A DNA stretch of 64,000 bases from Polymyxa betae A26-41 (GCA_003693705.1 RBZT01000146.1:58635-122634); one strand, 5' to 3'. Positions 1-64,000 are shown, numbered from the stretch's first letter. Notes: generated from the sequence alone by a model not told the origin. A program made the numbers and translations.

Positions 1-176
1 GCAATATGAAGGAGAAATTGAGACCAACAGGACATTGAAAGCACGAAAAATAAAAATAACGAGAAAATTTTTCAAAATTATGCGCGATCAGCGGAGTCCG
101 TGATGGGAATCTGAAAGCAGTTCCAGGCTAAGAACTGAGATCGGCTGCCCTACATTAGCTTGAAGATTTTCATTCA

Positions 177-863
177 ATGGGGAAAGCTCGCAAAACGAGG
201 AAGTTCGCTCAAGTCAAACGTCTTCTGAACCCCAACGATGCCCGCCTGAAGGCCAATGCGGCCAAGCAAGAAACCGAATTAAAAAAGAAGAAAGAAAGTA
301 CGGTTAGAAAAGTCGAGCAGACGACTCGAGCTTTGTTCTTCAGCTACAACACAGCTTTAGGTACAATTTGTTTATCGTCATTCAAGATTCGTATTCAACA
401 TCATTAATAGGCCCTCCTTATCACATTCTGATTGATACCAACTTTATCAATGCATCCATCCAGAACCGTCTAGATATTGTGAAGGGCATGATGGATTGTT
501 TGCTGGCCAAATGCACCCCTTACATCACCGATTGTGTTATGGGAGAATTGGAGAAGCTCGGTCCGAAATACCGCCTTGCCTTAAGGTCAGATTTTTAACT
601 TCTCTTATTGAATTTTCTCATGTTCGTGCAGAATCGCTAAAGATTCACGCTTTAAGCGTCTCCCTTGTCAGCACAAGGGAACTTATGCAGATGATTGTCT
701 TGTCTCTCGAGCGGAGCAGCATAAATGCTATATTGTTGCTACTTGTGATAAGGATTTGAAAAGGCGCTTAAGAAAGGTGCCAGGTGTCCCTATCATGTAC
801 ATTCAGGCTCATAAATATTCGATCGAGAGGTTGCCCGATGCTCTCAATGCTCCGAATTTCTAA
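177..863 (+). CDS. FCF1: rRNA-processing PIN-domain nuclease FCF1/UTP24 (3 exons; introns 361-410, 586-631)
   Basis: [15 protein letters not shown] start; [19 protein letters not shown]; [17 protein letters not shown]; [10 protein letters not shown]; [27 protein letters not shown] introns restore the frame. Confidence 0.96.
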
Positions 864-1025
864 ATCGATTTATGTCGTCATAGTATTTATAAATCTATTT
901 CGCTTTACAAACTGTTTCCCATCTTATATAGCAAAAGCATCGAATTTTAGAATTCCATCTTAAACAAGAGTGCTCAAGTTTATTATTAACAACTGAAGAA
1001 GAATAAATACCTTCGCCAATGCTTT

Positions 1026-3658
1026 TTATTTCTTCAAGGGGTTCAGGCTGGCAGCCATAATAGCAGCGACGAATGTCATAATCTGCAAAGTATAAATTTT
1101 TCCGGTGCCAATACGAAGTAAGAAACGTACCATCTTGTCTTTAATTTCAACGATGTCTTCAGGCAAAAGGAAGATGATACTTCCGATCTTACGAGCAACA
1201 GATATGGCATATCGAGCATTGAGAAGCTGATCGTCTTTCGTCTGCGCAGGAGTAACAAGCTATCAAAACAACTTAGTAAAAAGAAGACATTAGTGACCTC
1301 GGGTCTCACCTCCCAGTTGATGATGCGGTTCTCAACAGCATACAACAGATCGAAAAAGAACTCGGACGTTTTTAGGGACGGGTCCTTGAATGATTGCATG
1401 CGAGTTGACCTAGCAGCATTGGCAACCTGAATGATCATTTGTTTGAGTAAACGCAACGCGGATTGTAATGATCAAACCTTATCATTGGCCCATTGAATGA
1501 TCTTCTCGTCGGACATGACAACGCCGCCTCCAAGTTGCGTTAAGAATTTAATGATATGGCGACGCATCAGTTGCCTGATCATGAGCTGTCTTAGAGCAAA
1601 TTCGTACATAAAAAAAGGGGACACATACCAGGTGAGGGCCAGAACAAGTTTCCTGTTTCCATCAACGATATCCGTTCCGCCAATACCGACCAAGCTGAAT
1701 TTCAATTGCTTCCCAAGCACAATTACATAGTTCGCATTGCTGATCCGCTTAAACCTTGGATGCAATATGAGCATACGCTTATTCTCTGGCAGCATAGCAC
1801 ACTCACTTGTTACTTGGCTTTTTCTCAACCTTGCTCCAATCCACAATTCCGGGTTCAATGTGGTCAATCACTAAGACAGAGAATGGATATGAATGGATTA
1901 TAATCGTTGAACAGCTACCTTTAAGAAGGACGAGACCATCCTTGCAATCCTCGTAAAGAGCGTTTACGTAGACTTCGTGCAGGCCGAGAGTATTAATCCA
2001 CATTCGGAAAGCTATAGTTATTTTCAGTGAAAACAGAGCAGAAAATGACACAGAATCAAACCTCTTTCTTCTCGGCTGTCACCAAAGTCGTCATCCATCA
2101 TTCCTGCTAACTCCATTGCCTGCAAATGTGCTTTAGAAACCGCGACTTAAGTTCGAACAACAACAAGACCTCTTCCTCAGTCAGAGGGTCCAATCCTGGG
2201 CAAGTGTTGAAAATTGAGGCAGTAAACGCCAAGTTTAATCGAGCATTGCCCTTAACAATGTCTCGAGCCTATGTCATATGTTAGTTCGACAATTATCCAG
2301 AACATTATGGTAATATGAGTTGAGTGGCACAGAACCTGAATGAAAGCATGAATGTCAAGCTTCTCTGCATTGCGAAGGACTCGGTCGGCTCTCTTGGTTA
2401 GATCCTTTTCTTCCAGCGCCGATTTGTCACAGCGTTGAGGTGCGATTTGATTGAGCAAGACTGTGTACGCTTCAGAGTCCTAGACAATGTTATAAGACAT
2501 GCAACAAATGTTATGGAACAATATCAAACCTTCACATCAGTAGCGAAGTTCGTGATGCGTTTAGAAAAGCCAGCGTTTTTTAGATGGTAGTTGAACCAAC
2601 GAATCAAAAGTTGATCGGGAGGAAGTTTCAACAAATCAGCAAGCTCTTCGCCCTCTTCAAGCAGACGAACCAGCTCTGGATGGTTCTTCAGGTTGATCGT
2701 GTTCAAGAGTTGCAATTTGACTAAATGCGCTTCAGCTATCAACCGCTAGCGATATCAGAATCAGCGTTACCGAGCTGCCACACCAGACCAAGAACAAGAT
2801 GCGGGTGCTTATCACCGCTAGCAAGCTCACTGGCTCCCAAGTTCACTGTCTGGATACCAATAGCTTTAGCTGAAGCAATCACCAAGTTAAGGTTCTCATT
2901 GATCTGTTCATAGACTGCTCAGGTACAGCTCTTCAAAGATGACCCATGATCTAACCTGGAACAGAGAAAGAGGTTTGTTGTTCTTTTGAAGGTTCAGAGC
3001 ACGAACATCAATGGTGTCTTTGACAGCTTTGTTAATGAATTTTGAAAGAAGAACACCATCGTTGACTTTCTTCGCCAGCTCCTGGCCGTTAACATCGATG
3101 GGCAACAGATATCTGTTTAAAGTTTAGAATCATCGATCCGTTTGAGATCCGTCGTACTTGAGATCTGAGTCCTCTCCAAGAACCTGGTTGATATGTAAAG
3201 CGAAAGCAGTCATTTCTTCTTGTGAGAACGAGTGAACACCACCTGCATGGCCTTGAACTTGAATCAGCTCTTTCTGCTTCTCATAAACCTAATGAAATTT
3301 CAGTTTCAAGCAGATATGAGCGAACTCCATTTGATCAACCTTGGCAAAGCCAGCAGCACCAGCTGTTTTCCCTGTCCGAATCGAAGAAATGATAGCCAGA
3401 AACTCATTGAATTCGATAGTTCCAGATCTATCAGTATCAACCTAGATCCAGCATTGGATTAGAGCTTCGTCAACGTTTAAGTAAAAGCCCAACTTCGGAG
3501 ATCAATGTCTTCAGCTGAGAAGCATCCTTGAACTCGTTGAGATTTCGGAGGACAGTCTCAAGCTCAAGAACGTCAATAGAGCCGTTGCCGTTTGTGTCGA
3601 ATGACGCAAACTCATGGTGGAATTGTTGTAGCTCTGCAGGGGAGAAGGTGAGAGCCAT
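1026..3658 (-). CDS. FIM: Fimbrin/plastin (EF-hands plus four calponin-homology domains), multi-exon
   Basis: EF-hand [10 protein letters not shown]; [23 protein letters not shown]; [18 protein letters not shown]; FRMWINTLG; [27 protein letters not shown]; ends [18 protein letters not shown]. Confidence 0.95.
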
Positions 3659-4611
3659 GACTGTGATAGACAGAATCAGAAATGAGCGAGTCTCCACCGA
3701 AGCACACGATCTTTACGGCAAGACGCGTGCTTCTTAGAATATCTACCATGATTCAAGATGGATGCAGACAACGGCGCCATCTGACTGAAAAATCTGCCTG
3801 AGTCCAAAAGAAGAAGAAGTGTGTAAGCTCTTGTAATACGAGGGAACCAAGAATCGCCAAACGCGTATTATCTTGTTACATACAGTATGAGCATGAGATG
3901 GTGGAAGGCTGCACCGCAGATTGGGATTCCGTCGTGCTCTTTTGTCACTCACATTGACTATCAGCATCGCAGTACTCGATTCTATTGGTAGGTTGGGTTT
4001 CGAGCTTCAGGCAACGATAACGGTGTATTGGGGCATCTGTGTGCCTGGCCCGTTTCGAATGGAGTAATCCAAACCGATCATCTATAAGCAAACAAACAAG
4101 AATAGCATCCTTTCATGTTAAGCGAGCAAAAATCGCGTTTCTCAGAGATACATCCGACATAAATAGGTCAATTATTCGGTGATATTTAGAAATGAGAGTA
4201 GAGTAGGAAAGGCTTTTTTACTGTGTGAATGAACGAGCCGGGTTTTATCAGCAAACCAGACAGTCTGTAAGCAATATGGTTAACGTTGCGAATCCTTGCG
4301 GCTATCTATACAGTATGTTGACTCCTCGACCAACAATTACCTTCCGCGATTCTAAAAAGAGAGTATATCAAGTTAAAGTGGCTTTTTAAACATCTCGAAG
4401 TCGAGTCGAGTCGTTTGTTGACTTTGTTCGGCCTCACACTTGTTGATTGGCTTTCGTTTTTTTAAATCTTCCGAAATCCACTGTACAGGGTAGGGCACAG
4501 CCACCGACGCTATTTATAGTTCTGAATGTTTCTCGGATTGCGTTGACCTTATCAGAAGGCCGAAGCGAAGGCCGCCCGTAGTCGTACGTTCAGGTCACAT
4601 TGTTTGAGCAC

Positions 4612-6135
4612 ATGTTACAAATTCGTAACATTACTCCTCTCATTGTCTGGCTGTTTCTGTGTCTTCATTGTATACAAACTTGTGATGCTGTATATCACTT
4701 GAGGCCCGCCTTCATTAGCGAAAGAGCTGTCGATCAATTACGGGCGTTCTCAAAGGTTATCAACGGATTGCCTTCGGGGCCGCTGACTATTTCGACATTA
4801 CATCCTGTAGCGAGATCTGGATTGCCTGAGATAATCTCGCTTCTATCGTTAAATAACGACAATGTCGGATGGACTGTCTGTTAACTATACTTTTCTGAGA
4901 ATCGGTAAAATAGGATTGTCTGGAGCGCATTCGTCGTAAACCATTACGAAGGCGTCTTGAGCTGTTGCGAATTGCCGATTATTTAGATATGAGTATAGCT
5001 CCACCAGGCCGGCGCTCATTTCTGGAGCTTATAAGCGATATGTATGTGAGAACCTTAACAAAGTCAATGAAAGGTGTCGGAAGTCTTTTGAGGTACCGGC
5101 GCCAACGAGAAATCGAAGACGAAGAATACCTATTTTCTGTGATTGCAAACGCACTGCCCAGCAGCGCGCTTTCATCGCCGTCATCTTGCGAATCATGTGT
5201 GGAATTACTGCCTTATCTTACAAGGGAATCCATTGATCGCATCTACCCACAAGCTCTTGCATTAGCCAGGTGTGTGAAGTTTCTGCTGTACTTTAACAGC
5301 GGTCTTCTATTACACGAGTTTTTCCTATTAATGTGCATTTAGAAGTGTCAAAAATCGCAAATCGTCGTTCTTCTCAGCTCTTCGTTTGATTGTGGCAATG
5401 GCTGAGGGCCGTTTTAAGATTCACGAGTTCGATCTTTTTGACAAGGCCATCTTCCTTTTAAAAGTTCGTGCCATCAATATCAGCAAAGGCGATGATGGCA
5501 ACGATGATATCAGGACTCTTTGTAATTTGATAAGATGTCTAGATGAATCATGGACAAAAACGGGAACCCTGACCTTCACCGTTACTTCTTGGTTGAATTT
5601 TATTTTCCTGCAGATGAGGTTCGCGGGTACTTACTGACCACGATTTCGTACTCAATGTTTGTTTAGTGCTGTGGTAGCAGCCGGCGCAGATAAGCGATTG
5701 CTGCAAACTTACACGGGATTTGTTAACCTGATAATCTCTCGAATCCACAAATCGCACTTCGCCACCGTTAGCTTTCGAGGGTTCTCTCTATTGGATTCAG
5801 TAATCGAGTCAATGTTTGTGTCGTACGGGACACCGTACAATTTTCAGACAACATTTGGGGTCGATCTGTTAAACCGGATCATTGATAGAACACCGAATGA
5901 TATTCTCTTCAAAACATCTAATGGGCAAACCTCTTTGCGCTTCTTGCTGAAGACTTTAAAGTACAATACCGCTTGTGTTGTGGACGCTTCTTTGAAGTTT
6001 ACGCTCAGGTCTAAATCGGACGGTGATTACTTCAAGTGGAACGGTTCTAAATGGCATCGTCTTTTGGTGAAGTTGCTCATAAGGAGAAGATCAAGGAGAC
6101 GATCCGCCTTAGAGTCGCATGAGACACGAACGTAG
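4612..6135 (+). CDS. Orphan secreted protein with possible SKP1/BTB-like N-terminal domain and basic C-terminus (candidate effector), ~4 exons
   Basis: Signal-peptide-like MLQIRNITPLIVWLFLCLHCIQTCDA; successive ORFs joinable by short GT-AG introns; motif LELLRIADYLDM; C-terminal RRRSRRR. Confidence 0.6.
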
Positions 6136-6539
6136 TCTTTAATGATAATTGTAAGGTATCCAACATGCATGAGATATCATCACTAACTGATGAAACTAGA
6201 CCAGATTGGCTTACAACGATTAGAAAAAGGTCGTGATTGGTTTATTAAGCGCCATGCAGCTCAATAAACTGTCAATCAGAGGAAGTTAACAAATTTTGGA
6301 ATACCGGTAGGCTTATGCAACAAACATCACAAACTTTCCTCTACGGATTTTGTCACGAGCTCTAGACAAACAGCACCGATTGCATAAAAGGTTACCACAT
6401 TCGGAAGGACTTTTCCTCATTGATGACTCACGTTCGGGAAATCCTTAACAATGGCGTCATGGCGTAGTTCCGGTGGAATTTCAAGGCCTAACTGCTCAAA
6501 ACAGAATCACGAAAAGGTCTTTGACCACATTTATATCCC

Positions 6540-8018
6540 ATGAGAATCGGCTCTATATCTGGAATCGTCTCGGCGTGCCTTATTCTAAGCGCGCTCTCGC
6601 ATGCAGCTGACGCTCTCCGCGACGAAGACTTTCAGGGAGCAATTCAAAACCGCCATGAAAGCGCCGGCCCTTCCAGCTCTAACATGGCACAACCTTCAAG
6701 CTCGACTCCGAATGATGAAAAACAGCACCCAATAGACCATCATACGGGTTCTTCCACGAGTACTGTTGTTAGCAATACCAGCGTTTCTTCCATCTCTGCT
6801 ATCAGCAACGGAACCAATGGAAACCTTTCCACCCATGTCGTTTCCAACAACGGAAACAATATAATGCATGTCGATACAGATCGGAAGCCGTCGACGCCCA
6901 GCTCACCTGGAAGCGGACTGAAGCCATCGAGCCCCAGTCCGTCTACTCACGGTAATGGCGGCGACACGCCATCGACTGCGAAGCCATCCGCTGATCTCAA
7001 CGGCGGAATGAAACCATCCGCTCCGAGTTCGTTTCCAGATTATGTCGAACCGGGTTCTCACTCTGGCAAGGCCTCAAACCCGGATTCGTCAAGCTTGAAA
7101 AAATCGCAACATTCTGTTGAAGCTCCACATGGCCACGATGGATCTCGATCGTTTTCTTCTGGATCGGGCTTAAAGCCATCTAGTGTAAAACAAGAGTCTC
7201 CCTCTAGTAGCAGCTTGTCGCCCTCTGGCGGAATTCAAAGTGCAAAGCCCTCCTCCTCACGACAATCTCCTGATGATCATAGCGAGTCGCTTCCGCTTTC
7301 ATCAATCACGAATTCTGGTGCGAAGCCTGCCAATACGATGCCAGCAGCTGATCAATTTCCCGGCGAGCAAACTACCTCCGACTCGGCTTCGCCTAACGTC
7401 GCTAAACCAGCTGGCAATCCTCTCACGAACGCGACGATGACTAATGTGCCTGCTCCTGCAATTTCTCGTCCAACTTTACCTGTCTTTGACAAGACATCTG
7501 GAACGCCAAGCATTAAAAAGCCAGGAAAACGAATAACGACAACAACTGTGACAAGGAAGAAGAATTTACTCGGGAAAGTCGGCTCAGGTAGGGCATCGTT
7601 CAAACCTTCCTACCTGGCGCCAACGCCTTCACGAGGAAAGACTCCGATGTACTCTCCGCCAAGAACGCCTTCCACTAAACGAATTCCTCCTAATGGTCAC
7701 CCGCCGTTGAGAAAAACATCGACGCCGGCGCTCTACTCAAGACCTTCGTCGCCGAAGAGCTCAACTCTTTACCAGAACAAGCCTCGATCGCCGTCACCTG
7801 CCTTGTACTCGGTATCAAGACGAGCTCCGTCTCCTGTGTATTCAAACCCCGCTCCCCAGAAATCAACGAAAAAGTCAACAGACTACAAAGCTCCTACCCC
7901 GAAGAAGAACCAATCATACAAGGCTCCCAAAAAGTCTAGTAACAGCTCATCTGCAGAAGCAAAGTGTCTCTCTGCAAGTGCAATTGCCCTATTACTCACT
8001 GTTGGTCTTCTTTTCTAA
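6540..8018 (+). CDS. Intronless Ser/Pro/Thr-rich surface protein with signal peptide and predicted GPI anchor
   Basis: 492-aa ORF; hydrophobic N-terminus ending AHAADA; C-terminus NSSSAEAKCLSASAIALLLTVGLLF (small residues, spacer, hydrophobic tail); internal KPS and Tyr-containing repeats. Confidence 0.85.
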   Translation: MRIGSISGIVSACLILSALSHAADALRDEDFQGAIQNRHESAGPSSSNMAQPSSSTPNDEKQHPIDHHTGSSTSTVVSNTSVSSISAISNGTNGNLSTHVVSNNGNNIMHVDTDRKPSTPSSPGSGLKPSSPSPSTHGNGGDTPSTAKPSADLNGGMKPSAPSSFPDYVEPGSHSGKASNPDSSSLKKSQHSVEAPHGHDGSRSFSSGSGLKPSSVKQESPSSSSLSPSGGIQSAKPSSSRQSPDDHSESLPLSSITNSGAKPANTMPAADQFPGEQTTSDSASPNVAKPAGNPLTNATMTNVPAPAISRPTLPVFDKTSGTPSIKKPGKRITTTTVTRKKNLLGKVGSGRASFKPSYLAPTPSRGKTPMYSPPRTPSTKRIPPNGHPPLRKTSTPALYSRPSSPKSSTLYQNKPRSPSPALYSVSRRAPSPVYSNPAPQKSTKKSTDYKAPTPKKNQSYKAPKKSSNSSSAEAKCLSASAIALLLTVGLLF

Positions 8019-8859
8019 ACCGATTTCGGATATAAACTGATTCTGTACTTTATTGGCCAAATGTTTTAAACTGAACTGAGCAGTAGTGCGACCCGTATAG
8101 TTTCTTCGACGATTTGCCAAAGTGGAAAATCCAAAATCCATTTCCACCCATAAAAAATATGACCAAAAAACCAATAAACCACTCATGCCAATACAGTAAT
8201 CCCAAGAATTTCAAAAATTCGTTCATCCCAATTCTCAAAAGTTTCCCATCAATTTCAATTTTTTGAAAAATCAAACGGTAAGCCTAGAAAAGCCCCTTTG
8301 ATGCAAACATGATACTCTCAACTGAACTGAGCCAAACCCGAACAAAATCAGGGCCTGTAACAGCTACCTGGCTCCGAGACAACGAGGTGATCATGAATAT
8401 CATAGATCGGGTAGGAACAGTGAAATCCAGATTGACGACACCGACAATGCAGTTGCATGTTAGATATATGAACCGAGCCTGGGTGTTTGGGAAACCGATT
8501 CAATGGGTCGCCAACTGGACACTAGCTGAGGCTACCTAGTTGGGAGGGAATCCAACAAAAGACAAGGCCACATCTGGATTATTTCTCACGAATCAATTAG
8601 ATAGCGTATCTGTTATCATCGTGTACAAACCTCACCCAATAAGCTCTGTTTCCTCGTTCATACAGACTTGCTGATCATGGGTGGTATTTGGATAGGGTTG
8701 CGATTGTTTTGCGGTCGTGCTGCCCCAGTAGATGTGTGGACCTGCCCTCCATGAGTTTGTCTGTCAGGTGCAATGATGGGTGCGAGAGAGGGCGACATTT
8801 TAGCTAAGTCGACACTGATTTTCGCTGTGTGACAAATCTATAGTGAATAACAAATCAAA

Positions 8860-9160
8860 TCGACATTATGGATTCGAGTTTGTAGAGTCTCGTCTGGATT
8901 TGGAGGGCGAATCAGAATTGGCGAAGCTAAATATGCTTTCAACGATTTGAAGACGAACATGGATGCATCATATCTCTCCGAACGATTGGAACCTAAATCA
9001 GCTATTCATCATCAATACGTCAATTGCGAACAGAACAAAACAATCCTTGAATCATTATAATCATCGGCCTAAACGCTTAATCACTGCTGATCGTTCTAAC
9101 TGGGGATTCTTCAGCGACAATCCGAACAGATGTTGACCGCAATGTGCCCAATTATGCTAT
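8860..9160 (+). mobile_element. Possible heavily decayed Tc1/mariner transposase remnant
   Basis: Across a frameshift, LKTNMDASYLSERLEPKSAIHHQ then RLITADRSNWGFFSDNP loosely echo the mariner ..ARWVP..L and RIVTGDEKW...NP blocks in order. There are stops and no terminal repeats were seen. Confidence 0.2.
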
Positions 9161-9585
9161 TAGCACTAATTTGGGGATTTCACAAACCCGCGTGCATAAG
9201 GTCAGCGATATCAGCACACCAAATAATATTCCAGAAGAATACAAAACATTTCCGAATGATCTATGACCTGGAGAAGAAACAATCTGATGGAGCCCCGTTA
9301 GAAGGGCAAAAAAATTTCCTTGAAATTGGAAATTCGATTTACCATTTGAATTATATCAAGAGAACCATGGATCATCATCATCGTGAATCAAGCCCAACCT
9401 TCAAAGCCTCAGATTGTCTGTTAATTACAAAAAGCAATGGCGTTTATTGCGACGGCGCCTATCGAAGAACAACATACTTAGCATCATCACTTCCATTAAG
9501 GGATGGGCCTCGGTAGGCGCTCTGCCTTGTCGGGCTAGAGGCGACCTCGAAATATCGATCTTAATATCAGTACCTGGATTCAATC

Positions 9586-12500
9586 ATGTCCAACACGGCC
9601 GGACGCGATATCAGCCCCAGGACCGACACCAATGTCGTCAAATGTGGTCATCTGAAGAAACAGGGTTGGAAGTTCACGAATCAGTCGCTGAGGTTCTGAT
9701 TTCGGATCGTCAGGCGGTGCCAGAGGAGGGCGAAGAAACTGGAAGCGGAGATGGTTTATATTGAAATCTGATTATATCTGCTATTTTCAGGAAAAAGATG
9801 GAAAGTCTACAGATGGCCCTTGTCTGGGTGTATTACCATTACGATCCGCTAAGGTTTATTATACAATTTTTAGCACAAAATCAGAGCGGCTCTATCAGTA
9901 TCTTAAATTTCGCAACCCTAAAACCCCTGCAGAATGCTTTCTAACCAAGTTATTGTAGGTGGTTTCTGTTGAGTATGTTCCTGATGATGTCACTCCATCA
10001 GCGCAAACGTCGCCTGGTGCATCGCATCCGGCAGCCAGCCCGATTACAACGTGTTACATGTGCCAGAAATCATTCACGAAGAAAGTCGTCTGTAAAAGTT
10101 GCCAGAATGCCTTTTGTACGAATTGTGCATCCGAACTTCAGATGGGAGACAAGTGGGTCGTGCTTTTCGCGTTTGGCTCATTTACTGATAATGCGATGCA
10201 CAGAACCTCACGCGTGTGCTCTAAATGTCGCTGCCACCAAGCAGATGATGATCCGGTTAAAGAGAAGGGTTCCGCCTTGGAAATGGGCATCATTGTAAGC
10301 CATAGAATTTTCGGCCTGTTCATTTTCGTTGGATATTCTCACAAACGCTTCTTCCCAAACTTTTATATCTAGATTGAATATTAAAATATTTAAAGTTGCT
10401 GTGTCCACCGTATCATTAATATCGATTCAGGTTGAGGTGACACAACCGGAGCCGAAAAATTCGAAATTCTTCAAGAAAGAACGTCCCCAGCATCTATTCG
10501 CAATCAAGACAAAGGTTATACAATTGCAGAATTTAAAAGTTAATCGGTCTCACAGATGCAATAGGAACGTGAGCTTTGGCTAGCTGCAGAGGACGCTCAA
10601 GAAAAATCAGCTTGGATTCAGGCGATCGCTGGGCTGATCATGTCTTTTAAGAAATCGGCTACAGGAACCAGCGGTGTGTATTTGCCTGGCCTATGAGTAT
10701 TGTCTGACTGATTTCCATGAAAGAATCCCCAATGTTGAGCAAAGAAGAGCCAGACATGCCGTCAACGTAATCGTGCGAGATACCACGAAATCCGCTCTGA
10801 CGTTCATCATAACAGTCCCCAATCGGAAATTGATTACGAAGAGATCACTATTTTGGAAAAGATTGGGGACGGCGCCTTCGGTGAAGTATTCACAGGAAGG
10901 CTTTGGGGCACGGATGTACTGTGCAACAACTGTTTTATGGCGTGGTCTGATTAGCGCTCTTAGGTTGCTGTGAAGACGATCAAACCCGATCAGGCTACGG
11001 AAGGTGTCGTCGAAGATTTGAAAAAAGAGGTTCATGCATTCTTCTTCTATTTTGTCCAAGTTTGAAAAGCTTTTCGTTCTAGGTCGCAATCCTGTCGCAA
11101 TTGCGCCATCCCAACGTCGTGCTTTATATCGGTGCTTGTACAAAGCCTCCCAACGTATGCATCATAACGGAATGGTGTGATCGAGGCTCGCTTCATGACG
11201 TTCTGCACGATTCGAATATTCCTCTCGATATTCAACGAATCGTTTCGCTGGCAGTGGGCATTGCTCAAGGTAAGGTCCCTTTTGATGCGATTGCATTCTC
11301 CATTCGGTTCTTACCGGATCGATTCTAAACTGTTGCATTCCTAGGAATGAATTACTTGCACAATCTTGAACGTAGAATTATTCATCGCGACCTTAAGAGC
11401 CACAATGTCGTCGTTGATAGAAATTTTAACGTCAAAGTTGCAGATTTTGGTCTTTCTCATGTCAGGTATGACACATTGGTTATCGTTTGGTTTGTGGCGA
11501 TGCTCATTGCTTTTTTTAGAGAATCGTTAACGCAACGAAATCCCGATTCTGCACAAGCGACCACCCAAGCCCTTGGGTTCGGGCAACAGCGTCCTGCTCT
11601 GGATCAGGAATTCGGTGGAGACGACGACAAGTCAATAAAGATCACATCGGAATCGATGGGCGGTCATTATGGCGTATTCGGGACTCCCGAATGGATGGCG
11701 CCTGAAATCATGGAAGGCACTGCTTACAACCAAAAAGTTTGCTTTATAATTACCTAATGACAAAAATGTTAAGATTTCGCCTAGGTGGACGTTTACAGTT
11801 TCGGCATCATGATGTCTGAGCTTCTGACCAGAAAGTTACCTTTTCGCGACCAATATAAAATCAAATCGTATTTGGACGTGGTCGATGCCGTCTTAGATGA
11901 TGGCGCCATGCCAACATTGCCTCCCTGGATTGGCCCTCGCTTGAAGCGTCTTATCGAGCTGTGCCTTTCACGTAATGCGAACTCGCGACCATCGTTCACA
12001 TCCATCATAACCAAACTCAGGTAGTGTTTGGTAGCGATTCTGCGAACTAAAAGTTACCGATATCTTAGATCGATATTTTCCTCATCGCCAGCAGATCTGT
12101 TCATTGCCTTTGATATTCCACGAATAACGCATATGCTGAGCAGCACCGACCGGCATAATCAAGCATTAGCTGCTAAAGAAATATCTCTTTTCAAATTCGA
12201 CCACGAGTCCGTAATGCTCGGTTTATGATCAAGATTATTTTCGGTTGTCTTTGCATTTATTCTATATTTTTGCCTATATAAGCGCTGCCTAACGAGGACG
12301 GATTATTCCAGGTTCTTAGGAGATGGTGAACGTCGTGTTTGTGCTCGATGTAAATACAGTGCCGCACAACACCGCCCTCTCGATGATGCAACGGTCACCT
12401 TATTCATCTCAAAGCTTACAGATATGTTGGCGTCCAGTTCGGCAAAGGTTTTTCTCTGAAGATTTTCGTCAACGGTCTGTTTGATATTACTTCAGGTTGT

Positions 12501-15500
12501 TCTCCCTGCTGTAGAAGCTTTAGAACGTCTTATCGTGATTGGGCGGCAAAGATCGGATTCAAACTTGCGAACCGAGCATCTTCGTACTATTTGTGAAAAG
12601 AATGGTGTCGAGCGGTTGATTGGACTGGTAATCAAGACAATTTTGAAGTTGTTTTGTAGTGATCTATTCACAAAATCCAGCTCGCATTGATAATGTTTTG
12701 AATCGAGATTATAGGTGGCGTCCAAATCGGAACGTCTCTCACAATTGGCATCTCGAGCTCTAATGCTGCTTGTTGATGATCTTCCTGTCGATGATATGTC
12801 GTACAGGGCATTGAAACCAACCTCTCTAAACGTTCTATCTTCCTTAATGATCAAGGAGATGGTTAACCTTAGGGAAAACAGTCATAAGCTGAATGAGGTA
12901 AACGGTTTCTGAATCTGTTTTTTTCTGAAATCAATTTCGCAATATACCTCAAATTCTCTCTTTCATCTTTCTTGATTATTCCCCTTCAGTCGCTTCAAGA
13001 GAAAAAAGAAACAGTCTCTGCTCTGAGAGGGTTTCTTGAATCAGCTAAAACTAAACAAGAAGCGTCTCCTTCTGAAACAGAGCAATCGCACACTACAAAT
13101 GCTATCGTCACTGGCCTTCCAATTGCAATCGAAACTGAACAAACACAGCAATCTGAACCGGGGTCGGCTCCTTCAGAATCCCTCGCTGATGGACCTTCTG
13201 TTATTGAATCGTTTGGGTATGTGGTAAACTCTCTCCGAATACCATCCGTTTAACTCTCAAAACCAGGGTTGCTTCGATGTCTCATGTTGAGATTGCTATT
13301 CAGCCCAAACCAGCTACAGAAGATGTTGTTAGAATGCTAGCGTGAAATATGAATAAACTGAGTGCTATCTTAGAGGGATAGCAACGACGTACCGGCTGCC
13401 CAATCTCAACCTCAGACAAGCGCCGTTGTCGCGTCGGACCAACCCGTTCCTGTGAACTCCAGCAACAGTACTTTAGGTAATCTAATGTTTTACATACTTT
13501 CGTCGGTAGCTAACTCATTCGTCAAGATCTGGGGGAATCACGTCTGCAAAACTATCGAACTTCCGGATCAGAAGAGCCTGAGAGTGCAACATTGACTAAT
13601 ACTAACGCCAATGTGAATTTTTTTCCCTGTTTTTAATGCTTCGTGGCTCGTAATTTCAGCTTTTGAAAAACCCGGGCTGATGCCTGCTGTGTTACCAGGC
13701 TTCGATCAACTGGCCGCCGACTCCTGAAATCCCCATTCCAGCTACACATCCAGGTAATGTTGTGCTGCTTCTGATCACGGTTCGTACTAATTCTGAACAT
13801 TTCAGCTTCCGCTTTAGACCCTCAACTTGTTTATGCTGATTGGGTGCTAATCCACGACTCCAGCTTAGAATTGTACAACGTTAATCCTCCTGGGCGTTCG
13901 TATGAATATTGCTCACAGATGGAAGCCGAGATACGTTGTCGTGCAACCTTCCCTGATCTTCGTTTATCCATCATATGAAGAGATGCGTCAATCAGGTGGA
14001 GTGCCCCCTGAATTCATTGTTAACGCTGGCGTTCCAGCTGGCAGGAAGCTCAAATACAAGGTAGCCTCACGCTTTCTGATGGGTTTTCATTTCGCGTTGG
14101 TTGTAATCATGCAAATCAACCATTTTTGTTGCAGCAGTGCTTAATTTGCTTCTAGTTATGTTTTGCTTAATCTTGTTTGGTTCAGACTGGTCGCAAGTAC
14201 AAACAACCATACTGTTTCCATTTGTGCTGCCAAGGGATTAAATGGTGGTTCGCGTTGCGCTCAGAGAAGGATACTGTGTTTTGGGGCCAAATTCTTGTAT
14301 TGCCACTTCCAGAGGTAGCTTATTGAATAATTTCGCCTTTCACAGCTTATTCACTATATAATCTGCTGTTGTGCATACTGACGTCAATTTAGACAATCGA
14401 AACGACTATGCAGCGCTATATACAGTCTGAGCTCCGTGATGGTGCTGATTTCGAGCAGGTTGATTCGGCAAATGATTCGCTGTCTCACCCACTTTCCTCC
14501 CAGCAGGTATTCTTTTAAAAGCAATTCATGCTTTTGCCTTAAATGATTAACGTTTTTAAATTTTAAATAAATAGAATACAATAACTTCTTTACAATTTTT
14601 TCACCTTTCATTTATTTGATTTAACAGATCTTATAACGTTTTTTAGGATGCTCCAGCGCTTTCTAATGCTACAACTATTGAAGAGTCTGCTCTTTCAGTT
14701 GCGATTGGCGAAGTCAGCGCTGCTCTGCAATTTCCAAGCAGCATTGTAGAAACTCCAGCACCAAGAACCGCCTCTAATACTGAAGAGCGCGATACCTTTA
14801 TTTCGGTTTTACCTCCAACAGATTTTAAACCCGATAAGAAATCTGGAAAGGTTTTTGCTTATCACCTGTTTAAGTCTGCGTATTCATGGACACAATAGGA
14901 TTCTACTAGCGATGTTGAGGAGGCCGATAAGAGCCAAACCGAGATGCAATTTGACCTTCTTGGTATCAAATCACCTGATATTGACGAAAAGTTATCCGAT
15001 GGCGCTGCTGAAAATGACACCATTGATCGTAAATTCGAATTTGTTGATGTCGTACGTCAGCCGGAACAAGGATTGCCAACAAGCAACCAGGATCAAGTTG
15101 AAGATGCTCCGATGATCAATAGCGATACGCATTCAGAAGATGCTGTTCATCATGATGCCTTAGATTATGTAAATCACAACATTGCCGATTTCCAGCATCA
15201 AGAACAGTTACTCTCGATCAACCAACATTCTATTGCTGATTTGCAAGCCCCGATGACGCCTCTAGCTCTATTTATTGAAAATGCTAACGCTCCACTAACA
15301 GTCCGACATCGCGACGTTGCCCAAGACGTCGAAGTTCAGGAAAGCGTTTCTGCTGTGGATTATGCCAATGCATTGTCGGAAGATCGTGATACGCTCAGTA
15401 TTGTTCATTATAACGACGTTACTTCGGAAACTACTGCTGCTGATGCCCTCCATGATGGAATCGGAATCAATTCTGCTCCACTCTTGGGGCCATGTGTTTC

Positions 15501-16806
15501 TGATGACTGCTCGAGAATATCCACAGAAGCGATAAACGAGCTACAACCTGTTTTGAAGAGGTTTGTTTGCCTTACATCGTTGTGCTGATGATCTGACTTG
15601 AAAACTTAAGCGGTGCACCCGAGCAACATAGTGAGAGGTTTAGTATCGTCCAGCACAGCGACCATTCTTTGGAGACTGTCGCTGCTGATTCCGTTCCTGA
15701 AGATAACAATGTCAATGCCGCTTCACTTATCGGTGTCTCCATTTTGAATGACAACTCGAGGCTATCCACAAACCCTGGAGACGAGCTAGAACTTATTGCT
15801 GCACAAAAGAGGTATTTAAACGGCAATGTCCGGTTCAGGTGGCTGGCTGATGTAGAAGTTTCAGCGATGCAATCGAGAATGATTATGTCATAGTTTCTGC
15901 CAGGTACATTTAGAGATTCAATTGGTCTTTTGACGCTAACACCGATGATAGCGATGCTACACCGATTTTTGAAGGAACCGCAAAACATGCCGACATTGGT
16001 GCTACAAATGCTAGGTATCTAATCAATGTTCTTGTAATGATCGACTGACACAGTATACGGAAAGTGCATCGGAAGTTGCAGCCGACTCGTCCCATATGGT
16101 TAATCGATTCGTGAAAAGATACATCGATGTTGCTGCACCGACTACAATTGATGCCAAGATTAACGTATGCCTTACCATAAAATCTGGTATGCAGCATGGA
16201 AAGCTTATATCTGTTTTCGCATTCTCGAGACCTGAGCATTGTTAGGTGACGACTTGATTCGTTCGGATAAAACTTTGCAAATGAACGCGATGCCTTCGGT
16301 ACCCTCACTGCCAGCAATATTCGCTTCAGAATATGGTCGTCGTGATTGCTGGCAATTCGCATATTTGGTTATAGCAAACATCAAAACTATGAAATGTAAG
16401 TTAACACGCGGCTTCCTATTCAATAATTAATTTATCATATAGGGGAGCGTCGCTTCGTGATCTTATTGGGTTCCCACCCACGTCGCTTATTAGCGTTCAA
16501 GAGTCATGGTGAGAGAACAACACCAACACCAAACTCGCGTTGCTAAATCCGGTTTTAGAAGCACTCGAGCTGGTCGACGAGTTTGTACTTGAAGGTCTCG
16601 CCCACGTTGCGGACGAACATGTCGTTGAAAAGTGCCTCGGTTTCGCTGTCAATGTTGATCGCAGGTTGGCGTTCGCTGTTCCAGTCCGCTCTGCTGGAGA
16701 TGAACATCGGCGTGATCTGCTCTGCGTCTGCAGCTCGGAAATGGAGAAAAACAAATGGATGTCTCTGCTCGAGCGTGTCGTTCTCATCTCTCGTACTGCA
16801 ACATGA
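9586..16806 (+). CDS. Multidomain TKL (Raf/MLK-like) kinase: split PH with FYVE-like insert, kinase, helical region, PH, low-complexity region, PH; many exons
   Basis: PH start KCGHLKKQG..NWKRRWFILK; kinase IGDGAFGEVF, VAVK, LRHPNVVLYIGAC, IIHRDLKSHN, DFG, GTPEWMAPE, DVYSFG; further PH motifs WKPRYVVV (~13920) and WERRFVIL...EKNKWMSLL (~16440-16790). Continuity as one gene past ~13 kb is inferred. Confidence 0.8.
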
Positions 16807-16876
16807 TAAATTCGTAACTTTGAAGACCGGCTGGTTTCGCCGTTTCGTCTCTGAATCTGATACTTCCGTCACACCC

Positions 16877-18443
16877 ATGTTAACTAGGCGACGTCCTTCA
16901 TTAGCACTTGGACACAGAGATCATGTTGGCCCCATCAGCCAAGCCCTACGGCGCCGACCTTTCCTTCGACTTTTGCAAATAACTGTTGTTTGTCTGTCGG
17001 TGCTTTCCATATTTGTAATGGTCAAGTATAACCCTTCGCCAATCGACTACATCATGAACGAATCATATCTCGAAGATCAGGCCCCGTTTTTTAATGAATC
17101 TGTAGTCGAATATCGCCATCGCATTCAGAACACGCCTATTCGGAAAGATACGATATTCGTATCGATAGCATCATTTCGGGATATTTTTTGTCAGAAAACG
17201 CTCAAGCGTTTATTCCAATCTGCAAGTAGACCAGAACGGGTCTTTGTCGGGCTTTGCGATCAGTATGATTTTTCTGATCCTGACGATATTCCTTGTATAA
17301 CGGGCTTGTCTGGGAAGTATCGCAAGCAGGTAAATTTGCTAAAAGTCAAGCCCCAAACCGACCTTCCCTGCCTAGGTTCGCGTTGTGCGATTACAAGCAG
17401 ATCGCGGTCGTGGCCCAACACACGCGCGCTACATCGCTTCAAAGCTGTGGTCTGGCGAGCAGTTCTTCATGCAGATCGACTCGCACAGCGACTTCCTTGC
17501 AGGCTGGGACGCGCTGCTCATCGATATGGTACTGGACTGGACATTGCTGTGTTAAGAGCCTCTGGCTCATCTTATTTACTTATGACAAATGGCCACTGAA
17601 AGTTGGACATTTTCACCAAGTGGAATTTTCACCAAATAACGCACTTGTTTCATTTTCATGAAAGTTTTCAGTGACTATTTGGCATCCATTTAAGAGACTC
17701 GTTGTAGTTGGGGAGATTGCCAGCTCGCTCGATCGTGACGCATTACCCGCCGTCCAGCGTTGGCGAGCTTGGCCCAGGCAATCCGATCCCCTGGATCTGT
17801 TCTGCAACCCATGACAAGGCGCCACCTGGTCTGATCATCCAGCTGCCGGAAGCATGCCATCCTGAGAGTCATTCGCCTGGGTTTAAAACCTGTTTCGCGC
17901 CGTAATTATTTGAACAGCTCTGGTCTCTGTTTGATAGCAGACAGGTTTCTTGGCGCAGGATTCTTCGCTGGAGAGAGCTCGTTATTGTATGATGCTCCGT
18001 TCGATAAGTGTATTTGGTTTCGTTTAAATTAAAGAGCTTGCGCTGATGTTTGTCTAGATCTGGCGTTCTTATTCCATGGTGAAGAACTCCTGATTGCTGC
18101 ACGTTTGTGGACAAGTGGATGGAATCTGTTCGCCCCCGAGTTCAATCTTGTTTCGCATGTCTATGGCGGTCGTTCCAAGAACGTTTTCGTTCAAGTTCCA
18201 GACTGGTATCTATACGCATCGAAGTCGGAAGCTCGAGCTCGGGCGATTTTGCAGTCTCCTTTGCCCGTCGATAAAGATTACGATCGGTCTGAGATCGCTG
18301 AGCTAGGAATTGGGACAAAGCGGCCACTAGATGAATTCTGGCGGTTTTCTGGCGTCAATATGCCAAGCGGGAACATCTCAAGGCGATGCGACCAGTGGTT
18401 TGATACAAATCGTAACCTGTGGAGGCACACCTCTGATAGATGA
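16877..18443 (+). CDS. GT60-family GlcNAc-transferase (Gnt1/Gnt2-like) with type II membrane anchor
   Basis: TM LLQITVVCLSVLSIFVMV; IFVSIASFRD..C; RPERVFVGLCDQ; RGPTHARYIASKLWSGEQFFMQIDSHSDF...WD; HYPP; GEELLIAARLWTSGWNLFAP. Confidence 0.88.
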
Positions 18444-18646
18444 TCGTGTTATCTATCAATTGGTATTCTTTAAGACGAGAAATTATCTAACTCAAATCCA
18501 TCGTGCCATGGCTGCAGAGGATCTCAAGTTAGTATCGACAGACTGATGTGAAGTCTGATATCAAATCAAATTAACAAGATGACTTGATACGGACACTGTT
18601 CAATCTATTCTAGCAGAGCCATAGGATCCAAAGTGCAAATTTTGAT

Positions 18647-20163
18647 TTATTCATACTTGCTTTTTCCACCATCGCCGCCGCGGACAGGTTTCTTTGAATT
18701 CAGTCGATGTTTAAACTCAACAATGTCGCACACGACTGTGTCCGGGTATTCCAGAGCCGGAAAATGTCCACCTGAGCAAACGAAGATTAGTTCGGGTCGC
18801 TCTGTAATCTGAGATGCACCTTTATCGTGGAAGTTGTGCTGAACGACGTTCCCGTATTGTTGACTAATCCACCATGACGGCGACCATGTAATATCGCAGG
18901 TAAATTCAGATATTGCTACTGGAACCTTCGGGACCTCTGTATCGGTGTATATCGCCCATGGATCTAGCCAAAGCGAGTTCCTGTAGAAGTCTATCGACGT
19001 GGGCAGAGATTCGGTCAAGATGAACAATGTGATCGTGGTCAGAATCTCTTCCATTCGAACTCGACAATGCTGCAATTGTGTTCGCGATATATCCAGCTTC
19101 TCAGCGAACAATTGCAAACGCTCCTCTTTGGTCATGTCCTCTTTTAACTCGACGCCAGTCGAATCTGTCCAGGTGACGTATTTGTCAGCGATCCAGACCG
19201 CGGCTGCAACAGGGGATTGAGAGAGAGCCAGGCCGATGGTACGAGGCTTGGTGCAATGATCGAGCAGATACGAAGTCTCCTGCAAATAGTTTCTCATCAT
19301 GATTTGCTTCTTCAAACGTTCGTAGCGTGATGGGAATGCAAACATCATCGAGAACAGATTCTTGATGGAACGCCATGGCGACCAGATCGATAATCGCGGT
19401 ATGCAAATGCTGCCTTGCTGGTGCAAACCGATACAGTGTTTCTCAGGATCTTTCGAGACCATCATGCTGGCAACGACGTTGCTTAAATCTGCACCGTACA
19501 CGATATATTTGTCATAACCAAGACGCTGCATCAATTCCTTGAAGATAACAGCAGACTAAAGACCGAATGTCAATGCAGATCGAGATATCAATATGATCGG
19601 GCGAACTTTGGTGCATCCTATCCCAGGCTGAGTCTTGGAGAAGATGAAACCAGGCAAGGAAGGCGCCACGACATGGAAGGCGTCGTCGGGTCGAGCCGGG
19701 CGCGTCAGCGTCGGAATGATTCTGCGAAATTCGAATGGGGTCGATGGCCATCCATGCATCAGGATAATGGGCGTTGCATTGTCTACGAAGGCGTCGTAAG
19801 AACTGCAGATGATGAATGACGAACATTACCATGAGGAGATCGCGCATGAATGAAATGGATATCGACGCCTTCTATCTCTGTATGGAACTGAGGCAGTTCA
19901 TTGAGGGCGTTGAGCTCATCATCGAGGCGATACTGGGTCTGCCAATATTCCATCAAGGTTTTGAAATCGGCTACTTTCAGTCCAGTGGCGCCATCGGTAT
20001 CATCGATGTTGTTGGGAATCACTGCAGATTTGATGTTCGCCTGCAAGGCAGCTATCTACAAATCGACTCAGTATCGAGCGTATCGTGCTGCGATAACGCT
20101 CACCTTCTCTTCCGGGAACTTGATCGTGAAAGGGAATACATTCAGCTTGGGATTGGGAGTCAT
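18647..20163 (-). CDS. Epoxide hydrolase (EHN/microsomal-type alpha/beta hydrolase)
   Basis: PFTIKFPEE; LPQFHTEIEGVDIHFIH; HGWPST; FHVVAPSLPGF; KPRTIGLALSQSP; GGHFPALEYP. Nucleophile elbow reads GADLS. Confidence 0.92.
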
Positions 20164-20229
20164 GTTATGGCGGCACAATATCGACTCAGATTCAAGTTTG
20201 AATCACAACCGTACAGAAATCTGATCAAT

Positions 20230-20242
20230 GGGGGGGGGGGGG
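20230..20242. repeat. G13 homopolymer ~70 nt upstream of the epoxide hydrolase start
   Basis: 13 consecutive G read directly. Confidence 0.9.
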
Positions 20243-21105
20243 TCCTGGTTCGTATCTTGTACGGAACTCCGAACTTGACGATTTAAGCAATATCGGGGAT
20301 GACACGAGGCACGATATCGGACGGAGATATGACAGTATTCGAGATCATATCATGACAGCGTAAATGCAAGAAGTTTTCATTCATTATAAGCGGTGTTCGA
20401 AGCTCTTCAGCGTCCTGACGTGCCTGCTGATTATGGTTTCCCATAGACCCTTGGTTATTGATGGTTATCTAGAGCTGCTACAATTACAGTATTCGTGCAT
20501 CTTCTCGTGTACATGGGATCAGCCAAAACCTTTGATATGGAGCATTAAAAATGATCGTCAATCTGGGTGAGCAACAGCCAGCATATGCTTGAGTGGACCG
20601 AATAGCGGCATGGTATAGTTGGGCGTTATGAAATCGGCTCCCAGCGCCCTGTTAATACTGAGAATCCGCTATAGGGCAGTTCATGGTGAACTGAACGATT
20701 TTAGGCAGAAAGCAACAACAATATGAAGGTTATCTGACAGGATTTACTAAGTCTTTTATTATAAATTTTACAGATTTATAGATTGCCTTTTTTCTATCTG
20801 TAGTCCTGCCTTAAGCTCGATAAGCCCTGCTAGACGATACTTATAGCAGCGACATTTTAGTGCCTTGGATTATTGATAGAGTTTCCAGATGATCATCCAC
20901 CATCTCAAATCAAACAGTGTCCATCGATAACTAGCAGATCTCTATTAAAATCGGCACCATTGTCAGAATCGTCTTCTACTACGAATCGGCATTTGAAGGA
21001 ATGAAATTATCAAGCAAATTATGTTAAACAAATCATTGCTGAAAGATTGAGTAAAGAGGTTCCTGCTGAGACCCGTAGAAGAGCGCATTGAATCATTTGG
21101 TCTAA

Positions 21106-21860
21106 ATGCAGTCGTCATTGATGGCGATCTCCGCCGCCATCTCTGTAGGTATCGTGACCGGGATCGTGATCGAACGCTTCGTCGATCGGCGACGAAAGCC
21201 AGCACCACCGATTGTCATCGACGATGATGACAGCGATGAAGAGATCGAGGACGATGGCGACGATGAGCTGAGGATTCTTTTGGCAGTTCGTCAGGATTTG
21301 AAAATGGGCAAAGGCAAGATCTGTGGTACTGTATGGCTCGCTAATAGGATCGTCGAATCTGAGATCGTTCAGCTCAATGCAGTCATGCTGCTCTTGGCGC
21401 TTATAAGCAAGCTGTACGGAAATGGCCCGAATTGGTCAGGAGGTATGAAAGGTCTGGCGAGACCAAGATCGCTGTTAAGATCAACGATCTGCAACAAATG
21501 TACGTTTGGTGTTTTGAAAGTTTGTCATCGCGAACTCGAATCGTCAATTATTTTGTTCTTGTTTTTCTCACGTTGAGTCTTTAAGCTATATTTTTTAAAA
21601 TCCTGGACGATGTTTCCACTCAAACATTTGTCCAAAGAACGTCATGTTTTCCAGGTGCTTTCTACTGTCGAAAAACAATCGCTGAAATCTGGACCAGGCA
21701 GGAATTACGTCAGGCAGCCGAAGCGATCTCAGTGCCCACCCATACTGTACTCGATGCAGGGCGTACTCAGATTCCGGCACATTCGGCGACCGTACTGGCT
21801 CTGGGTCCCGCCCCCAAACGTCTGCTTTCGAAAATCAGCTCGCATTTGAAATTGTTGTAA
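21106..21860 (+). CDS. PTH2: Peptidyl-tRNA hydrolase 2 with N-terminal membrane anchor (3 exons)
   Basis: VRQDLKMGKGKICAQCSHA; ETKIAVK; DAGRTQIPAHSATVLALGPAP; HLKLL*. Confidence 0.95.
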
Positions 21861-22020
21861 TCCATCTAATTGGACTTTTATTTAGCAGTCATCATGACAC
21901 CTATCTAAACCAGATCTGCATTGTTCTACAGAACGGCTGTCTTATCGTTAATCAACAACGAGAGAAAAAATCCTCGTTGATGTCGCGTGCACCTCATTTC
22001 TGTCATCTCTTTGATTATGT

Positions 22021-22593
22021 ATGTTTGAGACCAAACATCGACCTTATCTTCGATATCTAAATCGGGAAGTTCACCCAGGGTCAGATTCCGACCTGGACAT
22101 CGATTCTAGGTCGCTCTATCCTCCTCATGAATCACATGCTAGCACACGACAGCTGTTACAAACCTTACTTAAAGCGCCTCGACATTCGCTTGATATAGTC
22201 GACCAATCACCTTGGCTTAGCCAAAACCTACCGATATATCAGCAGCAAACCCGAACACAGTCGAAACAGCAGAAACGAACGCAACCGCTTTCGACCACGT
22301 CACGAGCGAGATTGAAATCGTCGGAATATGCAGCCCAACCGATTGTTCCGAAGCAGAACGAAGGGAATCGGTCATTCAGGAAATCGAATCTCAACGTCAT
22401 TCGATTGAATTTTAATTGCATCCCGGATCCACCTGCGACTGATTCATATCGATCGGCATCATCACTCAACAAGTACGATCACATCTGGCATCAGGAGCAT
22501 CGCCTTCGTGCTTTACGTGAGCAAGTTCGTGTTCAGCCGCCACCGTTGCAGGCAAACCGTCGTCCAACTCAACAATTATCTCGACTTTATTAG
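22021..22593 (+). CDS. Hypothetical hydrophilic protein; start may lie upstream at ATG 21980 via an intron
   Basis: 190-aa open frame between PTH2 and SEC15; no recognisable motif. Confidence 0.5.
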   Translation: MFETKHRPYLRYLNREVHPGSDSDLDIDSRSLYPPHESHASTRQLLQTLLKAPRHSLDIVDQSPWLSQNLPIYQQQTRTQSKQQKRTQPLSTTSRARLKSSEYAAQPIVPKQNEGNRSFRKSNLNVIRLNFNCIPDPPATDSYRSASSLNKYDHIWHQEHRLRALREQVRVQPPPLQANRRPTQQLSRLY

Positions 22594-22947
22594 CAAGATC
22601 ATCAAATCAGGTTGACGAGTTCATTCTCAGCCTGAAGTTCTGGTGAGCGATCTGAGCCATTGCTGGCGTCTGTGATTCGTGGACGGTTCGGCAGTATCTC
22701 TATAGCCTATAGGTTTCTCTTGTTGTCCCTATAAGAATGCTCTTTGATCAAAGTGCTTTTACTTTGTTCTTTTCGAGAAAAAAGTTCTTGATCTCACGGA
22801 TCATTCACAGATGGTGAAATGAAACCAATGAAAGATGTCAATCTGTCAACGAAGGCTTCAAAACCTTCTCACATAACAGGACACCTGGCCTGATCTGTTG
22901 CGTTCCATTTCGCAGCTATTTAATGTAATAAACCGAGTTGACGGGAC

Positions 22948-22964
22948 TAGGGTTTAGGGTTTGA
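22948..22964. repeat. Short interstitial telomere-like (TTTAGGG/telo-box) motif upstream of SEC15
   Basis: TAGGGTTTAGGGTTTGA; the identical 17-mer is at 57851-57867. Confidence 0.6.
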
Positions 22965-23071
22965 CGAAAGTCAAAGACAAACTTATCTCCATCTGGTTAC
23001 CTGTACTGTTACTGCGGATAAAAGTTCTTCATTGTCATCACTATTGTGGTGGCCATCCAGCTTCCATCATC

Positions 23072-25871
23072 ATGGAAGATATCGGGGAGCCGTCGTCCGA
23101 TGTGGCTGCCTTGACGACGATAGTGGAAGGCGGCGGGGTCTTAAGCCCAGCGATCAAGGCGGTGCTGGATCGAGAAATGACGGCGTCGTATGAAGGCGTG
23201 ATTCGGGCCCATATTCGACAGAAGGATGGAATGATCGCCCGATTATGTTCAGCTCATTATCAGGAATTTATCAGCTCGATTGATTCATTGGTGACACTGA
23301 AAACCGATATTCGCTCGTTGGATGAGCAGATCCGACAAGTTAATGACGATGTCCAAAGCAGCGGCCGAGAACTGATTGACGTCGCCAATCAGCTGTTAGA
23401 CTGGAGACGTGCCAGGCATGCGATGAAGAAGACGAAGTGCCTGCTGACGATCTGCAGTCGGGCCTTGGAATCGATCGCGAAAGCTCAATCAGCCGCGAAT
23501 CAGGGCCAGCTGATGAACGCGCTGAAATCCGTTGGAAGCGCCGAACGGGCGCTGCATGGTGTGATCCCTGGATCGTCTCCGGTTTCGACGATTATTTTGG
23601 GGAAGATGATTCCCGCTACCGTGAATGGAATCAAGCAGAGAGTTTGTACTGATGCTGATACATGGATGCTACAAGCACAGTCGAAAGCACCACAGATAGG
23701 AGCCTGGGCCATATTAAACATGGAGAAACGAATTCGCCAAGAGATGGCCAAAGAATCGAAACGCCATCGCGAGCGCATGCGGCAGCTGTATTTTCAGGTG
23801 CAGAAAATGCAGTTCTGTTGCACTTAGGAGCTCATCATTGATCAGGGCGATGAAGCCGAGCGTGATGCTACAAATCTGAGCTCGGCTGTCAGCGATGTGG
23901 TTGATATCGATTCGGGCGTCCCTGATGAAGACTTGTTCGAACGGATCGCCTTCGAATTCAACACCGTTTATCAGGCTCTTCATATCTATGAGAGCCTGAA
24001 CATCCCTCTCGAGTTCTCTCAATATTACACTGATAACAGGTCCGCTCAAATCACAAAAGTTTGTTGGTCACCGGTTTCGTACACAGATTTTGACTTTTTT
24101 TCCAGATGTTGGAATATTCAGCTCCCGCGAGTCCAAAACAGCTGTTAGACAGCATCTCGCCTTACTTTGCTCGAATTGCAGGGTTCTTCATTATCGAGGA
24201 TAGCGCTCTAAAGTCTGGCAATGCCCTGATGCCAAGGTACTGCATATAGTTTATGTCGTCATCATTCTCTCTGATCGATCAGGGCTACTATGGCATCTCT
24301 TTGGGATATGGCCATATCGTCGATCAAAGTCGCGTTGAACGACGACTTAATCGGTTTGATGACGAGCGGGGAGATTCTCGACCTGAAACATCAAATTATT
24401 CTATTCTGGCGAACAATGTCACAATTTGGCCTAACGAGCGCTCCACTAATCTCGTATATCGCTTCTCATCGTGATAAATACGAAGAAGTGCTTGTAGGCA
24501 CATTCAGGACAGATTTAGGTCGGCTTAGGCAGGCGTCCTTTTGCTATTTTCTTATCTCATTACAGAGGCTATATTCGCCAAAGAAAAGTACGAGCCGATG
24601 ACAGTTAATAATGCTGAAGAATATCGCAAATCGGTGTTATCATTTGGACTGGAGTAATACGTGCTATAATGATATATTGCTCGTTATTAATTGCATAGCA
24701 GGCCTGCCGATGTCAAAAACAGACCAAATGAATTTCCTCTTAGTGTGCCTTTCTCTTCTACTGTGCCCAAGATCGGCAAGCTTATGAAACATTTCATTGC
24801 CGACTATTTCGCTGTATGTCGTTTGCTTTGTTATTCGATTTTCCTGGATAAGATGGGTAACAGTTTGCTGCTTCGGTTCCAGACATGTTCAGCCATATCC
24901 GAGAATGTATTGATGACCTGCTATTGAACGATGTCAATGCGAAATTAAACTCGATTCTGGATGGTGATCAGGGAAGCCTCAATGTTAGTCCTGAATTATT
25001 CATTTAACGGTGTTGGATGTTCCTAAATGTCATAGGTCTCGCAAGCTGTCCAGATTGCAGTAAATGCAGACGCTTTCGTCGGTTTATGCACCTTCTGGGA
25101 GCGGCTAACAATGGTTTACTTGGACCCGAAGTACTACATACAGCCGTTCTCTCTCAACGCCAAGATCGCTTTCTCTGATACAAGGACACGTGGTGAGGAC
25201 TCAATTTTCGAGGTGAGCGTTTATTGCAGCGATGTCGCATCCGATCTCATTTTTTTAAGGTCATCGAAAGGAAGATCAAAGATATGCTGGAGCTTCTGGC
25301 AGGCTCTATTGATTGGTGTCCTCAGATTGTACAGACAGGTCCATGTGATACTGTACAGATGCTTGTATCATTCCTCGAGACAATCATGAACTGCACCCAA
25401 TATATGCCAGCGAGTGTTCGGACAACGGTCCATTTCGCGTCATGCCGCTCCATTACCAGGATTCTGGTACAATTCGCTAGCGAAGCTGAGAAAATCAATG
25501 TCCTAGCTATGTATAATCTGGAGCAAGACGTTCGCCATCTGGAAAGCTATGCCGCCAAGACCGCCATTCCCAATCTTCATGAGGCGTTCGCTCAGATTCG
25601 CCAGCTCATTGGGATATTCTTGATTATCAATCCCGAACAGCTTCTGGAAGATAACGTTCGCCAGACGAAATTTCCTCTGATTTCTGCACATAAAATGGCG
25701 GGCTTTCTTGACAAGTAAGTCGGCCAATGTTGTTTACAGGCGCTTACGATTGATAAATTTTCCAGATTCAAAGAGACGCCTTTTTTGAGTTTAGTCCCAC
25801 CAGATCTGCCCAGGCATTCGAAGAAAATCATGGAATCTGTTGCCAAGAAGCTTCGAAGCTTGTCATATTAA
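23072..25871 (+). CDS. SEC15: Exocyst complex component Sec15/EXOC6, multi-exon
   Basis: IARLCSAHYQEFISSIDSL; FNTVYQALHIYESL..FSQYYTDNRSAQ; IAGFFIIED; LWDMAISSI; PFSSTVP; FAQIRQLIGIF. Confidence 0.92.
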
Positions 25872-26044
25872 ACCTAATTATTCTTGAACGCAATTTGCCA
25901 CTTTGTTAGGGTAGAAGGCAAAACAATCCAAAATACGGTAGTGAGGGTGTTCTAGCTTTAGGCGATTGGTTTCTTTTTCATTTGAGCAGTTGTATTGAGT
26001 TCAGTGAATTGGCCCGTATATGGTACCTGACTTTTAAGGATTCG

Positions 26045-27024
<980 letters not shown>

Positions 27025-27127
27025 AGATTAAAAGATAGATTATCTCAGATCGTGCCCAAAGAATCCAGCAGAAGATCTTTTATAGCTGGACTCACTACCC
27101 GATCTAAAAGTGCAACTGGAACATTTA

Positions 27128-28405
27128 TTATACCTTAAACATTACTTTGATAGCACCATCGCGGCCGGTTGAAGCAATCTCGAATCCTTGACGAAGAGCG
27201 GATTCATCCGAAAGGGCGTGCAGATCGAATCTGTGTGTAATCAGAGGGCGTACGTCGAACTTTCCCTGGGCTTGCAAATGAATGCATGTCGGATATGTAT
27301 TGCGATACTAAAAACAGCATGATCAATATAACGAATCACCAAAAACTGAAATCCTGACCCGAAATACACCTCGAAGATCAACTTGGCGACAAGCAGCATC
27401 AATCAACGGTAGGCGAACCTCGTCCGAACCCATTCCAACCAGTACGACGCTGCCTCCGCTTGTGGTCGAACCGATCGCTGTTCGGATCGCGGATTCGAAC
27501 CCGCAGCAGTCGATGCTGATTGAGAACTGGACGAATCGCTTTAAACAAATTGGCATCTTCAACATTCAGCTTCATACATGTTCGCCATGATTGCCTGCGA
27601 TAAGCTCTGCAACAATGTCAGCTTCGCTTCGGTTCGACACGTTAACGACCGTATCGGCTCCGAGCTTCTTGGCAAACCTCAAGCGTTCCTTCCAAAGTTC
27701 AGAAGCGAAAACAAAACGTAGATGGCTTCATAGAACCTGTGAGACATCGGTGATGGCAATATGACGCGCTCCAAAGGCTCGTGCGACCAGCATCGATACC
27801 AATCCAATTGGGCCAGCACCGAAAATGGCGACAGTTTGCCCTGGACGTAAGCCGGCCCGCTCGCAAGCGTAGACGCCGACCGAAAGCGGCTCGCACATAG
27901 CACCTTGTTCCAGGGTCAGCGACTCCGGCAGGCGATGGCAGAAATCGGCGTCGTGATTCAGATATAGCGTCAGGGAACCATGAACGGGAGGCGTCGCAAA
28001 GAACTGCATGCCCGGACATAGGTTGTACTCGCCCGTCTTGCAGAAATGGCAGCGTCGGCACGGCAGCCCTGGCTCCAGGGCGACTTTATCGCCGACTGCC
28101 AGTGAATCGACGCCAGGGCCAAGAGCGACGACGACGCCGGCGCATTCGTGGCCGATAATCATCGGGGCACGAACAACGAAACTGCCGATGTGGCCGTGCG
28201 ATAAATCTGCAACATCTCGTCAATGATCCAAGACGATGATGAGCAATGAACCTTAACAATGACAATCGGAACCACAAATGCCCAGATTGACAATCTGGAT
28301 CGTGGCCTGGCCGGGTCCGGGGGATGCCGGCACTGGCACATCGACGATCTGCAGGTCATGGGCTTTCATAAGCATTGCTGCTCGGTTCTTGGAGATGGTC
28401 TCCAT
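27128..28405 (-). CDS. SORD: Zn-dependent sorbitol/xylitol dehydrogenase
   Basis: GICGSDCHY; PMIIGHEC; [38 protein letters not shown]; CEPLSVG; GAGPIG; GVFRY; AIKVMF. Confidence 0.93.
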
Positions 28406-28911
28406 AATGCCGGAAATTGACAGTTTCAGGGATCCGGCTTAACGACGTCTTAACGCGAAAAGACGAATGTAGAGGTGCGTCACAGACTGTATCGAAAGTC
28501 TCTTTAAGTAGTTGTTGGCTGCGCTCTGTAAATCTCATGCTGATCTTCGTTACAATCAAGGAATGACCTCATTATCACATTAAAGTAAGGAAATGCTTTC
28601 AGATTGGAATGCTCGTTCGAAACCGTTTGTCAACAACACCTATAACTGAATTCAGTGTTACTATGGCAACGGCGCCGAATACACGCTTTAATGTTGTAGG
28701 AATTTAATAAAGCATGTCCCAGTTATTTAAAACGTTCGGTCTTTACTCCCCACTCCAGGTAAAGGCCGAGGCCGACAGTCAAAAGAGTGCGCTTGATTGA
28801 TCTTGGAACAATGGGGTGACCCACGGCCCCAAGCTGTAGCTTCGCAATCCGACTATGGGCAAGGGTTTTGATCCCATAGCCCATAGGTCATATTTGACTT
28901 GATTGTCTTTC

Positions 28912-30018
28912 ATGGCCATATTACAGCTCGTGGCCATTCTTATCGTGGCTCTATGCGCACAGACGGCAACTAGTGCTGAATCCGACCGTGGCAAAATCAA
29001 GCAGCCCTCTGCCTTCATCAAAGATCGACCCATCCGAAGTCTGGCCGACAGCTCCTGTTGGGCTGACGCCGATGATAACGCACCATTGTTGTTGGACCGC
29101 CTTCGAAGGTCGTTAAAGGATTTCCCAGAGGAATCGTCACAAGAAAACGATGATTCATCTTCCTCAAATGCGACCGAACGTCGTAAAGGCAAGCAGCAGC
29201 CATCCACCACGACCAGGAACAAATCTCACCCCTCTTCGGCGATGTCCCGGGGTGACCAACCTGCTCAATTAGTTTTGTCAAATTCTAGGCCGAATCGACC
29301 GTCCACATTCAAAACTCCTTCTGTTAAGCTGAATCGCGCATTAATGGGAGTTTCGAGAGCCTGTAGAATCACGCAAAAGGTTCTTATACCAGATCCTTGT
29401 CCACCAACGATCTCGATTCCCTATCCGATATTCTTGGAAATTTTTCGTCGGGATCATAAAAGTGTTCCTCATGGGAACATCGAAATAACTGATTTCCCCG
29501 AATCCGCCAAGAAGATTCCGAAGGAGGACCGTTTTAAGTGTCTGGATAGGAACATTGATTTGGGCGCATCAAGGCAGCAGAAAATATCTTGGTGGTTGGA
29601 TCACGATCGCTATGATACTGAAGAAAGGGAAAGACCTTCTGACAACCCGAACCGGGATGTGCTGGCCCCCGAGCAGATCGACAACTTGTTTTCTGAGCGA
29701 ACCAGACTTGCACCTATCAAGCTTCGACGGTCAAGTATCTTCCTGCCCTCTACTTATTTCAAATCGCGCTTCAATGCGTTGATGACGTGCATTGAGAAAG
29801 ATCCTCTTCACGTGAAGCCGTGCTTCCAAGATCGTGCCAATGTGAAAGGGAAAGCTCCAGCTCCTTCGGCAGAACAAGCAGCTCTGATACAAACAAGGGG
29901 AATAAGCTCGGCTTCTGGGTTGAGTCGCGGCAACAGGATGGTGTTTTCGACCAATGGCAGCAGAAATGTCTCTAGACGCCGAATCAAACCGTATGCTATG
30001 TTGAGATCAATGTTGTAA
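28912..30018 (+). CDS. Intronless orphan secreted protein (candidate effector)
   Basis: Signal-peptide-like MAILQLVAILIVALCAQTATSA; long uninterrupted ORF; basic patches ERRKGK and RRRIKP. Confidence 0.75.
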   Translation: MAILQLVAILIVALCAQTATSAESDRGKIKQPSAFIKDRPIRSLADSSCWADADDNAPLLLDRLRRSLKDFPEESSQENDDSSSSNATERRKGKQQPSTTTRNKSHPSSAMSRGDQPAQLVLSNSRPNRPSTFKTPSVKLNRALMGVSRACRITQKVLIPDPCPPTISIPYPIFLEIFRRDHKSVPHGNIEITDFPESAKKIPKEDRFKCLDRNIDLGASRQQKISWWLDHDRYDTEERERPSDNPNRDVLAPEQIDNLFSERTRLAPIKLRRSSIFLPSTYFKSRFNALMTCIEKDPLHVKPCFQDRANVKGKAPAPSAEQAALIQTRGISSASGLSRGNRMVFSTNGSRNVSRRRIKPYAMLRSML

Positions 30019-30452
30019 TTCTGAGGCTGATTTGTTCCTATCAGGCCACCTCAAATTTTGTCCATCAATTGCGAAGCACCATCATCCTGGATGCGTAAAT
30101 ATACCAACTGCTGATTGTCAAACTGTTTAAAGCGCTGCAGAGATTGTGCTAATTTTGTGCCTTTTTTCAGGAAGAAATACATTCTGCCGAAAATTTCCAG
30201 TTGCTTATGAGTTTTTTTCCAGTGGTTATCGTCATTCTACCTTATCTCATGAGAGTACAGTACTGTATGACTGTATATAAAAAGTGTATAAACTGATGTT
30301 TGAGAATCACTTTATCAAAGAGATCTCTGGACTGTTTTCTGCAATTTTTGCGCGACGGCGCAGTTTTTGTTCTGCTCTCACTCACCACGATAACTTCGTA
30401 GTTAAAGTGATTTAGGCTTGGTCGTCAGTTTCGAATTGCTCGATCTCGAGCC

Positions 30453-32062
30453 ATGATCAGCGCCGTCTTGCTGGTCAACATTAAAGGCGAAATAGTCATA
30501 TCTAGGTTTTTCCGCGATGATGTCTCGAAGCTAGACACCGATGCCTTCCGCTTGCGAGTTATCGCCGCCAAAGAAATTACTTTGCCGATTGTCCAGCTAG
30601 GCGATTGCTCGTCGATGTTCATTCGGCATGGAGATCTGCATATTGTTGCAATGACGAAATCGAATTGCTATCCAGCACTTATTTTCGAATACATGTTTAA
30701 GCTTGTGGAGGTTTTCAAGGCATATTTCGGCGGCTCCTTCGACGAAGAGGCGATTCGATCAAATTTCGTTCTGGTGTACGAATTATTGGACGAAACTATG
30801 GATTATGGATTCCCACAGATTCTCTCGGCTTTGAGTCTGAAACAATATATCAAGGCGGCGACCGTCAAGGGCGAGATCACCAGTGATAACTTGGCGCCTG
30901 CTGATAACGCCAAAATCACGTCCGAAATCACAGGCGCCATCGACTGGAGACAACCAGGCAAATATAAATATCGCAAAAACGAGGTATACATCGACGTTTT
31001 GGAAAACGTCAATGTTCTAATGAGCACCGATTGTATGGGACTTTGTTTTGTACTTGATCATCTGCTTAATGGTTTGTTCAGCCACGGTTTTGAGGTCCGA
31101 TGTTAGTGGCAAGATCATATTGAAATGCTATCTGACTGGCATGCCTGAATGCAAATTCGGCATGAATGACAAGCTTGTCTTAGATAAGGAGGCTTCTTCA
31201 AAACCGAGCAACACCAGAAAGTAGGTCTCTCATTTTTCTGCTGTCTGTCAAAATGTGCTAGAGGATTAGATTTTAGTGAAACGTTCTGAATTCACCACTG
31301 ATTTTCTCTTCAGAAGCGGGCAAGGTATTGCAATTGATGACTGCACGTTCCATCGCTGTGTTCGCCTGGGACGCTTCGACACAGACCGTACCATCAGCTT
31401 CGTTCCGCCTGATGGCGAATTTCAGCTCATGTCCTACCGTATCACACAAAACGTCCAGCTGCCATTTTCGATCCTTCCCGTTATCACCGAGCATGGCAAG
31501 TCCAGAGTGTCGTACAGGTTGAACCTATTTTTCGAACGATTTTTTTCTCTGTTTGTTAATTGACTTCGCTTCAGGATTACTCTTAATGGAAGCTTCGATA
31601 AGAACCTCTTTGCTAACAATGTCTGTATGAAGATTCCGTGTCCAAAGAACACTTCCACGCAGACATTCCACGTTGGTCAAGGATCAGCAAAATACGATCC
31701 CGTTAGCAGCATGATCATCTGGAAAATTCGCAAATTTGCCGGCAATGCCAGTTATGTTCTCAATGGCGAAGTCCAACTGAAAGCTCTTCTCGTGGATAAA
31801 CCATGGCAACGACCCCCTATCTGTCTGGAATTCCAGGTCGGTATTTTCAGCTGAGTTTGATTTTCGTCTCTTTTTCGGACGTTTTTCTCGTAGTTTTGGA
31901 ATCTTTGTTTTGCAAGTTGCTGACTGCAATCAGGTAAATATGTATACTGCAAGTGGTTTGCAGGTGCGATTTCTTAAAGTAGTTGAAAAGAAGAACAGCT
32001 ATCCTACTGTCAAATTGGTTCGATATGTGACAAAAAATGGATCATATCAGATTCGAATCTAA
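30453..32062 (+). CDS. AP2M1: AP-2 adaptor complex mu subunit
   Basis: [24 protein letters not shown]; [19 protein letters not shown]; [10 protein letters not shown]; [12 protein letters not shown]; [29 protein letters not shown]; [10 protein letters not shown]; YQIRI*. Confidence 0.96.
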
Positions 32063-32853
32063 ACAAATACGAAGCTCCCGTTCCTTTGGATCGCACATAT
32101 AACAACATCGTTATTGTACTATATAAATATTAACAAACTCGGTTCTCCACTTCCTGCGTCTCTGCTAATCTGCCATATCTAGGTAGGCTATATGGATGAT
32201 ATTACACCAGCTTTTTCCAGGTAAAATGGCTCACACTGTTCGCCCTCATATTTAGATCTTCCACTCGTTTGCTACATTTTAATCAATTGTATTGCTTCTG
32301 TTACAAAATCTCAGTAGATAACACATTTGCATCCTCGTGTCAGAAAATAACTCGTTCATGCATCATGGGCTCATGGTCTCCCACCCGTTCCACGACAGCT
32401 TCGACATAAATGGCGGTTGATCAAACCTCATCGCAGAAAATCCGATTTTGGAGTAACATTTACATGTCAAACCAGCATGTATCGGATCCGTGATCTTACA
32501 ATTTTCAGACATAAACATTGTTAGGCTTTGTTCGATTTATGCCTTATTAGATTGTTAACTTCGCAAATTTTCATTAGCTTTAATGGCTTGCGATATAGCA
32601 GAGCTGGACCACTCATTCATCGCCACTGTCAACATAGTGCTATAACTGACAAGAGAGCTTGCGGGATCTAAATGCTGCAGCGATTAGCAAATATAATGGT
32701 TGAGCCGATGTTAGCCTTAAAACGCATCGTGATGCATTCCTTATCATTAAAAAAACCGACAACCGCCAGATCTCTGTTGGAGGGTTTGATCGAGATCGCT
32801 ACCTGAAACTGCACCAGGATTTTTTCTCGCAAAGTGATATCTCTATAAGAAGG

Positions 32854-34952
32854 ATGGCGCCAGCATATATTGCTTTCCTAATAGCATTAGCAGCATCAGT
32901 AAGAGATGATTCTAACATTGGAAAATGGACAGCATCAGCATGGTCACGATGCTCGTCGCCTTGTGGGCCTGGAACTGCTTATCGGCACGTTGAATGTCGC
33001 TCACAGATTACAAACCAGATCTTACCGCATGAAGGATGCTCTGCTCCTAAGCCACCTACAAAAAAATTCTGTTCGTCGCTCGAATGTCAATGGGGCTGTA
33101 CGCTGAAATCTGTGAAGCCAGTGTGCTTAGCTGCGTCTTTAAAACAGGTCAAAAAGGCAGTCATGGACAGGTTGGTTGCATGACATGATATCTACAGGTT
33201 CCAGATGATTTCTGTAATATGCAGAAGCATCCCGGCAACTTCACTGACGATTTTATCTGCCCATATGGACATGTAGAATTATGGCAGCCGCTGGATCTTC
33301 GTTCTAGTCACGATGGTCAGTCAGAATCGTCGTCATTTTCTTGGATGATTCTCTCGCCATGGTCGTCTTGCTCGCCCCATTGCGGATCGAATCGATTCTC
33401 ATGGCGCCACGTCGCTTGTGTCGACAGCACCGGCGGCATCGTCGATGACACCTTTTGCTCTGGGTCGGCACCGTCCGATCGCCGGTCGTGCCCTGGGACA
33501 ATCGAATGCTCAGTCCAGCATGGTCGATGTCGGCCAAACGATGGCAATGACGTTGCCGACTACTGGTGCTTCAACAAAACAGGTAATAACATTATGAGAG
33601 ATGGTTTATTTGTTACTCTTCGTCTTGTCGCTTCTTGAGCGGCCTCTCCACATGTCAGAATTTTGGCAGGCATTAGGGTTTTATCATTCAGAAACTTTAT
33701 TCGCCATTTGATGATGTGGTAAAGTCTTTTTATTCTCTTTGAATGTTTCCGTTCTTTCAGGCTGCCGCTTCGTTTACACAGCGCCGGCAACTGTTCCATT
33801 TCAACCATCTGAGTGCTGTAATGACGAATCCTAATAGGCCTGAACAGCTGGAGAATCGAATCCGATTGGTCGCCGTGCTCCATCCCAACGTGGTTAATGA
33901 CGACTCGGCGCGTCTATTGTCGAGACCCTCCTTGCGAACCATCAGATCGACCCAGCAATATCCAATCATGCGCCTTATTGCCGCCCTTAACCTACCAGCT
34001 GGTTAGCTCAGACGAAGCGCCCCTCTGCACCAACGCCTGCGGCCCCGGCGTCATCTCCAATCCATACCAATGTCGCTTCCAAAACTTGGATCTCGATGAT
34101 GAATATTGCCAAGCTGCAGGTCGTCATTACTTTTTTTGGTTTCGTTTACATCGTTCGTTGTCGCCGTCACATTGTTGGGTTTCTGCTTTCATTTCTGCCA
34201 TTGCAGATTTAACCGAACAATAGGTGTCCCCGATCCGGTCCCAATTCCTTGTAAAACTCAGACCTGCATGTCGTCGAAGCCCTGCGATCTCCATGCTCGG
34301 TTGAACATCTCGATTCCGCCCGGTGCCTTTGCAAACGATGACCAGATTCGGTTGCAGCTTGAGCTCGATCTGAAAGCGGCGCTGCCGAACGCAACCAGCG
34401 TCTTGGTTTCTGTGATTCGACCTATTGCTGCTGACGACGTCGAGGCTGAGTTCTCGGTGTCATGCATGGATGGCTCCGTCTCGGCTGCCGACTCGATCGA
34501 GATGCAAATGTCGGACCCCGGCAGCGCTTTTCGTCGCGGTGTTGTCACGCGAGGCAGCAACCAGCACCTTGAGATTTTCGCATTTCAGCAGCCGGCGCCG
34601 GTATCATCCCAGGACGCCATGCAAAAGGTGTCGTCGGACGATCCAATTTATAGTAGGAGCGTATTTGCATAAGTCTATCAGCTTTGCTGAAATTTTTGTG
34701 AAAGCATTCAAAATGGCGACGCTTTATATCGCGTTGGCGGTATTCGTTGCCGTCTTCGTTGTGATCCGATACGGTGTTCGAAGGGCGGCCGCCAAGGCCA
34801 AGATCCAGCCCCCAATCAATACGATGTTTTCAGTGAACGAATTGGACCCATACACAGCTCAAGCAACAGCCAATCTCAAGTCTCAATCGCAAACCGTTGT
34901 TCCGGGAACGCGTCGAAATTCCATCACTGTTCCCGGGCCGTCTGGATCATGA
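32854..34952 (+). CDS. Type I membrane protein with ~4 thrombospondin type-1 (ADAMTS-like) repeats
   Basis: Signal peptide; WTASAWSRCSSPCGPG..RHVEC; WSSCSPHCGS..RHVAC; WSPCS..RRVYC; CTNACGPG; TM LYIALAVFVAVFVVI followed by RYGVRR. Confidence 0.88.
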
Positions 34953-35169
34953 ATGAATAAATTGCTAGCAGTATATAGCCGAATCTTGTGCATCCGATAT
35001 CCCGTTGATAGCACGTCTTCATTTGAGAAAAGCAAATCAGTTTTGAATTTGTGTCGTTAGAGAGGATCGACCATTGCCTGAAGAGACATCTCGGAGACCA
35101 AGGTGCCGATTTCCTGACGACAGCCGATGCGTTGCGAATTACCGGAGGCTATGACGATCGGATCTTACT

Positions 35170-36721
35170 TCAGCATCTCTCTTTCACACAATCTGGCCTA
35201 CCGCCATTATGCTGAAGATCTTCAAAAAGATTTTCGCGATCATCCGTTGACAAAATCAACAAACAAGTATATCCAATCCAATCCAATCCATTTTCGCGAT
35301 CGTAGTTTTGGCATGCTTCACGGAGAGCAATGGGGCAAACCTGTGCATCGGCGTCGGAATGACGACATTAGGAACCGTATTGATTAGGATATTGGCCATG
35401 CTGTTGGACAAAAACGAGACATTCAATCAGCTTCTGTGTTCCATAAGCGTTTAGACCTACTGCAACTCTGAGATGTTTATCGGGGAGTGCCGATTTGGGT
35501 AGCGAGCATTTTGCACTTGTCAACCACCTTATGGCTATCGTCAATGTAATATCAGCTGTAGCAACTTTGTTTGTGGTACTGATTTGTACAAATGCAATTA
35601 GAGCTGCAATCCATAGTTTTATTTAGGTGTTTTCGATAAGAAAAGTTTGCAAAAGATGCAAGTTGCTTTCTGTGCCTGATCAATTGACGCCATAGTTTCG
35701 GGAAAAGATACGCCGAATCACAACGAAAATACGGGAGTGCCGTAGTGCATGGCCTGCTGACTCCATCTTGAACGAATTGATTTCAGGTTTTCGCCGTGTT
35801 AAGAGAAAATCAGTCAGTTGGTTGGAGCGGATTGACAGTTAATAATTCGCAGGGCTTGTCATAATAGGCGTCAGCAACCCCTGTAAACCCTCATCGAAAT
35901 CGACAAGACTGCCCAATGAGTGCTATCAAGAATATATCTGATTGAAGTGGTCTGGCGGCGCTTCTGTTGAAGGATTGTGTCTCTATGTCCTATCTATTTA
36001 TAGGGCTTGTTGGAAATTCAAAATTGTATTCAACGTGCGACACTGCGACTGTAGCAGCTTCGCTGCCTTCGCACAAAACTGACTCCGGTTGCATGTTATC
36101 CGAGGGCGCAGCCCATCGCCCTGTCTCCGTGACTACAGTCACCGTCACCTGACGAAGGAGCTCTGTCGGACTCATTCTACTATCGTTTGCTTTTTCAACC
36201 ATCAAGACAGTGCGAGCTCCTCTATCATTGCATAGCTCTCAGACGTTTGGGTTTCTTCCATCCCATCCAGCCTGAAACCACTATGCTACATATTGCCTAT
36301 GCATGGCATCCAATAGCCGCGTTATCCTTTCATTCTATGTGAATGCGGTTACACGACATGCGACATTTTGCCTCCTCTATCAGAAAGCATATCCATAACG
36401 GTTGTTTGAATTCTCCTCCACTCCATTCAACCTGTCTGTTATGCAAAATTATCGTTCACAAGCACTTAGGTAAGCGCCTAGATATGTATCGGCGACTATC
36501 TTTCAAGTTGTGACACATTCTTTCATTGGCATATCCTGCGGTATCTGAAGTTGTTTTCACTTCATTTAACCTGAAATGATGTGCAAGATTGAGATTCACA
36601 AAACATTGGTTGAATCATCGCTGTGATCATCGCGGTGATCTTTCTCGTTGTGTGACATCTTTTCACCAATTAGCAAATATTGAGCCTGCGATGCTTCAGA
36701 TACATCTCGTTGGAAATTCAT
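35170..36721 (-). pseudogene. Degenerate or orphan spliced gene containing tandem exon-like repeats
   Basis: Exon-like segments bounded by GT..AG (MNFQRDVSEASQAQ... to ...RPDCVKERC*), but in-frame stops remain in middle segments. Confidence 0.3.
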
Positions 36722-36890
36722 GAAGTCTTAGCTGTAAACGTCTAGGTCAAGACTTTCTTTTCCAACTGGAACCGGGAAGTGATAAAATACTAAATGCGAT
36801 GACTTGTTTGGTAGAATTCAAGATCGGCGTAGTTTCTGGAAGTCTTTTCAAGGTGGAAGACGCCACATGATATGCATAAAATGGATTCAT

Positions 36891-39800
36891 TTAAAACATT
36901 AATCTTTCGAGTTTCCCTTTGCTGACAGGGTGGTTGCAAAGGCATGCTTTACTGCGTTTAAGATGTGAGATCCAGCAATCCCAGCAGCCAACATGCTTGC
37001 AAGTGGTCGATCTTGTAGCGAGCGTCGCCTCCGACTCACAGAATTGACATGTCCGATTGAGCGATGGCGACGGAGCTGATTTCCGCAGCTGATCAGAAGG
37101 CTCCCTGCTTAACTGCAGCCGCGCTTCAAGAGACAATGCCTCATATTCAGCCTCAGCAGCAATCAGACATTCGCTATAGATCTCACTTAACTGGCCCTAA
37201 GATGGATCACGTTAGATTAACAGCAGCAAAGAGGAAAGAAAGCTCAATACCGCATAGACAAACGTATGGAATGCTCTCGGCCAAGTTCGGTCTAATGGTA
37301 GCAAGAGATTGATAATATCGCGACAATGGCGCTGAAATTGCCCTTTTTCTTCATCATTCCAGATCCTGGTACCATTAACATGCTCTCGATCTCGTTGCTT
37401 CGCCTGTTGATGTAGCGTGATTAACTGTTTTAGTTGCTGGACGAACTTTTGATAGACTTCTGGACTTCGCTGTCTGACCAAACGCTTGAAATTTTGTGAT
37501 GCTGTGAAGTTAAGTTGAGCGTCACGACAAGTAATGTTGGTCCTCTTACCAGCGTTTTTTATAAGGTCAGCGTATAAATCACGAAACTTGCTGGGCAGAT
37601 GTTCTTTCATTCGATCATGCAAACGTGATTTCTTTGCGTCTGGAATCACATCGATTAGACTGAATAACCGTTGCAGCGTCTCTCGAATCCGTTTTGGATC
37701 GGGATATTGTTCGTGCTTCAGAACACTGACGTCGCGAATTGCTGCGGCCATCGGGGCCCATTTCGCTTCGCCGACGCTTGATTTAAGGGCAAGAAGAAAA
37801 AACTGAACTGAATCTTTTGATTTTACGACAACTCCTGTATCAGTGTAAGCAAAGTAAAAATTATAAGGCAATGACGGCGTAATTCAGTTTGAATCAGCCA
37901 TACAGCAGCAGCAAGTTAGCTGACCTTTGTTAGGAGCTTTGTTTTGATCGTTACGAGTAGCATCGCCAGCAATGGAGCTGTTACCTAAAGAAATCGATAA
38001 ATACACATTGTGCATTGGTTAAAGAGACCAAACCTGAAGTTTGTCGGGAGAGCAAACTGGGGATTTGTTTCAGCAGTGAGTTCGAGCGTTGCAATGGTTC
38101 AGGTCGGTTACTAACTGAAGATTGCGTTGGAGGCGATGTGGTTTTCTGGCCCCAGTCTCTGGATCGCACCTTAATCGGTCGGCGAAGAATATCCTGGTCT
38201 TGGCCAGGATCACCTTCTAGAAAACCTACGTTCAATTGAGCAAAACGCATATCAACGTAATGAAATTTATGAAAAACGAAGCAAAGCGAAACATAATTGA
38301 GGGAAAGTCATTTGCAACGAAATAAGAATCAGCAATGAGACAAATACCATTAGACGGGACTTGATTCCTGTTGGATCGAAACTTCTGATACAATGACGAT
38401 ATCGGCTGAATCTGAGAGAACCGAGGATCGCTACATTCACAACGATCAGCATAACCAAAGGAGAAGTTCCAATTCCGTACTTAGCGCGATCAATGTCGTC
38501 AGATTTCGTTGCAGCATTTTGCTGAGGACGTTGCTGGTCAAAGAACCGCTTCAGCTCACTGGACGCCTCTTGGAGATTATTGGGTCGCTTGATGAACCTT
38601 CGAAGCCACAACGACAGATGCGTCGAACTATCGCCACAGAATCGTTCATCGCACAGCAAGATGGCGCCGAAATCGTTTCGATGACGGATCACTCGACCGA
38701 CGGCTTGGTTGACAGCTCGCCAGGCCTGCGTCTGATACCATTCCGCACCCGCTTTCTGTGATCTCAGGTTCATATTCAGATAGTTGCGCTTCAGGCGAAC
38801 TCGAGGAGCTTGTGTGGAAGCGAATGGCAACCCACAAATAATCACACCTGATCATATTCAGATGCGGAAATAAACTCAGAAACAAAATGGACCTCTCGCA
38901 GCTCCTGCAAACACACAATGTTAAGCAAAGGGGACAGAATAATGCCAAATCAGTCTTACGATCAGAGAAGTCGACGCCCTCAGACACCTTTCCTCGACAG
39001 ACGGCCATCAATAAGGCACCACGCCCTTGATCGATCGCTTCTCGATAGGCCGTCAAGCAACCCTAAGATGGGATGAGAGAGAAGAGGGGATGGGAGACAG
39101 AAATTCTACCTTCAGCTCGGAGGACTGCCGGGGCTCGACAAACACCTTCTTGCAAGCTTCGATGCGATTCATGACACCATTGATTTTCCAGCCATCCATT
39201 GCAGCTGTTAAAGCTGGATACGAAGGAAAGAAAACCAGTAATCTAAATTGCAAATGAACAAACGGCATGAATGACGAAACTTTAAATATTCAAAGTTTCT
39301 CGAAACGCCAAACACTTAATACCCATCGGGAATGATTTTAGCAAATTCGGAAACCACATTGCCAAGCTCAGCAACGCATTCGGGTCGACTTCGATTTTTG
39401 AAGGCGCTATTGAGATTGAGGCCAGTCGGGCCTTTGCGAATCAGGCCCAGATACAGCTGATCCGAGCCGATCACGTGCTCGTTCTCCAGTACGACCGGGA
39501 AAGCGATTTCCAGCTCCATTCGTAATGCCGGTAGCGGCGACAATGTCCCACTGGTTAGTAGAAGAGCATGGATACCGAGCGCCATGAACTCTTTCATTGT
39601 CACTCCCGAACTAAGCAAAATTTAGAACCTTCCTTAACGATAAACAATGACAGGGTCCAACAACACAAAATTTGAATTTCTTAAAACAAAAACATACAAA
39701 AATTGAGAGGGAAATAGCTAACCTGAAGCACCAAAACGATAACGTTCTCCCTTGAGTAGCAGCCCGACTAAAGCTATCAAGGACGAATGAGAAAAGGGCC

Positions 39801-41560
39801 TCGATAGAAAGGCAAAAGGCCACACCCTTTCTTCGACTTTGTCTCAACCTGAACTTCGTCATGGATATGGACGAAATAATGGTTGAGAATATTGCCAGAC
39901 ACAGCCCGCCTCACAATGTTGAGATATTCACGCAGCTTACGCAGGCAGCATTCGTTCTAGACCGAATCAGAGATTTGATCATTTAGAGTCGAATTCATCA
40001 CCTCGTTTCTTGTACCACAGATGTTGATCATGGCTTCCAAAAGTCGATCAAGCTGCTGGTCGTTGAGATCGAAGCCAACACGATTAAGCAACGTTTGAAT
40101 GTAATGACCTGGCTGTGTCGTTCCCTGAGAATTGCAGCTTCAGATTTCAGTGGTCTCAGAAGATACAATTAAGACATGCCTTATCGGGAACTAATTCCAC
40201 TTTGCTGATAACTTCTTCCAAGTTCAGGAGCCGCTCTTTGATTAACAGGGCTCCATTGACAATATGTTCAGCCTCTAAAGTGACATTACTTGGTGCGATC
40301 CAGTTCGGCTCACAGCAGGTGTTGGCACAATAATCGGCATCCAGAATCGACCTTGCTAATTCTGAGCAAACATGATCAACGTATGAGAACCATGAGGCCA
40401 GAAATGTACCTAATGCAGTGAAATCGAAGGAGGACGAATCCATGCAAGATGATTCGACATTGTGCGCTTCTGAACAGAACTGAGATTAAAGGTGATCAAT
40501 GATTGGCTGACCGACCATCGAATATGATGATCGCTTTATCGAGACGAACATCCAAAGTCAGATTCTTTCTTAATGCTGGATCGACCAGATAGTTGTATGG
40601 AATGAAGAGGAAGTCGGCTTGTTTGGCGTTATCCAAAGCTAAATAATATGGGCAGACTTCATGCTGTTGCCCGATATAAACCTAAACATGGTCATCAGCT
40701 ATGCGTCTGATTGGAGAATGGCCCAAATACGAAAGCGGGAACGCATGTAAAGAAACCATCACCATGTCTTCGATGTCGAAAACTTCGTCAATGAGGCGAG
40801 GATTTCCTTTCTCAAATTCGTCCACATGATTATGGAAGGCACATTTTCTGGTGGCAGACAGCAACTGACACTGCTGATTAAGCTGAGTGCCGCTGTACTG
40901 GCTCGAGACCTTGGGATGAACACACAGCGAATCTCGTGATGCTATTATCGACACTCGGGGCCTGATAGAATGAGATTAAGGCAACAAATGAATCCAGCAA
41001 TGAAACTTGTTTCTTGACAGTTTTGGCAATAACGATTCGAACGAAAGAGGCAAATAAAGAATAGCATTACTTGTAAGCAGTCATTTTTAGCTAAGCAGTA
41101 GTTAGAGGCTGCTATTGGAAAGTGAACAGCAAACGGCAATACCTGTCGTAGTGCCTGTTGTAACTGAGAATGGGTTCGAGATGCATAGACGATTAGCGGT
41201 GGTCCTCGTTGTGTCTGTCCTGGGATAATTGTCGACTGCATCGCCGATCTCCAGGCTAATGTCGCACACAGTAAACAGAGGGTCTTTCCACTGCCGGTCG
41301 GCGACTCCAGCAAAGCATTCTGTCCATTCTGCAACGCTTCGATAACTGAAAATCACGAAACTGTCAGAAGGAATAAACACAGCCCAGACAAATATTATAA
41401 AGGCGAAAATCTCCAAAATCTTCGACTTTATCTATAAAACTGGGGTTGGAGAGACAAACGAATCGCCACCTTTTTCCATATATCGAAGCTGAATGGGATA
41501 CGGTTGATATGGAAAGGCCACTGGAACGCCTCGAATGTCGAACATGAGCTGATTGTCCAT
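36891..41560 (-). CDS. RTEL1: RTEL1-like Fe-S (XPD-family) DNA helicase with C-terminal RING finger
   Basis: FPYQPYPIQ; LLESPTGSGKTLCLLCATLAW; YASRTHSQ; Fe-S cysteines and CPYY; DEAHN; LTSGTLSP; AVCRGKVSEGVDFSD; RAVNQAVGRVIRHRNDFGAI; terminal CQFC..CKHVGCWDCW..C.C. Confidence 0.92.
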
Positions 41561-41927
41561 GACGAGCTCTGTGTGTGGGCCACCTTTCCAGCGAATGGTT
41601 TCTCAGTTCTCTCACTCAGCAGGGCAGGTGGAATTGCGCGCCTATTCCCATGACCTTTCTTCGCCCAAGTTTTTAGAGCGGAAAACAGTTCATGGATTCA
41701 CTACCTGCTTGACGTTAAAGTGTCCATGCCGAGCGAATCGTTGAGCTCTGAGGTTAAGGAAAACAGAACTCAGTCGGGGTTGTAATCCTCTCACCGCCGG
41801 GGAAGGTCTCTTCTATGACACCAAGGCGAATAGCCAGGAAAAAGTTATTGTAAGAGGCTTTTTCGTAAGCACGAAAACTATCTATTGGCAATAAGATTGG
41901 GAGCTAAATCTGCTTTATTTGAGATCG

Positions 41928-44086
41928 ATGTCTGATTGCGTGACTGGAGACGTTACTATGCCTAACGTTGATTCTTATAATAGACAACGCATCCTAACTA
42001 TGGTGTTAGAGTATCATAGATTGATTTGGATTCGTCTAGTTCCTTTATCAACGTTGTGGCCTTAAATGCTCTTCCTTCCGTTTCCAGAGCTGGCCGTAAT
42101 TCCCCCAGTGTTAGCGTGGATTCGAGTCGATCACTGTACCCCGAGCAGAATCTGTTTCTGGACAGGCGGGCTGTTCTTAATGCGGCTGAAATCGCTGATC
42201 AAGCGACACAACTCTGAAGCCGTTTCGATTCCAGAGGAGCTCCAGCAATGTCGTCAATATTTAATGGATTTCTATCGATTTCCGTCGGAACCCGTCCGAG
42301 CTCCTGATATTCGTACCGTAGTGATCGCCTTGGAACCATTTCAAGGTCAGCGAATCTGATTGTCTCTGAACATATGCTCAAAATTAACATTGACGATAGA
42401 TATGGATTGCCATTCCTGGCAGCATTTTATCACTGAGTACGATAATTCTGTTGTGGTCGGGATGTATAACATGCTTTTAAATGTGAGCTGGGAAATTCGA
42501 AAACAGAAGTCATATGGTTAAATTAATGTAGATTTCCGTTCCGTTAGACGATGTTGAAAGCGAAGAACTAATGAACACATTCCTGGGATGGATAACTACG
42601 ATGACCAAATTGTTGCCTGCTGAATCGTATCAAAGCATACCGTTATCGGCGCGCTTGCTTTCCGCCTGTTCCATAGTATTGAAGGCCTGTGAGTGAGCTA
42701 TTTTAGCACAATGCATGCGTGACTCGATGCTGATGAAGGACGGTAGATCCTAATGAGAGGATCGCGTTATCATTATCGAATATCTTGGAGTTAATAGCGA
42801 GGAATTATCGAGGTATCAGATTTGTCTGCAATTTTTTGCCCTCTCAGGATAAATTTCAATCCAGGAGAAAAACTCGACGCTTCAATGAACAAAACTGCAT
42901 TAGAGGAGTGCCTACAGAGAATTATGGATTGCTTTGACAGCATTTATCTTCGCGATAGCCACATGGTGGTTAAACTAACGGTGAGCAACCGGAGGTCGGA
43001 ATATTACTGCAAGCTCAAAGGGTTTCACGCAGGTGTTAATTAGCAACCTGATTGTTAATAGAACCATTCTCGAACTTATGTCTTCATGTCCCAATTTAGA
43101 TCGATATCGAGATTTATTTTGCCGATATTGGAATCTTGGGAACTCAGTGCAATTCTACGTTCCTGTAATTAACACCATATTTATATCATCTGACTCCTTT
43201 TTTACCAATGACGACGTCGGTCTCCTTCTGCTTTAAAACCATTTCGACTGACTGAATTTTCAGGCAAGAATTATAGTAAATACGTTGCTAAACACTTTGG
43301 AATCCTGTCATGATGTAAGCGACTAGCTTCTTGATGGGTGGATGTAACTTTGATTTACAGCCGAGTATGAACGATTTATTGATTAGTTGCCTGAACACGA
43401 TCACGTCAAGTGCTAAATTCCGGGAACTTGGGGAAATGACAGCCAAACGAGCATTGTTTGTCGTGAATAATCTCGTGGAATGGACAGACTCTGATCCAGT
43501 TTCCGAAAACTCGATGATTACCTTTCGGTCACAACGGCGTGCTTCCTTGCCAATGCTTTCAAGTCCAGCGACATCCGAAAATGGTAATTTACGTCAGCAT
43601 CCATACCAGCGACGTGCTTCTTTGCAGGCGATCCAATTTCAACTCGCTTGCATTGCAGATTCGTAATAGACTATCCATATTCTGTGTGTGATTCATATCA
43701 TTACCGTAGCGATCTTGGTTTCTCTGCTTTATTGCATCACATGACTGTCCACTTCGCACCCTGAAAGCCAATAGAGCAATTGTTCTTCATTGTTTTCAGA
43801 AACGGCAAACATTTCTCTCTTGACATTCGGGCATGGCTCAAGTGTTCAATGCATTTGTTGGTTGTCCCAGTGTCGCTTACAAACTCCTTCGAAAAAAGTA
43901 CAAACAAAGCCTTTTCTTCAAGATTCTTTTTCAAGAAATTTACAAGCCTATTATCACGAGGCGACATTGATCTATATGTTGTCATACCGACTATCGCCCT
44001 TCAACTGTGAAGACAGTTACTCAGTTAGGCAACACGATCGCGTCCATGTTGCTTTCTATTTCAAGTCATGGTTTTTTTTAAATTGA
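41928..44086 (+). CDS. Hypothetical multi-exon, probably helical protein; 3' end uncertain
   Basis: ATG at 41928 followed by a chain of short exons separated by ~50-nt GT-AG introns; two RRASL motifs near 43535 and 43610. Confidence 0.55.
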
Positions 44087-44209
44087 AATTGTAATGTTAC
44101 ATAAGAAATACGACGCGGCCTCCTCATGTTGAACTTTCCAGAACTGTGCTGACTTGTTTGGGTTAGAGGATAAAGCTTCGTCTTGCGTTCATTGTCGCCT
44201 TTGGAAACC

Positions 44210-44809
44210 ATGTCCAAGCTTGATGATTATGCGTTCAATCTAAGATTCATGTCCAAGACACTGGCGCGCCAATCTGCTAAAATGGAGAAAGAAGAGAAGG
44301 CGTCGAAGTTGAAGTGCAAGAAGGCCATGGAAAAGGGCAATCAAGACGGTGCTAGGATATATGCTCAGAATGCAATTCGTCAGAAGAACGAAGCGCTGAA
44401 TTACCTACGCCTGAGCGGTCGAGTCGATGCAGTTGCAGCTCGAGTCATGAGCGCTGCCAAAACCGCCAATCTGACCAAAGCGATGGGAGGCGTTGTGAAA
44501 AACATGGACTCGGCAATGAAGTCCATGAACTTGGAGCTAATCTCCACAACGATGGATCAGTTTGAGAAGCAATTTGAAGATCTCGATGTGCGGTCTGAGT
44601 ACATGGACAATGCCATGAATATGTCAACATCGATGACAACCCCTGACGATCAAGTTCAGCAGCTAATGCAGCAGGTCGCCGATGAACATAATCTAGAATT
44701 CTCATCGGCTTTGAATGATATCGGTATCGGAAAATCAAAACAGAAACAAGAAGATGAAAAGGAAGATGCTGAGCTTGAAGAGCGATTGAAAAGGCTTCAG
44801 GGCATATAG
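44210..44809 (+). CDS. CHMP1: ESCRT-III protein CHMP1/Did2/Vps46 (intronless)
   Basis: FNLRFMSKTL; GARIYAQNAIRQKNEALNYLRL; MDQFEKQFEDLDV; C-terminal MIM1-like LEERLKRL. Confidence 0.96.
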   Translation: MSKLDDYAFNLRFMSKTLARQSAKMEKEEKASKLKCKKAMEKGNQDGARIYAQNAIRQKNEALNYLRLSGRVDAVAARVMSAAKTANLTKAMGGVVKNMDSAMKSMNLELISTTMDQFEKQFEDLDVRSEYMDNAMNMSTSMTTPDDQVQQLMQQVADEHNLEFSSALNDIGIGKSKQKQEDEKEDAELEERLKRLQGI

Positions 44810-44908
44810 ACTTTTGATATCGCAAAGCTAAACTGTTTGGAAGGTTTCATTTATTTTATTTAAAGTTGCTATTATCTATATCAGAGCCATCCCTTACGTG
44901 CCATTCTT

Positions 44909-45187
44909 TTATCTTGTTGAAGCACTTCGTCTACTGCTCCGCTCTCTTGCATTGGCACTTTCTAGTTTTGAAACCAACTTAACTCTATTTGAGGTACATC
45001 GCATGTATAGCACTGATGTCGAATTTGGGGGGTTTGCTTGTTCAGATGTCTTATAATTCGTGGCAGTGCTCAGCACAAGCCTGTCAGGAAAATCGCATAC
45101 ACCGAATAACTTCAATAGTTCTTCAGCAGGCAAATAACAACCAGTGTAATCTATTTTTAATATTTTGCTGTATTTTTCTCTTGCCAT
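44909..45187 (-). CDS. Small orphan ORF (92 aa)
   Basis: ATG-initiated ORF starting 10 nt after the stop of 45197-46207; could be UTR. Confidence 0.3.
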   Translation of the reverse strand: MAREKYSKILKIDYTGCYLPAEELLKLFGVCDFPDRLVLSTATNYKTSEQANPPNSTSVLYMRCTSNRVKLVSKLESANARERSSRRSASTR

Positions 45188-45196
45188 GAGAACTGT

Positions 45197-46207
45197 TCAG
45201 TGATGCTTCCCCAAGGCCTGGTAATGTCGATGTTCCTGTATCAGCGTCGCCTCTAGCACTCTCATTAAAGACGCCTCTCTATCGGCATCGCCCTGATCGC
45301 GTGCAGCATCTAGCTCTAACTGCAAAGTCACTTTAATAGCAGCGACCGGACTCGGCTGGAACCGCTCCAGCTGATCAGATCGCTTCAGTTCAGCCTCTGT
45401 CAGCTTCTTCATCATATGGGCATCATTCGGGCAGAGTTTCAAAGCTAGCTCACATAAAATGATTGCCACCGCATAGCATCCGGTCTCAAAAGCCTCGCTC
45501 AGCGTCATCTTGATGAATTCCAATGCTGCTTCTAGTTGATGATTGTCGCTTGTCTCAGCATCATTGCCCAAAACCTGAGTCTTCACCATCATCTTGCAGA
45601 TGTGTTCGTCGTCTGGTCGAACTTCATAAAGGGCGCCCCAGAGCTCCAGGGCTGTCCCGAACTGATGCTGGTTGGTCTTCTCTTGAGCTCGTCGTTCTAA
45701 AATATGCAATAAGGTATCAAGCGACTTTTGCTGAGAATCGACCAGAGCTCGGCATTCGTTTTTCCTTCTCTCAATAATGGCCTTCTGGTCTTTCGGCAAC
45801 CAGGGTATGACGAATTCATACAAGGCGACGCTCAAATTCGGGTTCGTTGACATCGCCGCCTGAGCTCGTTCGAGACATTGCTTCACAACCGATGACGCCA
45901 TCGTTCGTTCTTTACAATCGTGACATTTATGTCGAATCGCGTGGCAGGATTCTTTCCATTCCCATTCTGTCGATGTGTTAATAATGCTGTGAGCAAGGCA
46001 GTTGTAGGGACCTGTTTTAGCACAGAGTTGACAGGCGATCGCATGGCACGAATCGCATTCGCGTCGGTTGTCGCCGGTGGTTTGCTGGCAAACGCTGCAG
46101 AGTAGGTCGGGAAAGGTGAAGCCGTTCTTGGAGAGATGCATAAAGCTATTCGCGTCAACCAGGGACATTTTGTAAACTAATCGGATATTGCATGGCTGGC
46201 TGCCCAT
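45197..46207 (-). CDS. Intronless orphan: Cys-rich RING/zinc-finger-like N-terminus plus TPR-like helical repeats
   Basis: CSVC..CDSCH..CQLC..C and CHDC; repeats FGTALELWGALYEVRPDD and YAVAIILCELALKLCPND. Confidence 0.75.
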   Translation of the reverse strand: MGSQPCNIRLVYKMSLVDANSFMHLSKNGFTFPDLLCSVCQQTTGDNRRECDSCHAIACQLCAKTGPYNCLAHSIINTSTEWEWKESCHAIRHKCHDCKERTMASSVVKQCLERAQAAMSTNPNLSVALYEFVIPWLPKDQKAIIERRKNECRALVDSQQKSLDTLLHILERRAQEKTNQHQFGTALELWGALYEVRPDDEHICKMMVKTQVLGNDAETSDNHQLEAALEFIKMTLSEAFETGCYAVAIILCELALKLCPNDAHMMKKLTEAELKRSDQLERFQPSPVAAIKVTLQLELDAARDQGDADREASLMRVLEATLIQEHRHYQALGKHH

Positions 46208-46320
46208 ATCGGCGCTTTTGTGGCTGGTTTGAGAGCGATCCGAAATGGTTGTGATTCCATGGCTCGGGCGACGTCTATTTAGGACCTTGGCGCTAGCTTA
46301 GACAAGGTTTCATTTTTCCA

Positions 46321-46602
46321 TCAACATTTGTCTGCAACAATTCGGGACAGCTTTCGATTTCTGATGTCTCTATCTTTGAGTCGTTTTACAGTAGCGATCA
46401 ACGACTGTCTTCCTGTAAAGTTGATTCTTTTGATGACATCCTTGAATGGCAGTTCTGCATTGGCTATCTTATTCAATGTGCCCTGATGAAGAGCTTTAAC
46501 ATTGGAATGCTTGTTTGCAGAAAGGACTCTCTGTGCATTGCCAATCTTTTTGGAATGGAATAAATTCGCTTCCTTCAAGGCTGGTAGGAGTGGGCGATTC
46601 AT
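46321..46602 (-). CDS. Small basic orphan ORF (93 aa)
   Basis: ATG-initiated, K/R-rich ORF between COX19 and the zinc-finger ORF. Confidence 0.4.
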   Translation of the reverse strand: MNRPLLPALKEANLFHSKKIGNAQRVLSANKHSNVKALHQGTLNKIANAELPFKDVIKRINFTGRQSLIATVKRLKDRDIRNRKLSRIVADKC

Positions 46603-46760
46603 AAACTGTGCCCGAAAAGCGACCTCGAAGTGAGCAAAGATCAGCTCAAGAAGGCATACAGCGATTTCCTGTGGAATGCAGCACGTCTAAAGAGCTGATA
46701 ATTCTCACGTTTAAGAATGCACAATTTGGCCTCCTACTTTTAATACTGAATGTATCCAAT

Positions 46761-47062
46761 TTATTCGGCAGGTTGGTCGAGACGCTGTCGTTCATCGAAG
46801 CCCAAAGCGGACAGATCTTCGGGCGCCATCAACCCCCTACCCAACATTAAGGAGCCTGAATGTTCATGGCGGACGCTTACGAATCGATTCGGCATTGAAG
46901 ATAAAGCTTAGCGAGCGCTTTGCAGGTGCCATAATCGTTGCGGTTCGTCCTGAGACAGGCCAAGTAGTCTGCCATGGCCGGCTGGCATTGCCCGTCGTGA
47001 TCCAGAGGGAAGCTGCCCTTCTCCGGCGGTGATGGAACCGGCACCCTTGACGATGGCGCCAT
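46761..47062 (-). CDS. COX19: Cytochrome c oxidase assembly factor COX19 (twin CX9C), one intron
   Basis: PPEKGSFPLDHDGQCQPAMADYLACL...CKALAKLYLQCRIDS spliced to GLMAPEDLSALGF. Confidence 0.95.
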
Positions 47063-47366
47063 TGAGGCCGTCCGCAGACAAGATACAATTCGGTTCTGGA
47101 CGCCAAAGGTCGGAAAGAGAAGACGAGGCCTCTCGAGATCGCCGCAATTTCGTACTATCACATTTTATATTTTCAAACGACGGGTTCTCTTTCCTGTTTA
47201 TTTGAGTTTGACAGCACAAAAGGCGAACTTTGTTGAGAAAGGCGTTGGATGGAAAAATAGGGCGATGAATAGATTGAGGCGAGAATCTGCTATAGATAGT
47301 CTGTGGGTGCAGCCAGGTCGCTGCGGACTCCGTGGCCGCTATCACCGCTTCTGCGACAAACAATAA

Positions 47367-50300
47367 ATGTCGGCGTCGGGGTCGCCGCCGCCCTTGGTCT
47401 CCATCTGCAAGGCTGGCCAGGCGCCCGCCCTCCTCAGTTTGCTAGCGCAGTGCCCCCGGCCGCCGCCCGCCTTAGTTGAGGTCGCCTTCCTGGCCGCCGT
47501 TGAGCACGGCCATGCCGCCGTCCTGGCGCCGTTGCTGGCGCTGCTGACCTCGCCGGTCCCCAGCATTCATCGCCGAGCCGACCCGGCCATTGTCGTGGCG
47601 GCTCGTCTCGGCCATGCCGATTGTGTCCAGTACCTGTTAGATCATGTCCCGGTCGATCAACCGACCAAGGATTCGCAGAGGACAGCGCTGATGGCGGCCG
47701 CCGAGCACGGCTATGTTGATATCTTAAAAAACCTGCTGAAGGCTAAAGCCGACGTCAACGCCAGAGACTCAGAAGGTTGCCGGCATAATTCCCCTAAAAT
47801 TGGTTTTCGGTTTCCCTCGTGACAACTTTCCCGCTGTCGAAACTTTTTTCATCTTTATAGAGTTTCTTCTCTTTTAGCAGGTTGATAATGTCATGTATTA
47901 ATCACCCACGCTGCTATTGTCGTAGTGTGATGATGATATTTTGAAGGGCTGTGCTGCTGCTCCCTGAATCTTCTTGGGCCGAATACTTTTTCCCCAAACA
48001 TTTTCTTCGATTTTCTGTAGATTTATCTCTGCATTTCAGCGGATTCTATTTCCGGCCGCATTTACACATTTCAATCATTTTTTCAATGATTTATTCGGAA
48101 ATTAAATCGCTTGTTAAATGGTGCTGTCACATTCTGCCTTTTAACCAGCATCTAACATTGAATATTTTGTTCCGTTTGATTGGTTGTATCCTATATTGAG
48201 AATCGTTTTTTTGTAGGATTCAGCGCCCTTCATATCGCTGCCTCCCATGGCGATTCCGCCATTGTTCATCTGCTGCTGGAGGCCGGGGCTTCCATCACAT
48301 CCCTCAACGAAGATGGCGAATCGGCTCTCGAACTTGCCGGCAACTGCGACGTACTGGACCCATTTTGTCGCCCCGCTCGTGGCAATCTAACCAATCTGTA
48401 TCTTTGCAGGTTGCCAAAACTATTCTCGAGGCCAGAATCGCATACCCAGAAGAACGCCCAGAATCCAGGTCCAGAACTTTTCGTCGCATTTCATTCTATC
48501 GAATTTTTCGTAGCTGAGAATTGCCTTTTTTTAGTTTTTCTAATTTTTATTCGCACGATTCTAGTGCGCTGTCGTTTACCAATTTTTGCAATCTTGAGGC
48601 TCAAAAACTTTCTTTCATTGAATGTTTGCTGCTGTGATTTTCTCCAAGCTTTCTGTTCTGAATTATCGCCTTGCTGACCATGTTCAATTACAGCTGTTCG
48701 GCATCGTCGTGTTATGCCGAACTTCGTTCGGGTCCTGGTGCAACCTTGTTCTGGTCGGCGGTTGGCGTCGGCCGTGACAATCTGATGTTCCAGCAGTTCG
48801 GCGTTTACCCATTCGACCGCCTCAACGATACTGAACGCATCCTCATTCTCACCGAAGTCTGCGAAGGTGCGCACCGATCCGGTGTTTTCCGCCCATTCAG
48901 GGGCCAGCATTCCTTCGACTTTCCCGCTTTTGCGAAATTTTTCTTGACTCCATCGTCTTGCCATGCTCTTTTCGCTTCTCCGCAATTGGTCGTACTGAAT
49001 CTCGCCTGTTGTAGTAATCGCCGGCTACCGCTCTACGGCCACGTATGATATCCTGCGCGATTCGGCGAGGTTCGCGGTATTCGCCATGATCAAATCGCGA
49101 ATCAAAAAGGAGATCGAAACGGCCGCGCATGCTGACCATCCCAACCCTAAACCGGAATGCGTCGAATCGCAGTTCGAATGGCGGCGCAAGGTGACGTTGG
49201 GCTTCTTGTTGATCGTCCGTGATGGCTGATCTGTCGCAGGTCACTGCCGCGTTCGAATCCATTTTCCAATGCACGGCGTCGGATGTTGGCTTGACCGTCG
49301 ATTGCGTCCGACGCGTTGTCTGGAACACGATCGTTAACATGATCGCCAAACAGACCGATCGTGATTCTGCTTTCTTCTGGGATAAGAGACGGTACTTCAT
49401 TGTCTTGGTTTCATTTTCTATTCTTCGATCACTTTCACTTCCCATCCCATGCATAATTGCTAGTCTTTTCATCTGATTGATTTGTTCTGCGATCTGCTAG
49501 CTGTGTGACTATACATCAAACTTGTCCTGTTTTATATTGAATTCTTCTGCATCATCTCCCAGTAATTTAATTTTGATACTTTTTCTGGAAGATCTTTCTT
49601 TTCGAGCCTTGTTTGTGACATTTTGTATCGCAGAGTGTTTTCTTGTTCGAACGGTCCTGAACGACCTCTACTGGTGGCACATTCCGGCTGGATTCCTCCA
49701 GATGGCTACTTCACTCCATCATTACCATCACCGCAACAGCTGACCCAGCAGCAGGTCCAAATCACCTTCAAAAAACTCATGACCATGTACGTCTACATCC
49801 TTTTTATTTCAAAAAATTCCATATCTATCAATTGCTGATCGATATTCATTTCCAAATCTATTTAATGTTACTGGCCTGGTTTTTTCTCGACGCTGACCCT
49901 GAGCAGGACGAAATCGTATCTGATGGAAGATGAGGGCGACGCCAGCGGCTGTTTCTGTCAGGAGTGCGTGGCGGAACGAGAAGTCCCTCTCAGCTTCAAG
50001 CTCCAGTTCTTGGACGAGAACGCTCAGAGTTTCCAGACGCTCTCGAAGCCCGGCGCCCGCAAACAGGTCTTGTTCAGCGATGGCCCTCCAGCATGGGGTC
50101 CGTCGGTTGCCCCTGCCGTTACTAAATCGCATTTGCAGCTATCAGCCAGGGGTCGTGCTGGGACCTTCTTCCAGCTTCGTGCGCTTGAAAACTGCTCCGA
50201 TCTCTTAGACAAATTTGTATGTTGGGTCGTCATGGCTCATTGTAAGGAGTACCGGCCCTTAACACGATTTGTGCGTAGGCCAAGCGGAATGCGAAGAAGT

Positions 50301-53060
50301 TGCACTCATCGTCGTCGGTCGCGCTTGAGCACCCGTCGATGACGTCGCCGACGTCAGCGGCCGGGCACGGGGGCCCCGGGTCGTGCTGCCCCGCGACGTC
50401 GACGCGGCTGTCGTGCCCGTCGTTGCGAGAACGCTGCGACGAACTTCTGCTGAACGGCGGCGTCGAGCTTCGGAAATTCTGGTGTAATCTCAGTACAGAA
50501 GAGAAATGGCTGCTGACAGAGATCTCGACACACGAACTCGCCGATCTCATCGCTGAGTCGAGGCATCATGTATCTCATCCGTCACGTTACCAATTGCTCA
50601 AATTTTGTTTTTATATTTCAATTCCAGTCACTCTTTGCAAGTTTGCTCAAGATTGACTTTGTTGATTATATTCTCGTTATTATTCTATCCTTGTTATTCT
50701 ATCCGTGTTGATCGTTTTCAGCTTCTTGGAATTTTCGGATTTGCTGACGCTCTTGTATCAGGACTGGGAGAGTCTGCGTGCAGCGTTGCATTCATATAGC
50801 CTGTACCAATGGGAAGAAGACTTGCTGGAGATCAGCGACGACGTCGTCACGATCAGCGACGACATGTCCGAATCCAAGGACCTCAACGATCTCATCCAGA
50901 TCATGCTACAGGCCGCTTTCCGCGTCCTCACCTGCCCCGACGTGCTGGCCCCGGCCGTGCTGCCTCCGACCACCACGTTGCCGTCGCATGCACGTGAATG
51001 CCTGACGGCACAGGGTCGCCCAGAGGAATGTCAACGCTGTTTGAGCGATGAGGAATGGGATCGTCGTGGTCGGCAGCAGCTCGAGAGCATTGTCCTTTGC
51101 GAATTCGCAAGAAAGGTGCTTCATTCTTGTCGCTCGATCTGATTTTGGCTTTTTTTTTCTACAATTTTTGAAATTTTTACCCATTTTGTCCGCTGTCATT
51201 TGTTTTTCGGGATTGATCTCAGGCTCCTGTTGTTGACATGCTTTTCTTACAGGTCTCCTGCTCTTACATGTACGCTTCGGAAGCAAGCCGGGCGCAACGA
51301 ATCGCTCTCGAACTGGAACTCGAATTGCTCCAGGAAGAGGAACAGCTAATGAAGCTGACCGAGAAGAAACACAAACGTCGCAAGGTCAGCAATTTTTATT
51401 ACGTTTGTCGTTTTCTTTCTGTTGCGACCTGTGCTGCCTTCTCACACTCAATAGGCGAAATCCCGTAAAAAGAAAGGAAAGTCAAACACCGCTCCTGAAC
51501 CTGAGCGTGATGCGTCGCCGCCACGAGCTCTGTCGCCGTCACCGCCACCCACGCCGGAGTCCGAATCGGAACCCGTTGAGGATGACCAAGTGCCGCCGCT
51601 TCCGATCCCGGTTACTCTGCCGCCACCGCCACCGCCGGCTACACCTTCCCCTTCTCCTTCGCCGGCACCTACTAGTGCTCCTCGGCCTGCACGACGTAAA
51701 TTCACCCCGGGGACGCCGGCTTCGGCCAGCACAACGCCGACAACGACGCCCGTCAAGCAGATCACCATTTTAGCTCCAAAACGCACTACATATGAGAACG
51801 GCATGATGTTCATCTGCACGGTTCGTGTTTATTGGCTTCAATCTTCCGTTTCAATGTTCTGCTTTGAGATAACTTTATTCGTTTAGTGTATTTGAAATTG
51901 CATTTCTTCACTTGATTTTTAGATTCTTTTTCCTGCCTGTTTGAACCTGTGACCATTTCTGATTGGATTTTATGATCTAGGACGACACTTATGGCGAATG
52001 TCAATCACTTGGCATTTTTGGACTGCCACGGCAGCACATGAACGCGGTCCTGGAATGTCGGCCAGGTCGATCTCGCTGCTATATTGCTGTCATCCATCGC
52101 GCTGATATTCTTGTTAGGCGGTTTCACGGCTCTGTTCCTGTTTAATATCAGCACGCGATTGCTGCATGGTCTATTCGAGCCAGCTGGACCCGGTCAGGAT
52201 ACCATTCACCCAACGGCCTGGTCTCGACCTCCTGGCCAGCAAACTCCATTTCCGGCCCAGGTGCGTCTTATTGTCGTTGATGTTCAGCTATTCTCTGTTC
52301 ATCATCATTAGCTTCAAACAAGTGGCCGGTTTTTGCTGCTATTAATTTAACATTTCTTTGTTTTGGTTCGTGTCTTTAAACGATTCCTTGCTAGGTGGCT
52401 TTCAAGACGGTAAATGAAGTCCAGAGGACGCCGCTACCCGAGCTTGTATTCCGTCACATCTTCCCTGACGGCAATCGGATTCGGAAACTATCTGGCTCTC
52501 AAGTCCAGTCCCTACTCCAGGTCTGGGACCAGTACGCCGACAAACCTGCCCATACGTTCGTCCCCGCACCAGTACCAGCATTGGCGCCAACCCCGCCGCG
52601 CAATCTGTCGAAACGGTCATCGGCGCCAAAATCGGCACCGCGTCCTGCCAAAGCGACGCCACCGCCTCCCAAACCGGCCGCTGTTTGTCTTGCGAAACCG
52701 GTTGAGCTGGCCCCGGTGTCACCTGTCGTCCCTGCTCCGCAGCAGTCGTACACGAGGCTTCCCCCTGCAATACCGATTCTGCCTTCATCGTCGATTTGGG
52801 CGCCGAACGCACCGTCATCAACCTCCTGGTCGCGATCTACCAGCACCCCGGCGGTCTCGCCGTCGTCCTCGTTCGCTCTGGCGTCTTACTGCCCTCCACC
52901 GGGGTTCGCGTATGGCGAGCCCAACCCGGACGCGCCATCAAGGATGGGATACCCGGTGCTCAATGGCGCTCAGACGTATACCAATCGGCTGAATCTGTTT
53001 GGCGATTGGAACGGAATCTGGTCATCGACCGCCACGACGAATGTGCCGTCGGCCTGGTAG
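47367..53060 (+). CDS. Ankyrin-repeat protein with possible NST1-like central region and Pro-rich C-terminus; unusually long introns
   Basis: ANK motifs TALMAAAEHGYVDILKNLL, ADVNARDSEGFSALHIAASHG; GC-rich exons separated by T-rich introns; coiled coil LELELELLQEEE..KKHKRRK. Confidence 0.75.
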
Positions 53061-53703
53061 AATGCCGCTCTGTGCTCGTTTGTTGTTGTTTTATCTCATT
53101 ATCTTTCGTTGTTGCTGTTGTCATGAACCGGCTACATAAACTAGCTGTGGCGATATCGAATATCAGCTCTCTACACTCCGTCGTTTTAGCTCTAATGTGC
53201 TGATATTTAGTTAGAATTTTTTAATTTCCGATTCGAGTAGTCCCATGTTGTCATATTGCTAACAGATTAGTTACCTAGCCAGCCAGTGGGTGTGCTCTAC
53301 AAGGTTTCGACAATCCCTATTTTCTCAAAAAAACATTGTCAGAACGAACTGCTGATGTTGCACCGATTGCAGTCGATCTAGCAGTTTGCAATCATTTCAC
53401 TTTTTCTAACCAGCAATTCGGAAGAAAATTTCAAAGATTGTTTGCAGAACAATGCTTGCTAAGTGATGTGCCAGTTAGGAAATTCTATCATCCATCATTT
53501 GCGATTCTTCTTGACTTCGTCCATTTATTTCGAAATCAGCTCTTAAATCAGAAACTTCATGGTAATGGATAAAATTAATGGACCACAGTCGATGAATGCC
53601 CGACCGAAATTTCGGAGTCTGACAGCTTCAAATTTTTTATGGAGCGAGACGGTTTGGCAGAAAGTCGCCAGGTCTTGAGGTCATCATTTCCTCATTTTAA
53701 ACG

Positions 53704-54183
53704 ATGTCCACAAGTACCGCTACAACCTCACCTACTAGCAACGCCACCGACATCAGCACAGCTGCAATGAAATACGTTAATCTGCCTGATAGATGGATGG
53801 CAATTACCGACCAAAGGCCAATGGACGACGCTGTTCGCATGTCCTGCAGAAAATGCCAGATAAAAAGGAGTCGTGGCGATATCTCGGGATGGTATTACCA
53901 ACAGAGCGGTCGGGATCCTGACAGCTTTCATGAAAGCGCGTTATGGTTTGAGATCGAGAATCGATGGCCGCAATATTGGTATCTATGTGGCGATTGCTAT
54001 GAGAAAAGGAATGAAATCTTGACCGAACAACAAGCTCAAGATGCTGTTAAGAAGCAGCGATCTGAATCACAGCTTACCCTATATATGCTGAAATGCAGAT
54101 TCTGGAAAAGTGGCAGCTTCAACGCTACGGCATATGACAATGACAGACGAAGTGCTGAAGAAAATCAAACAAACCGCTTTTGA
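53704..54183 (+). CDS. Intronless orphan with C4 zinc-binding motif
   Basis: 159-aa ORF with CRKC and WYLCGDCY. Confidence 0.6.
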   Translation: MSTSTATTSPTSNATDISTAAMKYVNLPDRWMAITDQRPMDDAVRMSCRKCQIKRSRGDISGWYYQQSGRDPDSFHESALWFEIENRWPQYWYLCGDCYEKRNEILTEQQAQDAVKKQRSESQLTLYMLKCRFWKSGSFNATAYDNDRRSAEENQTNRF

Positions 54184-54491
54184 AAAAATCTCATAAATGG
54201 ACATTTACTGTTTGAAATTAGCGTGAAATAGCCAAAGAAAAATCAATAAATCAGGGCCGCGTAAAACCATTCTGAAGCAGCTCCCGAAAGTTCCATATTT
54301 CTGAGCTAACCTACAGTGACAGCAAAATCGAACCCAGAAAAAGCCTAAAAATGCCAAGAAAATTTGCAAATTTTCTCGTGGAAGATATTAGTCATCGACC
54401 GGAATTTAGCACGGAGTCCGCCACGGATCTGCGCGGGGGAAGGCCAGCCGATCCAATCCAAAATCGTTGTCGTCGCCTGCCCGATACGATC

Positions 54492-55655
54492 ATGGTTCGC
54501 TTCCTGGAATATCTGGAGCCATGCCCGGAGCCCGTCCTGATCCGCTCCATTGCTGAATTCCAGTACAAACCTGCCGAGCAGGCCGGCCGTGCCTACTATG
54601 AACGCCTTCATGGCAAGCGCCAGACGACAACGCGACGAATCGTCTCGAAGAAGGCCGTCTCCAAGCCGAAGCTGAAAATGAACGTTGACCTAAAAGATTT
54701 CTACGGGCTGCTTCGGGTGCCGATTTCGGCCAGTACGGAAGAGATTCGTAAATCGTATCGAGAGGTGTCTCTTCTCTATCACCCTGATAAGAACCCTGAT
54801 GCCGAACACATCTATAAGGCGATCCAGGAAGCACACACGACCCTCACAGACCAGCGCCGTCGTCGCGTTCACGATTCAACGTTGCCGTTCGACGACTCGA
54901 TCCCGGCCGAGATGAACTCCATCTCGGAGGCTGCCTTCTACAAAACGTTCGGACCCGTCTTCGAACGCAACGCCTGGTTCTCAGAAATCCAGCCGGCACC
55001 ATTGTTGGGCGACAAGGATTCGTCGTTTGCCGATGTTGATGTCTTCTACGACTTCTGGTTCGGATTCAAATCTTGGAGGGATTTCTCAGCTGATTGCGAG
55101 CACAAACCTGAACTTGCTGAGAATCGTGAAGAACGGAGATGGATGGAGAAGGAGAACCAGAAGGTTACCAATGCTAAAGTCAAAGCTGAATCTGCTCGTG
55201 TCCGAAAGCTTGTTGACCGCGCGTTCAAACTCGACCCGCGTGTCAAGGCCCAGCGTGCTGTAGAGAAAGCTGAAAAATTAGCCAGGAAAAAGGAGAAGGC
55301 AGCTGCTCGCTATGGCGGCCCTTCGAGGAAAGAGGTAGAAGATGCTGAGAAGGCTCGCAAGGAAGAGGAAGCTCGTAAGGCGGCTGAAGCCCAGGCTGCT
55401 TTGCAAGCCGAGCGACAGAACGCCAAGAAGGCGGCCCAAGACGAGAAGCGATTAGGACGGACGCTGCGAAAGGGCATTCGGGAGACGATGCAGGAACGAT
55501 TCAACGAGATGTTCGAGCGGAACGGCTGGCAGATTGACGACCTGTTTTCGGGTCTGAGCATCACCGATCTGCAGGAATTCGCCACCAAGGTCAAGGGCGA
55601 AGAGACATCTGCTTTGGAGAACATCAACCAACATATCAATCGTGTATATAAATAA
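54492..55655 (+). CDS. ZUO1: Zuotin/DNAJC2 ribosome-associated J-protein, intronless, lacking SANT domains (in-frame upstream ATG at 54351)
   Basis: J-domain DFYGLL..YHPDK; FDDSIP; FGPVFERNAWFS; FYDFWFGFKSWRDFS; AENREERRWMEKEN; LVDRAFKLDPRV. Confidence 0.95.
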   Translation: MVRFLEYLEPCPEPVLIRSIAEFQYKPAEQAGRAYYERLHGKRQTTTRRIVSKKAVSKPKLKMNVDLKDFYGLLRVPISASTEEIRKSYREVSLLYHPDKNPDAEHIYKAIQEAHTTLTDQRRRRVHDSTLPFDDSIPAEMNSISEAAFYKTFGPVFERNAWFSEIQPAPLLGDKDSSFADVDVFYDFWFGFKSWRDFSADCEHKPELAENREERRWMEKENQKVTNAKVKAESARVRKLVDRAFKLDPRVKAQRAVEKAEKLARKKEKAAARYGGPSRKEVEDAEKARKEEEARKAAEAQAALQAERQNAKKAAQDEKRLGRTLRKGIRETMQERFNEMFERNGWQIDDLFSGLSITDLQEFATKVKGEETSALENINQHINRVYK

Positions 55656-55710
55656 ATGTGACTAATATGGCTGATAGCCTCCAACTGACAATGAAACTTT
55701 ACCTATAGAA

Positions 55711-55828
55711 AGGAGGCCACTCTCTCACATTTTCAAGTGCACTCCTTCTAAGTTTCACCAGATGATTCATTATAGGAGGCCGCTCTCTCACATGTCTCAA
55801 GTTCACTCCTTCTAGCAGAGGATTCATT
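55711..55828 (+). repeat. Imperfect tandem duplication of a ~55-60 nt unit
   Basis: AGGAGGCCACTCTCTCACATTTTCAAGTGCACTCCTTCTA..GATTCATT at 55711 and AGGAGGCCGCTCTCTCACATGTCTCAAGTTCACTCCTTCTA..GATTCATT at 55774. Confidence 0.9.
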
Positions 55829-57068
55829 GATTATACTCGATATAAAGGCATTTCTAACATATTAAAGGCTTGGGTAGTCGGGAGAAAACAGAGCCATGGA
55901 CGATAAAATAGAATCCAGACAGATATCGTATGTAGCTGTAAAGCACAAGCACGATTTCGACGGGTGCAGCCGGAGGGACTGTGAATACAGGTAGGGTGGT
56001 CTTTCCAACAAAGAAAACCTGTTTTCCTTTATAGAGCAGCAAGCGTTCGGCAGAGCAATGCGCGCTATTCGATGAATGCGAGACAGAACGCTCATGCAAT
56101 TTTTTCGATTTGAACAGCTGCCAGGCCTCTCGTTTCGAATTTTTAGCTCGTGAGCCACAGTAGAGGCGCAGGAGTCGCTATTTAACAACAACAGCAGGTC
56201 CAGGTCTCCATCTTAAACGGATTCTGCGAGATCTCGAACGAGATGCAATGCTGAATCTATGGACTGTCGAAATGAAGGTCGCTGCGTCGTCAAACAAATA
56301 ATGTCATTCTAGAATCTAGGGCAGGCAGTACGACACAAACGTATTCAACGTTCATAACGAGCTCGGTTACGAAAAGCGCTAAATGGGACAACCAACTCTG
56401 TGATCAATATCTGGAAAGAAAGTGAACTCCCTTCTAGCTCCAAGCAAGCGCAATCCTGAAGTTCAGTGTTCAACAAAATTCATAGCAGTCGCATCTAGAT
56501 CGAAGCTAACATGGAACAGCTTTCGTGATAATCTGGCAATAGCAAAACGCTGGTCAAATGAGTGGCAGCATCGCTATTTACAAATCTGCTGAGATTATTA
56601 TTGATTGAAAGAAGCCCAAATGTGATGTCCCTAGAAACATGTAAGCAGATCAATCTTTGATAGAATATAACTGTATCCTTTGGCATTAAATTCCCTAAGA
56701 TCGAAGAAGTATAGATGCAGGCTTGCTCAACTTGCTATTCGCTGAAGAAATCCGGGCATCATGTAATTCATTGTTGAACGAGTAAACAACATTAATATGA
56801 TGACCAGGCTGCATTGATATATCATGCCTGTGATACTGAGATGAGTTTACAGCAGTGCTGCAAATCATCAATTTCAAGTTCTGCGGTGTAACTCACAAAA
56901 GCGATCGAGGTCGATATCCCTCGAACTCCTCTCTATAGAAATGGTTCCTTTCTCAAGTTGCCTTCCAGAGTTCGATGAAGAGTGGCACTAGTACGACCCC
57001 GACCCCTGAAACATCGGTGACCCAGTTCAGGATCGATAAGTACAGGAGCCGGTGGCGGCTGACAAGCG

Positions 57069-60017
57069 ATGGCCGTGGAGGGAGCGGCGGCAGCGGCGGC
57101 GCCGGATCCTGGAAACGAGACGACGACGTCAGCGGCGGCGCCACCCGTGACCCGGCCTGCGGTCCTATGCCGGTCGTATACGACGCTTTTGTCGGCGACA
57201 GCAGCCGGAGCCCCAGCAGCGGCCCCAAATCCGGCCCCGGCACCCCCACCCCATATGAAAGCCACCACCTATCATCTGACTCGTTACTATCAGAAGTGTA
57301 TGGGACCACTGAACGCCTCCGATCCGACGAGATATCGGCGTTAACGTTACGCTCAGGTCAGGAACTGAAACCCGTGAAATGGGCTCGAAATCGATCGCCT
57401 CTGAAGACGAAACCCGCCGCTTCAGAGAAACCCGAACGCGATACCGTTGCCGCCGACAGCGAAACGTAATGTCGGCCTGCGCTGTAACGTGACCGGGATC
57501 CCGACCCTTGATATTAGGAAGGCCAGGTTCAATACTCCCATAAAAAAAACGGACCCGGAACGGTTACTGCTGCTCAAACGTCTCCGTCTCCGTATGTAAT
57601 ACAGGCCCGCGTGTCGATTGCGTTACATGGCGATAGGTCAGGAAGCCCGTCATGACCAGGCCCCGATCCTGTTCGATCTAGTGAAACGATCAGTGCGAGC
57701 CCTGGTTTTCACCAAGGCCGGCAACAGGTAACGTAACCCACCGATTCAACGTTCAGTTGCGTATCACAGCATCTGCTACATTTCTCTATCAGTTGTGATT
57801 CTGCAAATGACATGTTTCGAGCTCGCACGTTTCCGGTTTTGTGTTTTCGTTAGGGTTTAGGGTTTGAACCACTTGATATTATGTGTTGATAGTCTGCAAT
57901 ACAGTTTCCGGTCCATCATGGACGATGAAGACGTACGTCTGTACACAGAGTTGGTCCAGCGGGCCATGGGTCTCGGCTTGGACCAGGTCATACCGGCCCC
58001 GACCGGAACCCCGCTCCATAAACGCAGTCCGACAGGGGTCGCTCCTGCCACCACAAACGTAACGTCCTGTCCAAATCGATTCTGTTACCAGATGTCTTTT
58101 GAGTTCGCATACTGTTACCGCCACGTGGGCTGGACTACGTTACGTTTGTCGTTACTGGTTTATGTTACCATAAAATAGGACATCATCGAATTGTTGTTGG
58201 TTACAGCTGTTACGGCGACGCTATTTCATTTGGTACTGCTTTAAGTACGACCCGGAACTAATATCTGTACTGATAGAGCGGGTTACTCTCGGCTACTGTC
58301 ACATCGACAGATGCGGATAAGACTGTCGGACTGGATAGGGTTTCCAAGGTCCCTCTCATACTCAACGTGGATTCAACGCTCTTATCCGATGACCCGTTCT
58401 ATGACTTTCTATTACATCATCTGCCGAAATCAGCGAGACTTTATGTAAAACCCTAACCCTTACTCTAAACCCCAAAAATCTGAGCTTCGTTTTAGGCTAA
58501 AGGATCCAAGCCGGTATTCATGATTCGGCGTCCGCCACGGTCTTCCTCAACCTCTACTCAGGTAACGTCATCTACGCCAAGGCATCGCCGTCATCAAACC
58601 TCCTTGTCGAAACGACATGATGTCAAGCTGCCGAGTATCGATGTAACGCTTGGTAACGTTACCGGGCAAGCTCCACTGACCAGCTTCGTTACAGCTGCTT
58701 GAGACCGTCGATGAACGCGTGCAGAACGACGCACATCCGCAAACTCCACGCACCTCTACAGCCAACACCGATCATTCACGGCGTCAAGGCGAAGAGAGTT
58801 CTGAACAATCGGTAACATAATCCGTAATGTCGATGCCGCTAGTGACATTTACAGGTAACGTACTCTGACACGACCGCAGCCGCGCTGACCATCGTCTTCT
58901 CAGTTCCGCAAATCGTGCATGAAATTCGATCAGATGCGAATCAGACTTAGCCGACGCTTAGAGCAACGTGTGGCGGAGTTCGTGATTTGTCTGCCTGGTA
59001 ACGTGATCCCCTGGCTGACTACATACAGGTTCGAATCGGCCCGCTCTGCATCGAATCGGGCAAAGATTCAAGTCGCCGACCATCAGTTCTCGTTTCGTTC
59101 CTCGGTAATCTGCTGTCACTTTTCCTTGAAATTGTGGTTCTACGTTTCAGTTACAGCCGCCTTTCTGTGCCATCGTTCACATCTCCCCGCTAACGTTACA
59201 TCAGTTTAGGTTACGACATTTACGCTACTACACGTTTATGTCACTACAACTTCACGTTACTACAGGTCTATGTTTCTGATATGTTGTGCAGAGCCGTGAT
59301 ATGAGTGAGATGCGTCAACGTGCCGAGATGGATCAGTCCGCCCTGCGAGCTCTACGTCTGGAACATTTCCGTAAACTGGATCAGGTGATGCAGCAGGTCC
59401 GCGGGCATGATAATGGTAATGGACGCAGAGATCTCACTCCCAATGAATGCGCTATTCTACAGACTATTGCCGGGTATCTTATTCATAATGTTACCTGAAC
59501 GTGTTATGTATCTGACCGTATATAAAGTTACCTTCATTCGCCGTATGGCGGCGTACTAAACCATCACAGCGCGGCGCACTTTCTCGAAGCTGTGGATCAC
59601 GAAATTCTCAACGATCCCGCTGTACTCAAGATCTTGCTGGAATTCATTTCGAAGGTGGTATCGCTGTGACAGTTACGGACTTCGCCACTCATTCATGACG
59701 TTACAGGTCGGGATCAGTGAGAACGATTTCCGTGCGGCATTGGCCGCCTCACAACACGAATTTCCCGCCAGCCTATTCGATCTGGCAAACAGTATGTTCG
59801 GCAGTGGTCACGTTACCTGTCAGTTAACGGGACATTACGTTACACAGTTGTGAAGAACAACGCCGTGGCGACCATGATGGGCGGGCTGAGATCGGCGGGT
59901 CTAGCAGGACGTCTGCTTCGGAAACGTAAAGACCAGCGCCTGTCGTTTCGGCGTCACGACAGTACCGATCTGGATGCGGTTTCCCGTCCAATGCCGCGAA
60001 CCCATCATCAACGGTAA
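57069..60017 (+). CDS. Multi-exon orphan gene with GTAAC/GTTAC-rich introns
   Basis: Splicing by eye gives MAVEGAAAA..., DPERLLLLKRLRLRQEARHDQAPILFDLVKR, DDPFYDFLLHHLPK, NECAILQTIAG|YLHSPYGG, LLEFISK|VGISENDF, ...RLLRKRKDQR...HHQR*. Some middle exons are unresolved. Confidence 0.65.
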
Positions 60018-60030
60018 CATTTTAGAGCAT

Positions 60031-60036
60031 AAAAAA
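60031..60036 (-). terminator. RNA polymerase III terminator (T6) of the tRNA-His gene
   Basis: TTTTTT on the minus strand 4 nt after the tRNA discriminator. Confidence 0.8.
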
Positions 60037-60040
60037 GTAA

Positions 60041-60112
60041 TGCAGACACTGAGAGTCGAACTCAGGTGATCAGCGCCACAAGCTGGTATCCTGCCAACTA
60101 GATGATGTCTGC
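60041..60112 (-). tRNA. trnH-GUG: tRNA-His (anticodon GTG), intronless
   Basis: Minus strand GCAGACA TC ATCTAGTTGGCAGGAT A CCAGC TTGTGGC GCTGA TCAC CTGAG TTCGACT CTCAG TGTCTGC A: 7-bp acceptor stem, perfect T arm, A discriminator, no encoded CCA or G-1. Confidence 0.93.
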
Positions 60113-60142
60113 ATATGCTGCGTGACGTTCATTGTTCTCGAT

Positions 60143-61760
60143 TTATGAAGATACCGCAACTGTATCAAGTCAAATTTGAGAGAAGTTTCTAAATAAACAC
60201 GTCTCGGTTGGTCGAACGCCTTAACTATTCAATACTAAGTTTCTCAGATCCTCTCATTCACGCTGATATCTTTTGCTTTAAGCCACGATTGACCAAAACC
60301 CTAACCCGCTCTGATGGTTTATTCGGGCTTGTCAAAGACTCACAGCTCTATCAGATCGTTATCGAGCAGTTTCGCGATATCATCAGAATACCGAATTTCG
60401 GTTATCGTCTTTGAACATGTCGGATTGTTCTCGCGTATGCAACAGGAATGAGAAGATGGTTTCATTGTTGACCGTGCGCTTCATACTAAAGACCCGAAAT
60501 TAGTGGAACTGTTTTTTATTGTGCAACATCATAATCAAAGATGGTTTTGAAGGATTCTTGATACAGCATTCGTTGATGTTAAAGACACCATGGTTATAAT
60601 GATCCAGTTATATCAACAATCTCTATAGATGACCATTGCAGAATTTTATCATTGGCTGGGCGAGCAGGAATCATTCCAAAAATGGTTTATTCGCTCAACT
60701 AAATTTCATCGTGACTGTATCTTGAAGCGAATGACAATATTGGCTTAAATATAAAGCATTGATGAAAAACAACGTAAATGACGTTTTGAGCCGCTTGTAC
60801 GCCTTCCACGATCAGCACTTGCTGCATAAGCAAATAAGTTAAGTTGAAGCAAGGCATTGGTCATCTCCGATACATCAAGAAAGGAAATTGAGAACTTTCG
60901 AACCGTTTTGCTTCGTTTTTGATATCGTTAATTGCTTCAGGTCACTCTCAAGCCTCATAATTATTCGTTCATAGTGAATTGACTTCGTGTCAGAATGTTT
61001 CCATTTACGACCGGCGATTATGGACATTGCTGAGCCCGAAGCGAACGCTGCCTATCCAGCAATGCCTTCCGATCTCTTTCCCATCACCAAGGCAATAGAA
61101 CGATCCAAACGCTACACCGACTCCACAAGATGGAAAAGCAACAACAGCGCAGCTCAACTACTTTGACGATATTTTTCTGCTCAAATCAATCTGCCGATCG
61201 CGTCCAAAAGGGAGAAAGTGATCGAAGTCTGGGATGAATTTGCTGAACGGGTTCGCAGAATTCCCTGTTTCGACGTCCAGAAGGATGGTCGCGGATGTCA
61301 ACTGAAGGTTGAGAGAATCCTCGGCGAGATGACAATCAGGAAGCGCCTGGTGGTGTTGAGGAATACAACGATCACGAAATGCATGAAAATTTAAAATCGA
61401 CAGTAGAATCACCGATCACATCACGACGACAGCTGCGGCCAGCGAACAAGCCAACGCGACATGTGCCTTACTCCGGCTGTGTCCATTGGGCGAGTACATC
61501 AGCTCAGGAGCGATGACAAGAACTGTATCGCGTTTAAAGACATAAAACACAGAGCGCAATATGAGCGAATCTCAACTGTAAGAAACAGAAACTGATGCCG
61601 CAGCGATTACGGTCGCCTTGAATCGCAGCGGCTTCATGAAAGCGATCGTCGTCGAAACGAACACAAGCTGAATTTCGCCGAGCGGCTCTTGTCGAGAAAT
61701 TTGTCTGAAAGAATTGAGTTGTTTTATCTCGGGTTTGCCTCTGGAAAATGATTTCATTCT
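60143..61760 (-). pseudogene. Possible decayed cyclic-nucleotide-regulated (CNG/KCNH-type) channel gene
   Basis: Broken fragments in expected order: LNLQLTSATILLDVETG, KFIPDFDHFLPF, hydrophobic AALLLLFHLV, then FKTIFDYDVAQ*KTVPLISGL. Many stops and frameshifts. Confidence 0.3.
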
Positions 61761-62153
61761 GTTTTCAGACGCAGCAACGAGACTCTAAACCCAACATATT
61801 GAAATTTTCGTTACAATCTCGTGAGCTATTCGGGTAGTACGCTCAAGCCGAACCCGGATCACACTACTCATATGGGTCACATCACCAACGCAGTGTTCAG
61901 CAACAGACTTCCTTTTCTAATCGTAGAAATAGTTCTCTCTGTGTTTTCGACTTCGCCTAATTTACAGTCTAGATAAGTCATATAAAGACTTTTTAAACTA
62001 GAAACGCTGTGAATGAAAAACCGTACCTCACATTGATTTTAGAGAAGAGGCAGGGATCACGTGATTTGGGTCTAAGACAGAATACGGAAAACTACGATAA
62101 AATGATAAAATGAACATGAGAGGACGGGTTTAGGGGTAGAACGAACAGCTAGT

Positions 62154-62678
62154 TTACTGATTAATATCGAAACAGGCGGCTAATGGAGATGTGATCTTTG
62201 GTAAAATTTGCTTCAGCTGTCGGTCGCTAAAGTTCTGATTACTGTTGAGAAGCTTAATAATCTCGAGGCAATCCTTCCGTCGCCTCAAATGTAGTTCATA
62301 CTCGTCTTTTAGTCGAAGGCGTTCGTCTTCGTCTATTAGACGTTGTTCGGATGATGTAGTCGTCAAAGAAACTTTCTAATATGTGGTTGGCCTCATCAAG
62401 AGTGCGTTTTGGCACCACCTCGCCGTTATCCAAGGGAATGGAAAAACCATCGGAAAGACCAAGAAGAGAGGATTCGGGCCAATCCCCAGATTCGTAGGCT
62501 GCAATCCAGGCTTGCTTAATATCGGAGCTAGTTGAAGCCCGGCCTTAGCTTCTTTCTTACGGCATGCCACGTCGAGTTGGGCTTTGGCACGGGCCGCCTG
62601 GATGATCCAGATAATCACCTCCTCTGACAACAGTACTTTAAGACAAGTGTCTTTAATTGCTGAATCGTGAGGAACCAA
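62154..62678 (-). CDS. Hypothetical protein fragments, possibly one spliced or broken gene
   Basis: Two consecutive minus-strand ORFs with helical-looking content (RLIDEDERLRLKDEYELHLRRRKDCLEIIKLL). Confidence 0.3.
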
Positions 62679-63519
62679 CTGTCCCGAACGAGTATGATTC
62701 TATTACATGCTCGGGCACGCTTAAATAGCGACAGCGGCGCGGCTTTGGAGGCGGCGGCGAGGCTGGCGAGGAGACGGTTACAGTGGGGCGCCGTGCGACG
62801 TTCCAGTCGCTCTGTCGTACTGTCACTTTGCCATGGTCGCACGAGACCTACCGACAACTGCGCGCGGCCTGTATGAGGGTTGCGCCAAAGAGGGCTGCGC
62901 TGATATGTCTCTCAGTCTCTGTCACCAAAGGCTGGATTAAGACAGACTGTTGAATCTTCTAATTGTAACCGGTCGTTTTCAGGTATCCAAATTAATCGCT
63001 CGTTTTTTCAGATTGAGTATGATGATCGTCTGTAACCACACAGGAGAGCATCGGGTGTTGTTCAACTGCAGAGGCTGATTCGGCTGATGATTTAGGTAGG
63101 ACCAATAATATGATTCCACGTTAAGGTGGCGGGCATCATGAGAAGCGGGATCAGTTAAATTGAATTGAAAAAATTTGTGATAACACGGTCAGTTGCAGCA
63201 ATCCATGTTTCGAGGAGAATAAATTTCTCAAATGGTGTTGGTGGAAGTAGCGGGTGATACGTGGTAATTTGGCATGTAGTCATTCACAGTTCCAGCTTGC
63301 AATTCTCATTAGGTTCATCAATAATAGGCGAAAAAACGACGGGGAGGGGTTTGAATTGCATTCGAGTCGGAGCACCAATCATGAAAGGCAGTAATTCTGC
63401 CTTCGGTTTCTTTTAAAACTTTGTGGGTGGAGCTGAGCAATGACTAAAAATTTCAGGAAATCTGAAAAGTTGGTACGCGCCTTAGCTGTGGATGTGCGCA
63501 TCTAGGCCTTTATACCACA

Positions 63520-63710
63520 TTTCGGTAGAGCGGAACTGGGATCGAGTCTTGATCCCGGTGATATGCTGTAGAAACTGCGCCTGGACTTCACAGCAACTAA
63601 CTGACCAAAGGAAAAAAATCCACAGCTGTTAGTCCAGGTCCCACTTAAACAGCACTTCACACACAATTTGGTAGAATCGAACTGGGATCGAGTGCTGATC
63701 GCGGTGGTCA
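63520..63710. repeat. Imperfect ~45-nt direct repeat with 146-nt spacing
   Basis: GGTAGAGCGGAACTGGGATCGAGTCTTGATCCCGGTG versus GGTAGAATCGAACTGGGATCGAGTGCTGATCGCGGTG. Confidence 0.8.
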
Positions 63711-64000
63711 ACACGTACTTCTCTTCGGACCCTCTTTGAAAGATAAGGGCTGTGTCAGAATGCTGTCATGCCCATTGAGCATGACAGTACTCGCAGCCGC
63801 CCAGCCGACCACCAGGCAGTCGTACTGGCCCTTCCTGAGGGGCTGCGCAGAGGGCTGCGCCCCTGCTGACGATTCCTATAGGGGAAGAGCCCTAACTGTC
63901 ACGGACTGCGCGGGTCCCCTCGTCTCCCTACTATGAATGGCGAGGAGCGGCCTCCACGCAACGAGTCCGATCAACTCCAAAATTCATACGTTTCTCATCT

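What the first reader, a model, noticed from the sequence alone, without database searches (positions are those of the whole stretch)
57280..60020. GTAAC/GTTAC-saturated island: introns carrying the reverse complement of their own 5' splice site
Seen: by hand I count ~35 GTAAC or GTTAC in ~2.75 kb, versus ~5 expected at uniform base composition, mostly in introns. Many donors are GTAAC (57728, 58059, 58562, 58812, 58998). Many acceptors end GTTACAG, GTTACCAG or GTTACACAG (58084, 58200, 58688, 59700, 59839). A perfect palindrome GGTAACGTTACC lies at 58652-58663. Introns elsewhere in the window lack this pattern. Inference: intron ends could pair as terminal inverted repeats (introner-like origin or structure-guided splicing), or the motif is a dense protein-binding or modification array marking a mobile or specialised chromatin domain. 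This is the best candidate for an undescribed system here.
Basis: partly seen in the sequence, partly recalled or inferred. Interest (0 to 1): 0.75.

Follow-up and report, generated by a model that had tools for sequence, protein, structure and literature searches.

The report
Palindrome-packed introns of one protist gene
One spliced gene of a likely plant-parasitic protist carries a short mirror-image DNA word at about thirty times the background density in its introns, likely as docking sites for a gene-regulating protein and not as the paired ends of mobile introns.

Summary
The count is right: 35 GTAAC/GTTAC in 2.74 kb against 2.2 expected. Spliced contigs from three studies show one 16-exon gene for a 584-aa protein with no relative found, probably in a plasmodiophorid; 31 of 35 copies are intronic. 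The word is the strong half of the dyad GTAACGTTAC, found equally in both orientations (7 and 8 seven-mers).

The end-pairing or introner reading fails. Only 1 of 15 introns has both ends, none passes 5% in an end-pairing shuffle test, and the introns share no end-to-end similarity. The inverted-repeat look probably arises because GT at donors and YAG at acceptors fix the word's orientation.

Best reading (0.45): an intron-housed array of sites for a dimeric DNA-binding protein; the same dyad core is a Candida Rtg1-Rtg3 site. An RNA-level splicing signal remains open (0.25), since intron 11 hides a frameshifting cassette exon. The scan earlier noted GTAACG-rich introns in another gene of this genome, which I could not check. 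No genome or ortholog was available.

The parts
57069..60069 (+). 16-exon gene for a 584-aa protein, no relative found; coincides with the motif island
   Evidence: 14 joints in spliced contigs: 13 in X3, X7 and X12, the last in X3 and X12 only, none in DNA run X2; frame intact after joining. Start codon is inferred; contigs begin at 57043-57145.
57298..57356 (+). intron 1 (59 nt), GTTAC 11 nt from its 3' end
57466..57517 (+). intron 2 (52 nt), mid-intron near-perfect dyad at 57484
57592..57636 (+). intron 3 (45 nt), GTTAC 15 nt from its 3' end
57728..57904 (+). intron 4 (177 nt), GTAAC donor with a second copy behind it; tandem telobox-like repeat at 57850-57865
58059..58276 (+). intron 5 (218 nt), GTAAC donor plus 7 GTTAC; predicted, unseen cassette exon 58179 or 58207 to 58232
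   Evidence: joint; cassette predicted only
58445..58495 (+). intron 6 (51 nt), no motif, telobox-like word at 58449
   Evidence: the split into introns 6 and 7 is my GT-AG placement around the 16 letters seen between the joint's sides
58496..58513 (+). 18-nt micro-exon, phase 0-0
   Evidence: (table 5c)
58514..58561 (+). intron 7 (48 nt), no motif; the next exon begins with GTAAC (58562)
58643..58694 (+). intron 8 (52 nt), the only intron with GTAAC donor and GTTACAG acceptor; holds the perfect palindrome 58652-58663; folds with z -2.0
58812..58903 (+). intron 9 (92 nt), GTAAC donor; internal AG|GTAAC at 58854|58855 divides it into 43 + 49 nt (possible recursive site, untested)
58978..59028 (+). 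intron 10 (51 nt), mid-intron GTAAC at 58998
59105..59291 (+). intron 11 (187 nt), 4 GTTAC; alternatively spliced
59205..59239 (+). alternative cassette exon: 35 nt from 59205 (frameshift, early stop) or 30 nt from 59210 (in frame, 10 aa)
   Evidence: joints in X3 only, not in X5; translations
59474..59527 (+). intron 12 (54 nt), mid-intron GTTAC; a second GTTAC straddles the acceptor
59655..59706 (+). intron 13 (52 nt), 2 GTTAC, ends GTTACAG
59792..59847 (+). intron 14 (56 nt), 2 GTTAC, near-perfect dyad at 59807
60014..60065 (+). intron 15 (52 nt), GTAAC donor; last copy of the island
   Evidence: X3, X12
60040..60113 (-). tRNA-His(GTG) gene, antisense, overlapping the last acceptor and stop codon
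   Evidence: ARAGORN, Rfam RF00005 52.3 bits

Best explanation
The introns of this one gene carry a dense array of the dyad GTAACGTTAC (strong half GTAAC, loose second half), which is likely a set of binding sites for a dimeric DNA-binding regulator of a small group of genes. Shown: the gene, its introns, the enrichment and the dyad symmetry. Inferred: the copies sit in introns because coding exons and a short divergent promoter leave little other free sequence. Inferred: at intron ends the splice consensus sets the orientation (GT makes GTAAC cheap at donors, YAG makes GTTACAG cheap at acceptors), which gives the look of terminal inverted repeats. Inferred and untested: an ACGT-core reader of bHLH-ZIP or bZIP type would coat the gene body and tune its transcription or co-transcriptional splicing.
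For: GTAACGTTAC is the top of all 512 palindromic 10-mers (13 matches at up to 2 mismatches in the gene, 11 in the other 61 kb). The seven-mer occurs 7 times as GTAACGT and 8 times as ACGTTAC, against 3 elsewhere. Flanks mirror with orientation: GT follows 7 of 11 GTAAC but 1 of 24 GTTAC (P 0.0003), and the inner dyad flank is present in 15 of 35 copies here against 3 of 48 outside. A single-stranded GUWAC reader would not give this. 18 of 35 copies are mid-intron. A second promoter-type word, the telobox 7-mer, is also enriched (4 in the gene, 8 outside, P 0.0007), and intron 4 shares 17 nt with the 5' flank of the gene at 23 kb. The same dyad core (TGTAACGTTACA) is used as the Rtg1-Rtg3 site in Candida albicans (PMC5067116; passages and section 7 read). 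An earlier, unreviewed note reports GTAACG-rich introns in another gene of this genome, a lead only.
Against: No binding protein is identified and no binding is tested. The array stops at the intron-bearing part: 1 copy in the 216-bp upstream gap and 1 in exon 1. Exons are only weakly enriched (5 in the spliced frame against 2.0-2.3 expected from codon shuffles, P 0.04-0.05). AC before GTTAC (8 of 24) against GTAAC (2 of 11) is not significant (P 0.45). Orientations come in blocks (10 runs, P 0.013), which a strand-blind site does not predict. 13 of 35 copies sit at or within 15 nt of used splice sites. No 10-bp or nucleosome-scale periodicity (P 0.93 and 1.0). Two of the four telobox hits are one tandem and one is exonic. 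Conservation could not be tested.
Confidence: 0.45

Rival explanations
1. RNA-level splicing control: GUAACG is a gene-specific donor variant and ACGUUAC copies are its cis-complements or sites of an RNA-binding protein. They would mask or release donors and set inclusion of a frameshifting cassette exon.
For: The island starts 15 nt before the first donor and ends at the last donor. 5 of 15 donors are GTAAC against 0 of 15 predicted background introns. 13 of 21 intronic GTTAC have an AG within 15 nt (P 0.025). Intron 11 is alternatively spliced, with GTTAC 10 nt before two alternative acceptors. Donors of introns 5 and 8 pair with a GTTAC copy in local folding. Orientation blocks (P 0.013). 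The introns are less T-rich and more GC-rich than background (31% against 39% T; GC P 0.014).
Against: Only 4 of 35 (span 150) or 8 of 35 (span 1000) copies pair with another copy in the folded pre-mRNA. Extended flank complementarity (P 0.024) is matched by same-orientation GTTAC pairs that cannot pair (P 0.034). Most introns with GTTAC lack a GTAAC donor. Motif density is about the same in the alternatively spliced intron as in short constitutive ones. The cassette was seen in 1 of the 2 spliced runs laid.
Confidence: 0.25
2. No function: a local sequence-generating process (template switching at quasi-palindromes, short duplications, or relief from a genome-wide avoidance of the word) filled these introns with the word.
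For: GTAAC is mildly under-represented elsewhere (48 against 58-65 by Markov models, rank 21-117 of 512). Copies are degenerate and irregularly spaced. One weak 16-nt tandem array lies in intron 11.
Against: About 30-fold enrichment with a sharp consensus in 13 of 15 otherwise unrelated introns, while four neighbouring multi-intron genes hold 0 to 4 copies. No tandem unit carries the word.
Confidence: 0.15
3. The word is a target for a DNA modification or a chromatin-domain mark, like the linker motifs of teleost hypomethylated domains.
For: The dyad has a central CpG, and island introns are CpG-rich (65 against 43 per kb). A related 6-mer, GCTAAC, marks accessible linkers in medaka domains (PMC5607494; passages read).
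Against: No 140-220 bp periodicity. CTAAC itself is not enriched (3 against 3.4). CpG is not depleted elsewhere in the window (o/e 0.8-1.3), so there is no sign of a methylated background.
Confidence: 0.1
4. Introner-like origin: the introns are remnants of a mobile element with GTAAC/GTTAC terminal inverted repeats.
For: Intron 8 has complementary ends and folds with z -2.0. 4 of 15 junctions have a direct repeat of 4 nt or more.
Against: Ends uncoupled (1 of 15). No end-to-end similarity among the 15 introns or to the rest of the window. Mean junction repeat 1.9 nt against 1.8 in background and in the null. Half of the copies are mid-intron.
Confidence: 0.05

Closest known systems
Rtg1-Rtg3 site TGTAACGTTACA of Candida albicans GAL promoters (Dalal et al. 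2016, PMC5067116; passages and section 7 read)
   Same: Identical 10-bp dyad core; shown there to be bound by a transcription-factor pair and sufficient for induction. That Rtg1-Rtg3 are bHLH-ZIP proteins is recalled.
   Different: Upstream sites in a yeast promoter, against 35 mostly half-site copies across the introns of a protist gene. No Rtg-like reader is identified here; the match is probably convergent.
Linker 6-mers of teleost hypomethylated domains, top word GCTAAC (Nakamura et al. 2017, PMC5607494; passages read)
   Same: A short TAAC-containing word concentrated in defined gene domains, with no known reader for most such words.
   Different: There the words are spaced at about 200 bp and tied to hypomethylation; here no periodicity was found, CTAAC is not enriched and methylation is unknown.
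Introners (Gozashti et al. 2022, 10.1101/2022.06.06.494994; passages read)
   Same: Some carry terminal inverted repeats that include splice sites.
   Different: Defined by families of four or more introns similar from end to end; these introns share only 10-14 nt words.
Telobox/TRB elements of Arabidopsis (PMC11287191; passages read)
   Same: The TAGGGTT word occurs in this gene's introns and at a neighbouring gene's 5' flank.
   Different: TRB proteins are plant-specific and act mostly at promoters; nothing here shows such a reader or Polycomb marking.

Membership tests
Introner elements | Four or more introns with sequence similarity reaching both boundaries (BLAST E up to 1e-5) | tested here: not met
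   All-vs-all of the 15 introns with flanks gave only the shared 18-nt exon between introns 6 and 7; short 10-14 nt words only. Window only, not the genome.
Introner elements | Terminal inverted repeats at both ends of the same intron | tested here: not met
   1 of 15 introns has both ends, 1.7 expected; longest end complement 2-6 nt.
Introner elements | Target-site duplications | tested here: not met
   Mean junction repeat 1.93 nt against 1.80 in 15 predicted background introns and 1.75 in the null; 4 of 15 reach 4 nt or more, null share 10%.
Introner elements | Presence/absence of the intron among relatives | not testable with these tools
   No ortholog found; no genome held.
Structure-guided splicing by end pairing | Intron ends pair better than shuffled controls | tested here: not met
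   0 of 15 introns at the 5% level; lowest shares 0.06 (intron 6, no motif) and 0.12 (introns 1, 8).
U2-type spliceosomal introns | GT-AG ends removed precisely from the RNA | tested here: met
   13 joints read GT..AG; the fourteenth resolves into two GT-AG introns around an 18-nt exon.
Dimeric transcription-factor site array (Rtg1-Rtg3-like) | Dyad-symmetric consensus in both orientations | tested here: met
Dimeric transcription-factor site array (Rtg1-Rtg3-like) | Bound by a sequence-specific protein, with an effect on transcription | not testable with these tools
   Needs pull-down, ChIP or DAP-seq.
Teleost-type linker motifs | About 200-bp periodic spacing | tested here: not met
   Best period 171 bp, P 1.0 against random intronic positions; one gene, low power.
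RFX X-box (half-site RGYAAC, recalled) | Both RGTAAC and RGCAAC half-sites enriched | tested here: not met
   RGCAAC 3 against 3.8 expected.

The most novel reading that the evidence does not exclude
Plasmodiophorids mark a class of intron-rich genes by writing one dyad word through nearly every intron, chosen so that it doubles as splice donor (GTAAC) and acceptor-proximal sequence (GTTACAG). One factor, or a factor plus cis-pairing, would then couple gene-body chromatin to stage-specific splicing, including a frameshifting cassette exon. This would be a gene-class code overlaid on splice sites, in a lineage with no described cis-regulatory motif in the papers I searched.
Probability: 0.15. 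Interest if true: 0.75.

Novelty: new variant of a known kind. Interest (0 to 1): 0.45.

Why it matters
Plasmodiophorids are obligate root parasites whose gene regulation is hard to study (own knowledge). My searches showed no description of an intronic motif class in them. It is also a caution: a palindromic word laid over GT-AG consensus mimics terminal inverted repeats without any mobile origin.

Tried and rejected
Genome-wide counts: impossible, no assembly is held.

Protein identity: 14 of 16 exons scanned singly against Pfam, none reached a cut-off (best E 0.1). Homolog searches with exons 12 and 6 found nothing. The representative search with exon 13 gave 2 hits, both to repeat-rich proteins, judged artefacts. 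The metagenome scan gave 4 loci with 21-29 aa matches in GC-rich contigs, judged spurious. ESM Atlas gave weak or unnamed hits. PDB best E 0.27. Single-exon queries are weak, so 'orphan' is provisional. A by-eye bHLH resemblance in exons 12-13 found no support.

No RNA holder was listed by record; X3, X5, X7 and X12 are taken as RNA because they skip GT-AG segments that DNA run X2 keeps. Raw run X20 laid 0 reads (no test). X13 and X2 showed no differences over the gene where they cover it, so gave no conservation signal.

Antisense splicing at minus-strand GTAAC: no CT..AC joint among the 11 joints in 57600-59420. Branch-point reading: the mirrored flanks and positions do not fit, and CTAAC is not enriched. 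PAR-bZIP dyad GTTACGTAAC ranks second and far weaker (7 against 9). No Rfam RNA other than the tRNA. No tandem unit carries the word. Ab-initio prediction failed for three background genes and failed or was partial for two more, which limits the background set. Six phage or bacterial GTAAC-N-GTTAC notes and two similar ones are spaced sites in unrelated DNA and were set aside.

Full report
Observation. The window holds 83 GTAAC/GTTAC; 35 fall in 57280-60020 (24 GTTAC, 11 GTAAC) and 48 in the other 61 kb. The expectation from the rest of the window is 2.2, Poisson P about 1e-29; the seven-mer GTAACGT/ACGTTAC occurs 15 times against 3. No equal-sized stretch upstream holds more than 5. The count and the palindrome at 58652-58663 are right.

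What the island is. No genome is held. The neighbouring zuotin-like gene's best hit is Spongospora subterranea at 63% identity, so the organism is probably a plasmodiophorid other than that species. Contigs of runs X3, X7 and X12 (three studies, kind not on record) skip 14 segments that DNA run X2 keeps: 13 in all three runs, the last in X3 and X12. Thirteen read GT..AG. One has 16 letters between its sides, which I resolve into two GT-AG introns around an 18-nt exon. Joining gives an unbroken 584-aa frame from 57069 to a stop at 60067-60069. The island therefore equals one 16-exon gene: its first copy lies 15 nt before the first donor and its last is the last donor. Densities are 24.9 per kb in introns, 2.3 in exons and 0.79 elsewhere. 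13 of 15 introns carry at least one copy. Shuffling each intron with its dinucleotides kept gives mean 5.5, maximum 13 in 1,000, against 30 observed. Four neighbouring multi-intron genes hold 1 in 2,800 bp, 4 in 4,361, 0 in 1,608 and 3 in 3,138. Of 28 introns predicted ab initio elsewhere I used 15 that looked reliable: 1 copy in 787 bp and no GTAAC donor. One dropped intron holds a GTTAC.

Three of five named donors and three of five named acceptors are real. By position the 35 copies are 5 donors (all GTAAC), 8 within 15 nt of a used acceptor (all GTTAC, including one straddling an acceptor and two at alternative acceptors), 18 mid-intron (13 GTTAC, 5 GTAAC; bias P 0.10) and 4 exonic.

End pairing and introner origin fail. 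Five introns have a GTAAC donor, five a GTTAC in the last 15 nt, and only intron 8 has both (1.7 expected). In folding, 0 of 15 introns pair their ends better than 95% of shuffles; only intron 8 is unusually stable (z -2.0). The introns share only 10-14 nt words and fail the end-to-end similarity that defines introners in Gozashti et al. (passages read; test). Junction direct repeats average 1.93 nt against 1.80 and 1.75 in controls, though 4 of 15 reach 4 nt or more.

The word is a dyad. Oriented alike, both classes extend to GTAACGT(T/A)AC. GTAACGTTAC is the most enriched of 512 palindromic 10-mers: 13 matches at up to 2 mismatches against 11 outside. The seven-mer is split 7 to 8 between orientations. 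GT follows 7 of 11 GTAAC and 1 of 24 GTTAC (P 0.0003). The mirror test, AC before GTTAC, is 8 of 24 against 2 of 11 and not significant (P 0.45). Together the inner flank is present in 15 of 35 copies here and 3 of 48 outside. This points to a reader that is blind to strand, or to pairing. My inference is that a dyad laid over GT...YAG must appear as GTAAC at donors and GTTAC near acceptors, which explains the inverted-repeat look. The telobox 7-mer (name from PMC11287191, passages read) is also enriched, 4 against 8 outside (P 0.0007), although two hits are one tandem and one is exonic. The same dyad core is the site used for Rtg1-Rtg3 in Candida albicans (PMC5067116; passages and section 7). 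That shows such a word can be a transcription-factor site; it does not show that this one is.

Results that favour RNA. Run X3 shows alternative splicing inside intron 11: skipping (depth 32), a 35-nt cassette 59205-59239 that shifts the frame to an early stop (joints at depth 14.5 and 13.9), a 30-nt in-frame form from 59210 (5.0), and a partial joint that suggests an acceptor at 59265 (5.9). X5 shows only skipping; contig depth is a poor measure of level. Intron 5 has a similar predicted layout, not seen in contigs, and intron 9 has an internal AG|GTAAC that would split it into 43 + 49 nt. Exons 6-9 are all phase 0-0. 13 of 21 intronic GTTAC have an AG within 15 nt (P 0.025). Orientations come in blocks (P 0.013). 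The upstream gap and exon 1 hold one copy each. Against this, only 4 to 8 of 35 copies pair with another copy in the folded pre-mRNA, and the excess flank complementarity (P 0.024) is equalled by same-orientation pairs that cannot pair (P 0.034).

Protein. Single-exon searches found no family or relative. These are weak tests, and the full spliced protein was not searched against any outside library.

Print and earlier notes. A full-text search for the 10-mer gave 5 papers, of which I opened one; the others were seen as listings. Searches on plasmodiophorid introns and motifs, on TAACGTTA or GTAACG with introns and on palindromic intronic motifs showed nothing like this in the listings. Passages of PMC4815078 and PMC13746701 describe no such motif. 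Bulman et al. 2007 on Plasmodiophora introns appears only as a reference and was not read; the Polymyxa genome papers that I recall were not seen; no supplements were opened. The teleost linker motifs (PMC5607494, passages) are an analogy, but no periodicity was found here. I could not check it; if true, it argues for a gene class and against a one-off. Gene labels such as Sec15-like or AP-2 mu-like for background genes are recalled from their translations, not from calls.

Verdict. A real, strong, gene-bounded enrichment. Not introners and not general end pairing. Most likely an intron-housed array of protein-binding sites (0.45), with RNA-level splicing control (0.25), no function (0.15), a modification or chromatin mark (0.10) and introner origin (0.05) as rivals. 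Interest 0.45.

Noticed in passing
window 60040-60113 (-): A tRNA-His gene lies antisense across the last intron's acceptor and the stop codon of the motif-rich gene; it is multicopy in the DNA run (depth peak and loose ends).
   Followed up: partly
window 58812-58903: Intron 9 is two intron-sized halves (43 + 49 nt) joined at AG|GTAAC; a possible recursive splice site or 5-nt micro-exon, not seen in contigs.
   Followed up: partly
window 58179-58232: Predicted cassette in intron 5 with two acceptors (54 nt in frame, hydrophobic; 26 nt with a stop), mirroring the observed cassette of intron 11. X5 has an unspliced contig over 58059-58222.
   Followed up: partly
window 55780-56830: A transcribed, spliced region (joint near 56455-56510, CT..AC on the + strand, so probably minus-strand) with no long frame, divergent from the motif-rich gene; two similar ~60-nt stretches at 55713-55815.
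   Followed up: partly
window 54492-55655: Intronless zuotin-like gene of 387 aa without the C-terminal Myb/SANT domains that the 543-aa Spongospora hit carries; run X12 differs from it at 9 of 1,194 bases.
   Followed up: no
window 22948-22964, 57850-57866, 58447-58459, 60295-60307: Telomere-like TTTAGGG/AAACCCTA words at a gene's 5' flank and inside introns 4 and 6; 12 telobox 7-mers in the window, 4 in this gene.
   Followed up: partly
window 6525-8018, 28903-30018, 32704-34952: Long frames with signal-peptide-like starts (a Ser/Pro-rich protein, a 371-aa frame, a thrombospondin-like Cys motif by eye); possible secreted or surface proteins.
   Followed up: no
window 61325-61661: Loose ends and a 289-nt CT..TC joint in X7 and X2, suggesting a repeat or paralogous copy next to a minus-strand spliced transcript (60990-61970).
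   Followed up: no
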